NCBI RefSeq assembly: GCF_030028105.1
Contig: NC_092395.1
Coordinates: 17,266,424 to 17,330,423, forward strand
Reading direction: 5' to 3'
DNA: 64,000 bases
Source of the DNA: Mobula birostris
Taxonomy: Eukaryota
In this document: one piece after another, positions 1-64,000 of the stretch
How positions within the stretch are numbered: the first letter of the stretch is position 1
Layout of the letters: every line of letters begins with the position of its first letter
Position numbers and translations under genes: made by a program
The notes under the pieces: model-generated
Seen by the model: the letters and a program-made list of their open reading frames with translations, nothing else
What the model was told of the DNA's origin: nothing
Database searches by the model: none

Positions 1-104
1 GTGAGAGCAGTAAGAGGATTTCACTGAACTCCGTTGAAGGGAAGATTTAAATTCCTCAGGGTTGGCATTCCTGGGCGAGACTTCTCAGAGTAGTAATCCA
101 ATCA

Positions 105-285
105 CAAGTAAGAGAAAATCTGCAGATGCTGGAAATCTGAGCAACACACACAAAATACTGGAGGAATTCAGCAGGCCAGGCAGCATCTAGGAAAAGTGTA
201 CAGTTGATGTTTTGGGCTGAAACCCTTCAGCAGGACTGGGGGAAAAAAAAGCTAAGGAGTAGATATAAAAGGTGGGGGAAGGGGG
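105..285 (-). mobile_element. PLE family A 3' end (pLTR) fragment with decayed hammerhead
   Basis: Matches the terminal segment of the copies at 46100-47396 and 55876-56537; hammerhead core mutated (CTGCTGA..AAAAC). Confidence 0.75.
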
Positions 286-1491
286 GGATTTATACTATTG
301 AAGCCACCTTCTATCACTTTGAGTGCCAGCAAACAGGGTAGGAACTAACTGAGTTGGCTCATTCCTTGTGACTACAATTCTCCATGTTGCTGGATTGATG
401 GCAGTGCTGTAACTGTATTGCAACAGCTCAGCTAGAGGTGCAGCTAAATCTAGATTGTGCAATTTCAATATTGTAGCTTGATCCCACAGTTCAGTGCTCT
501 CAACTGTTCCTTGGTATCTCAGAGTGATGGAATAGTAGAAGACTGGCTTCTGTGATAATGGGGAACTAGAGGAAACTGAAGTGAATCCAGTAGTCCTTCT
601 GGCTGTGCATGGTTAAAAATGCTTTGCAAGTGAAGCCACACATGTCAGTGGTAGACTGATTATCCATTGCAGATGCTCGTTATGCCAAAGTTGGAGAGGT
701 GAACATTTCTTGGAGAGTTATAAGAACAGAAGGCAATGAAGTCGAGTGAAGCAATCATAGTATTTGAAAGCCATAAAAAATTTTGAACAGATGAGAATTT
801 GAAATTGCCTGCATACTTTCATCGACAACGTAGGGTACAAGGCTGAGGTGTGTACGGGATGTGATACAGATTTGAGAAATGGATCACAGACTTTTGAATA
901 ACCATAAATTTATGCAAAAATAGTCTGCAGGAAACAAGGGTTTCAAAAGCAGATAAACTAGGCAGACATGATTTGAAGTTAGAAATGAGTGGTGGTATTG
1001 CTGTGGTCAGAACTTCTCTCAGGTCAGTTAATCTTGTTCAGTCCAATATTTAAACCCAAGGTAAAAAATGTTTGATTGCCACAGAACATTTACATTGCTA
1101 TTTACAGTTAGGAAAGTAAAACAAAATTGTAGTCATTAAACTATTGATATTTGAATGATGTATCTTTTTTTATGGTCTCAAAAGGAAATGGAAAATTCTA
1201 ATAATTCAACCTAGTGTTTTGTTCAGATTTAGATTCTTGATTCTGAATCCTGTATTTATCACATTTATGTTGAGGCAGATAGTGAAATTATCATTTACAT
1301 TCCAGCTAGCACAACCTAAGTATGTGCTGGGAGCAGCCCACAAATATTGCCAGACATTCCACACCAACATAGCATGCTCATAATGTTTAACAGATGAACA
1401 ATAACAGCAAAATAAACTAAAATAAACCCTTTTTTCACCTAGCAGCCCGCGTTCTGGTGGCCCACTGACCATAGTCCATGACCACTGAGAT

Positions 1492-2022
1492 CATTCTTGC
1501 CATAGAGGGGGTACAGGAAAGACATTCTTGCCATAGAGGGGGTACAAAGAAAATTGATTCCTGGGATGGCAGGACTTTCATATGATGAAAGACTGGATCG
1601 ACTAGGCTTGTACTCTCTGGAATTTAGAAGATTGAGGGGGGATCTTATTGAAACGTATAAAATTCTAAAGGGATTGGACAGGCTAGATGCAGGAAGATTG
1701 TTCCCGATGTTGGGGAAGTCCAGAACGAGGGGTCACAGTTTGAGGATAAAGGGGAAGCCTTTTAGGACCGAGATGAGGAAAAACTTCTTCACACAGAGGG
1801 TGGTGAATCTGGAATTCTCTGCCACAGGAAACAGTTGAGGCTAGTTCATTGGCTATATTTAAGAGGGAGTTAGATAAGGCCCTTGTGGCTAAAGGGATCG
1901 GGGCTATGGAGAGAAGGCAGGTATAGGGTTCTGAGTTGGATGATCAGCCATGATCGTACTGAATGGCAGTGCAGGCTCGAAGGGCCGAATGGCCTACTCC
2001 TGCACCTATTTTCTATGTTTCT
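1492..2022 (+). mobile_element. CR1-type LINE 3' fragment
   Basis: ORF 1554-1838 LSYDERLDRLGLYSLEFRRLRGDLIETYKILKG..RTRGHSL..NFFTQRVV; typical 3' tail; 24-nt tandem duplication at the 5' junction (1492-1515, 1523-1546). Confidence 0.92.
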
Positions 2023-2497
2023 ATCACTGGCCTTCGATTACAAAGCATTCCAACCACCAGCTCCTGCTTGACCTTTAACTCATTGCTCTGTCTCCAAAAC
2101 CATCACTACAAATCTTAAAAGAAAACAACCAAGTCTGAGCACGACTACGATAGACATTGCAGCTTAACACTGTCTTGAACTAGAAATATTATTGCATAGC
2201 ATCTGAAATATTGTTTGCACCTAACACAGATGTTACTTTCCTGAACCCTGCTGAAAAAGTTTATTATCACCGATATATGTCACAAAATTTGTTTTGCAGC
2301 AGCAGTATATTGCGGAATTACTAAGCTACATGGACTGTTCAGAAATCTGCTAATAGAGGGGAAGGAGTTGTTCTTAAGTGTTGAGTGTCGGTTTGCAGGC
2401 TCCTGTAGCATCTCACCAATGGTAGTAACATGAAGGCATGCCCTCGATTGGATGTCCTTGATGGGGAGGGCATTTAATGATGGATGTCATGGTAGTA

Positions 2498-3325
2498 CAG
2501 GTGCACATTCCTTTATCTGAAATTCTGAAATCCAAAAAGCTCCAAAACCCGAAGTTTTTTTTGCCAACAGCTGACGTCACTAAGGTGTGACGTGGCAGCA
2601 CTACCAGAGGCCACCAGGCGTCAGTTGTGGCTCAGCGCTCGTACTGGATACACGTGCATTTGCTGTTCACTGATATTTTGTGTTCACTGTTGACTTTGTG
2701 TTTAATTTCACTGTGAAAATGTGAAAAAGAGCTGCAGATACCCCTATGGGTAACAATGAGAAAAAGAGAGGAAGCATCTATCATTATCAATAACGCAGAA
2801 AGTGGAGTTATCGCAGAAGCTTGATCGTGGTGTGTCTGTGCGGTGTGTTACTGAAGAAAATAGTGTCGGAGCTACCACTGTATATGGCTTAAACAAACAG
2901 AAAGACAAGTTAATGAAGTTTTATAGTGACAGTGGCGTTCTACATTTATTCCAATAGGTTATTTACCATGTGTTTGATTTGGTTCGTTTGAAGCTGTATG
3001 TTTTTATGTTTTATTGAATGTTTTNNNNNNNNNNNNNNNNNNNNNNNNNNNNNNNNNNNNNNNNNNNNNNNNNNNNNNNNNNNNNNNNNNNNNNNNNNNN
3101 NNNNNNNNNNNNNNNNNNNNNNNNNNNNNNNNNNNNNNNNNNNNNNNNNNNNNNNNNNNNNNNNNNNNNNNNNNNNNGTCTTAAAGTCCACCGCACTGAG
3201 CCAGGTTAAATAAGGGACTTAAGCATACGTGTTTCTTGGTATCGGGGAGCGGGGGGAATCCGAAAAATTCTGAATTCCGAAATGCGACTGGCCCCAAGGA
3301 TTTTGGATAAGGGATTGTGGACCTG
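2498..3325 (+). mobile_element. Non-autonomous Tigger/pogo element (Tigger4/Zombi-like)
   Basis: TA|caggtgcacattcctttatc...gataagggattgtggacctg|TA terminal inverted repeats (TIRs); decayed N-terminal HTH (KRAADTPMGNNEKK..KHLSLSITQKVEL..KLDRGVSV..KQKDKLMKFY); spans the N gap. Confidence 0.85.
3025..3177. other. Assembly gap (153 N)
   Basis: Run of n. Confidence 1.
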
Positions 3326-4483
3326 TAACCTGAAGAAGTCACGTCCACTTGATGTCCTTGATGGTGGGGAGGGTTGTGCCTGTGATGGACTGGCTGAGGT
3401 TACATCCCTCTGCACCCTTCTGTGATCCTGTGCATTGGAAGATCCATATCAGGCTGACAGTGTTGAATGCTAAGCTGTAATCGACAAACAGCAGTATGGC
3501 TTAAGTTTTGCTGTTGTCGAAGTGCACTGAAGTCGAGTGGAGAGCCAAGGAGATTGCTGTAGGCCTCTTGTGGCGGGAGGCAAACTGTAGTGGGACCAGA
3601 TCTTTGTTCAGGCAGGAGTTAATTCTAGCCATGACCAGTCTCTCAGAGCATTTCATACAGTTGATCTGAGTGCTGCCAGGCAATAGTCATTGAGGTAGCT
3701 CACCCTGCTGTTGGGCATGGGAATTGTTAATGCACTTTTGAAGCAGGTGGGTACCTCAGACTGCAGCAGTGAGAAGTTGAAGATGTCCTTGAACACTGCA
3801 GCCAGTTAGTTGCCACAGACTTTCAGTACTCTGCAAGGTACACGATCAGGGCCTGACACCTTGCAGAGGTTCACCCTTGTGAAGGATGTTCTCACCACCC
3901 CCCCCCCCCCACCCCGAGACAGATCACAGTATTGCCAGATGCTGTGGGGATTTGCATAGACAGTGTTATTCAAAGCATGCATAAAATGCATTGAGTTCTT
4001 GGGGGAGTGAAACATTACTGCTGTTTATGTTGTTTGATTTGGCCTTGTAGAAGGTAATTGCATGCAAACCCTGTCAAGCTGTCATGCATCTGATTGTCTT
4101 TCTAATTTTACACAGAATTGCCATTTTGCTGTCAGTGGCCTTCCATAGATCGTACCTGGGCTTCCTTGTAGATTTTTGGATAACTGATCTACCTTCAAGG
4201 AGTGAGAATCTCTGGTTGGTTCAGGGCTTCTGGTCTGGGAAAATTCAGTGTTTACTTTGTTTACCTTTGTTTCCTTGAACCACTCATCCCATTCTCAATG
4301 CAAATTATTATATAAAAATGAAATGTTTTTTGGACGAATTGTGATTTGAGTGCCACAACGTGTTTATATTAAACGTAAGTTTAAAGATAACCTTGTGTTA
4401 AGTATAAGTCTGCTTTACTCAGAAAACTTGATTGATGAGAATGAGGACTTTTCACTTCTAAAGAGATATAATGAGCATGAGTG

Positions 4484-5727
4484 ATCAGAATCAGGTTTAT
4501 TATCACCAGCATGTGTTGTCAAATTTTTTAACTTAGCAACAGCAGTTCAAAGTAATACATATTATATAGAAGAAGAAAAATAAGCAAATCAACTTACAGT
4601 TTACATATATTGAATACATTAAAATCGTGCAAAAAAAACCAGAAATAATAGTATATTAAAAAAAGTGAGGTAGTGTTCACAGGTTTATTGTCCTTTAGGA
4701 AACAGATGGCAGAGGGGAAGAAGCTGTTCCTGAATCGCTGAGTATATGTCTTCAGGCTTCTGTACCTCCTACCTGATGGTAACAGGGAGAAAAGGGCATG
4801 CCCTGGGTGCCGGAGGTCCTTAATAATGGACGCTGCCTTTCTGAGACACTGCTCCTTGAAGATGACCTGGGGACTTTGTAGCCTAGTACCCAAGATGGAG
4901 CTGACTAAATTTATAACCCTTTGCAGTTTCTTTTGGTCCTGTGCAGTAGCTCCCACCTCCCACCCCCCCCCCCCCACCAGACAATGATGCAGCCTGTCAG
5001 AATGCTCTCCACGGTACATCTTTAAAGGGTTTTGAGTGTATTTGGTGACATACCAAATCTCTTCAAGCTCCTAATGAAATATAGTCGCTGTCTTGCTTTC
5101 TTTGTAACTGCATTGATATGTTGGGACCAGGTTAGGTCCTCAGATCTTGACACCCAGGAGCTTGAAGCTGCTCACTCTCTCCACTTCTGATCCCACTATG
5201 AGGATTGTTGTGTGTTTCTTCATCTTACCCTTCCTGAAGTCCACAATCAGTTCTTTTGTCGTACTGACGTTGAGTGCAATGTTGCTGCGATACCACTCCA
5301 CTAGTTGGCATATCTCGCTCCTGTACACCCTCTTGTCTCCATCTGAGATTCTACCAATAATGGTTGTGTCATCAGCATATTTATAGATGATATTTGAGCT
5401 ATGTCTAGCCACACATAGAGAGAGTAGAGCAATGGGCTAAGCACACACCCCTGAGGTGGACCAGTGTTGATAATCAGCAAAGGAGGAGATATTATCACCA
5501 ACCTGCACAGTTGTGGTCTTCCGGTTAGGAAGTCGAGGATCCAATTGCAGAGGGACGTACAGAGTCCAGGTTCTGTAACTTCTCAGTCAGGATTGTGTTA
5601 ATGATGGTATAAAATGCTGAGCTTTCGTCGATGAACAGCATCCTGACATGGGTGTTTGTATTGTCCAGATGATCTAAGGCCGTGTGAAGAGCCATTGAGA
5701 TTGCATCTGCCGTTGACCTATTGTGGC
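4484..5727 (-). mobile_element. Rex1/Babar LINE, 5' truncated
   Basis: [44 protein letters not shown]; (GATTCT)n tail at 4484; close relative of the copy at 28540-31110. Confidence 0.9.
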
Positions 5728-6076
5728 TTGTTGTGGGTCATCAAATACTACTTTTTAGTTCTAAACAATGTTGGGATATCTTTTGGCACCTTTTCATTTT
5801 AATAGTCAGCCATGTATCTATTAAGTGCTGATTACAAACAATGTAAAAATGTTGGCGAAATAATTTGATGTGCTGCAGTTTTTGTTTCTGTTAAAATGGC
5901 AACATTTACTGGTAAGGTTTTTCTTTTAATGCTCTTTGCTAATAACAATACTTGTCTTTGAAAAAGAGAATTTAATTCACCATAGTATCCAATTAGTTTC
6001 AATGGGCACTGCAAAACCGAGCCTTAGGAAAATGGCCTATGTGGTTAATGGAACACGAGGGCTAAATTATTTTGCA

Positions 6077-7005
6077 GAGATGAAAGCTGAAGTTTCACCA
6101 AAAAATTTTAAGCTGTCAGTGATAAACACAAGATTATGTAGATAGTGGAAATCATCGGCAACATATACAAAAATGCTAGAGAAAGTTAGTAAGCTAGACA
6201 GCATCTATGGAGGAGAATAAACAGTTGATGTTTTGGGCCAAGACTACCTAACTTTGTGCAGTGCAGATATATATATCTTGATAACTTGAGTGAGAGATAT
6301 ATAGTTAATAGCAGAATTAAGGAAACTAGGTGGAACAAAGTGATTACCTCTGACAGGGTGAGAACAAAGATGCAGCAGTTAAAGGCAGATTTTATTTGTT
6401 TGTCTTTATTTGGTGTTGAATAGCAGGGATGTGGGGTGCCCAGCTGGTCAAGTAAAACTAGTAGAAAGGAAATGCTGAACAAAAATCACAGTTAAGATAG
6501 CAGATTAAAAATGGCCAGATCTATTCCAGGCAGAAAGGAGGAGCAAGTTAACTAAAGTTTGAGGATCCAGTGTTGACTCCACCAGACTGTATTGTGCCCA
6601 GATGGAGGATGAGGTGGTGTTCATCAAGCCCGTGTTAGGCTTTGCGACCATGTACAAGGTCACTGCAGAGGTTGGAGTGAGATGACATTCAAATAGTAGG
6701 CAACTGGAAGCTTAGGGTCATTCCTACAGACTGAACAGATCTGCTTTGTAAAGCAATTACTTAATTTCTTTCTGGTTCCTCCATTGGAGAGACCATATTG
6801 TGGAGATGAAAGCTGAAGTTTCACCAAAAAATTTAGAGCTATCAGAAACAAGATATTCTGCAAATGCTGGAAATCTTGGGCAATACACACAAAATGCTAG
6901 AAGTTAGACAGCATTTATTGAAGGGAATAAACAATTGACGTTTTGGGCCAAGTCTACTTGACTTGTGCAGTGCAAATGCTTCCAGCATTTTGTGTGTAGA
7001 ACTGT
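6077..7005 (-). mobile_element. Old PLE family A copy with direct-repeat pLTRs
   Basis: Direct repeats about 6077-6268 and 6803-6977 flank a decayed GIY-YIG C-terminus (CFTKQICSVCRNDPKLPVAYYLN). Confidence 0.7.
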
Positions 7006-9163
7006 CAAGTAAAAAAAAATGCTAGATTTAAGTACAAATGCACCACTTCTTTGCAGAAGGACTGTTTGGGTCCTTTGAGAAGGGTAGGGGTGAAAGATTC
7101 AAACTCCTGGGTTTGCATAGAAAAGTGCCTTGAGAAGGAGTGGGCTGTTGGGGACTGAATGTGGATCAGTATGTCGTGAAAGGAGTGTTCCCTTGAATGT
7201 TGAAAGGGGAAAGAAATAGCAGGTAGTGTAGTCTTGTTGGAGCTGATGAAAATTGTGAATGGTTTAAAGTACATTGCACAACTTTGATATTCGTATCCTA
7301 ACAGGCAGCCATGAAACAAAGAATCCCAAAAAACCTATTTTAAAACAAGACCATCAAACGCCTACTGTGCAAAGGGAGAGGGAAAAAAAACATCATGCAA
7401 ACAATGAACGCAAGTAAATAGTGTTCTGAACTGAAGTCCAGAGTTCATTAATGGTCTCTTGGTTCAGAGCGAAGCAGCAAGCTGAACCAGCCCATCCCTT
7501 GGTTCAGGCCCCGACACCCAGACCTTTTCAATCTGGCTCAGCACCTAAATTGTCATTCAAATATCGGGTTCAACCACTTCGAAACACCTCGATTTGGCAT
7601 GTAACCAACCCTTATGACTTAGCTCGGCGCTTAAATTGTCATCCAAGTATCAGGTTCAGTTGCTTCGCTGTGCTTTGGGGTCTGGACCCCATCACCTCAA
7701 TTCAACTTTTATGTGACCTTTCTGATTCGGCCCAGCACGTAAATCGATCGAACCTCTGGTCTTCCTTGCTCTTGGCGACAGGTTCACTGCTTTGTCTTAG
7801 TTCTGCCACATCGAATTGCCTCCAAGACGTAAGGGAAGTTGCAGGCTGTTGCTGGCAGTGATCATTTACCAGAAAAAGTGATTAACGAATTACTTAGTTT
7901 TCCTTAATTTCATTAGCCAGCAGCCAGAATTCACTGAGATTCACCAGCACCATCTTAAACTGGATTCTTTGGATACAGTGAATGTTTGGGTGGAAGGTGA
8001 GAAGTAGGGGAAATCTGTTCTTAAAACTTTTTTTTTAAGAAAAAGAGAAGCCGAAAGCAGGTGTAGAAAGTTGATCAGATATGGTTCAAAGTTCTGTCCA
8101 CTAGAATTCAGTAAGACTTTTCAGAGGATTGGAGTAATTGTGATTAAAAATGGAGAAACATGGAGAATGGAAAGGGTCCTTGCATAGGAGGATGTATAGT
8201 CAAGAAAACTGGGGAGATCTATGGGCTTGATGGAACTAGTTTCCTATTTTTAAAAAATTGAATCCCTTGCTGGTGGCCTAACTGCATTAACCTCATGACA
8301 TTGAATTCATTTTTACCCAAGTGGTAACCTAGATATCTTGTGCTTTTCCTTGGAGTTCCTGTGTTACTAGAATACATTTTGTTGCAATCAATCATTCATT
8401 TTAACAGATTTGGTTCATTCTGTGCCTGCAGTTAGTTACATACGTGGGTTCCTGCAAAAATAACATTTTTACAGTTGATAATCTTTCATGTGAATGTGTG
8501 AACTGAAGCTGACCATTCAGGTTTTCAATCTTTTTTCACCATTCTGTTAGATTGTGACTGATTTGCATCAGAGTGCCAGTGTCCATTATGCGAAGTGCAG
8601 CACAGGAGCATGTCCTTAGGCCCACAGTACTATCCTGAACTAAATTAATAATCAAATGCCCAAATTAAACCAATCCCTTCTGCTTGCATGATGTCCATAT
8701 CTTTCCATTTGCTGCTAATTGCCTCTTGAATGGCCCTTTCAAATTTGCCGCCTTCACCGGCCCAGGCATCCACTTGCTTTTCACATTTCCTTTGATCTTA
8801 TTCCCTTTGATATTAGGTATGTCAGCCTGGGAAAATAATACTGGCTGTCTACTATTTGTATACAGCTCAATCTTAGAAAATCACCACAAGTCTCCCCATA
8901 GTCTCCTCCACGCCAGAGAAAAGTCAAAGCTTGTCCAATCTCTCCTTGTAATACATGACCTCTAATCTAGTCAGCATCTTGGTAAACTACTTCAGCACCC
9001 TCTTCAAAGTCTTCACTCCTTCTAATCATGGGGTGACCCAGAAATGAATGCAATACTCTAGTTGTGGCCTGAATAGAGTTTTAAAAAGCTGTAACATCAA
9101 CTTTTGACATCAAAGTTGCTGGTGAACGCAGCAGGCCAGGCAGCATCTGTAGGAAGAGGTGCG

Positions 9164-9197
9164 GTCGACGTTTCAGGCCGAGACCCTTCATCAGGAC
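9164..9197 (-). ncRNA. Minimal type I hammerhead ribozyme motif (PLE pLTR)
   Basis: Minus strand GUC-CUGAUGA-AGG(GUCUCGG)CCU-GAAA-C-GUC-GAC: intact core, stem I GUC/GAC, palindromic ACGU stem III. Confidence 0.75.
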
Positions 9198-10007
9198 TAA
9201 CTGAAGGAAGAGTGAGTAAGAGATTTGAAAGTTGGAGGGGGAGGGGGAGATCCAAAATGATAGGAGAAGACAAGAGGGGGAGGGATAGAGCCAAGAGCTG
9301 GACATGTGATAGGGAAAAGGTGATACGAGAGGATCATGGGACAGGAGGTCGGGGAAGAAAGACGGGGGGGGGGACCCAGAGGATGAGCAAGAAGTATATT
9401 CAGAGGGACAGAGGGAGAAAAACGAGAGTGAGGGAAAGAATGTGTGCATAAAAATAAGTAACAGATGGGGTACGAGGGGGAGGTGGGGCCTTAGCGGAAG
9501 TTAGAGAAGTTGATATTCATGCCATCAGGTTGGAGGCTACCCAGACGGAATCTAAGGTGTTGTTCCTCCAACCTGAGTGTGGCTTCATCTTAACAGTAGA
9601 GGAGTTCCTCTACTGTAAAGATGAAGCCACACTCAGGTTGGAGGAACAACACCTTGTATTCCGTCTGGGTAGCCTCCAACCTGATGGCATGAACATCGAC
9701 CTCTAACTTCCGCTAAGGCCCCACCTCCCCCTCGTACCCCATCTGTTACTTACTTTTATGCACATATTCTTTCTCTCACTCTCCTTTTTCTCCCTCTGAA
9801 TATACCTCTTGCCCATCCTCTGGGTCCCCCCCCACCCCCTTATCTTTCTTCCCGGACCTCCTGTCCCATGATCCTCTCGTATCCCCTTTTCCCTATCACC
9901 TGTCCAGCCCTTGGCTCTATCCCTCCCCCTCCTGTCTTCTCCTATCATTTTGGATCTCCCCCTCCCCCTCCAACTTTCAAATCTCTTACTCACTCTTCCT
10001 CCAGTTA

Positions 10008-10041
10008 GTCCTGATGAAGGGTCTCGGCCTGAAACGTCGAC
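10008..10041 (+). ncRNA. Minimal type I hammerhead ribozyme motif (PLE pLTR), sense to the host pre-mRNA
   Basis: gtc ctgatga agggtctcggcct gaaa c gtc gac; predicted cleavage after C10038. Confidence 0.75.
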
Positions 10042-10494
10042 CGCGCCTCTTCCTACAGATGCTGCCTGGCCTGCTGCGTTCACCAGCAACTTTGATGTCA
10101 AAAGTTGATGTTACAGCTTTTTAAAACTCTATTCAGGCCACAACTGGAGTATTGCATTCATTTCTGGGTCACCCCATGATTGGAAGGAGTGAAGACTTTG
10201 AAGAGGGTGCTGAAGTAGTTTACCAAGATGCTGACTAGATTAGTGGCCATGTATTACAAGGAGAGATTGGACAAGCTTTGATTTTTCTCTGGCGTGGAGG
10301 AGACTATGGGGAGACTTGATGGTGATTTTCTAAGATTGAGCTGTATACAAATAGTAGACAGCCAGTATTATTTCCCCAGGCTGACATACCTAATATCAAA
10401 GGGAATAAGATCAAAGGAGATGTGAAAAGCAAGTGGATGCCTGGGCCGGTGAAGGCGGCAAATTTGAAAGGGCCATTCAAGATGCAACACTTAA

Positions 10495-11200
10495 GTTGGC
10501 TAGGTTAAACACCATCTCCCAGTGGCCATCCATTTTAATTCTACTTCCTATTCCCATTCTGATATGTCTATCCATGGCTTTATCTGCTGTTGCAATGAGG
10601 CCACACTCAGGTTGGAGAAACAACACCTTGTATTCTATCTGGGTAGCCTCCAACCTGATGGCATGAGCATCAATTTCTTGAACTGCCTGTATTGCCCCAC
10701 CCCCTTCANNNNNNNNNNNNNNNNNNNNNNNNNNNNNNNNNNNNNNNNNNNNNNNNNNNNNNNNNNNNNNNNNNNNNNNNNNNNNNNNNNNNNNNNNNNN
10801 NNNNNNNNNNNNNNNNNNNNNNNNNNNNNNNNNNNNNNNNNNNNNNNNNNNNNNNNNNNNNNNNNNNNNNNNNNNNNNNNNNNNCCCTGCCTGCCCATCA
10901 CCTCCCTCTGGTGCTTTCCCCCCCTTTTCCTTCTGGCCTTCTATCATCTTCTGTTAGATTCTCGTTATTCAGCTCGATTTCTTTCACCAATTTTCCAGCT
11001 CTTTACCTTATCCCTCCTCCTCCTCCCAGTTTTAGCTATCACCTTGTATTTCTCCCTCCCCTCCATCCACCTTTCAACTCTACTCCTCATCTTTTTTTCT
11101 CCAGTCTTGCTGAAAGGACTCGGCCCAAAATGTCAACTGTACTTTTTTCCATAAATGTTGCCTGGCCTGCTGAGTTTCTCCAGCATTTTGTGTGTGGCTT
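10495..11200 (+). mobile_element. Older PLE family A 3' fragment spanning a gap
   Basis: AIHFNSTSYSHSDMSIHG..EATLRLEKQHLVFYLGSLQPDGMSINF; decayed hammerhead at about 11103-11140. Confidence 0.8.
10709..10884. other. Assembly gap (176 N)
   Basis: Run of n. Confidence 1.
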
Positions 11201-11893
11201 AAACTCCATTTACTATTTCTCTACCCATATCTGCAACTGTTGTATCCTTTGCTGGTCTTCTATACTATCCACAACACAACCAATCTTGGTACCATAATTA
11301 ACCCACCCATTGAAGTCATTTATATGTATCAAATGCCAGAACTTCCAGAGCAGGTCCCTATATTGACTGTTAATCACTGACCTCCAGCCAGAATAAGTCC
11401 CATTGATCTCTATTCTATGAGTAAACTAATTCTGAATCTTGACTACCAAATTTACTGTCGATCCATGCATCTTAATCTTTTGGATGAGCCCCCATAAGGG
11501 ACCTTGACAAATATTTTACTAAAGAGCATGTAGGCAACATTCACAGGTCTATCTTCATCAATTGCCTTCCTTACTACTTCAAAAAAAAAACTCGTTAGTA
11601 AGACAGAACTTGCCTTGCCCCTCACAATGCAATGAGTTATGCCATTGCTTTCTAATTGCTCATCCTATTCATTAACTTCCTCAACACTGATGTGAAATTC
11701 ACTAGTTTTATAGTTTCCAGGATTATACATTTCTCTTCTTGAATAGTGGAACCTTAGCTATTTGCCGTCCTTCAAAACCTAGCCTGTTGCTAGAGATGGT
11801 ACAAAGATATTGATCAAGGCCCCAGCTCATCTCTCAACCTTAATGATGAGTATATTCCATCGGGTCCTGGTGACTTTTCCACCTTGATGTTTA

Positions 11894-11941
11894 TTGAGAT
11901 CCAATTTACCTCCATCTTGAGATCCAATTTACCTCCATCTT
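11894..11941 (+). repeat. 23-nt tandem duplication
   Basis: ttgagatccaatttacctccatc x2. Confidence 0.9.
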
Positions 11942-13624
11942 AACGCTGCAGCATGTTAGCACATTATGTACTGATTTCCCTATCCTCCATGTGCTCTTGG
12001 TAAATACTGAAATTGGTTTATTGTTGTCGGATGTATGAAGGTACAATGAAAAGCTTATCTGGCATACTGTTGACACAGATCAAATCATTGCACGCAGTGC
12101 ATTGAGGTAATACAAGGTAAAACAATAACAATGCAAAATAGTGCAACTACAGAGAAAGTGCTATGCAGGTGTGTAATAAGATACATGACTTTAATGGGCT
12201 AGTTTCAGGGTAGAATCTGCCCTTGAAACTAGTAGTACATGCTTTTAAGCTTTTGTATTCTGTGTCATGGAAGAGGGTATTTCTATGGTGGGTAGAGTCT
12301 TTGATCATGCTGGCCACTTCACTCAACTGTGATATTGTCCCCAATTATTAGAGGATCTCAAACCCTCCCCCTCCCCCACCTTTTTTTAAAAAAAGGTGTC
12401 CTTCTCCATCTGAAACATTGAAACCCTGGAATATTAAGCAGCTTTCCTGTTCCCCTCTCCCCTAAGTCTTTGTTAATGGTCACAATATCATTATCCATGT
12501 AATGATCTATTCTCTGACTTCAACAACCTTACCCATAATATTCCTATCATTACAATATACACACTTCAACCTGTCCATTCTAGTGTCCATTACCTCGTGC
12601 CTTTCCTACCTTTCTCTCAATTTCCCCACTTTCTGACTTAGTGTACTAGTACTCATCCCCCTAGGTGCACTTCCCGCAGATGTCATCATTAAGGAGACTG
12701 GAGTTCCCTGACTTTCTATCTCTTGCATGAGGAGCATTCCATTGTCCTAACTGTGTTCCTGCTGAATCAAGGATTACAGATGAATGACAAAATTAAAACC
12801 TTATTTGTTCTTACTTGTGATGCTTCATTGGAGCTTTTAAAAAAAAAATACTGCACTCTTTCTCACTCGCCTATGTTTGGTGCTGTTTACTCCACCACTT
12901 TGTGCCAAAGCCTAAGCTCTCCATCCACTCTGATACTGGCCACTCTACTTGACCCTAACTTTGTTGCTGTCTGTTAGCCAACCAATTATTAACTAACAAT
13001 TTGCCCTCTAAGGTCCTGCTCAGTGAAACTCACCAGCAAGTCCTAAAACCTACCTCTTAAATGTCACTCTTGAATAGTATAATTCATGATTTAAGATTAA
13101 GCCAGTATTTTCCAACCTGTAGCCACCCTGTTGCATTCACAGCATCTTGATTAGTCACGTCATAACCAAATAAATTCAGTGAATATAAACAGATTTTATT
13201 GAGATTCAAAATGTTAATCTTTCAAGACCTTTTGTAGACCTGTTCCATTTCCTTTATTCCGCATATTTTTGCCATGACTAAGTAACTTAAATTTTCCCTG
13301 CGCTTTTGCGTCCACATAGAAACTGGTGGTTTGGATAGATGCCAACTGCTTTTACCTGCTTGTGCCATGGACTCTTCTCTGTGCCTTTCTTTTCCTTAAA
13401 TTTTCAGTTAGAGTTCTTCATTCTGCTAATCTGGTTCAACTAAGGAAGTTAACAGCTTCAATTTAGCATTCCAGGATTTCTAGAGGCCATATTATGGCTT
13501 TTAATTCCAACAGTCCATCCTTCTGCCAGTCTTCTCACCCTCACAATGTCCCAAACTTTGTCCAGCATTTTGTATGTGTTGCTTGGATTTCCAGCAGACT
13601 TCCTCGTTGTTATCCTGTTGTTTC

Positions 13625-14542
13625 TGATCTTTGTGTTCATCAGCAAAAGTAATGGAAGACACTGTTAGGAAGGAGCTTAAGAATAGACTTGGGAAAGCTA
13701 GAAGAGGACCTAAGAAGGCCTTGGCAAATAGAATTCAAGGAAACCTGAAGGGATTCTACACATGAAGAATAAGAGGATGATTAGAGTGAAGGTAAAACTG
13801 ATCAGGCTTAGAGGAAATGCCCCTGGAGTCGGAAGAGGTAGGGAAGTCCTTGGTGAATACTTTATTCACTAGTGAGAGGGACCTTGATTGTGAAGTCAGT
13901 GTAAAACAGGCTCATATGCTAGAACATGTTGACATTAAGAAAGATGATGCACTGAAGCTTTTGAAAAACCATTAGAACAATAAATCCCCAGAGCTGACTG
14001 GTTATACCTCAGGTTACTAAGGGAAGAGATTCCTGCACCTTTGACAATGTTCTTTGTGTCTTCACTGGCCACAGGAGAAATACCAGATGATTGAAGAGCG
14101 GCAAATGTTATTCCTTTGTTCAAGAAAAGGGGTGAGGATAACCCTGGAATTATAGACCAGTGAGTTTTACTTCAATGATAGGCAAATTATTGTAAAAGAT
14201 TTGTAGACATAACATTTACCACATTTGGAGAAGCATAGTCTGATTGGGGACAGTCATTGTGTCTTTTTGAGTGGCAAGTCAGTCGTCACGAGTCTGATTA
14301 AATCTTTGAGAATATGAGAACAAATCGATGAAGGTAGAGCATGTAGTTTTTTTTTAATAAATTGTTTTTGTTACTTTTTCTATTTTTGTGAGGGGGGGGC
14401 TATCAGGAGAAGACAAATATCAGTTGTGTTGTACATGCATACTTTGACAATAAAATGAACCTTTGAGATTAGATGAGGAAGTGGAAGTGTGTGTTAGCAC
14501 ATAGCATGAAGGTTGGTGGTGTTGTGAATAGTGTAGTAGGTT
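13625..14542 (+). mobile_element. Decayed CR1 LINE (RT N-terminal part) with a short LINE tail inserted at about 14343-14467
   Basis: gcaaatgttattcctttgttcaagaaa..cctggaattatagaccagtgagt (ANVIPLFKK..PGNYRPVS-like). Confidence 0.75.
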
Positions 14543-14550
14543 TTCTAGGG

Positions 14551-15763
14551 CAGTGGTCCCCAACCACTGGGCCGTGGACTGGTACCGTTAAGCATGTGCT
14601 ACCGAGCGGTAAGTAAACAATATGATTTGGCGATATGAAACGATACGAGTCAGCTGCACCTTTCCTCATTCCCTGTCGCACCCACTGTTGAACTTTGATG
14701 CACGCAAGGTCATCAGTGACCCTAGACGTGCAAAGGAATGGGTCCGTGACCCATTTGTGAATGTTTCCAGTGAATCTTCCATGTCAGCACGAGAAGACGA
14801 TCAACTCCTTGAGCTTGCAAATGACGGTGGGCTGAAAAGTATGGTTGACATAACGTCTGTGCCGGCATTCTGAATCAAAGTCAATGCTGAATATCTTGAG
14901 GTAGCCACGAAAGCACTGAAAACGTTGCTTCCATTTCCAATATCATATCACTGCGAAGCGGAGTTTTCTGCAATGAATGCAACGAAAACTAAATTGCAGA
15001 ATAGACTGGATATAAGGAACCCCTTTCGAGTATCGCTGTTTCCCATCACCCCTTGATGGGACCGTCTTGTTGCAGGAAAACAAGCCCAGGACTCCCACTG
15101 ATTGAGCCATCTTGGTGCGTTGCAATGATTTTATATGTTCATACGAGGAAAATATGCGCTGTGTTTAATATCCAAACGTTACTTAAAATGTTATGATGTT
15201 ATTGACTTAAATTCAGTGGTCCCCAACCTCTGATCCACGAAGAATGCAGCGGTAGCTGGAATGCACCTAGCACATCTTTAAGAAAAAAGCCGAAGTAAAC
15301 AAGCTAATTGATTAGGTGCCGCCTGGCATGTAAATGTCGGTCCAGATCAGAGGGGATTGCCGATGCGTTGCCTCTGATCTGGGCTGGCATTTACATGCCG
15401 GGTGACACCTAATCAATTAGCTTGTTTACTTCAGCTTTTTTCTTAAAGATGTGCTGGGTGCGCTCTGGCTACCGCTGCGTTCTTCGCGGCAATATATTGG
15501 TCCGCGGCCCAGAGGTTTGGAGCCACTGTTATAATTGACTTATCACTACATTCATGGGAGGAAAATATGCGCTGTGTGTTTAATATTAAATTAGTTAAAT
15601 AAACCTCTTCAGAAACGAAATTGAGTGTATTAACCACTTATAACTGACTTATCACCTATATTCCGGTCGTGATTAACACCCCCCACCCACCAGGTCGGCC
15701 GGTCCGCAAGAATATTGTCAATATTAAAGCAGTCTGCGGTGCAAAAAAGGTTGGGGACCCCTG
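14551..15763 (+). mobile_element. hAT Charlie/MER1-like non-autonomous transposon
   Basis: Exact 8-bp TSD ttctaggg (14543-50, 15764-71); TIR cagtggtccccaacc/ggttggggacccctg; C-terminal transposase remnant EWVRDPF..QLLELAND..KALKTLLPFP..KTKLQNRLD..KQAQDSH. Confidence 0.93.
15214..15528. mobile_element. Palindromic hAT MITE nested in the Charlie element
   Basis: Same TIR type (cagtggtccccaacctc/gaggtttggagccactg); interior is an inverted repeat of about 110 bp per arm. Confidence 0.85.
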
Positions 15764-15962
15764 TTCTAGGGACACCCCATACATGGCAATGTACACCAGA
15801 TGAATTCCTCTGTCAATTACTATTAAGAACTAAAACACAGTTTTGTAGTACTGTAGTAGGATTGGTACTGTTTTAATTTGTTCTGTATTTCATTTAAATA
15901 CACAATTTGTTACTCAGTTAAACAGTAGTTTGCCATTTTTATATCTTTCAACTATTTCACCT

Positions 15963-16995
15963 ACAATTTCCCTACAATTCGCCTACTGACGCAACCAATT
16001 GACAGATGATGCAACAACCATTACTCTACGTACTGTCCTTACACATCTGAAGAAGAAGGATGCTTATGTGAGAATGCTGTTCTTGGACTACAGTTCAGCA
16101 TTCAACACCATAATTCCATCCAGGCTCAACAAGAAGCGCAGAGACCTTGGCCTTGACCCTGCCTTGTGCAACTGGATCCTGGACTTCCTGGCAGATCGCC
16201 AGCAAGTTTTAAGAGTGGGCTCCCTCACCTCCAACCCTCTGACTCTCAATATAGGACCCTCTCAGGGGTGTGTAATGAATCCCCTCCTTTACTCCCTGTA
16301 TACCCATGACTGTATCACCACCTGCAGCTCCAAACTGCTAATTAAATGTGTCGACGACACTACATTGATTGGCCTTATCTCAAACAAGAACGAGGTGGCT
16401 TACAGGAGCAGCAGCATCCCTCAGCATCCACATCACCGAGGACCTCACATTGTCTGTACGCAACAGTGCCTCTTTCACCTCAGACATTTGAGGAAGTTTG
16501 GTATGAGCCTCCAAATCCTAAGAACTTTCTACAGGGGCTCCAATTGAGAACATCCTGACTAGTTACATCACCGCCTGGTATTGGAACTGTATCTCCCTTA
16601 ATCGCAGGTCTCTGCAGAGAATGGTGTGGACAGCCCAGCACATCTGTAGTTGTGAACTTCCTATGATTCAGGACATTTACAAGGGCAGGTGTGTAAAAAG
16701 GGCCTGTAGGATCATTAGAGAGCAAAGTCACCCCAATCACAATCTATTCCAGCTGCTACCATCCAGGAAGTGGTACTGCAGCATAAAAGCCAGGACCAAC
16801 AAGCTCTGGGGCAGCTTCTTCCACCAGGCCATCAGACTGATGAACTCGCGCTGAATTGAGTGTACTTGAAATTACATTGACTATTCTATTTATTATAAAT
16901 CACTATGATTGCACATTTAGATGGAGACATATTGTAAAGATTTTCACTCATATATGTGAAGGGTGTAAGAAATAAAGCCAATTCAATTCAATTTC
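15963..16995 (+). mobile_element. Rex1/Babar LINE fragment
   Basis: ORF 15999-16547 [44 protein letters not shown]; (CAATT)n tail; sits inside a remnant (about 15775-17075) related to the element at 56950-57641. Confidence 0.88.
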
Positions 16996-17664
16996 AATGA
17001 AAATTTGGCTAATTGGGGCAACTGCTCAATTGGGCCAACATGTACCTGATGTGTCCTAGTTAACCGGAATCCATTATTTGTGGTTGGTAATGTAACTTTT
17101 GGGATGCATTACATAGTATGAACTTGTGGTTGCACTGTGTTAATACAAAGCAAATTTGACTTAGTTACATCAAATCATTTCAAATCTAAATAGCAACAGT
17201 ATAATTTATTGCCAGTCAATATCACTGAGACTGAATTACTCTTAAGTGTGGAGTCTTATTTTTTTCAACTTTTGATTATTGAGAATTATTTTCAAAATAG
17301 ATGCAAAATTTCTGTCCAAAACGTGAAGTGATATAGGTAAATGAGGAAAATATGACCTTGGTAGAAATGGGATTTGGACCTCTGGGGGATAAGAGTGTGT
17401 ATGTGCATGCACAGATCATACTTGGTCCAACTGATTGACACAGCAAGGATGTTTTTATGTTAGAAGATTCTACTTTAAAGTGAAGATATTCAGTTATTTG
17501 TTTTTAATGTTAGCATAATTAATGGAGAAAAGTCTAAAAATGATGTGCATTTGTTACCTCAATAGATGCATCTTCAAAGTCAGTTATAATTTTATTTGCC
17601 ATTCTTATATTTGCCTTTGTATTTTCAAAATAATAGTGTAACAAAATATTTAAACTGTCACTAA

Positions 17665-17892
<228 letters not shown>

Positions 17893-18047
17893 TAAAAAGG
17901 GAAACAACTTTTATTATTATTGCAATAAAGTGCACGCATCTGCTAGCATGTTGCTTTGCTTGCCATTTAAAATAAAAGTCTGAACAATGCACCTCAATTT
18001 TTATTACTTTTAAGTAGTTCAATTTAAAAAAAAAGTGTGTGTATATG

Positions 18048-19023
18048 AAATGCAGACGATTGTGCTCTTGTGGCCCATACTCCGTAGGACCTTCAGACTG
18101 TCTTTACTGTGGCGGTGAGAGCATACAGCAGGATGGGGCTGACTGTCAATACCATCAAGACAAAAGTGGCTTGCCAATGGAGTACCAGTGTCCCACCCAT
18201 TCGACCTGCCTTCATTGTTGATGATAAAAAGCTGTTAGTAGTGCTATCTTTCAAATATCTGGGGAGCATTCTCTCTGAGGATAGCGACATTTACAACGAC
18301 ATCCAGCGCTTCATTAAACTGGCATCAGCTGCCTTTGGGAGACTTCAGCGTAGAGTCTTTCAGAACAGGAACCTTCGTCCCTCCACAAAGGTCGCTGTAT
18401 ACCAAGCAGTCTGTGTCACCACCCTCCTTTATAGCTGTAAAGCTTGGGTAACCTACAGCTGTCACATCAAGTCCTTGGAGCGCTTGCAGATAAGCTGCCT
18501 CCAGCGCGTCCTGGGAATTACCTGGCGTGAGTGGGTGCCTCACACTGAAATACTTGTAAAGACCAACTGCAGGAGTATAGAGGCCATGATCACCCAGCGT
18601 CAGCTGCAGTGGCTGGGGCACGTGATAAGGATACCCACACGTCGGCTACCCTGCAGAGTGTTATACGGCCAGCTACATCATGGTGAATGCTCAGCTGGAG
18701 GGCCGAAGAAGTGCTATAAGGATCAGATGAAGAATGCTTTAAGAAAGTGCAAGATCAGACCCGAGGACCTGGTGGATGTTGCTGCTGACCGTACCACTTG
18801 GCGACAGCTGTGTAGGGACGAGGTTCGTATCCTGGAGATGGAAAGAACAACCAGAAGACAGAAGAGAGCCAGGAGATATGCAGCCATGGTTGCCACCACT
18901 ACCACATATACATGTTCCACCTGCAATAGAGCTTGTGGGTCCAAGATAGGACTGTATAGTCATCAAAGATCTCATCCTTAAAGGAGTGGACGTTGTCATC
19001 GGATTTTGATGGACAACCAAAGA
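18048..19023 (+). mobile_element. RTE-clade LINE, truncated at the YADD motif
   Basis: (N)ADDCALVAHT, then ORF 18109-18981: FKYLGSILS..ASAAFGRL..TKVAVYQAV..QLQWLGHVIR..LYGQL..GGPKKCYKD..CSTCNRACGSKIGLYSHQRSH. Confidence 0.92.
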
Positions 19024-20171
19024 TGTGTGTGTGTTAAGATCAGTTGAACTTGAGTTTGCTCTACCACTAAAGATTCTGTCTGATCTGAATGTAACTTAAA
19101 CTCTATTCCTGTCTCATCCCAGTAACTCTCTCCAAGGTATCAACATTAGGACTAATACCATATTTTAAATTTTAAAAAAAAACTGTTTCCATGCCCTTTG
19201 AGGAAGTGAGTTCCAAAGACTCAGGATCCTCTGAGGAAAAAATTCAGTTTAAAAAAAAATGTATATTTTTTCAAAGTATGATCCTTAGTTTTAGATGTTT
19301 GCATAAGAGGAAACTTTCTCTTCATATACAATATTGAGGAATCTTGATGGAATGAATGGATTAAATCCCCTCTCGCTGTTTTGGATTCAAGCACATACAA
19401 GCATGTCTGTCCAACCTTTCTTAATAAGACATCCCACCCATACCAGTTATTAGTCCAGTAATACACATCTGATCTGCTTTCATAGTACAGTTGGCCCTCC
19501 TTATCCGCAAGGGATTGGTTCCAGGATCCACCGCGGATACCAATAAGCGGGGATGCTCAAGTCCCTTATTCAACCTGTCTCAATGCGGTGGACCTCAGGA
19601 CCCAGCGAAACCCCGGACCTTATTTAACCTGTCTCAGTGCGGTGGACATTAGGACCCGGCGGCAGAGCTCTGAATGCGTAGTGTTTCTGTTCACGAAAAT
19701 AATCACGATTGAAAATAAAGTGGAAATAATAAAGCGATCAGAAAGAGGTGAAACGCCATCGGTCATTGGAAAAGCATTAGACTACAGTCGGTCAACGATC
19801 GGAACAATTTTAAAGGATAAAGTGAGAAAGGCCCTGTCCGGATGAAAGCTATAGTTATTACTAAGCAATACAGTGGTTTTGGGTTTCCGATCCTCCACAT
19901 CAACCTGACATGGATGGAGAGTGCGCTCAGGAGCGGTCTGTCACTGGATCAAACTTGGGAGCTTCCGTTCCCGAGCCCGGCGCTGAAACATACGTTTCTT
20001 AAGTGTTTTATATGCATAGAAGGGTTAAATATATACTATATACTCAGACAAACATTTGACTATGAAACTAAATAATACCGGATGTACCTGTTTCGACTTA
20101 GTAAGAGAACTTCCGTTTTTTTCGATCCCAATCCACGTTAACCTATGCACATCCTCCCGTATACTTTAAAT

Positions 20172-20942
20172 CAGCGGTCCCCAACCACGGGGCCGCAAAG
20201 TATGCGCTACCGGTCTGCAAGGAAACGATATAAGTCAGCTGCCCCTTTCCTCGTTCCCTGTCATGCACTGTTGAACTTGAACATAGGGTTGCCAACTGTC
20301 CCGTATTTGCCAGGACATCCCGTATATCGGGCTAAATTGGTTTGTCTCATACGGGACCACCCTTGTCCCGTATTTCCCCTGCTAAGGTAGAGCGTTCCTA
20401 TGAAACCTTTCGTGCTGAAATGGCATAAAGCGAAGATGCAATTACCATTAATTTATATGGGAAAAATTTTTGAGTGTTCCCAGACCCAAAAAATAACCTA
20501 CTATATCGTACCAAATAACACATAAAACCGAAAATAACACTAAAGTATAGTAAAGCAGGAATGATATGATAATTTTACACAGCCTATATAAAGAAGAAAT
20601 AATGTATGTACAGTATAGTCGGGAAGATTAAGGCAAAACCGATTTATGGAAAAAAAATCGCTACGTATGTGCATGCACACGTCATGCATGTGCACACAAG
20701 TGCCTGCGCAAGGCTTCATGGTCATGGTAGTCTTTCTTGGGGTAAACACAAGTGTCCCGGGGATTTGACTGCTACTTTTGTCCCTTATTTGGGAGTGAGA
20801 AAGTTGGCAACCCTAACTTGTAAAAGACATGTTGAGGTGATTTTCACCCTACTTGAACTCGCACCCCCCCGGATTGGCTGGTCCGCAAGAATATTGTCAA
20901 TATTAAACCGGTCCGCGGTGCGAAAAAGGTTGGGGACCCCTG
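20172..20942 (+). mobile_element. hAT Charlie/MER1-like element nested in the Tigger
   Basis: Exact 8-bp TSD ctttaaat (20164-71, 20943-50); ends homologous to 14551-15763. Confidence 0.93.
20284..20815. mobile_element. hAT (Blackjack/Tip100-like) MITE nested in the Charlie
   Basis: TIR tagggttgccaact/agttggcaacccta; subterminal TGTCCCG repeats; TSD degenerate. Confidence 0.8.
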
Positions 20943-22579
20943 CTTTAAATCATCTCTAGATAGTTGTTATACTGCATTGCTTAGGGAATAATGACAAGGA
21001 AAAAAAGTCTGTAATGCTCAAACAACAACCGCTGGAAGAGCACTTCCAGGTTTTCTCAATTCGCAGTTGGTTGACTTCGCGCATACGGAACTCACGGATA
21101 AGGAGGGCCGACTGTATTATCATCCTCCCTTAAATAAGGACAGCAATAATGCACCCAGATGTGATCTCACTTTTGCGTCATTTCATTGAAGTATAATCTA
21201 CACGTGTATTCAATTAATTGAGCAGGAAACAATAATGTTTTTAGCTTTCTAATTGCTGACTGTATCAGCATAGTAGCCTTTTGTGAATCACACATTAGGC
21301 CACCCAGATTCCACTATTTGATTAGTGATTTTTCATCAAAGGATTTTTTAAAATTTTATTTTCCTGCCAAAATCATCAGTTGCACATTTTGCTACATTAT
21401 ACTCCAGTTGCCAGATCTTTGCACATTAGATCTGAACATTGGTTATCTCCTCTTCCCACAGGAAACAAGACACTTGCTCACTATTCTGACTTGACAAGTT
21501 AGTTGAGTGACTATAGCTGATGGCCAGTATTTCTAAGTTACAGATTTGCAGCTGTCTCAAAACAACAATAGTTGGAAATGAAAGCTTAATTACTTTGCTA
21601 ATTTTCTATGCACATGTGATGTTGGTGTAATTTTTTGACGACAGAACATGTAATTTTGTATTGCATTGCAATTGCTGGATCCAGAAAGTGATCTGAATAT
21701 ATTACATTACGATGTATTTTGACTGCGTTGTGTTCTTCTGGATCAGTGTCACTTTATGCAAGACTTTAATTCCACAATCTTGTTTAACTGAATAGTTTTT
21801 TTTTGCAATTGATAATTAATAATTTCCTCAAATTTGATTGGCTGTTTTATTGAATCACTGAGTAATTGAAACAGCTTTGGGGGGGAAAAAATCAGAGTCA
21901 ACAACATTGGCCAGACCTATATAGGACATTTTCATTCTTAAATGGTATTAGAGAGCTGTGGATATTTACCTTTGAAGAGTTCCACATATTTTGAAATGAC
22001 TGTTTCAGTAGTTATTATTTGATGTGATATCAGTATTTGTAATCGATTACTGAAGAAATTTTTACCAGATTTACTTGTGGTATGGAGTTTGATCTATACA
22101 TAAAGGTAGGTAAGTATTTATGGCATTATATCTCATCTTCCTTAATTATTTTGTCTCATTCAATTAGCTAAGCACAGAAATGTATACAACACCTGTAGCA
22201 CAGAGGATTAGCTTTTTACCCTGTAATATGTATAGCTAGAACAAAATATACTTTCAACGAATTAGTCTCCTGAGACAATGTAGGAGCCATAATACTAAGA
22301 TCAAAGCAAATTAGAATTTAATTTTTACACATTTAAAAGAGACTACCAATTAATCTGTGTTCATTTATCTTCTGTAATATACAGTGTACTTGCATTCTGT
22401 AATCATCCTAACTTGAACTGTAATCTTAAAACAAAACAGAATTCCACCTCTGCTAAATTGTAATATCTTATGCTTAGAAGGTTCTCCTTAGAACCTTAGA
22501 ACTCTTAGAAGGTGGGTATCATAATATGATGCAATTCACCCAGCAGTTCGAGAGGGAAAAGCTGCAATTGGATTTATCG

Positions 22580-24815
22580 GTATTGTGGTTGAGTAAAGGT
22601 AACTATAGAGGCATGAGAGAGGAGCTAGCCAAAGTTGATTGAAAGGAGACACTTGCTGGAATGATGCAGAGCAACAATGGCTGGAGTTTTGGGCCTGAGA
22701 GTGAAGAAAGACCTAAGGTCTGATTGATTTAAGTGCTGAGTCAAGGCAGTGGGGCCTAGGCCCAAGAACATATTGAAGAGGCAGGACGTGGTCAAAGAGT
22801 GAGGAGCGACTTAAGGTTTGGACAATCTAAGCGCCAGGTCAAGTTAAAAAGATCAGGGTGTCGGCAAGGCCAGTTTAGCTCGCTGCTCCACAAGGTTTAT
22901 CTCTGCACGAAACCAAAGCTCTGGCTGTTGCAACTAATGGGCTCTTGATTCAACTGCGGTGATGACTGGCTTCCTGGCTGTTCCAAATGTTATGTGCTTA
23001 TTTTTATTGATTTGTTTTCCTGCACAATAGGTGTTTTGACAGTTTTTTAAATTGGTTCTATTGAGTTTCTTTGTTTTGCTGCTGCCTGTAAAGGTTGTAT
23101 ATAGTATACATACTTTGATAATATATGTACTTTGGACTTCCAACTTTATGTAGGGCCATAGGTTTAATGGGAGTGTAGTTTCACAGTGAGTGATCGGGAT
23201 AGTACAATGACAGTGTATTATCTGTTTGAAATTGACTAATTTATCTTTTTGTTCCTGCTCCCTAAACCTTCATTTTCCCACTGGTGAGAGAAGATAGATG
23301 GTCAGGAAGTTGTAACTCTTCAAAGTGTTTTGGTCAAAATGTTTACAAATGGGTGTTTGACTTTATGAATTATATTTTGAAAGGTTGTGATAATATTCTG
23401 CAGCTGAAGTCAAATAAAATGAAATTTCTGAGTTTCCAGGAGGGAAGAGGATTACCTTGTGCGGATTTGTTCATCTACTAATGTAGGAACCAGCTGCTAT
23501 TCCTAGCTTGAGTAACTGAGAGAATCCTTTGCTTAACACCCTGTGGAATGTTGCTTTGGCCTTGTTGAAGGATCTGCAAAATTGCCCAATAGTCAGTGTT
23601 AACTGAGAGCTGAATATGGACAGTGTCCTCTGGTAGTCTTGAACCTTAAAACATTGCATACTCTAAACTTGGTCTTGCTGACATTGAATAAGAGTTTGCT
23701 ACTGTGGCACCACTCAGCCAGATTTTCAATCTCCCTTCTATATGCTGATTCAGCCTGCAACAGTGATCCAGCAAACTTGAATATGGTGTTGGAGCTGAGT
23801 TTAGCCACACAATCATAAGTGTAAAGCAAGTAGAGCAAGGGCTAAGCACACAGCCTTGGAACCTGTGCTGATGAAGATTGACGAGGAGATGTTGTTGCCA
23901 GTCCAAACTGACTGGGTCTTCAAGTGAGAAAATTGAGAATTCAATTGTACGAGAAGGTATTGAGGCCAACGTCTTGAAGCTTGTTGATTAGAGACAGCAT
24001 GTAATATAGCAAAAATAAGTAGGAAGCCAAAGGATTGTGAACCCCTTAAGAACAATAGAAGGCAATTAAAAAAGCAAAAAGAGTAACAATGAAATATGAA
24101 AGTAAGCTAGTCAGTAATATAACAGATGATGCCAAAAGATTATTTGGATATATAAGAGTAAAACAGAAGTTAGTGTGGACTCAGACCGCTGGAAAATAAT
24201 GCTGGAGAGGTAGTAATCAGCTGACAAAGAAATAGCAGGTGAACTGAATACACCAGCCTTCACTGGGGAAGGTACCAGCAGTATGCCAGAAATTCGAGAA
24301 TGTCAGGGGCAGAAGTGAGTGTAGTCACTATTATTAAGGATGAAGTGATGAGGAATCTGAACATTCTGAAGCTAAAGTTACCTGGAGCAGATGGACAATG
24401 TCCACGGTTCTGAAAAATTTAGTTGAAGAGGTAGTGGCAGCATGAGAAGTAATCTTTCACTTGATTCTGAAATTGTTCTGGAGAACTGGAAAATCACAAA
24501 TGTCACATCACTTTTTAAGGGAGGGAGGCAAAAGACAGGAAATTATGGGTCAGTTGGCATTAACTTCAGTGATCGGTAAAATGTTGGAGTCCATTATTAA
24601 GGATGAGGTTTTGGGGTAATTTGAGGCATATGATAAAATAGGCTGAAGTCAGCATGGTTTCCTTAAGTGGAGATATCTTTGAAGAAGTAACAAGCAGGAT
24701 ATTTAGGTAAGTAGATGGATGAGAGGGGTATGGTGGTACAGGTGGAAAGGACTAGGTCGGTACAGACTGGATACACCAAAGGGCCTATTTCTGTGCTGTA
24801 GTGCTCTATAACTGA
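22580..24815. mobile_element. Patchwork of decayed LINEs (CR1 + at about 22580-22690 and 23995-24815; Rex1 3' UTR + about 22700-23145; Rex1 RT - about 23645-23990)
   Basis: [17 protein letters not shown] remnant; CR1 ANVT..GNY-like region and CR1 3' tail at 24700-24815. Confidence 0.65.
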
Positions 24816-27269
24816 CTCTGCTCAACCTCTAGCACAAATATAATTATTTCTGTATCAGTGTACTCTTGTTAGAATGAAGTTTGAAGACCAGGTTTGGAGA
24901 TTATTTGCATTTGTTCAGTTCAGCCATAGTCTACTATCTATCATAATTGGTCACTGTTTCGATGTAAGGCAAGAATTCATATGCCAGGTATGTGGAATAG
25001 GTCATGCATACATTCTTTTTATTTTCTGCCCTTCAGGCATTTCTTGGATTCATTTGCACTCCTCAGGTCTCAACCTTAAATGTTTTTGTTGTTCCATATC
25101 AGAATACCTTATCTATAAGCTTCATCTTTGAATCTTGCTTTTATTTTGAAGTTCCTCTCATTTCGGAGGCATTGAGTACATTGTTATAATGTTAATCTTT
25201 ATTGTCCAGGGTTTTTTTTTTTGTTGCCTTTTATGAGATGAAATCAACAATTACAGATTGGCTTGAAAGGGTAATGTTTTGAAACCCTCCATTGCTTCAC
25301 ATCATGTGGGATAAAATTGTACAAAACAAATCCAGTCTACTTATTCAGTTGAACTGTGATTTGTCAGGCACACTAAGCCATTCTTGCATGTTTAAGTTTT
25401 TGTCCCCAAATAGTCTTCTGCTTTTATAAATTTCTCATTGTAATATCTTAAGTGTGTGGCATACTACCAAACATTCCAGATTAGCAAATGTTAGAACTGT
25501 AGATTACACCATGATCATAAGAAATAGAAGCTTTGGAAAGTCACCCATTTGTTTTCATGTGGTCTACCTATAAAAGATCTAAAGAAATTCACACCCTCAA
25601 TCCTTAAGTCTTTCAATTTCCAATAATAAATCAGTTTGTGCTTAAAATGGACAAACTAACTGAAACCCCACAGCTGTCTGGAGTTGGATCACAGTGCTTC
25701 AAATAAATTTCTCCATTTCAGTAATGCAGTGCAACTCTGATAATCTGGTATATTTTGTACTTTAGCTCCACTCTGGTAGATTTTCTGGCTGGTTGGATAT
25801 CAGTCCCATTCATACAACACACTTGTAATTCACATTTTAAATGGTCACATAGTTAAATGGTGAATTTTCCAGTGAATTGATGAGCTTAAAGGGAAGATGG
25901 GAACAGGGTCCTGGTGAGTTTGAAAGGAATGTGGAATGGGGCCATGGCACCTGAAAGGAGCACAAGTGACTGAACCCAACAAGCTAGATGCCAAACATTC
26001 AAATTATCAATGTCTTGAATTCGATTGTCTTAGTATATCAGCAATTTTCCTTTTCAAGTCCTTCACAATTTTTGGGTTTCATTGAGATAAATGTTGAAAT
26101 TCTAAACGTGCATTCCTCAACAAAGATGACATTCTGATCCCAGGAAATGATGAATCTAAGCATTTTGCTTTCAAGGCAATTATGTCATTCAGAATGGCAA
26201 TTAAAACTGCAGACAGCAGTACTCAGATATGGATTTTCCCATTCCTGTATGACTGCAGCAAGGCTTCACTGTTCCTATACTGAACTCCTGTTTAATTTGG
26301 CTAACTTATAATGTTCGTCCTGATTGCTTGCTGTTCGTTCTTGTTTGCTTTGTTTAATAAGCCGATATACTTGGGTACCCATGTATGTTATTTGTATATT
26401 TTGTTAACCCAAATTAATTATTACTTTAACCAAGATTATTTTCCATTTGCTCTCATCCACTTGTTTAACCTATGGTCCTTTGAAAAGCCCTGATATCACA
26501 GCTTGCTCTTCTAGATAGTCTTGCATCTTCAGCAAAATTGCATGCAATGCCCTTTTTTAAATTATTGATACAAATGATAACACTGAAGGCTTGTTATTTA
26601 TCTTCATAGCATACTTCGCGTAAATGTTTATAAGCCTGAGATTGGCTATTTGTTTCCTATTAGTTCATAATGGTCACTAACTTCATACTAATAAAGTGTA
26701 CCCAATCTTGTTAACTATTACTTTAGAAAACTCCTATAGACTCTATCAAATGCGTTTTGAAAGTGTTCCATTTACTAGTTTTCCCATATTTAACTTGTAA
26801 TGCCCCCAAAATTGAACTGAAGCAATTTTTTGTGTGTGCTGTTAATACGCCGTTCATGGATTCCATTATTTTATAAGTCACTCTTACTTTTCTAATGTTC
26901 AAGTTAACTATATCATGCACTAATAATTCCCTATGAGAGAGCTCAACACTTGTCATTGGTTCTTTACTGAAATTTTCCAGGATACCGAAGTATGCAGTAC
27001 TTCCCCTCCTTGCTGGGATCTGTCTATCACTTGTTAGCTCTTGCTCCATTCTTTGACCTCACCTCTGCTGGTCATCTCCCCTCTATTTTTCAATCCAGAT
27101 GAAGGATCTTGGTTTGAAATGTCAATGGTCCTTCCCCTCCCCCCCACCCCCCGAGATGCTGTCTGATCTGCTGAGTTCCTCCAGTGTCTTGTTTATTTAG
27201 TACTTAGTACATTTTCAAAAGGGATGCAATTCTGGAAAATCTGAGCAAATTCCTATAGATGTACTAACA

Positions 27270-27578
27270 TAGAGCATTCTAACTAGTTCTATTACTGTCT
27301 GGTAGGGGTGGGGGAGAGCCACAGCACAGGATCGAAATAAGTTGCAGAAAGTTGTGAACTCAATCAGCTCCATCATGGGCAGCATCCAGGACATCTTCAA
27401 GGAGTGATGCCTCAAAAAGGTAGCACCCATCATTAAGGACCCCAGTACCTAGGACATGCCCTCTTATTGCTTATTTATTTATATTTCATTTAATTTAGAT
27501 GTAAGTATTGCAAAGTGTTGCTGCCACATAACAACAAATTTCACAATATATGCCAGTGATATTAAACCTGATTCTGAA
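27270..27578 (+). mobile_element. Rex1/Babar 3' fragment
   Basis: Homologous to 30160-30350; ends aaacctgattctga. Confidence 0.75.
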
Positions 27579-28539
27579 ATGGTTCATTAAGCAAAATTCC
27601 ATGAATTGAAAAGATTTTTAAAAAAATGATTTATGGACATACTGATTTCAATTTGAGAAGAGTGATGCCTCCTATTTAATGTCAAAATTTCAAAGAAAAG
27701 TTGTAAATTGAAAGGTTGCCAGAAGAATACCATAAATGCTTGACTTGCAAGTGCACTCAATGAAAAGTTAATCAGTTTTGCTTTTGCCCTAAGAGGGATG
27801 TCATTTATTTGAGCACCACACACAAAATGCTGGAGGAACTCGGGAGGCCAGGCAGCATCTAGGAAAAGAGTACAGTCAACGTTTCGGGTTAAGAAGTTAC
27901 TGGAATTTTCTGACCATGAATTTTGGATTGTAATCATCTGGATGTTTTTGTCTCCATGACTTTTATTTCCTCCTTTTAAAACAGTTTTGGACCTGAAGTG
28001 GTTGGAAGCCATCTAATCTTAAGCTGTTTGTCAATCAATTTAATAAATGACAGTATCAAACTTGCATAATTCTATTGTGAATTTTATATCTATTTATATA
28101 CATTATTTGTATATATTTATATTTAGAGTTAGATACATATAAAATAATTAATATATATTTCTCACCCCTTGTGGGTGGTGTGTATTTGTATTTTTCCCTC
28201 CAATCTCTGCTCCTCTACCAGAGTCCTGGGAGCTTGAAGGTATGGTGCAGTGTCGTTGCTGTTTCCAGTAGTGCGCTCTTCTGGACCGAGATCACAGATG
28301 TTGTTTCCTGGATTTGTTGGAGCCACTCTTCTAGTTCAGGTGGCACAGCCGCAAGTGCTCCTATCATCACTGGGATTACTCTGGCTTTAACCTTCAATAT
28401 GCTTTCTATCTGCTCTTTCAAGTCCTTGTATTTCACCAGCTTCTCATATTCTTTCTTCCTGATGTTACTGTGATTCGGGACTGCCACATGTACTACTATT
28501 GATTTCTTCAGTTCCCTGTCTGTTGCAAATGATTTCTAT

Positions 28540-31108
28540 TTCTTCCTGAGTATAGGCAGAGACTGAAGACTGCAGCACCAGTAGTGAGGACCAAGAAGGT
28601 ATGGTCAAGGGAAGCACAGGAGCGCCTACAGGACTGATTTGAATCAGTAGACTGGACTGTATTCATCTTCAAACCTGGATGAGTATGCTGCAGTTGTTAC
28701 CAACTTTATTAAAACCTATGTGGATGAGTGTGTGCCTACAAAGACTTGCTGTACATTCCCAAACCAAAAGCAGTGGATGAACCAGGAGGTACGTCGTCTG
28801 CTGAAGGCTAGATCTGCAGCATGCATTCAAGTCTGGCGACCCAGGCCTGTACCAGGAAACCAGGTATGATTTGTGGAGGGCTGTTTCAAGGGCAAAGAGA
28901 CAATTTCGAACGAGGTTGGAGGTGACGTTGGATGTACCTGACAACTCTGGCAGGGTTTGCAAGACATTACTTCCTACAAAGTGAAACCCAATAGCACGAA
29001 TTGCAGTGATGCTTCACTACCAAATGAACTCAACACTTTCTATGCCCTCTTTGAAAGGGAGAATATAACTACAGCTGTGAAGATCCCTGCTGCACCTGAT
29101 GACTCTGTGATCTCTGTCTCAGAGGCTGATGTTAGACTGTCTTTAAAGAGCGTGAATCCTCGCAAGGCGGTAGGTCCCAATGGAGTACCTGGTGAGGCTG
29201 AAAATCTGTGTCAACCAACTGGCAGGAGTATTCAAGGACATTTTTAACCTCTCACTGTTACGGTCAGAAATTCCCACTTTTTTCAAAAAGGCAACAATTA
29301 TATCAGTGCCTAAGAAGAGCTGCCTTAATGACTCACCTGGTAGCACTCACATCTACAGTGATGAAATGTTTTGAGAGGTTGGTCATGAATAGACTGAAGT
29401 CCTGCCTCAGCAACCTGGACCCATTGCAATTTGCCTATCGCCACAATAGGTCAACTGCAGATGCAATCTCAATGGCTCTTCACATGGCTTTAGACCACCT
29501 GGACAACACAAACACCTATGTCAGGATGCTGTTCATCGACTATAGCTCAGCATTTAATATCATCATTCCCACAATCCTGATTGAGAAGTTGCAGAACTTG
29601 GGCCTCTGTACCTCCCTCTGTAATTGGATCCTCGACTTCCTAACCGGAAGACCACAATCTGTGCAGATTGGTGATAACATTTCCTTGCTGATGATCGACA
29701 CTGGTGCACCCCAGGGGTGTGTGCTTAGCCCACTGCTCTACTCGTTATATCCATGACAGTGTGGTTAGGCATAGCTCAAATACCATCTATAAACTTGCTG
29801 ATGATACAACTATTGTTGGTAGAATTCCAGATGGTGACGAGAGGCATACAGGAGTGAGATATGCCAACTAGTGGAGTGATGTCGCAGCAATAACCTGACT
29901 CAGTGTCAGTAAGACGAAAGAGCTGATTGTGGACTTCAGGAAGGGTAAGATGAAGGAACACATACTAATCCTTATTGAGGGATCAGATGTGGAGAGAATG
30001 AGCAGTTTCAAGTTCCTGGGTGTCAAGATCTCTGAGGATCTAACCTGATCCCAGCATATTGATGCAGTTATAAAGAAGGCAAGACAGCGGCTATACCTTA
30101 TTAGGAGTTTGAAGAGATTTGGTATGTCAACAAATAGACTCAAAAACTTATATGGATTTACTTTGGCTGCATCACTGTTTGGTATGGGGGACCTACTGCA
30201 CGGGACCGAAAGAAGCTGCAGAGGGTTGTAAATTTAGTCAGCCCCATCTTGGGTACGAGCCTACAAAGTACCCAGGACACCTTCAAAGAGCGGTGTCTCA
30301 GAAAGGCAGTATCCATTATTAAGGACCTCCAGCACCCAGGGCATGCCATCAGGCACACACTCAGTGATTCAGGAACAGCTTCTTCCCCTCTACCATCCGA
30401 TTCCTAAATGGACATTGAACCATTGAACACTCCCTCACTTTTTTTAATATACGAAGGGTAATGGATAAGTTCGTGGCCTAAGGTAGAAGGAGTCAATTTT
30501 AGAAAATCTAGCACACTTATTTTTCAACATAGTCCCCGCCTACATGTACACACTTAGTCCAGCGGTCGTGGAGCATACGGATCCCTTATTTGTAGAAGTG
30601 GTCCACAGCAGGAGTGATTGATAACTTTGTGGCCTAATGTAGAAGGAGATGAGTTATACAGCTGTCATTACATACACGTGCAGTTCAACTCCTTGAGTGA
30701 AAATGCAGAAAGTTTGGAGATAATAACTCATCTCCTTCTACCTTAGGCCACAACCTTATCAATCACCCCTGCTGTGAACCACTTCTGGAGGTCCAAGACG
30801 CTGACCTCTACAAAGAAGGGATCCATATGCTCCACGACCGCTGGAGTAAGTGTGTAAATGTAGGGAAAATAAATGTGCTAGATTTTCTAAAATTGACTCC
30901 TTCTACCTTAGGCCACGAACTTATCAATCACCCCTCGTATATTATTTCTGTTTTTTGCACAATTTTTAATCTGTTCAATAAATGTATACTGTAATTGATT
31001 TATTATTTTATTGTGCATTTTTCTTCTATATTATATATTGCATTGAACCGCTGCTGCTAAGTTAACAAATTTCACGACACATGCCGGTGATGATAAATCT
31101 GATTCTGA
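28540..31108 (+). mobile_element. Rex1/Babar LINE, longest copy, with stops and frameshifts
   Basis: [63 protein letters not shown]; (GATTCT) tail. Confidence 0.93.
30452..30937. mobile_element. Mariner-derived palindromic MITE
   Basis: TA TSD (30450-51, 30938-39); long TIRs; both arms carry a mariner transposase C-terminus. Confidence 0.9.
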
Positions 31109-33177
31109 TGTTATATCTGGTTGGTTGGCCAGTACCTGCTTAGTGGTCTGTATTTGGGAGTCCTACCGGATCTTGGCTCTGTCATTCTCCACTATTTTCG
31201 CGAGTGTTTCCTATTTGGACTTGGCAGTGCCCAGTCCATACTCAGTGCAGATGTTCCTGTACACAATTCCTGCAATTTGGTTATGCTATTCAGTGTATGC
31301 AGTTCCCACCTACATCATGCACCCTACTACTATGTGCTGGATGGTTTCAGCAGATTCCTTGCATGGTCCGCATCTTGGGTCTGGTCTGGTGTAATAGATA
31401 CCTGCTTCTATTGCTCATGTGTTCAGCGCCTGTTCTTGTGCAGCCATGAGCAGTTCCTCAGCCCTATCATTTCCAGCCATTGGTGGGACTTTGTTATGTC
31501 AGCCATCTCTGATATCTGGCAATGGTATGTTCCAGACATGGCTTATCCTGCCATGGTCTCTGGCCCTCTGGCTCTGCTTCACCCACTACCACTTCCATAT
31601 CCCCTGCCTGCAGTCTGAGGTATTCTTCCAGCAAGTCGTCCTTGTGAGCCATTCTCGTGACATACTCATGGATATTTCACATTTCTTCCAGGACTTTGGC
31701 CTTGACACTTCCAAGTCCCCATCCTCCTTTATTCTGCCGGGTGTAAATAGAGGGCCATGGGTAACCCTGGGTTATTTCTAAGGTAAGGGTATGTTCGGCA
31801 CAGCTTTGTGGGCTGGAGGACCTGTATTGAGCTGTAGGTTTTCTATGTTTCTATATGTACAGTTGTTCGACGTTGGACTTTGGATGGAATCCTCCATGTA
31901 TTGTTAGTAGTTTCCGGGTCTTGTTGTCAGCAGCTTCCAGTTCATTCCTTGGCCAGCACACTATTGCAGCAGGGTATCTGATGACTGGTAGGGCGAATGT
32001 ATTGATGGCTCTGATCTTGTTCTTCCCATTCAGCTGGCTTTTTAGGACCTGTAATACTCTTTGGAGATACTTGGATGTTACAGCCTTCCTTGTGCCCTCA
32101 TTGTGGTTTCCATACGCCTGCAGGATCCCCAGGTATTTGTAGCTGTCCTGTACACCTGGTATGTGGCCTTCAGGTAACCCTGTTCCTTCAGTCTTGAAGA
32201 GTTTGCCTCTTTTGACTACCATCTGGCTGCATTATAATACTGGTTATTGGCCATTATTTATTGTTCATCCTTATTTTCCCAGAAGCTAGAGGTGTGTCCA
32301 CCATTTTGAATGGTAGCAGTCCTGTAGGCACTCATACTTTTAGTGGTTCCAGTGATTACCTCAGTAATATTGAAATGCTGTTTATTTCCAAGCAGTGCTC
32401 ATAGTGTCAGTGCCATATTCTTAAAACCTTTGTCTTTCAAAAGTTTCATGGGTTTTAGAGGTGATGTCAAATAAGACTTGATGGTTCTTGCAGTGCAGTT
32501 TATAGATGTGCAGATCAGTGTGAAAGGAGTATATATTCAAGGCGGTACTGAGGTGCCAGTTAAGTGAGAGTGAAGTTGTGTTATTGGAGCTACACCCATA
32601 CATACAATTAGAATGTGTGGGCGTGTTTCTTTACTTTGCTGGTTTGCCTTGTAGATAATTAAAAAGCTCTAGGGGTCAAATGGTGAGTCACTTGCCATTG
32701 ATACCCAGTCCTTCTATCCACAGTACTTTGATATTTTTAAATTAAAATTAACCCCAGGGTGTTGAAAGATTTAACCTTAGTAATGCTTTTGATTGTGAAG
32801 ATGTTAAATTCTTCTTGGTCGTAATCAGCCACTTCTGCAGTGCAGATGTAACTTAAAGCTATCAGAGCAAGCCTGAATGTTGATTAGATTGTGCTGTACA
32901 TAGTTGTAAATAGGCTTAGTCACTGTGATCAACAAATATCCACTTATCTTCTTCTGGAAGGGGAAGTATTAGATGATGCGGCTAAAGATGATTGTGCCTG
33001 AAGAACTGTGCAGCCATGTGTGCTTCGACTGAGATGATTAACTTGTAATTACCATAATTATAAGCCTACTGCTCGAACTGGTACTTCAGACTAGGAATTG
33101 CAGGATTTCTAATTATTCTGTTCCATTTCAGAAAGCTTATATCATTGGTTTGCTTATAAACCTCTGAATATTTTTAA

Positions 33178-33510
33178 GCACCACACACAAAATGCTGGAA
33201 GAACTCAGCTGGTCAGACTGCAGCTATGAAGGGAGATGAACAGTTGACATTTTGGATTGAGACATAGGTGGTCAGCAGTAAGTCCCAGCCTTTATGACTG
33301 TTTATTCACTTCTCTTCATGCTGTATGATCTGCTGAGTTCCTCCAGCATTTTGTAAATGTTGCTTTGGGATTGCCAGCATGTGCAGACTTTCTCATGTTT
33401 ATTATTTTCTCTCCCTTTCTTTTCCAGTCCTGCTGAGTGGTCTCAGCCCAAAGCATGGACTGTTCATTTATTTCCATAGATGCTGTCTGAGCTGAGTTCT
33501 TCCAGCAGTT
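33178..33510. mobile_element. Short PLE pLTR-derived pieces, partly inverted
   Basis: cacacaaaatgctggaagaactcagc ... gctgagttcctccagcattttg; further + strand pLTR fragment at 33410-33510. Confidence 0.7.
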
Positions 33511-33534
33511 GGTTTGTTTATTTATTTATTGAGA

Positions 33535-33760
33535 TACAGTGTGAAAGAGGCCTTTGCCCCCCCCCACCCCCCGCAACCCCCGATTAACCCTAGCCTAATC
33601 ATGGGATAATTTACAATGACCTATCAACTGATATATCTTTGGACTGTGGGGGAAAACCCACACATTCCACAGGGAGGACATGCAGATTCCTTACAGATGA
33701 TGTCAGAATTGAATGCTGAACTCCGCCCGAGTCATGCTAACTGCTGTGCTACCAGTTTAC
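33535..33760 (-). mobile_element. V-SINE/HE1-like SINE fragment (another at about 57910-57965)
   Basis: tctttggactgtgggggaaaacccac..acagggaggacatgcaga resembles the reverse complement of the V-SINE core, as recalled. Confidence 0.6.
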
Positions 33761-33920
33761 CCCATATGTGTTTGCTCAACATTTCCAGTGTCTGCTGAAT
33801 CTCTTGTTTCTGTATTTTTTTAAAATGTGGATAGTTTAGGATGAATGTCTTTAGTGAAAATATGTTCTTGTTCCACACTTCAGCAAGACGACTATACTTG
33901 GGTTTCATACTTTATACTTA

Positions 33921-36639
33921 CAACTGCAAGAATAAGTTTGTGAACTCTTTGCAATTACCTGGTTTTCAGCATTACTCATAAAATGTAGTCTAATCTTCAC
34001 CTAAGTCACAATAATAGACAAATGCAAACTGCCTAACAACACACAAACAATTGTATTACTTATATAACCATATAACAATTACAGCACGGAAACAGACCAT
34101 CTCGTCCCTTCTAGTCTGTGCCGAACTCTTACTCTCACCTAGTCCCACCGACCTGCACTCAGCCCATAACCCTCCATTCCTTTCTTGTCCATATATCTAT
34201 CCAATTTAACTTTAAACGACAACATCGAACCTGCCTCAACCACTTTTGCTAGAAGCTCGTTCCAGACAGCCTCCACTCTCTGTGTAAAGAAATTCCCCCT
34301 CATGTTACCCCTAAACTTTTGCCCTTTAACTCTCAACTCATGTTCTCTTGTTTGAATCTCCCCATTCTCAATGGAAAAAGCCTATCCACGTCAACTCTAT
34401 CAATCCCCCTCATAATTTTAAACACCTCTATCAAGTCCCCCCCTCAACCTTCTACGCTCCAAAGAATAAAGACCCAACTTGTTCAACCTTTCTCTGTAAC
34501 TTAGGAGATGAAACCCAGGCAACATTTTAGTAAATCTCCTCTGTACTTTCTCAATTTTATTGACATCTTTTCTATAATTCGGTGACCAGAACTGTACACA
34601 ATACTCCAAATTTGGCCTTACCAGCACCTTACACAATTTCAACATTACATCCAACTCCTATACTCAATGCTCTGATTAATAAAGGCCAGCATACCAAAAG
34701 CTTTCTTCACCACCCTATCCACATGAGATTCCACCTTCAGGGAACTATGCACCATTATTCCTAGATCCCTCTGTTCTACCACATTCTTCAGTGCCCTACC
34801 ATTTACCATGTATGTCCTATTTTGATTAGTCCTACCAAAATGTAGCACCTCACATTTTTCAGCATTAAACTCCATCTGCCATCTTTCAGTCCACTCTCCT
34901 AACTGGCCTAAATCTCTCTGCAAGCTTTGAAAACCTACTTCATCATCCACAACGCCACCTATCTTAGTATCATCTGTATACTTACTAATCCAGTTTACCA
35001 CCCCATCATCCCGATCATTAATATATATGACAAACAACATTGGACCCAGTGCAGATCCCTGAGGCACACCGCTACACACGCTCCTCCAATCTGACACACA
35101 GTTATCCAGCACTACTCTCTGGCGTCTCCCATCCAGCCACTGCTGAATCCATTTTACTACTTCGATATTAATGCCTAACAATTGAACCTTCCTAACTAAC
35201 CTCCTGTGTGGAACCTTGTCAAAGGCCGTACTGAAGTCCATATAGACAACATCCACCGCTTTACCCTCGTCAGCTTTCCTAGTAACCTCATCAAAAAATT
35301 CAACAAGATTTGAACTTCTCATCAATACTGAGTCCCATTTAAGCAATCACAGTCTAGGTTCAAAAAAAAGTATGCGAACCTCTAAGGTAATGCTAAGTCA
35401 GGTTACTGACAGAGCCTGCTCTTCTCAAGAAAGATCTCTTTATGTGCACCATGCCTCGATCAAAACAACTTTCAGAGAACCTTAGAAGGAGAATTGTAGC
35501 TGTGCATGAAGCTAGAAAAGGCTACAAAAGCACCTCTGAAGACCTGAGTGTTCAACAATCCACATTAAGAGAAATTGTCTACAAATAGAGGAAATTTGGT
35601 ACTGTTGCTACTCTCCCTAGGAGTGGGTGGCCTGCAAAGATCATGCCAAGAGCACGAGGTGCAATGCTGAAGGAGGTGAAAAGGAACCCAAGTGTAACAG
35701 CAAAAGGCCTGCAGAAATCTTTGGAACTTTATTCATGTGCCCACTAAGAAAAATACTAAAGAAGAATGGCCTTCATAGAAGGACATCACGGAGGAAACCA
35801 CTGCTCTCAAAAAAAATTGCTGCACTTCTCCTGTTTGCCAAAAACCATCTATATGTTCCATGGCACTTCTGGGACAGTATTCAGTGGACAGATGAGACAA
35901 AAATTGAACTTTTTGGCAGAAACGGACACTGCTGTGTTTGGAGGTAAAGAGGCACCGCACATCAACAGCAAAACATCATCCTAACTGTGAAGCATGGTGG
36001 AAGGAGCATCCTGGTTTGGGTCTGCTTTGCTGCCTCATCGCCTGGACAGTTTGCAGTCGTTGAGGGAAGAATGAATTCAAAATTGTATCAAGACATTTTA
36101 CAGGGGAATGACAGGGTAGTGACCCACCAACTGAAGCTTAATAAAAGTTGGATTAATGCAACAAGGCAATGATTTGAAACATAAGAGTAAATCAAGGTGA
36201 AAATTTGTGTTTTGGATTTGCCATGTCAGAGTCCAGACCTTAACCTAATTGAGATGCTGTGGCGTGACCTGAAGAGAGCTGTTCATGCAAGGTATCCCAG
36301 AAATATTGATGAACTGAAGAAGTTTTGGAGGAATGGTCTGAAATTCCTCACTATTGTGCAAGTCTGATCAGCAGCTACAGGAGAGATTATTGCTGCTAAA
36401 GAAGGTTCTACCAATTATTAAATACAAATGCACACATACTTTTTCTAGCCTCAACTGTGAATGGTTAAGCAATGTGCTCAATAAAGACGTGGAAAGTACA
36501 ATTGTTTGTGTGTTATTCATTCAGGCAGATTGTGTTTGCCCATTATTGTGACTTAGATGAAGATCAGACTACATTTTATGAGTAATTAATGCAGAAAATC
36601 GGGTAATTGCAAAGGGTTCACAAACTTTTTCTGCAACTA
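33921..36639 (+). mobile_element. Tc1-like transposon (dead), long TIRs
   Basis: 33921-34055 is inverted-homologous to 36497-36639; transposase from ATG 35451 MPRSKQLSENLRRRIV..WTDETKIELFG..KHGGRSILVW..SPDLNLIEMLW. Confidence 0.92.
34061..35312 (-). mobile_element. Relatively young CR1 LINE inserted in the left TIR of the Tc1
   Basis: VDVVYMDFSTAFDKVPH..SGVPQGSALGP..ISKYTDDTKIGG..WQMEFNAEKCEVLHFG; three ORF segments separated by frameshifts; intact 3' tail. Confidence 0.95.
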
Positions 36640-38382
36640 TATATCTAAATGTGTATTTTGGAAACTGGCAGGATGTATTGAAATGGGTTTCGTGGCTGCT
36701 GCAGAGATTTCGGGCATCTTATGCCAGGTTGGAGCATGACATTCCTTGTGCCTTTCCACCCCATCCCTCTCCTGATAAGCAACAATCGAGATGGGTTGAG
36801 CTGAGAATACTGTGTAGACTTGCTTACTGAATCAATGAAGCCAGCTGGCAGCCATTCTTTCTGCACCTCTTCACTTTTTTTTGTTGCGGGTATATCTCTG
36901 ATCCTCTCCTACACATTCTTTTTATTCATTTTCAATTTATGACAATGTTGGTCTACTAATTGTTCTCGAGGCCTATCGTATCATGGGGGCTGCTTGTATC
37001 TTCATCTGTAAAAGTAAACTTACTAGTTGATAGCATTCACATTCTATGGTCCTCTGTGACAAAAATCATTAAAACTTAAAAAAAAGTTTAACAATTATTA
37101 AATTAAGTCATGTGCATAAAAATTTTAATTTTAAAAATTGCTGCAGACACAATTTAAAAGTGTACTAAACTTGTTCTTGGTTTCCTTGACAATTGTAAAA
37201 ATGCCCATTCAAGTGAATGGATTTGTGGATCATTGCCAATTCTTACAATAGAGGGCTTTACATGTAAACTTCTCATTATAAATTACAGGAAATTCTGGTG
37301 AGTCTTGCTTTACTACTGGAGTCCAAGTAAAGTTCATCAGTAGAGCAGTAGGAAAATTATTGGATGAACTAGGCCAGCAGGTTTGGGACTGGCATGTTTG
37401 TGCAGAAGTTCCAAACATGATGGTATATGCTGAGAGGTGCTGGCAAACTCTAGCAAAAAATTGCTGTATTCAAGTGGTATGGTTTAAAGGACGCACAGAA
37501 TTCCAAAGTAAACAACGAATGAATTTCAATTTTTTTCCCTTTGTAGTTTATCATTTTTTTTGCATGGCTGTCCTCATAGTAACACTTAAATTCCTATCCT
37601 AATTTGCTGTGGCAATTCACCATTTTAAAGTCTCACAACAGGTGGGTTTTAGTAATGATGAAAACGTGGCATGTGATTATTAGAAAATAGTTCAACTGTA
37701 AATTTTGGAATGCTGATACTTGTTTCAATTTAAAGGTGAATTTGTGGAAATACTAATAAGTTCTGTCTGAATTCGTGATGTTACTCAGCAAGTAATAAAA
37801 TGCATCTTCAGTTTTAAAACTATTTACCATGTTGTGTTTATTTTCTTACAGCATTAACAGTTAGTGTGTAAGGCAGTAGCCCAGATAGTGGGAACACTGG
37901 AGATCAGTGGCTACCTGGGGATCGGCAAGGACTGACATTTCAACCTTAAATGCTGTCTCCCTTGTCTTTTGGGTCATTATTCATTTTTGCCATGTAAACT
38001 CCACGTTCAAAGCCTCTTAGGAGCTGTTAAAGCTTAGTCTTCCCGATGAGATTTCTTTCCCACTGTTAAAACATTCATACAGCAACATTCTACAAAATTC
38101 TTGTTTTTTTTTTAATGCCTCATCCTCAGATTTCTCCATTGACATATCCATTGCTATTTCTATGATTACCCTCGGACTTAAATGCCTCTGAGATAATCTG
38201 CACTTTTTGATTTTAGCCCTTTGTGCATTTCTAATTTTAATTGCTTGCCTTTGGCAGCTATGCTTACAACTGCCAACTCCCTAAGCTCTGAATTACCTCA
38301 CTAATTTGTTATATGGCTCTAAGATTTGTTCATGCAACCAAATGTCTTTCCTTCCCCTCCTTATGATTGATTAATACTAAAC

Positions 38383-39861
38383 CCTATGCTGATCAGCTGG
38401 CTAGAGTGTTCACTGAGATCTTTAACTTCTCGCTTCTGTAGTCTGAAGTACCCACCTTCTTTAAGCAAGCTTCACCTTGTACTGGTGCCTAAAAGAACAT
38501 GGTAACCTGCCGCAATGACTATTGTCTAATAGCACTTGCATCCACAATGATGAATCTTTTTGAGAGGTTAGTGATGAAATACATCAACTTCTACCTGAAG
38601 AACAATTTGTATCTGCTTCAATTTGGTTACCCTGCAACAGGTCCACAGCAGTTGCCATTTCATTGTTTCTTCACCTAATCCAGGAACATCTGGACAGCAA
38701 AATACATATATCAGGATGCTCTTTATTAACTGCAGTTCACTATTCAATGTTGTCACCCCCTAAAAACTAATCAATAAACTTCAGGACCTTGGTTTTAATA
38801 CCTTGTGCAATTGGATCTGCAATTTTCTCACAGACCCTGGTCAGTTCGGATTGACAACAACATCTACTCCGCAATCTCCATCGGCACAGGTGCAGCTCAA
38901 GTTTGTGTGCTTGGGCCCCTGCTCTACTTGCTTTACCTTTATGACTGTGTGACTAAGTACAGCTCCAATGCCATATTAAAGTTTGCTGATGACACTACTG
39001 TCATATGCTGAATGAAAGATGGTGACAGATTGGCATATAGGAGGGAGATTGAATATGTAGCTGAGTGGTGCCACAGCAGCTTCGATCTCAATGTCAGCAA
39101 GACAGAGGAACTGATTTTTGACCAGGAGTGGAAACTGGAGGTCCATGAGCCAGCCCTCATTGGAGGATGGAGAGAGTCAGCAACTTCAAATTCCTTGGTG
39201 CTATCATTTCAGGGGACCTGTCTGAAGCCTAGCACATAAGCACAATTATGAAGGAAGCATTTCTGTTTCCTTAAGAGTTGGTGAAGATTGGCATGACGTG
39301 GATCTGAAACTTGAGAGCAAACTTCTATATATTTGTGGTGGAGAATATATTGATTGGCTGAATCCCAGCCTGATATGGAAACATCAATGCCCTTGAATGG
39401 AAAATACCACAAACAGTAGTGGATTAGGGCCAGTCCATCACAGGTAAAGCCTTCTCCACTACAGAGCGCATCTACACAGAGTGCATTGTTGCAGGAAAAC
39501 AGCATTCCTCATCGGGGACCCCCACCACCCTGGTCAGGCTTTCTTCTCAGTGATGCCATCAGGAAGAAGGTACAGGAGCCTCAGGACCTGCACCATCAGG
39601 CTCAGGAACTGTTATTACCTCTCAGTCATCAGTGTCTTGAAGCAAAGGGGTTAACTTCACTTGTCTCATCACTGAAATGTTCCCACAACCTATGGTCTCG
39701 CTTTCAAGGACTCTTCATCTCATGTTCTAGATCGGTGTGGTCTTTTGTTGATTCTGTTGTGGTTATTGGATTTATTGAGTATATCTGCAAGAAAATGAAT
39801 CTCAGCGTTGTTTATGGTGACATGTATGTACTTTGACAATAAACTTGCTTTGAACTTTGAA
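38383..39861 (+). mobile_element. Decayed Rex1/Babar LINE
   Basis: GAAQVCVLGPLLYLLYLYDC..KFADDTTV; (CTTTGAA)n tail. Confidence 0.85.
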
Positions 39862-39879
39862 TTTAAATCAAAGTACAGT

Positions 39880-40808
39880 AATGAGTACAGGAGTTGGGAT
39901 GTTATGTTGAAGATGTATCAGATGTTGGCGAGGCCAAATTTGGAGTATTGTGTGCCGTTCTAGTCATCTACCTACAGCAAAGATATCAAAATGATTGAAA
40001 GAGTGCAAAAAAAATTTACAAGAACATTGATGGATCTTGGGGACCCATTGAATAGGTTAGGACTTTCTTCCTGAAGAATAGGAAAATGAGATTTGATATA
40101 AGTATACAAAATTCAGAATCAGAATCAAGTTTATTATCACTGGCATGTGATGTAATATTTGTTAACTTAGTAGCAGCAGCAGTTCAATGCAATACGTAAT
40201 CTAGCAGAGAGAAAAAATTAAATAGTAATAAAATAAAAATAATATAATAAATAAACAAGTAAATCTATTACATATATTGAATAGATTTTTTAAAAAGTGC
40301 AAAAGCAGAAATACTGTATATTTTTTTTAAAAAGTGAGGTAGTGTCCAAGGATTCAATGTCCATTTAGGAATCGAATGGCAAAGGGTTAGAAGCTGTTCC
40401 TGAATTGCTGAGTGTGTATCTTCAGGCTTCTGTACCTCTTACCTGATGGTAACAGTGAGAAAAGGACATGCCCTGGGTGCTGGAGGTCCTTAATAATGAA
40501 CACTGCCTTAATGAGACATCACTCCCTGAAGATGTTCTGGGTACTTTGTAGGCTAGTACCATAGATGAAGCTGACTAGATTTACAACCTTCTGCAGCTTC
40601 TTTCGGTCCTGTGCAGTAGCCCCTCCATACCAGATAGTGGTGCAGCCTGTCAGAATGCTCTCCACGGTACAACTATAGAAGTTATTGAGTGTATTTCTCT
40701 TCAAACTCCTAATGAAGTATAGTTACTGTCTTGCCGCCTTTATAACTACATTGATATGTTGGGACCAGGTTAGATCCTTGGAGGATTTGACACCTGGGAA
40801 CTTGAAAT
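39880..40808. mobile_element. CR1 fragment (+, about 39880-40112) followed by a Rex1 3' part (-, about 40113-40808)
   Basis: RPNLEYCV-like CR1 motif; FYSCTVESILTGCTTIWYGGATAQDRKKLQKVV on the minus strand; (AGAATC)n tail. Confidence 0.8.
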
Positions 40809-42453
40809 TAAGAGCTTTTGGATTCTATGTTTTTAATCCAATGTTCTTTCAAAGTTCAGGAAAAAAGTACAAAACTTGTTGCTCCACAATTGTTTTATTA
40901 AGAGTTAATAGAACAAAGAAAATTGAAAACAGTAACAAAAGCAAAGGCTTTTAGCAGAAGGGAGAGAAGAAGCAAAAAGATGATGGAGCTCAATGGTCAG
41001 CTCTTTTATACCCCATAGATAAGGAACATACCATTCAAATTTGCAGATAAGACTCAACCATTCAGATAGCCCCTATTCAAATAATGAATGGGAGGTGTAT
41101 GGAGGTTTATCGTCTGGGTGCAGGTTGATGGGACTCGGCAGAGTAATCATTCAGCACAGACTGGATGGGTTGAAGATCCTATTTATGTGCTGTAGTGCTC
41201 TGACTCCCTGCTTTTAGCACCTCTACAGCGTACCGGAGCAACATCCAGAGTCCTGACTGATCAGTAAGGGTGTGAGTTTGAATCTTATCATAACAGCCAG
41301 GAGGTTTAAATTTGAAGAACTAAGCAAATCACGACTGAAACCAAAACCAGTTTGACTCACATGTTGTTTTGGGGAGGAAATTTGCTATTCTGGCGTAGAT
41401 CCCAGCAAAATAGTTGCCTTTTAATTACCCTCCAAGGTAACTACCCTCAGTTCAGGGGCATTTAAGGAGGGACAGTAAATACTTCGCTGTCAACAACATC
41501 CACATCATGGACAGCCTACAGGATTTTATTTTTCTTCTCTTCCCAGTACCCCATGCCTCTGCTTTCCTCTGCTTTTTCCTTCTTAGATGAGTGCTGTCAA
41601 AACATTCTTGCCAGTTAAGGAAATGATACTTGTCAGTAGTTAGGGAAGCGGTGGAAAGGAATGATTGGTGGCACCACCTGGTGCCGGGGCATGTGAGAAT
41701 AGCAAGCTGCTGAAGAATCCTGTGGAACTATTTTTGGTCAAAATTGGTTAGTGTTTTTTTTTGTTGCATTTATTATACGGCTTGTTATACAACTGAAGTT
41801 GCAAGCCACCAGTTGTTTGTATTTTGTTTTTGTCAAGCTTATTTACTTAAAAAAGTGCTCACTCGCACAGACGGTTTTCAGAGGAGTTTTTATCTAGTAG
41901 GTTTAAAATGGAACATCTATATTAATGTAGTCATCCTGCTTTAATTTCTGAATTAAAATATTCTTTTGTTGAGTCTTGATTTGGAAAATGGTGTTAAATG
42001 TAGATAGGTATTGATACTTTACTACAAAATCAATTTTGGTCTTCATTCATTTTGGAATGGGGGGGCTAGTATTCATTCATGATTTTTATTATGTGATTCC
42101 TGAAATGTGGGCATCGCTCATAAGGCTGCAGACTTACTAGGCTTCCTCAGAGGGCAGTGAAACATCAACTACTTTGTAGGTGTCGAGTCATGTATAAACA
42201 AGTTAATGTACCTCAAGAAAATCAGTAACCAAGCTGGATTTTAAAAGCAATTTTGTGACAATTTTTTAAATTTAAATTTTGCACCAATCAGAAGCTCTTG
42301 CCTTACTAGTACAGAAACATAACCATTTCTGTATTGACTATACTGATTACTAGTGACAATAATCAGTTTTGAAGTTCAGGATGAAATTGTGACAGATATA
42401 GAAGTAGTGAATTTAGCCCCAGTTAATTTGATTAATTTTATTACATTAGTATA

Positions 42454-44110
42454 CAGTGGCATGCAGAAGTTTGGGCACCCCGGTCAAAATTTCTGTTACT
42501 GTGAATAGTTAAGTGAGTAGAAGATGAACTGATCTCCAAAAGTCATAAAGTTAACGATGAAACATTCTTTTCAACATTCTAAGCAAGATTAGTGTATTAT
42601 TTTTGTTTTGTACAATTTTAGAGTGGGGGGAAAAAAGGAAAGGAGCACCATGCAAAAGTTTGGGCACCCCAAGAGATTTGAGCTCTCATAACCTTTACCA
42701 AGGTCTCAGACCTTAATTAGCTTGTTAGGGCTATGGTTTGTCCACAATCATCATTAGGAAAGGCCAGGTGATGCAAATTTCAAAGCTTTATAATACCCTG
42801 ACTCCTCAAACCTTGTCCCAACAATCTGCAGCCATGGGCTCCTCTAAGCAACTGCCTAGCACTCTGAAAATACAAATAAATGATGCGCACAAAGCAGGAG
42901 AAGGCTATAAGAAGATAGCAAAGCATTTTCAGGTAGCCGTTTCCTCAGTTCGTAATGTAATTAAGAAATGGCAGTTAACAGGAATGGTGGTGGTCAAGTT
43001 GAGGTCTGGAAGACCAAGAAAACTTTCCAAGGGAACTGTTTGTAGAATTGCTTGAAAGGCAAATCAAAACCCCCCTTTGACTGCAGAAGATCTTCAGGAA
43101 GACTTAACAGACTGTGGAGTGGTGGTGCACTGTTCTACTCTGCAGCAACACCTGCAGAAATATGACCTTCATAGAAGAGTCATCAGAAGAAAACCTTTCC
43201 TGCATCCTCACCACAAAACTCAGTGTCATAAGTTTGCAAAGGAACATCTAAACAAGCCTGATGCATTTTGGAAACAAGTCTGTGGACTGATGAAGTTAAA
43301 ATAGAACTCTTTGGCTGCAATGAGCAAAGGTATGTTTGGAGGAAAAAAAGGTGCAGAAAAGAGCACCTCTCCAGCTGTTAAGCACGGGGGCGGTTCGATC
43401 ATGCTTTGGGCTTGTGTTGCATCCAGTGGCACGGGGAACATTTCACTGGTAGAGGGAAGAATGAATTCAATTAAATACCAGCAAATTCTGGAAGCAAACA
43501 TCACACTGTCTAAAAAAGCGGAAGATGAAGAGGATGGCTTCTACAACAGGATAATGATCCTAAACACACCTCACAATGGACTACCTCAAGAGGTGCAAGC
43601 TGAAGGTTTTGCCATGGCCCTCACAGTCCCCCGACCTAAACATCATCGAAAATCTGTGGATAGACCTCAAGAAACATTAGTGCATGTATGCTTTTCTAAA
43701 TGACAATAAAAGAGGACTGAGTGTTCTCATAATGTAATCTAATCTAAAGAGCAGTGCATGCAAGACGGCCCAAGAATCTCACAGAACTAGAAACCTTTTG
43801 CAAGGAAGAATGGGCGAAAATCCCCCAAACAAGAATTGAAAGACTAGCTGGCTACTAAAAGCGTTTACAAGCTGTGATACTTGCCAAAGAGGATGTTACT
43901 AAGTACTGACCATGCAGGGTGCCCAAACTTTTGTTTTGGGCCCTTTTCCTGTTTTGCTATTTTGAAACTGTAAAAGATGGAAATAAAAAAGTAATCTTGC
44001 TTAAAATATTAAAGAAATGTGTCATCTTTAACTTTATGCCTTTTGGAAACCAGGTCATCGTTTACTCGCTTAGCTATTCACAGGGATGCCCAAACTTTTG
44101 CATGCCACTG
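42454..44110 (+). mobile_element. Near full-length Tc1-like transposon of IR/DR type (dead)
   Basis: TA|cagtggcatgcagaagtttgggcaccc...gggatgcccaaacttttgcatgccactg|TA; about 200-bp imperfect IRs with inner direct repeats (about 42650-42670, 43917-43933); ATG 42834 [46 protein letters not shown]; stop and frameshifts. Confidence 0.95.
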
Positions 44111-44785
44111 TATATTTTTAAGGTTGACTTTCTGGAATTATGTACTGACCTAATTTAAAGTAGGGTCAGTCAACTACAGTAAAATCTGAGTTTTAGCTTT
44201 ATTCAAGTTGAATCTGTTTAACACTTTCAGTAAATGGCATTGAGGTACAGTTCAGTCAGGAATTAATTGAATGAAGGCTCAAATGAGTAACTTGGATTTA
44301 CGTTGATCATTAGTGTGGTAGGTAAACCCTTTAGCTTTGAGCAGAATTGTAAAAGATTACCCCTATCCAGTGTGTTAGTCTGAAGGTAACTGAGACTCAT
44401 GATCCAGAAGTCAGTCATGAAGGCACATATATTTGGGCAATAATTTAATCAAAATCGTATTGAAGAGTAGTACTTGGAAATAATATCAATGTTTAAAGGA
44501 ATTACAGAACCAGAGTTGGGTTTTACTTTGGTGACATTTGCAGAAGGTTGGAATGGCCACTGTAGTGTCTAGCCATGGGGCCAAGAGAGAGGTGTGTGCT
44601 TAGGTGGTGAGTATCTGGTTTGATTAGTTGCAAATGAGCAAGTTTTAACTTGTCCTATTTATAGAAATTAATATGGGTGCAGGTGAAGTGTAATTAATGT
44701 TTTCTGTCTCTTGAAATAAAATGACAATTCTATGTAATCCTGGTGAAAAACCAAGTTGTAAAACTGTTTTTTATTTGATTTGTAG

Positions 44786-44940
44786 GTCAATGCACAATTG
44801 ATTCGAGAGGTTGATGTAGAGAAAGTAGCATCATTTGGTAGTCCATATGTAAGTGCAATAAAGACTCTGTGGAATGATCCAGGAATACAAGAGTGCTATG
44901 ACCGAAGGCGAGAATATCAATTGTCAGACTCTGCTAAATA
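44786..44940 (+). CDS. GNA11: Gq/11 alpha subunit, exon 3
   Basis: tttgtag|GTC AAT..GCT AAA TA|gtaagt; [51 protein letters not shown](Y); 155 nt; absent from the ORF track, translated by hand. Confidence 0.97.
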
Positions 44941-46099
44941 GTAAGTATGTGACTTGTTTGGACCATCCTGGATAAAACCAGGATATGTGATCCTCTGAAT
45001 TCAACCTATAAAAAAGCATCTTTTTAGCAAGGTGTATGTATAATGTAACGTTATATTTGCAAGTGTGTTGGTTAGTTTTTGTGTCATTTTAAAATAAACT
45101 AATGTTTGCTATGAATCATAAATTTGCCAAATAGTGAAATCCAGTGTGATGTGGAGTTTTACAAACTTAGATTAGTTCAAAACATACTTTCAATTGTCAG
45201 GAATTGGATATTGCTGTTAGACTCCAAATAAAATCAAATTATAGTATTTAAGTTTTATCTTCAAAATTTACTTAAGAATGAAGACTGTAACCATTAACAA
45301 TAATTGGTGACATTCTAAATTTTTAGTTCTTCTCACGAATGTTGAGGCACACAAATACTCAAACTTGTATCTAAAGCTGACGTTTAGAAGTTGCCTTATT
45401 CCATTTTCCCTCGAATTCCTACCTTCTGAAGAACTTGCTTCAGTTGGAGTTTCATTAATGCCAGCTGAATTTAAATAGTAATTATGCATGTGTATTTCAA
45501 TGATTCACCTGTGTAATCATCACAAATAAGCTGCTTCTATCTTCCATCCATCAGGTAGTAATAACAATGATCACACGGTAGTAGTATCCATAATCAGGTT
45601 CCTTTCTGTTAAGTTGGGCTGCTTTTGGTTCACTTGGAATATTGAACTTCTGCTTACACGGTGATTTAAATTCAGAAGTCGCTCAAAAGGTTTCAGATTT
45701 GATGGAATCAATCTCAAATAGTAATAAAAATGTAACTACTTCCAATAGCAGTAATATTCATTTAAAAGATGGTGAGTGAATAATTATTGCAACATTATGA
45801 TTGGAGAATTTAGTGTTCCTGTGATACCAGGTTAAAATCTGATTTGTTGATTTATGCATGTCTAATCTGGTGATAGCTTTTACTCAATGCCTTTAAAGAA
45901 CAGTGAGATTAATTCTGAATACTCCTGTTGCTACAAGAGGTGTTTTGTGCTCCGTGTGAAAGTAAATGCTTTGAATTCTCCCTCCTAAAATGTCTCCATT
46001 TAGTCAGTAATTTGGTCTTCTGATCTTGGGAAATATTGAGGCAGTGATAATACAATGCAACTTCCATAATCTATGCTATCCAGCTAAATGGCAGTCTTT

Positions 46100-47396
46100 G
46101 CAACATACACAAAATACTGAAGGAGCTCAGCAGGCCAGGTAGTACCAGAGTAAACAGACGTTTCGGGCCTAGACCCTTCGTCAGAACTAGAGAAAATAGA
46201 TGGGAAGCCAGAGTAAGAAGATGGGGGGAGGGTTTGGTGGAGTAAGAAATACAGGGTAGTAAATGATAAGTGAAACTGGAGAGGGAACGGGGTGAAATGA
46301 AGAGCTATGAATTCGATTGGTGAAAGACATAAAGGGCTGGAGAAGGGAGAATCTGATGGGAGAGGACAGAAGGCATGGAAGAAAGGGAGGGGGAGGAGCA
46401 CCAGATGGAGGTGACCGGCAAGTAAGGAGATGAGGTGAGGGGGGGCATTACTGGAAGTTCGAGAGGTCAGTGTTCATGCCATCGGGTTGGATGCTGCCCA
46501 GACAGAATATAAGGTGTTGTGCCTCTGACCCGAGTGTGGCCTCACTGCGGCAGTAGAAGAGGCCACGGACTGACATGACAGAATGGGAATGGGTGGCCAC
46601 TGGGAGATCCTGCTTTTTCCGCCGAATGGAGTGTAGGTGCTCGGTGAAGCAGTCTTCCAATCTGTGTCGTGTCTCACCGATGTACAGGAGGCTTGTGAGT
46701 CTGTTGGAGGTGTTCCCGGTGTAAACTCCTGTATATCCTGACATAAATTGGGAGACTACTTCGCCGAGCACCTTTGCTCCATCTGGCAGTAAAAGCGAGA
46801 TCTTCCAGTGGCCACCCATTTTTATTCTACTTCCCATTCTGACATGTCAGTCCATGGCCTCCTCTAGTGCCATGATGAGGCCAGACACAGGTTGGAGGAG
46901 TAAGACCTTGTATTCTGGGTAGTCTCCAACCTGATGGCAAAAACATCAATTTCTTGAACTTCCAGTAATGGGCATCTCCTCCCCCCACCACCATCCCCCA
47001 TTACCATTTCCCTTCTCACCTTATATCCTTACCTGCCCATCACCTCTGTCTGGTGCTTCTCCACCTTCCCTTTCTTCCATGACCTTCAGTTCTCCCCTAT
47101 TAGATTCCACCTTCTCCAGCCCTTTAGCTCTTATACCAATCAGCTTCTCAGCTCTTTACTGCACTCCTCCCCCTCCCCTCCCTCTTTCACCTATCACCTT
47201 CTACCTTGTATTTCTTCCTCCCCTCCCTCCACCTCTGACTTTCCATCTTTTTTTCTCCGGTTCTGGTGGAGGAGCCTTGGTTCGAAACGTTGACTGTTTA
47301 CTCTTTTCCATAGTTCCTGCCTGGCCTGCAGTGTTCCTCTAGCATTTTATGTGTGTTGCTTGGATTTCTGGCATCTGCAGATTTTCTCTTGTTTGG
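46100..47396. mobile_element. PLE family A insertion made of two inverted 3' halves
   Basis: GIY-YIG remnant LLYIGETRHRLEDCFTEHLHSIRRKKQDLPVATH..HLIFCLGSIQPDGMN; - arm about 46100-46690, + arm about 46730-47396; TSD aaatgg(c/a)agtcttt (46086-99, 47397-410); hammerhead core intact at 46153-46188(-) but stem I lost. Confidence 0.88.
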
Positions 47397-48150
47397 AAAT
47401 GGAAGTCTTTATTTGTGACTTAGCTACATCTGTTGCAATTCCCATTCATCCAGCTCCTGGTTTCCTATGTTCTGTTCCACTCACCGGGGCCCATTTCCTG
47501 CTAATTTGAGTTTCTCTAATGCTCAAAATTTGTAGTTGTTGTGATTGCTACTGCTTTTAAGTAGCCTTTGGATTCCTGCATTAGAAGGGAAGGTTAGTGT
47601 GAAATAGATTATTATACATATATTGTACCATTATTATTGTATCTATCATGTAATTGGATTTTTTATCTTGGTAAAAGTGGTGTTATGTTAAGGGAACTCG
47701 CCTTTCACCCATCTGCTCTGAAGTGTTGTCAATGTGGAATTTATTTTTGTATCATTTTCTTTCTCATTCAGAGTAATTTAGAGCAATAGTTTGAAATTAT
47801 TCTGCTTGGCTGAGTGTAGTCATTGAACCAAGTCTTCACATTCTTAAAAATCTTGTGTCAGCTATTATGCAATAATTATTCCATATTAAAATAATTTGTG
47901 CAGGTATCTTCAACTTATGAATGAAGTGGTAGCAAGTCATCCTCAATTCTGTCGGACAGCCAGAGGAGGATGAAGATTTGCTGAAAATTGTTTTTGAGAT
48001 TACAAAAAGTTAGATAAAATAACCTTTTGAGCTTCTCAATTTATTTAACATAACACCTTCAAGGTAACAACCAGCTGTGATAGAGTTGGTAAAATGGTTG
48101 CTGTTAAACAATGTATGTAGGTTAACAGTCCTGAGGGTCAATTAAATGTA

Positions 48151-50182
48151 TACTCAGACCCTGCGTAATGCTACCCTGCATAACGCTTATTCATTACAAT
48201 GTGGTTATTCAATTCTTCATTGAAATTTTTGAAAATGACAAAAATTCATTCTAAACAACATTTCAAACTTCTCAAGAGCGGCCGCCATTAAATAAACATT
48301 CAGTCAGCCAGTGAGAGCACTTTATATGTACTCTGAGCCACTCACAGCCAGTCATGTATTAGTTCATGCTCCGCCTTCCCTGTGTGTGTGTAAACGTTCT
48401 TGCTCCTTCGGCAATTTATTCAATTTTTTCACCCATACTGTCTGGAAAACAGCCTGTAACTTGCAGTGAGTGTAGTACATCTAAGATGTCTGGGAAAAGC
48501 ATTAGTGTGGATGTTAAACTGCAAATGATGTGGCATTTGGAAGCTGGTGAGTGTCAGGTTGATATTGGCACCTCTTTGAAATTGGCTACATCGACGATCA
48601 GAAAAATTATTTTAAAAAATGCAGACAAGTTAAAAGCTTCTGCAATGATGATCTCAAAGTTATCATCAACGAAGGCTATGCTTGAAAACATTGAAAATAG
48701 ACTAAATATGTGGGTGGATGACCAAAGACAACGAAACATGCCCCAACGCCAGTTGATAATAATGGAAAAGGCAAAAAGCATCTTCAATCATATTCAAGAA
48801 GAAGGTATGTCGGTAACATTCACAGCCAGCGAAGTTGGTTTGGTAGATTTAAACAGTGCAGTAAGTAACCTCCATAGCATATGTATCTCTGGTGAAGTGG
48901 TTAGTGCAGGCAACAAGGCTGCCCAGGATTTTCTTGTGACACTGAAGGCTGTAATCGAAAAGGACGATTTTACTCCCGAGCTTGTCTTCAATGTGGATGA
49001 ATCGGGCCCATTATGAAAATCACCTTGTACTTTCATCTCTCGATAAGAGAAACGTGTACCTGGGTTCAAGGCTGCAAAGGGCTGGTTAACTCTCTTGCTA
49101 GGAGGCAATGCTAAGGTATCACTCTGAAACACCACGAGCAATGAAAGGCATTTTAAAGTCAAGTCTACCAGTGATTTTGAAATCAAACAAGAAAGCCTGG
49201 GTGAAGATTGATGTTCTCCAAAATTGGTTTGTTTCACGTTTTTGTCTAGCAGTGAAGCGGTATTGTGAGGAGCATGGCCTTGAACCTTTGTTGGTACTTG
49301 ATAATGCCCGAGGTCACCCTGAGAATCTTGATGCATTTGGTATCTGCGTTCCTATAAAAGTGGTTTCCACCCAACACCATTACTCCAACCAATGGAACAA
49401 GGAATAATGATCGAATCTTAAAGCCAACTACATTTGCACATTCAAGCAACTTGTAGAGGAAACAAAAGGTAAAGCCAAACAATCCATCAGGCAATTTTGG
49501 GAAAACTACAACGTCTTGACAATAGCAGCCTGGGAAGAAGTAACTTCAAACTGCATAAACGGAGCATGGAAGAAGATATGGCCAGAAGCATGCAATGAGA
49601 TCCTAGGATTTCAGGCAGAACCAGTCATACAAAACATCGTTGAACTGGTCAATGAAGCGGGATGAGAGGATGTTAATAATGATGATGTTGAAGAATTACT
49701 GCATTCTAATGGTGTCAGCCTTAATAACGAAGAACATCGAGAATTGGCAGAGCAAATGCATCCTGAGCAATGAAGATGGAGAAGAGGAAACATCACAATG
49801 AACACAGATGGAGAAGAGGAAACATCACAAGAAGCCTCACCACAAATTTCCTAAGCACTAGCATCATCCAAATCTCACAAATCATGGATCAGTTCATCGA
49901 TAATGACCCTGACTGGAAGCAAAGCAATAAGCCAAAGAGCCCTCTGCTCCTGCTGCAATGTATTGCTGCTCCATTGATTATACAGGTTAGGCCTATTAGT
50001 GTGTTTGTTACTCCACAAGTTACTGTGTATACATAAAATAATGTACATCTAGGGTTTCATTTTTAATATATCAGGCACACATGTCCATTTACGCAATGTA
50101 TGATGACCCTGCATAGAGCTGATTTACATAAAGCTTACCACCTCCAAAGAATGCACCCTCAGCATTCAGCGGGGTCTAATTG
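48151..50182 (+). mobile_element. Tigger1-like pogo transposon, near full length, dead
   Basis: ORF 48366-49016 HTH, CENP-B and VFNVDESG; later LPVILKSNKKAWV..LLVLDNARGHP; degenerate TIRs with TA; ends about 160 nt before exon 4. Confidence 0.88.
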
Positions 50183-50341
50183 TAATCTGGATATTAGCTG
50201 TACAGTTGAGCGATGGGGTAGTCACAAGGAAGTTAGATTTGTCACCATATTTATTAGTGATAAAGGTAGCTGCTGAGGGAAGCATTTTGGAGCAACCTTG
50301 TGTTTTTATTTTTTTTTACATGTCTTTTTCTCTCTTTGCAG

Positions 50342-50470
50342 TTACCTTAGTGATTTGGATCGTATATCTGATCCTGCCTATCTCCCAACCCAACAGGATG
50401 TTCTTAGAGTTCGAATACCAACAACAGGGATCATTGAATATCCCTTTGACTTGCAAAGCATCATATTCAG
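50342..50470 (+). CDS. GNA11: Gq/11 alpha subunit, exon 4 (switch I, R183 equivalent)
   Basis: Long pyrimidine tract, ttgcag|T TAC..TTC AG|gttggt; [42 protein letters not shown](R); 129 nt. Confidence 0.97.
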
Positions 50471-51819
50471 GTTGGTAGTTTCTAAAAATATTGTGATCTT
50501 AATGTAATATGGTTATTTTTGAATTAAAGCTGGTTCATATCCATATCTAAATATTTTTAAATTCAAGGATGATTTATAAACTTAAGTCAACTTTAATAAT
50601 AAAGTTTTTATTTGTAGTAGTTTGGAAATATTGCTGTAAAAACTTGTAGTTCAAGTAAGTAGGACAAATTAAAATTAGGTCATTTGATAGTATTTTTGGT
50701 CTATCTCTGCAAGACATCATTTGTCAAACTGGTAGGTTGACAGGTACTGAACACAGGGACTAAATGAACTTGCGCAGCATCTTTTTTTTTACCAAAACAG
50801 TTGCTATTTGAAATTCCCTTTGACTTTAATGTTCTTTCAGGTATTAGCTTTCAGTCTACATTTTGTTTCTCAGAAATGTTTTCCTGTCTGGTAAAGGTGG
50901 TATCATTAATCTACCATCTTTTATGTTCCTCTTTAATGAAAATGGGTTGACAGCATTTTAAAGTTACTTTGTAAATGTCAAAATAGATAATCCTTTGACC
51001 CCTATTTAAATAGTACTTGGAAGAGGAAAAATATGCAGGACCTTAAACCAGATTTTGCTGTTAGAGAATCTTAGTCATCTCTTTCTGCTGTCCTTTTGTG
51101 TCCACACACAAAATTTTTAAAATAACCAATCCTTCCTATAATTTAATATAAATGCAAATTATTTACAGCATAACATGCATAAATATATTTTTAGGAAGTG
51201 CTAAAACATTAGAAACCATAATATTAAATAACCTTTTTGTAAATGATAGTGATTATCAGCATCGTGGTAAAATGATACATTTTTAAATGTATACACATCA
51301 CCCCTGCCTTCCAAAAAATTTTAAGCTCTAACTCCCCTGCACACTTCTATTCCCCTATTCTACATTTGGTCTTGTGCAATGCCGAAATCACAATCAGTCC
51401 ATGCCCCATTTAACTTTTGTGTGATGCACGAGATCAATCATATTCTTTATCCTTGCCTATTACTATTTCTTTTTGGCTTACCATAATCTCTGATTGCCTG
51501 CTGTTGAGTCATTTAGGTATTGAGAAACTCACTGTGACTTTCTGATCTGTCTTATTCAACTGTGTCCAAAGTTCTTAGCCCTCCTTGGAATTTTGATGAC
51601 CTTAATTTTTCTCCCTTGAAATAGATAATCATTTGGGTATATTACATCATTTGTTTGATAATATTCAAGCCATCCTTGCATCTGACACACCAATAAGCTA
51701 TGAGATGAAATAAAATGATAGCATTTTCATGTTGTAAATTGATTAAGAATATCTTAAGCCACTTATAAGTGTAACAGATCTCCAATTATGCTTCCATTCA
51801 GCAATCAGCATTCATGATG

Positions 51820-52080
51820 CGGTCTCCTGTATACTAGAAAAACAAGCACAGACTGAGTGATTGCTTTGGAAAGCACTTGCATTCGCTTTGCAGAGGCATA
51901 TTAGATAAGCCAGTTATCTTAACACTTCAGTGCTTCATCCCATTTTTGCTCTGACCTATCTGTTTGTGGTCTCTTGCATCATTGTAATGTAGCCCAATGT
52001 AAACTTGAGTGTCTTCTGTCTGGGCATGTTGAAGTCTCTTGGTTTGTATTGAACTGTACAACTTCAAGTCATTTGCTTTC
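51820..52080 (+). mobile_element. Highly decayed PLE GIY-YIG fragment
   Basis: YTRKTSTD..DCFGKHLHSL-like, homologous to family A. Confidence 0.5.
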
Positions 52081-53079
52081 TCTCTCTCAATCTGACCTTG
52101 CTGTTTCTGCCATTATTCATTTATAATATTGATTTATTTTTTCTGTCTCCATTAATGCAACCTGATAAACTAACTTGTGTCACAGCCCTGCATTTTGCAG
52201 ATTTGCTGTTCTCGGTCTTTAAATGCCTTCATTTCATAGTTATTTATTCTCTGCTCTTCTTGCTATTAACTTCAACCCTGGGCTCAAGCTGTCAGAGATA
52301 TTTCTGTATCTAGCCTTTTCCCACCCTTGCTGTTTAACACCTGCATCGTGCCATCAATATTCCAGAGTTGCTGCTTTTCCAGGTTTTTAGAAAAATTTTC
52401 ATGGTTAACATCTTCCTGGCCTCTAACCTGTTACATTGTTAGGTACTGAGTTTTATGTTTCACTAAGATTTATTATTGTCAGAACTCCAAACAATACAAT
52501 CACAGTCTACTTGATCTCTATCACAACAAATCTGCAGTCCCTGAAATTAATGTGGTTAACCTAAAGTAGGCTTCCCTTTATGGCAAGAGTACACAATATT
52601 CAGGTGCAATTGGGGGAAAATAAAACTTGTTTACTCTTGTAATCAAAACCTTTTGCAATACTGACTAGCATACTATTTGTACTCCTTCCGTGATTTGTGC
52701 ACCATCACACCTAGGTTCCTTTGAACGTGAGCATCAGCCAATCTTTCAACTTTTTAAAAAAAGCAGTTCTACTTTATTATTTGATGTCAGAAATAGGAAA
52801 TGCCAATTTTTCATTCCATCTGCATATGTGTCAACCTATCAGGTTATCTATTCCTCAAAGCCTTTTTACATCCTCCTGCATAATGTTGTCTATTGTCAAC
52901 AGACTAGAAAATGATCCCATTTGGTCCCCTTATCCAGAAGCTGTTACCAAAGATTTTGAAAAGTTGGGGCTTAAGCACCAAATGCCCTGGTACACACTTG
53001 TATCAGTTTTCACTTTGAGAACAATGCATTTATTCATAATAAGCAGTTTTAAACAAGGTATATAAAATCCTGTGGACAA

Positions 53080-53350
53080 AACTCATATTAAACAGCAGTG
53101 ATCTTTGCTCTCCTGTATGCTTCTGAAGCATGGGCTATCAATGGCAGGTATCCAAAAGCATTGAAGAGCTACCACCAAGGTTACCTCTGTAAAATTCTCT
53201 AAAACCACTGGTAGGATAAGCTTTCTGCCCCAGGTCAACATCCCTCTTATCAAGGCCTTCGTTACATTCATTCAGATGCAACAGGTCAGCTATGTTGTTC
53301 ATATGCTTAACAGCAGACTCCCTAAATAAACCCAATTCCAAGCTATCCAT
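53080..53350 (+). mobile_element. Decayed RTE fragment within decayed CR1-like sequence
   Basis: LLYASEAW..YHQGYLCKIL..HW*DK-like remnant. Confidence 0.55.
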
Positions 53351-54639
53351 GCACCTTTTTTCAAGTACCTAGTGTCCTATTTGTCACAGTGCCTTTGGGT
53401 TCCACATCAAATGCCTCAGAATCCATAGAACTGGAGCTGAAGTCAGTCCTCCTAGATCACAAAGAGCTACTTAGAACAATGGTGCTATGCACCCAGGTAC
53501 ATCCAGTAAGCAGCTGTTTTTTGTTTGTATGGCACCACATTACCTCATAGGCTCTTGTCATATTCATATTATCATGTATTTACACATGACTACTCTCACA
53601 TGGATTTTGCTTTCTATTTCTTTTGCTAATTTAATAATTAAAATAATTAATGCCGACTATTACCATTGGTACAGTGACTTCCAATTTAAAATTATGATGG
53701 ATTAGCCCAAAAAGTTTCTTATCCATAGCAGAAATATTTGGCTTTTCTCAGAGTTCGGTTAAGTGCAGTGTGGTAAGGAGAGCCCTTCACCTGAACAATG
53801 GTTAATCCTGGTAGCTCTTGGAGAGTAATTTTTTTTTGTAGCTAAGCTGATAAACACCACCATTTACCAATAGAACATTTCATCCCCGGTGCAAAACTGT
53901 TGACTAAGATTTTGAAAAGTTAGGGCTTAAGCATACCATCAGATAGTACAAAATTTTAAGTATATAGAACTAAACAGAATTTTAAGAATTTTTTACCATT
54001 CATAAACTGGCCAGCTTGTTTCCACCTTGCAAACAGAACATCATAAGTTGTTTATCTGCATTGTCATCCTCAAACTTCTTTCACTACTTCCGTTGGTGAG
54101 TAAGTTGAGTGCACATTGGATATTATACTGGTGTGGATTAAGATTTAAAAACAATGTTGGACATACAGGTCAGTCAGCAGTGGTGAAAAGAGAAACAGTT
54201 AACATTGTGTGAAAAAGGAACATTTGTTTAAGTAGTAGATGGGGGGGAAGAGGAGGATGAGTAGATGAAGAAAATTTCAATGCTAATTGAAGTTGGTTAA
54301 TTAAAAGCAGAATATGAATAAAGTGGTCTCTTTCAAATTGGCAAGCTGTAGTTATGTCTTGCACTCATGTTAAGCTAATTGAAAGGAAAACTAGACAGCT
54401 GGGAATACGAAACTAACTTCATTTTTACTTTAAGCGAGGTGCGTACATGTGACATGGTAGCATCATAACATATAATTCACCTATTTTTACAGGAATTAGT
54501 TATTTAAACAAGAATGCTTAATCAAACAATATATTTACAGTATTGTACAAGTACTAAAATATTAAATACTCAACAGTAGTGACTGTTTCTTGGGGCAGCT
54601 GGTCATTTCCTATATGAACAATATGGCCAGTTGGGCCAT

Positions 54640-55307
<668 letters not shown>

Positions 55308-55513
55308 TGAAGATCAAAATGTGTTAAATGTTGACTCTTAATTTCTATTATATTGAAAATACTTTTATAGCTTATAAAAATGTAAAACAGTATGTGAAAA
55401 TCCATGAAAATAAGCATGGTGGTGCTAGTATATTTTTTCTAACTTTTCCTAATTGTATATCTAAATAAAAAAGAAAAGTTTTTTTTGTGTATTTCTAATC
55501 ATACTAAGTACTA

Positions 55514-55778
55514 CAGACACCCTCCACATTGCGGGGACTTGCATTCCTAAAAAAAGAACAGGACACATTTTAAGTTTTCTTTAATGTGAAACCACATCAC
55601 TGTATATGTGTAAAGAAGCACAAGATGAAAGCATAAATTTGGTGTTGAATTATTTACTTTTATTCACCCAAATTCCATGAGAGTAAATTTTATTCCTATC
55701 TCATTTTTGGATAATAATTTCTAAAATCTATCAGAATTAATTTCTGTAATTCAGCAACAGGAATGAGAGGGCTGCCTG
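55514..55778. mobile_element. Old Tigger-like MITE
   Basis: TA|cagacaccctc...gagggctgcctg|TA. Confidence 0.5.
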
Positions 55779-55875
55779 TACTCTAGTTTTGTAAAAATAA
55801 CTATTTACTTAAAATTATTGTTTCTTTTTTGTTGCAAAAAAAATTTGGTATCAAAGCTTGTATCAGAGTAAAGCA

Positions 55876-56537
55876 ACACACATCAAAGTTGCTGGTGAAC
55901 GCAGCAGGCCAGGCAGCATTTCTAGGAAGCGGTACAGTTGACGTTTCAGGCCGAGACCCGTCGTCAGGACTAACTGAAGAAAGAGCTAGTAAGAGATTTA
56001 AAAGTGGGGGGGGGAGGGAGGGGAAGATCCGAAATGATAGGAGAAGACAGGAGGGGGAGGGATGGAGCCAAGAGCTGGGCAGATGATGGGCAAAAGGGGT
56101 ATGAGAGGATCATGGGACAGGAGGCCCAGGGAGAAGGAAAGGGTGGGGCAGAACCCAGAGGATGGGTAAGGGGTATAGTCGGAGGGACAGAGGGAGAAAA
56201 AGGAGAGTGAGAGAAAGAGTGTGTGTGTATAAATAATGGATGGGGTACGAGGGGGAGGTGGGGCATTAGCGGAAGTTAGAGAAGTCAATGTTCATGCCAT
56301 CAGGTTGGAGGCTACCCAGACGGAATATAAGGTGTTGTTCCTCCATCCTGAGTGTGGCTTCATCTTTACAGTAGAGGAGGCCGTGGATAGACATGTCAGA
56401 ATGGGAATGGGATGTGGAATCAAAATGTGTGGCCATTGGGAGATCCTGCTTTCTCTGGTGGACAGAGCGTAGGTGTTCAGCAAAACGTTCACCAGCAACT
56501 TTGTGTGTTGCTTGAATTTCCAGCATCTGCAGAATTC
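55876..56537 (-). mobile_element. Young PLE family A insertion with short inverted pLTR
   Basis: Exact 19-bp TSD cttgtatcagagtaaagca (55857-75, 56538-56); ERFAEHLRSVHQRKQDLPMATHF..EQHLIFRLGSLQPDGMNIDFSNFR*; hammerhead motif at 55936-55971(-). Confidence 0.93.
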
Positions 56538-56624
56538 CTTGTATCAGAGTAAAGCATCACACTAATTAATGTAAGCAGAAATGTCAGTTACTTTTGGTGT
56601 ACCTTTCAGAATTTACTCAAGTAA

Positions 56625-56795
<171 letters not shown>

Positions 56796-56949
56796 TAAAT
56801 GTATTGTTGGATATCATTTTTTCTTGTGAGCTTGAGAACAATTAGGAAAGAACTCTGAATGAGGGATGGAGTATTTTGAATTCCGTTTACTCCCAGTGAT
56901 ATGCATACAATAACTTATGGGCAGCGAAATAGAGTGTGTTCATTTAATT

Positions 56950-57641
56950 GAGTCAGTCAATCAGAGCTGCCACTTATTAGGGACTACTCTGAAAGAGCAA
57001 AAGCTAATTGAGAAAATAGCCGGGATTCCTTTCATTTATTTGGGATATTATGCCGCTGAACTGCGGCAGGAGATTGTTACCAAACAGTTTCTTACTAGTG
57101 TTAGGCACCTGCACTTGTGTGGTGGTCATTAGGTATGGCACTATGCTTAGAGTAAACAGTTTTTAACCGCTCACTGCAGTTTCAAACATTCAGGCTTGGA
57201 GATGCTAGTACCAGCCGGGAGTGAAACTGAAACAATTTCAGTACTTCTAGAAGTTGGGAACAACCAAAAGTTTGAAGGATTTGACATTCATCTTGAATGC
57301 TACAGTGAAAATGAAGTTTTTGAGGCTGCAATTGTGGACAGCGTTATATGAAGGAAGTCCATTATCTGCAATAGATGTTTGTGATGATTTTGTTCATTTA
57401 CAGTCAAAAGAGTGTGAAGTGGATAAATTCCACTGTTGAGTATTAGGAACTAATATAGTTTTATAGTACTGTAGCTGTGTTCTAATTTGTTTTGTATTTC
57501 ATTAAAATACACTTTGTTACTCATTTTTGTCTTTTTATACTTCTCATCTATTTCCTTGAAACTTCAACTAACAGGGACAGCTGTTTAATTGAGCCAAATT
57601 GTATTGGTTCCAATATGTTCCAATTAACCGAAATCTGCTGT
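56950..57641 (+). mobile_element. Probable Tigger-type non-autonomous element
   Basis: 3' part homologous to 15780-15960 and 16995-17075; ends ccaattaaccgaaatctgctg|TA; left end unclear. Confidence 0.5.
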
Positions 57642-58665
57642 ATTCTACTGTGTTGCAAATGTTGTATGGCAGAATAGAAAGCATAGGAAAAATGGCACAA
57701 GTAACCTGCAGTGATACTATTTAGCTGCATATACTTAGTAGAATGAACATTATGCACTAATCAAAGATTAAAATAAAGATTAGCTCTGCTTGCCACATGT
57801 ACATCAAAATATACAGTGAAATGTTTGTATCAATGACCAATGCAGTCCACAGACGTGCTGGGGGAAGCCCGCAGGTGTTGCCATGCCTCCGACATCAAAA
57901 TAGCACATCTTCAATTTACTAACCCTGACCTATATATCTTTGAAATGTGGGAGGAAACCGGCGCACACATAGGAATTAAAACAGTTGGCTGTTGTTGCAC
58001 ACAGGTTGTCACTGACCCCATCAAGTCTGTGCTGAACTTGAAGGAAAAGTTAGTTTGTCTCCTGCTTTTACCTGTCTCCCTACCATATTTTTTTCAAATA
58101 TTGAATTGCTTTGAAGATATTTAAAGTTTAAAGTTCAAGATCAAAGTAAATTTATTATCAAAGTACATACATGTCACCATATACAACCCTAAGATTCATT
58201 TTCATATACAGTACAGCCAAGAAACAGTAGAATCAAGGAATGTTCGCACCCAACAGGACGGACAAACAACCAATGTGCAAAAAACAAATTGTGTAAACCC
58301 AAAAGAGAAAATATAAATAAGTAAAGAAAGAATAAGTATCAAGAACATAAAATGAAGAGTCCTTGAAGTTGAGTCCACAGTTTATGGGAGCAGTTCAGTG
58401 TTGGGGGCAAGTGAAATTATCCTCACTGATTCAAGAGCCTGGTGGTTGAGGGGTATTTATTGAATCTATGACAAGTTATGATTGGTCATTGCAGAAGTGT
58501 TTCCTTTGCAGATCCTAGTTCTTAAGCCAATTTCCTAAAAATCAATTTTCTGGTTATTGACAATTCATTTGTTAACTCAAAACTATTTAAACTAATTATG
58601 ATTTTAAATTTCCCTGTTGATTTAACAATTATCATAACTTTATTTCTGAATTCATGAGATGTAGC

Positions 58666-59676
58666 TCAAGCAGGAGTATATCAAGGCAACCAGACTTGCT
58701 GTGTTGTCTGGAAGAAGTTTTGCCACTCATCTGAGAGGCTTCTTCAGTTCTGATCCATGGCGGGTAGTTTTCCAGCTTATAAACTCTTGAGCTGTTTAAA
58801 GATATAGCAATCACATGAGGGTCATTAAGTCATAGAGGTAATACGAGCGTCATTAGTCTCAGCTTTGAATGGAGGTGTGAACTGTTGTGGAGACGCCAGG
58901 GTAGAGACATTCGAAATGCACTGCAAGTAGCTGATGGGTGGTGCCGTACCCCAATCTCTCTGTTCAGGGATGGGTTTTCCAGTTTAACTAAGATGGCTTC
59001 TTTAACCCCTCTTTCACACCTGTCCAAAATATGCACATTATCATCAAAGGAGTGTCCCTTGTCCTTTAGGTGTAGATATGCAGCTGAATCTTGATCAGAG
59101 GTGTTAGCCCTCTTATGTTGGGCCATCCGTTTGTGAAGTGGTTGTTTTGTCTTGCCAATATACAGATCTATGCAGTTCTTATTGCATTGGATAGCATATA
59201 CAATATTGCTCTGTTTATGTTTGGGTATAGGATCCTTAGGGTGTACAAATTTCTGTCTGAGTGTGTTTGTAGGTTTGAAAAACACAGGGATTTGGTACTT
59301 ATTGGAAATCCTTCTACTTTTCTCTGAAATTGCAGCTACAAGCTGAAAAATCCATCCCTGAACAGAGTGGGTGGGATATGACACCGCCTATCAGCTATTT
59401 ACAATGCATTCTGCCCTGAATCTCCACAACAGTTCACACCTTCATTCATGCAAAGATAGGACCCTCTCATTACCTCTAAACTCTTAACTCATGTGAATGC
59501 TATACCTTAAGGCAACTCAGAATTTATAAGCCGGAAGACTACCCACTATGGATCAGAACTGAAGAAGCCTCTCAGATGAGTGAGGAAACATCTTCCAGAC
59601 AACATAGCAACACCAGTTGCCTTGATTTACTACTGCTTAAGGTATAATGTCCTAGATGACTGAGAACCTTCATAGA
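58666..59676 (-). mobile_element. PLE family B (Poseidon/Bridge-like) with inverted pLTRs
   Basis: ORF 58830-59384 FFKPTNTLRQKFVHPKD..NIVYAIQC..LYIGKTKQPLHKRMAQH..RGVKEAI..PSLNR (GIY-YIG); inverted arms about 58666-58950 and 59378-59640; TSD cat(g/c)agatgtagc (58653-65, 59677-89). Confidence 0.9.
59556..59595 (+). ncRNA. Degenerate hammerhead motif of PLE family B (partner at 58711-58750, -)
   Basis: GAA-CUGAAGA-agcctCTCagatGAGtgag-GAAA-C-AUC-UUC; stem I GAA/UUC; stems II and III damaged. Confidence 0.55.
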
Positions 59677-60089
59677 CATCAGATGTAGCATATCTTAATG
59701 CTTGAGAAAATTCACCAGTTCTTTCACTTTGTGATTGATATGGCTGAGCATATTTTATTTGAATAATAAGCACTAGATCCATCCCTACTCCATATTCAAA
59801 AAAAGTTGGCTCCTGATCAACCTTTTGCTAAGGCACGCAGAATATCTTTGTTCTAGATTTACTTTGCCATCTACTAACAATTTTAAGTTAGCCACAAACT
59901 CATCCTTGTATTTGTGTTATATAAATAATTTAGACAAAAAATGTAGCTAGTCTGATTAGCATGTTTGAAAAGTGTTGGTTAAGCCACATTTGTAATACTT
60001 CAGGTTCCTGCCTTATAGGAAGCATGTAAAGGCTGGGAGTGGATACAGAAGAAGTCTTTTAGGATGTTGCCCAGATTAGTCAGTATGGA

Positions 60090-60960
60090 TCACTGATAAC
60101 ATCTTCTCTTTGCCGATGGTCAACACAGGTGTACCTCAAGGATTCATGCTTAGCCCATTATTCTACTCTTTGTACACATGACTTTTTATTGCTATGTGAA
60201 GTGGCTCAGATATCATTTATAAATTGATTACATCATTGTTACTAGTAAAATCTAAAATTAAAATGAGGGGGCATACAGGAGAGAGAGAGATGGATCAGCT
60301 GGTTGAATGGTTTCATGACAACCTTACATTCAACTTCAGCAAGAACAAGGAATTGATTGTGGTCTTAAGGAAGAGAAGGTCAAGAGGACACCCACCAGTC
60401 CTCATTGTGGAGTCAACATTGGAAAGGATGAGCAGCTTTAAAATTCCTGATGATCTATCCTGGACACAACACGGTGATACAACCTTGAAGAAGGCATGCC
60501 AGTGGCTCTACTTCATTAAGAGTTTGAGGAGATTTGGTATCTCAGAAAGACTCTTGCAGATGTGCAAAGAAAAACATTCTGACATCACAGCTTGGTCCAG
60601 AGGCTCCAATGCACAGGATCGCAAAAGGCTGTGTAAAGTGGTAAACTCAGCCAGCTCCATCATGGGTACAGCCCTCTTCACATTGAGGAGATCTTCAAGA
60701 AGCAATGCTTCAAGAAGGCAGCATCCATCATTAAGAGGCCTCGCCATCTGGGACAGGCCCACTTGATACTTCAGTCGGGGAAGAGATACAGGAGTCTGAA
60801 GGCCCCTATTCAGCGATTCGGGGAACAGCTTATTCTGCTTCATCAAATTTGCAAATGTTACCTCATTCCATTTTTTGCACTATTTATTTTGTAATTAATA
60901 ATAATTGTGCCTTTATACGGCTTCTGCAAAAGAACAGATTTCACATCATTTAAGACAGTG
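60090..60960 (+). mobile_element. Decayed Rex1/Babar LINE
   Basis: EMDQLVEWFHDNLTFNFSKNKELIV..DLSWTQH..KKACQWLYFIKSLRRFG. Confidence 0.8.
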
Positions 60961-61462
60961 GCAATACTTAACTGTTTTAGAAATATTTCTATGCAGTGCT
61001 TTCCTGGTTAGTAAAATTTTGTGAAGAGGTGCAGGGGGCATGAGTCTTTGGGCAGCGAGATTAAATGGAATAGCGAAAGTAGAGTTCATATGCACAAGTA
61101 CATGTATACGCAGTTGCAATGAAAAAACCTGCAGGAGCATCAAAGGTACATAGCATCATGTAAGCAGCACTCAAGAAAAACATTGAATACAATTCTTTAA
61201 CGAGTAAACACAATTTTAACCAAAAAAAAGTCCATTTTAGTGCAGTGTCAAAGGGATCTATATTGATCTTGTAAGCTGACTCAGTGTCATCTGTGATTTG
61301 TCTACCAATAAGTGTCATTGGCAAACTTGACGATAGCATTGGAGCTGTGTGTAGACACAAGTGTGAATAATTGACTTTGTGAAAGGCATCTTAAGATATT
61401 CTGCAAGGCAGAGTTAGTTTATTGCACAGAATGGTGGACCAATAGATGGCATAATAGGTTAT

Positions 61463-61672
61463 AAACATGAGATTCTGTAGTTGCTGGAAATCCAGAGCAA
61501 CAGCCACAGAATGCTGGAGGAACTCAGCAGGTCAAGTCAGCACCTATGGGAAAGAACACAATCAACGTTTCATAATGAGACTGAAGGGTCTTGGCCTGAA
61601 ACATCGACTATTTATTCATTTGTATAGATGCTGCCTGACCAGCTGAACGCCTCCAGCATTTTGTGTGTGTAA
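61463..61672. mobile_element. Short fold-back element of two inverted PLE pLTR ends
   Basis: cacagaatgctggaggaactcagcaggtcaag ... cctgaccagctgaacgcctccagcattttgtg, with a hammerhead remnant (tgaagggtcttggcctgaaacatcgact) in the middle. Confidence 0.72.
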
Positions 61673-62243
61673 CAAGATTATTTTTTTTCCTGAGATTAAT
61701 TGTCAATATAATCTTTTAAAACGCTACACATGGGAAAGAATAACTGTTTTCATTAGCCAGTTATGGATGTTTAGTGTTACATATCCTCTATTTTCATTTT
61801 GGCCATTGACCCCTGTATATCATGCACGTGTTAGCACTTAAACATTAAACCTGACTACTTTTACAAAGCTACTTTCATAACTGAATCTTCCTGATGCTGT
61901 AGGATCAGTGAAACATTCTTTTGTATGGATGATATCACTAAGTGCATGGACTGCTATGTTGTCCCTCCTGATAGAACCTTATATCCATATTTGCCAAAGT
62001 GTTGCTCATATAGATGTTAATGCATGGAGGAGCAGTTCCCAATCATGCAACTGGTTGCAGGAGAGCTATTTGCATATTACAGAAGTAAATAAGACCACAA
62101 TAGTTCAGCTCTCCATAGTTGGAATATAAAAGCAACTATTTAATTGAGATTGAATTACTGCTGACTAAACATATAAGTGTTTGATGGACAAGCCAATCAC
62201 TATATTTGTGGCATATGACCACTGTTTCTTCATAAACTTGTAG

Positions 62244-62477
<234 letters not shown>

Positions 62478-64000
62478 CCTGACCAAAGCAGTAAAGAATG
62501 GAAATAAGAAATTTTAAACCATAATGATCGCAATTGTTATGATCTGTGAAGTTTGCAAACTGCTAATTGTCATCCTGGATACTTGTCTTTGTGCGTCCAC
62601 GGAGTTGTAGCTTCTTTAAAAAAAAATACAAATTGTTTTATTCAACAGTGCAGGGTGGGGAGGGACAGGGGACACAACATTTTTAATGTGCATCTTTTTG
62701 GTGCCAATCTACATTTCCATTTTTTCAAATATCACTTAATAACTAGCTGTATAACAGATAGTTGGCTTAAGCTACAATCTCTTTAATGCTTGTTCAAACA
62801 AAAAAATAGCAAGTGTTCTTCCACTTGCCAAATCAAAATGCAATGCCACTCCCTCTTCATGCTCTTTTGGTTATGCTGGCCTTCTGCTGTCTGATCACAG
62901 ATATACTCTGTGGTGCGAAGTGGTGATGTTTCAGAACTCTGTCTAACAGAAACAAGGGCATCACTTGCTTAATTGATGTACTGTTTCTGGTTTGTTTTTT
63001 TTTCCTGATCAATGAGAAAGTATTGATACTGTGATTTATTTTTTTGATTTTTTAAAATAAATTATTGATGTTATACATATAGTTTGCTACTTGCTGTACT
63101 TCAGCCATGGACTACAAAGATGGGAGCTCACTAAGCAATTTCATCTTGAGCAAATATCATGGGGAAAACTGGGGGTGGTGGGGGAAATTTGCTCAAGTAC
63201 TTAGAAACCTGAGATGTGGAAATAATGATTACTTGGCAAATAAATGAAGCCAAATCTAGTATAAAGAAATAAGTGTATTTATCTAATTTATGGACCAGTA
63301 TATCTAGGCTTGATTTCAGGTTAGAATGTTTCTGTATTAATTGGTTTACAGATGCTCACCTGTTGCCAAACTTCGATTTTTTTTTTTTTTTTTAAAACTG
63401 CTGTACACTACAGTAGCAGGTTATGGAATTTTTTTAGGATGACTTGCTAAACTAAAGTTGACAGTTTATGCTAATTATAGCTAGATGAGGGTTTTTAACG
63501 TTGAAAGTTTTTAATAGAAGGATAGTTTTATGCAGTCAGGTACTTTTTACAAAATCTTTTTTTTATTAGGTATATCAGGCTTTGAAAAGAAAACCTCTGT
63601 TTTATAGGAATGCAGGTGCCAAGAAAGTTGCACTACACAGCTCTTAATTTGTGATTTCTGTGTACAAAAGTGAAAGGATGGCTTTTATAAATGCTGCACA
63701 GTGCCATAACTATAATGTACCTTACATTTTTAAGTTCTGACCTCACCAAACGAATATCAAGACTGCTTTGTAATAGTAATAATTGTCAGTAGTCCTGATA
63801 TAAATGCTACATCTCACAGTGGTGATTTGGTACAGGCCATCTCCGGGTTATGAGTGCCCAAATTATAGACACCCCTATATATGAGCTCCCATAATACTAA
63901 ATTCAATAGTCCAATGTGCATGCATACATTTGTTCCTATGAACAGCAGAATTAGTTTCCCCTCTCACCACTTTCAGTAATTGTTTCTTACCAGTGTTTAG
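62478..64000 (+). other. Probable 3' UTR of the Gq/11 gene (end not defined)
   Basis: Follows the stop codon; U-rich, with no recognisable TE over 1.5 kb, unlike the introns. Confidence 0.7.
63056..63061 (+). terminator. Candidate polyadenylation signal AATAAA (second one at 63239-63244)
   Basis: Hexamer with upstream U-rich and downstream GU/U-rich sequence; usage not demonstrable from sequence. Confidence 0.4.

What the first reader, a model, noticed from the sequence alone, without database searches (positions are those of the whole stretch)
8719..10487. 1.77-kb fold-back palindrome joining a hammerhead-bearing PLE end and its host flank
Seen: two arms of about 885 bp with a 2-nt spacer. 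Each arm is about 500 bp of young PLE 3' end plus about 385 bp of CR1 DNA; both pLTRs break at the same point (actttgatgt) and run into the same CR1 sequence. The left arm continues into native CR1, so the right arm is the copy. By eye the CR1 parts differ at about 7 substitutions (mostly transitions) and 1 indel, so it is not a perfect read fold-back. Known: PLEs make inverted pLTRs, and spacer-less palindromes are usually unstable. Inference: PLE integration or fold-back repair duplicated flanking DNA, giving an ~880-bp dsRNA stem in intron 1 in which the sense hammerhead is masked by its antisense copy. Caveat: a gap lies about 220 nt downstream, so mis-joined alleles are possible.
Basis: partly seen in the sequence, partly recalled or inferred. 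Interest (0 to 1): 0.7.

Follow-up and report, generated by a model that had tools for sequence, protein, structure and literature searches.

The report
Penelope palindrome later extended into flank
A 1.76-kb mirror-image stretch in an intron consists of two back-to-back ends of a common jumping gene plus a backwards copy of about 380 neighbouring bases, and it likely formed in two steps, an ordinary insertion followed much later by a DNA-copying slip on the resulting hairpin, so it is probably a rare accident with no function.

Summary
The palindrome is in the assembly as described and is very likely real. Arms are 8724-9603 and 9606-10482, with a 2-nt centre. Each holds ~495 bp of Penelope-like element (PLE) 3' end plus ~383 bp of CR1. 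The N-run downstream is not an assembly gap. The right arm rejoins the same CR1 copy ~170-185 bp further on through an imperfect 10-nt microhomology, so this is an inverted duplication with a deletion. It is rare: 0 of 53 other measured head-to-head pairs duplicate flank, and 0 of 56 lack the tail on both ends. Mutations favour two steps. The inner 277 bp differ at 5.4% with no shared derived changes; the outer PLE and CR1 parts differ at 2.2%, with four shared changes in the outer PLE. Best reading (0.6): an old near-perfect PLE hairpin was later extended by template switching or break repair. Fold-back at integration remains possible (0.27). No single molecule spanning both arms was seen. 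The hammerhead is a minimal motif, likely inert regardless of masking. The scan noted a similar two-step case in another genome (unchecked).

The parts
8724..9108 (-). Native CR1 LINE fragment (3' part of the RT region); template of the duplicated flank
   Evidence: 73-75% identity to 8 CR1 relatives, and continues leftward into native CR1. The CR1 label rests on recalled motifs in the translation; a related fragment at 34648-35346 hits RVT_1
9107..9603 (-). Left PLE arm: 5'-truncated GIY-YIG C-terminus plus pLTR, tail-less 3' end
   Evidence: 93% to the family reference; junction also present in a second species' contig, though only 24 nt past the joint
9604..9605 (.). 2-nt centre of the palindrome
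   Evidence: the three near-spacerless long pairs measured elsewhere have 11, 76 and 105 nt
9606..10097 (+). Right PLE arm, also tail-less; its outer ~209 bp share four non-majority variants with the left arm
10007..10042 (+). Minimal hammerhead motif (core CTGATGA / GAAA / GTC, palindromic stem III); mirror copy at 9163-9198 on the minus strand
   Evidence: read from sequence; no Rfam hammerhead match
10098..10482 (+). Inverted copy of the CR1 flank
   Evidence: 98% to the left copy, the only such match among 40 scored candidates in the genome; 7 substitutions and 1 indel
10478..10487 (.). Return junction: imperfect microhomology (8 of 10 nt between the arm and CR1 relatives L009/L010); ~170-185 bp of CR1 missing
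   Evidence: native letters and deletion size are inferred from relatives (184 nt in L009)
10483..10517 (-). Native CR1 resuming after the deletion
   Evidence: 82.5% and 77.5% to L009 and L010
10518..11198 (+). Older PLE copy inserted in the same CR1, flanked by a likely 13-bp target duplication (10505-10517 and 11199-11211, 11 of 13 identical)
   Evidence: sequence
17701..17884 (+). Coding exon 2 of the G-alpha q/11-type host gene; the palindrome lies in its ~72-kb intron 1

Best explanation
Two back-to-back 3' ends of an abundant Penelope-like retrotransposon sit in a CR1 fragment, and this near-perfect hairpin likely served, long after insertion, as the site of a polymerase template switch that copied about 590 bp of the left side backwards onto the right side. 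Step 1 (inferred): an ordinary head-to-head PLE insertion with a 2-nt centre, probably with the usual tail on its right end. Step 2 (inferred): a strand stalled or broke in the right arm near window 9885-9890 and paired with the left arm. It copied the outer ~209 bp of PLE and 383 bp of CR1, then returned to its own template at an imperfect 10-nt microhomology. That dropped the old right end and ~170-185 bp of CR1. Shown: the structure, the deletion relative to CR1 relatives, and the mutation counts. The result is most likely a neutral intronic relic.
For: Structure: CR1 is collinear on both sides of the event, with microhomology at the single new junction. Normal pairs differ: 54 of 56 other pairs have one tailed end, 2 of 56 have two, 0 of 56 have none; in 0 of 53 measurable pairs does the inverted match run into flank. 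Two ages: against the majority of about 100 family copies, the inner 277 sites carry 15 private and 0 shared changes, and the outer 209 sites carry 5 private and 4 shared. Shared changes lie outward of private ones (rank test, no chosen boundary, p=0.007). Inner versus outer+CR1 divergence is 15/277 versus 13/592 (p=0.02, boundary chosen after looking). In 29 other pairs there is no such gradient: inner 163/6455, outer 134/4512. Per-arm change in the CR1 part is 5 left and 3 right in 383 bp against species B, the same as in the outer PLE (2 and 3 in 209). Species B has the PLE at the left junction and showed one CR1 version in three contig sets from two samples. Precedent: template switching can homogenise and expand inverted repeats (PMC13100816, abstract), and palindromes expand by duplicating flank with one new junction (PMC6790999, passages).
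Against: Counts are small. PLE versus CR1 divergence overall is not significantly different (20/486 vs 8/383, p=0.12). Shared non-majority variants also occur in ordinary pairs (49 in 10,967 sites; L046 has 3 outer and 0 inner), and two of the four shared here are common in the family (9 of 100, 11 of 105). The inner excess is mostly in the left arm (10 vs 5); the right inner arm has fewer changes than the left-arm rate predicts (P=0.11). The symmetric 2-nt centre also fits a hairpin fold-back at insertion. The CR1 duplication dates only to about the A-B split, and collapsed contigs cannot show whether B lacks the right arm. The surveyed pairs are top BLAST hits, not a random sample.
Confidence: 0.6

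Rival explanations
1. Made at integration: the first cDNA, primed at the CR1 nick, folded back on itself; DNA synthesis ran back through the priming junction and 383 bp of flank, then joined the resected other end by microhomology. Later arm-to-arm conversion or chance explains the uneven divergence.
For: Symmetric 2-nt centre. Neither end has the tail. Self-priming has been proposed for PLE inverted junctions (PMC3846280, passages). L1 insertions with local inverted duplications and microhomology have been seen (10.1101/2024.12.14.628481, passages). Overall PLE vs CR1 divergence is not significantly different.
Against: Predicts even private divergence; 15 inner changes are seen where the outer rate gives about 6 (P=0.002, boundary chosen after looking). 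Needs a later conversion tract reaching the very end of the CR1 arm. 0 of 53 other pairs show any flank run-through. B showed only one CR1 version (weak).
Confidence: 0.27
2. One late fold-back from a single old PLE copy: a break inside it folded back and created the whole right arm, PLE and CR1 together, in one event.
For: Explains the tight centre, the identical 3' junction, the missing tail and the deletion in one step.
Against: Predicts shared derived changes along the whole PLE arm and low private divergence throughout. The inner part has 0 shared and 15 private changes; all four shared changes fall in the outer 43% (0.43^4 = 0.03).
Confidence: 0.07
3. Assembly artefact: a read fold-back or two alleles joined back to back.
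For: No single molecule or contig spanning both arms was seen. In run X1 the long arm contig carries left-arm letters at every variable site it covers. X1 may be the assembly's own sample.
Against: No assembly gap nearby. Arms differ by 2-5%, more than species A and B differ in the adjacent flank (about 5 in 419 bp). Each arm keeps the species-B letter where the other has changed (5 and 3 sites). The right end returns to the same CR1 copy with microhomology. In X1 both letters at 8787 occur at like depth (14.4 vs 13.6 in paired 50-nt contigs). The arm contig is 1.41 times as deep as the flank contig (77.7 vs 55.3), where two copies predict about 1.3-1.4 and two alleles about 0.7; contig depth is a rough measure and the library looks Hi-C-like.
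Confidence: 0.06

Closest known systems
Inverted-pLTR insertion units of endonuclease-bearing Penelope-like elements (PMC3846280, PMC8557442, PMC11167929)
   Same: Head-to-head 5'-truncated copies of the 3' end; family with RT followed by C-terminal GIY-YIG; minimal hammerhead in the pLTR; optional tail in the family.
   Different: No tail on either end, no target-site duplication, both 3' ends join the same flank, 383 bp of host DNA duplicated and ~180 bp deleted.
Inverted-repeat homogenisation and expansion by template switching (PMC13100816); palindrome expansion by duplication of flank on human Y (PMC6790999)
   Same: An existing inverted repeat grows outward, its arms become alike over the copied part, and one new junction forms.
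   Different: Scale is ~0.6 kb, against 31.5 kb for the Y case (the yeast sizes were not read); the seed is a retroelement hairpin; timing is inferred from few mutations.
L1 insertions with local inverted duplication or foldback (10.1101/2024.12.14.628481)
   Same: Retro-insertion next to an inverted copy of flank, small-hairpin centre, microhomology, loss of the target duplication.
   Different: Those are somatic or experimental L1 events coupled to integration; here the element is a PLE, the event is germline, and it appears to postdate insertion.

Membership tests
EN+ Penelope-like element (family of the arms) | Single ORF with RT followed by C-terminal GIY-YIG endonuclease | tested here: met
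   Family copy L078: RVT_1 E=8.9e-6 and GIY-YIG E=3.3e-4, in that order, both below Pfam's curated cut-offs; ORFs up to 1001 aa. The arms hold only the last codons and the pLTR.
EN+ Penelope-like element (family of the arms) | Tandem or inverted pLTRs with optional 30-40-bp tail | tested here: met
   Direct and inverted repeats in 39 loci; an optional extension of about 35-43 bp in the family
EN+ Penelope-like element (family of the arms) | Hammerhead motif in the pLTR | tested here: inconclusive
   Core letters present at 10007-10042 by eye; no Rfam hammerhead match; the isolated strand does not fold as a hammerhead; activity not testable
Standard inverted-pLTR insertion unit | Different host flank at each end with a short target duplication | tested here: not met
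   Same flank at both ends for 383 bp and a deletion instead
Standard inverted-pLTR insertion unit | Tail on one end | tested here: not met
   Both arms end at reference position 561; at least one tail in 56 of 56 other pairs
Template-switch or repair expansion of an inverted repeat | One new junction with microhomology, collinear host DNA beyond it | tested here: met
   (native letters inferred from two CR1 relatives)
Template-switch or repair expansion of an inverted repeat | Copied outer part younger than the inner repeat | tested here: inconclusive
   Supported at p=0.007-0.02 on small counts; overall PLE vs CR1 p=0.12
Template-switch or repair expansion of an inverted repeat | Unexpanded precursor present in a relative | not testable with these tools
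   No relative genome is held; contigs of species B show the left junction only and cannot show absence

The most novel reading that the evidence does not exclude
The tightest Penelope hairpins are recurrent germline seeds for local inverted duplication and deletion of host DNA: the element leaves a spacer-less palindrome, and the palindrome later grows into its flank, in a genome holding thousands of copies of this family. If instead it happened at insertion, this locus preserves a Penelope fold-back intermediate that ran through its own priming site.
Probability: 0.25. Interest if true: 0.55.

Novelty: new variant of a known kind. Interest (0 to 1): 0.3.

Why it matters
PLE integration is still poorly understood, so a true integration by-product would be informative; the evidence points instead to a later host-repair event. 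It shows that a ~1.8-kb palindrome with a 2-nt centre can persist in a vertebrate intron for at least 1% divergence per arm, and it suggests that PLE hairpins can rearrange their neighbourhood. As a single intronic relic made wholly of repeat DNA it has no evident function. Its value would rise only if a genome-wide count showed such expansions to be tied to spacer-less PLE pairs.

Tried and rejected
Pattern search for other fold-backs at the same centre: 0 matches. The pattern used the right-arm letter on both sides and would not match this locus either, so it only says that no exact symmetric twin was found. No contig of X1 or X5 covered the right junction (depth 0 at 10494-10495) and none appeared as a loose end among the rows shown; holes in contigs prove nothing. 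Species C (X11): a 95% contig follows CR1 to 9097 and then leaves the window sequence, and the left junction has no cover. This hints at an empty site, but the loose-end consensus mixes two contigs and could not be read. No RNA holder listed; editing and small RNAs could not be tested with contigs. Rfam: no match at gathering level; at E-value level only weak below-threshold matches, led by miRNA/sRNA models on the hairpin centre, rejected. The idea that the left inner arm comes from another subfamily was rejected: its variants are rare even after adding 29 copies chosen for likeness to it. Pfam gave nothing for the short GIY-YIG and CR1 pieces in the window. The 58- and 45-nt extensions in L061 and L076 are pairs tailed on both ends, not flank copies. 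Literature: six searches listed no paper whose title or abstract start describes PLE palindromes extending into host flank, and the passages read do not either; subscription journals and supplements were not seen.

Full report
Observation. Self-comparison of the window gives one inverted alignment over 8719-10487 at 94.8%, with a 2-nt centre at 9604-9605. Each arm is about 495 bp of a Penelope-like element (PLE) 3' end and about 383 bp of CR1. Both PLE copies stop at the same base and enter the same CR1 sequence. Among 40 scored candidates in the genome, the CR1 piece has exactly two near-identical copies, the two arms; the rest are 71-80% alike. The host is a G-alpha q/11-type gene on the plus strand, with exon 2 near 17701-17884 and exon 1 about 55 kb upstream.

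Is it real? Very likely. The N-run downstream is not an assembly gap, because the genome locus spanning it holds no N. Against the orthologous contig of a second species (runs X5 and X6, one sample), five differences are changes in the left arm and three are changes in the right arm. A read fold-back would not produce that, and the arms differ more than the two species do in the adjacent flank. In run X1 both letters at 8787 occur at like depth (14.4 and 13.6). The arm contig is 1.41 times as deep as the flank contig, near the two-copy prediction and far from the two-allele one. Limits: X1 may be the assembly's own sample and looks Hi-C-like, contig depth is rough, its long arm contig shows only left-arm letters, and no molecule spanning both arms was available.

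Anatomy of the right end. Beyond 10482 the sequence matches CR1 again (82.5% and 77.5% to relatives L009 and L010). An older PLE follows, flanked by a likely 13-bp target duplication, and CR1 continues past 11199. In L009 the two CR1 points are 184 nt apart, so about 170-185 bp are missing here. At the junction the arm and the relatives agree at 8 of 10 letters. The event is therefore an inverted duplication with a deletion and one new, microhomology-type junction.

How unusual? The family is a typical endonuclease-bearing PLE: RT then GIY-YIG in a long copy, both below Pfam cut-offs, with tandem and inverted pLTRs and an optional tail. I examined 125 loci from four searches and a contiguous 264-kb stretch. 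Of 56 other head-to-head pairs, 54 have a tail on one end, 2 on both, and none lacks it on both. Three pairs could not be measured. In the other 53 the inverted match stops within 17 nt of the reference end, except the two double-tailed pairs (45 and 58 nt). Three pairs had only about 100 nt or less of flank in view, and the 125 loci are top hits rather than a random draw. The present locus extends 389 nt. Its centre is also tighter than those of the three near-spacerless long pairs measured (11, 76, 105 nt).

Timing. Against the majority of about 100 family copies, the inner 277 sites of the PLE arms carry 10 left-private, 5 right-private and 0 shared changes. The outer 209 sites carry 2, 3 and 4. 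Shared changes lie outward of private ones (p=0.007, no boundary chosen), and inner divergence exceeds outer plus CR1 (15/277 vs 13/592, p=0.02, boundary chosen after looking). In 29 other pairs the inner and outer rates are 2.5% and 3.0%. The outer PLE and the CR1 part give the same young age, about 1% per arm, close to the A-B split. Species B has the PLE at the left junction, 24 nt past the joint and so short of the tool's bridging standard. Against this reading: counts are small, the overall PLE-versus-CR1 contrast is not significant (p=0.12), ordinary pairs also share variants (0.45% of sites), two of the four shared variants are common in the family, and B's right side is unseen.

Mechanism. 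Best reading (0.6): a standard head-to-head insertion with an unusually tight centre came first. Later a strand stalled or broke in the right arm, switched to the left arm, copied about 590 bp outward and returned at the microhomology, replacing the old right end. Formation at integration by cDNA fold-back (0.27) explains the tight centre and the missing tail but needs an extra conversion step. One late fold-back from a single copy (0.07) fails on the inner mutation pattern. An artefact is unlikely (0.06). I noted the two-step reading before seeing that the scan had reached a similar one for a locus in another genome; those notes are unchecked and are not counted as support. Another note from this genome proposes that ordinary pairs are primed from both cut strands; the one-tail, two-flank pattern of my survey is compatible with it but does not test it.

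RNA level. If the intron is transcribed intact, folding predicts a stem of 856 pairs in which all 43 nt scored around the hammerhead pair with the left arm. The motif is minimal and is not detected by Rfam. One shared variant (10042) shortens its stem I from four pairs to three (read). Minimal PLE hammerheads are reported to need dimers and to cut poorly (PMC4209133), and the anole PLE ribozyme needs the element's protein and is dispensable for insertion in vitro (PMC11167929). The same intron holds other long inverted repeats, including a 1.63-kb one. Masking is thus predicted but unlikely to be a regulatory device; editing could not be tested.

Comparison and papers. The arms belong to a known PLE layout (PMC3846280 and PMC8557442, passages seen; PMC11167929, parts 1-2 of 4; PMC4209133, passages), but the unit fails two features of that layout: one tail, and different flanks. 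It works like inverted-repeat expansion by template switching (PMC13100816, abstract only) or palindrome expansion into flank (PMC6790999, passages). It also resembles L1-linked inverted duplications (10.1101/2024.12.14.628481, passages). Six searches showed no paper on PLE palindromes extending into host DNA; no supplements were read. The CR1 and Tc1 labels rest partly on recalled motifs.

Verdict. Real, rare in this genome, explained by known processes, probably neutral. New variant of a known kind; interest 0.3.

Noticed in passing
L172 (about 20-22 kb upstream of the window, same intron): A 1.63-kb near spacer-less palindrome (89%) made of a decayed Tc1-like DNA transposon folded on itself (Tc1 label from recalled terminal and transposase motifs).
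   Followed up: partly
window 46100-47359: Older head-to-head PLE pair, arms 67% alike, no sign of flank duplication.
   Followed up: partly
window 15235-15489 and 30445-30944: Non-PLE palindromes (84% and 74%), likely MITE-type inserts inside other repeats.
   Followed up: no
window 10505-11211: Older PLE inserted in the same CR1 about 180 bp from the younger one, with a likely 13-bp target duplication.
   Followed up: yes
264 kb around the locus (L170-L189 plus window): 73 matches to the PLE 3' part, 26 of them at 88% identity or more, and several short spacer-less PLE stubs.
   Followed up: partly
L076:3783-6785: A 1001-aa open PLE reading frame, and several others over 700 aa, showing that the family is young.
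   Followed up: no
window 8724-9106 vs 8300-8718: A-B divergence seems higher inside the arm (11 in 383) than in the adjacent flank (about 5 in 419); not tested statistically.
   Followed up: no
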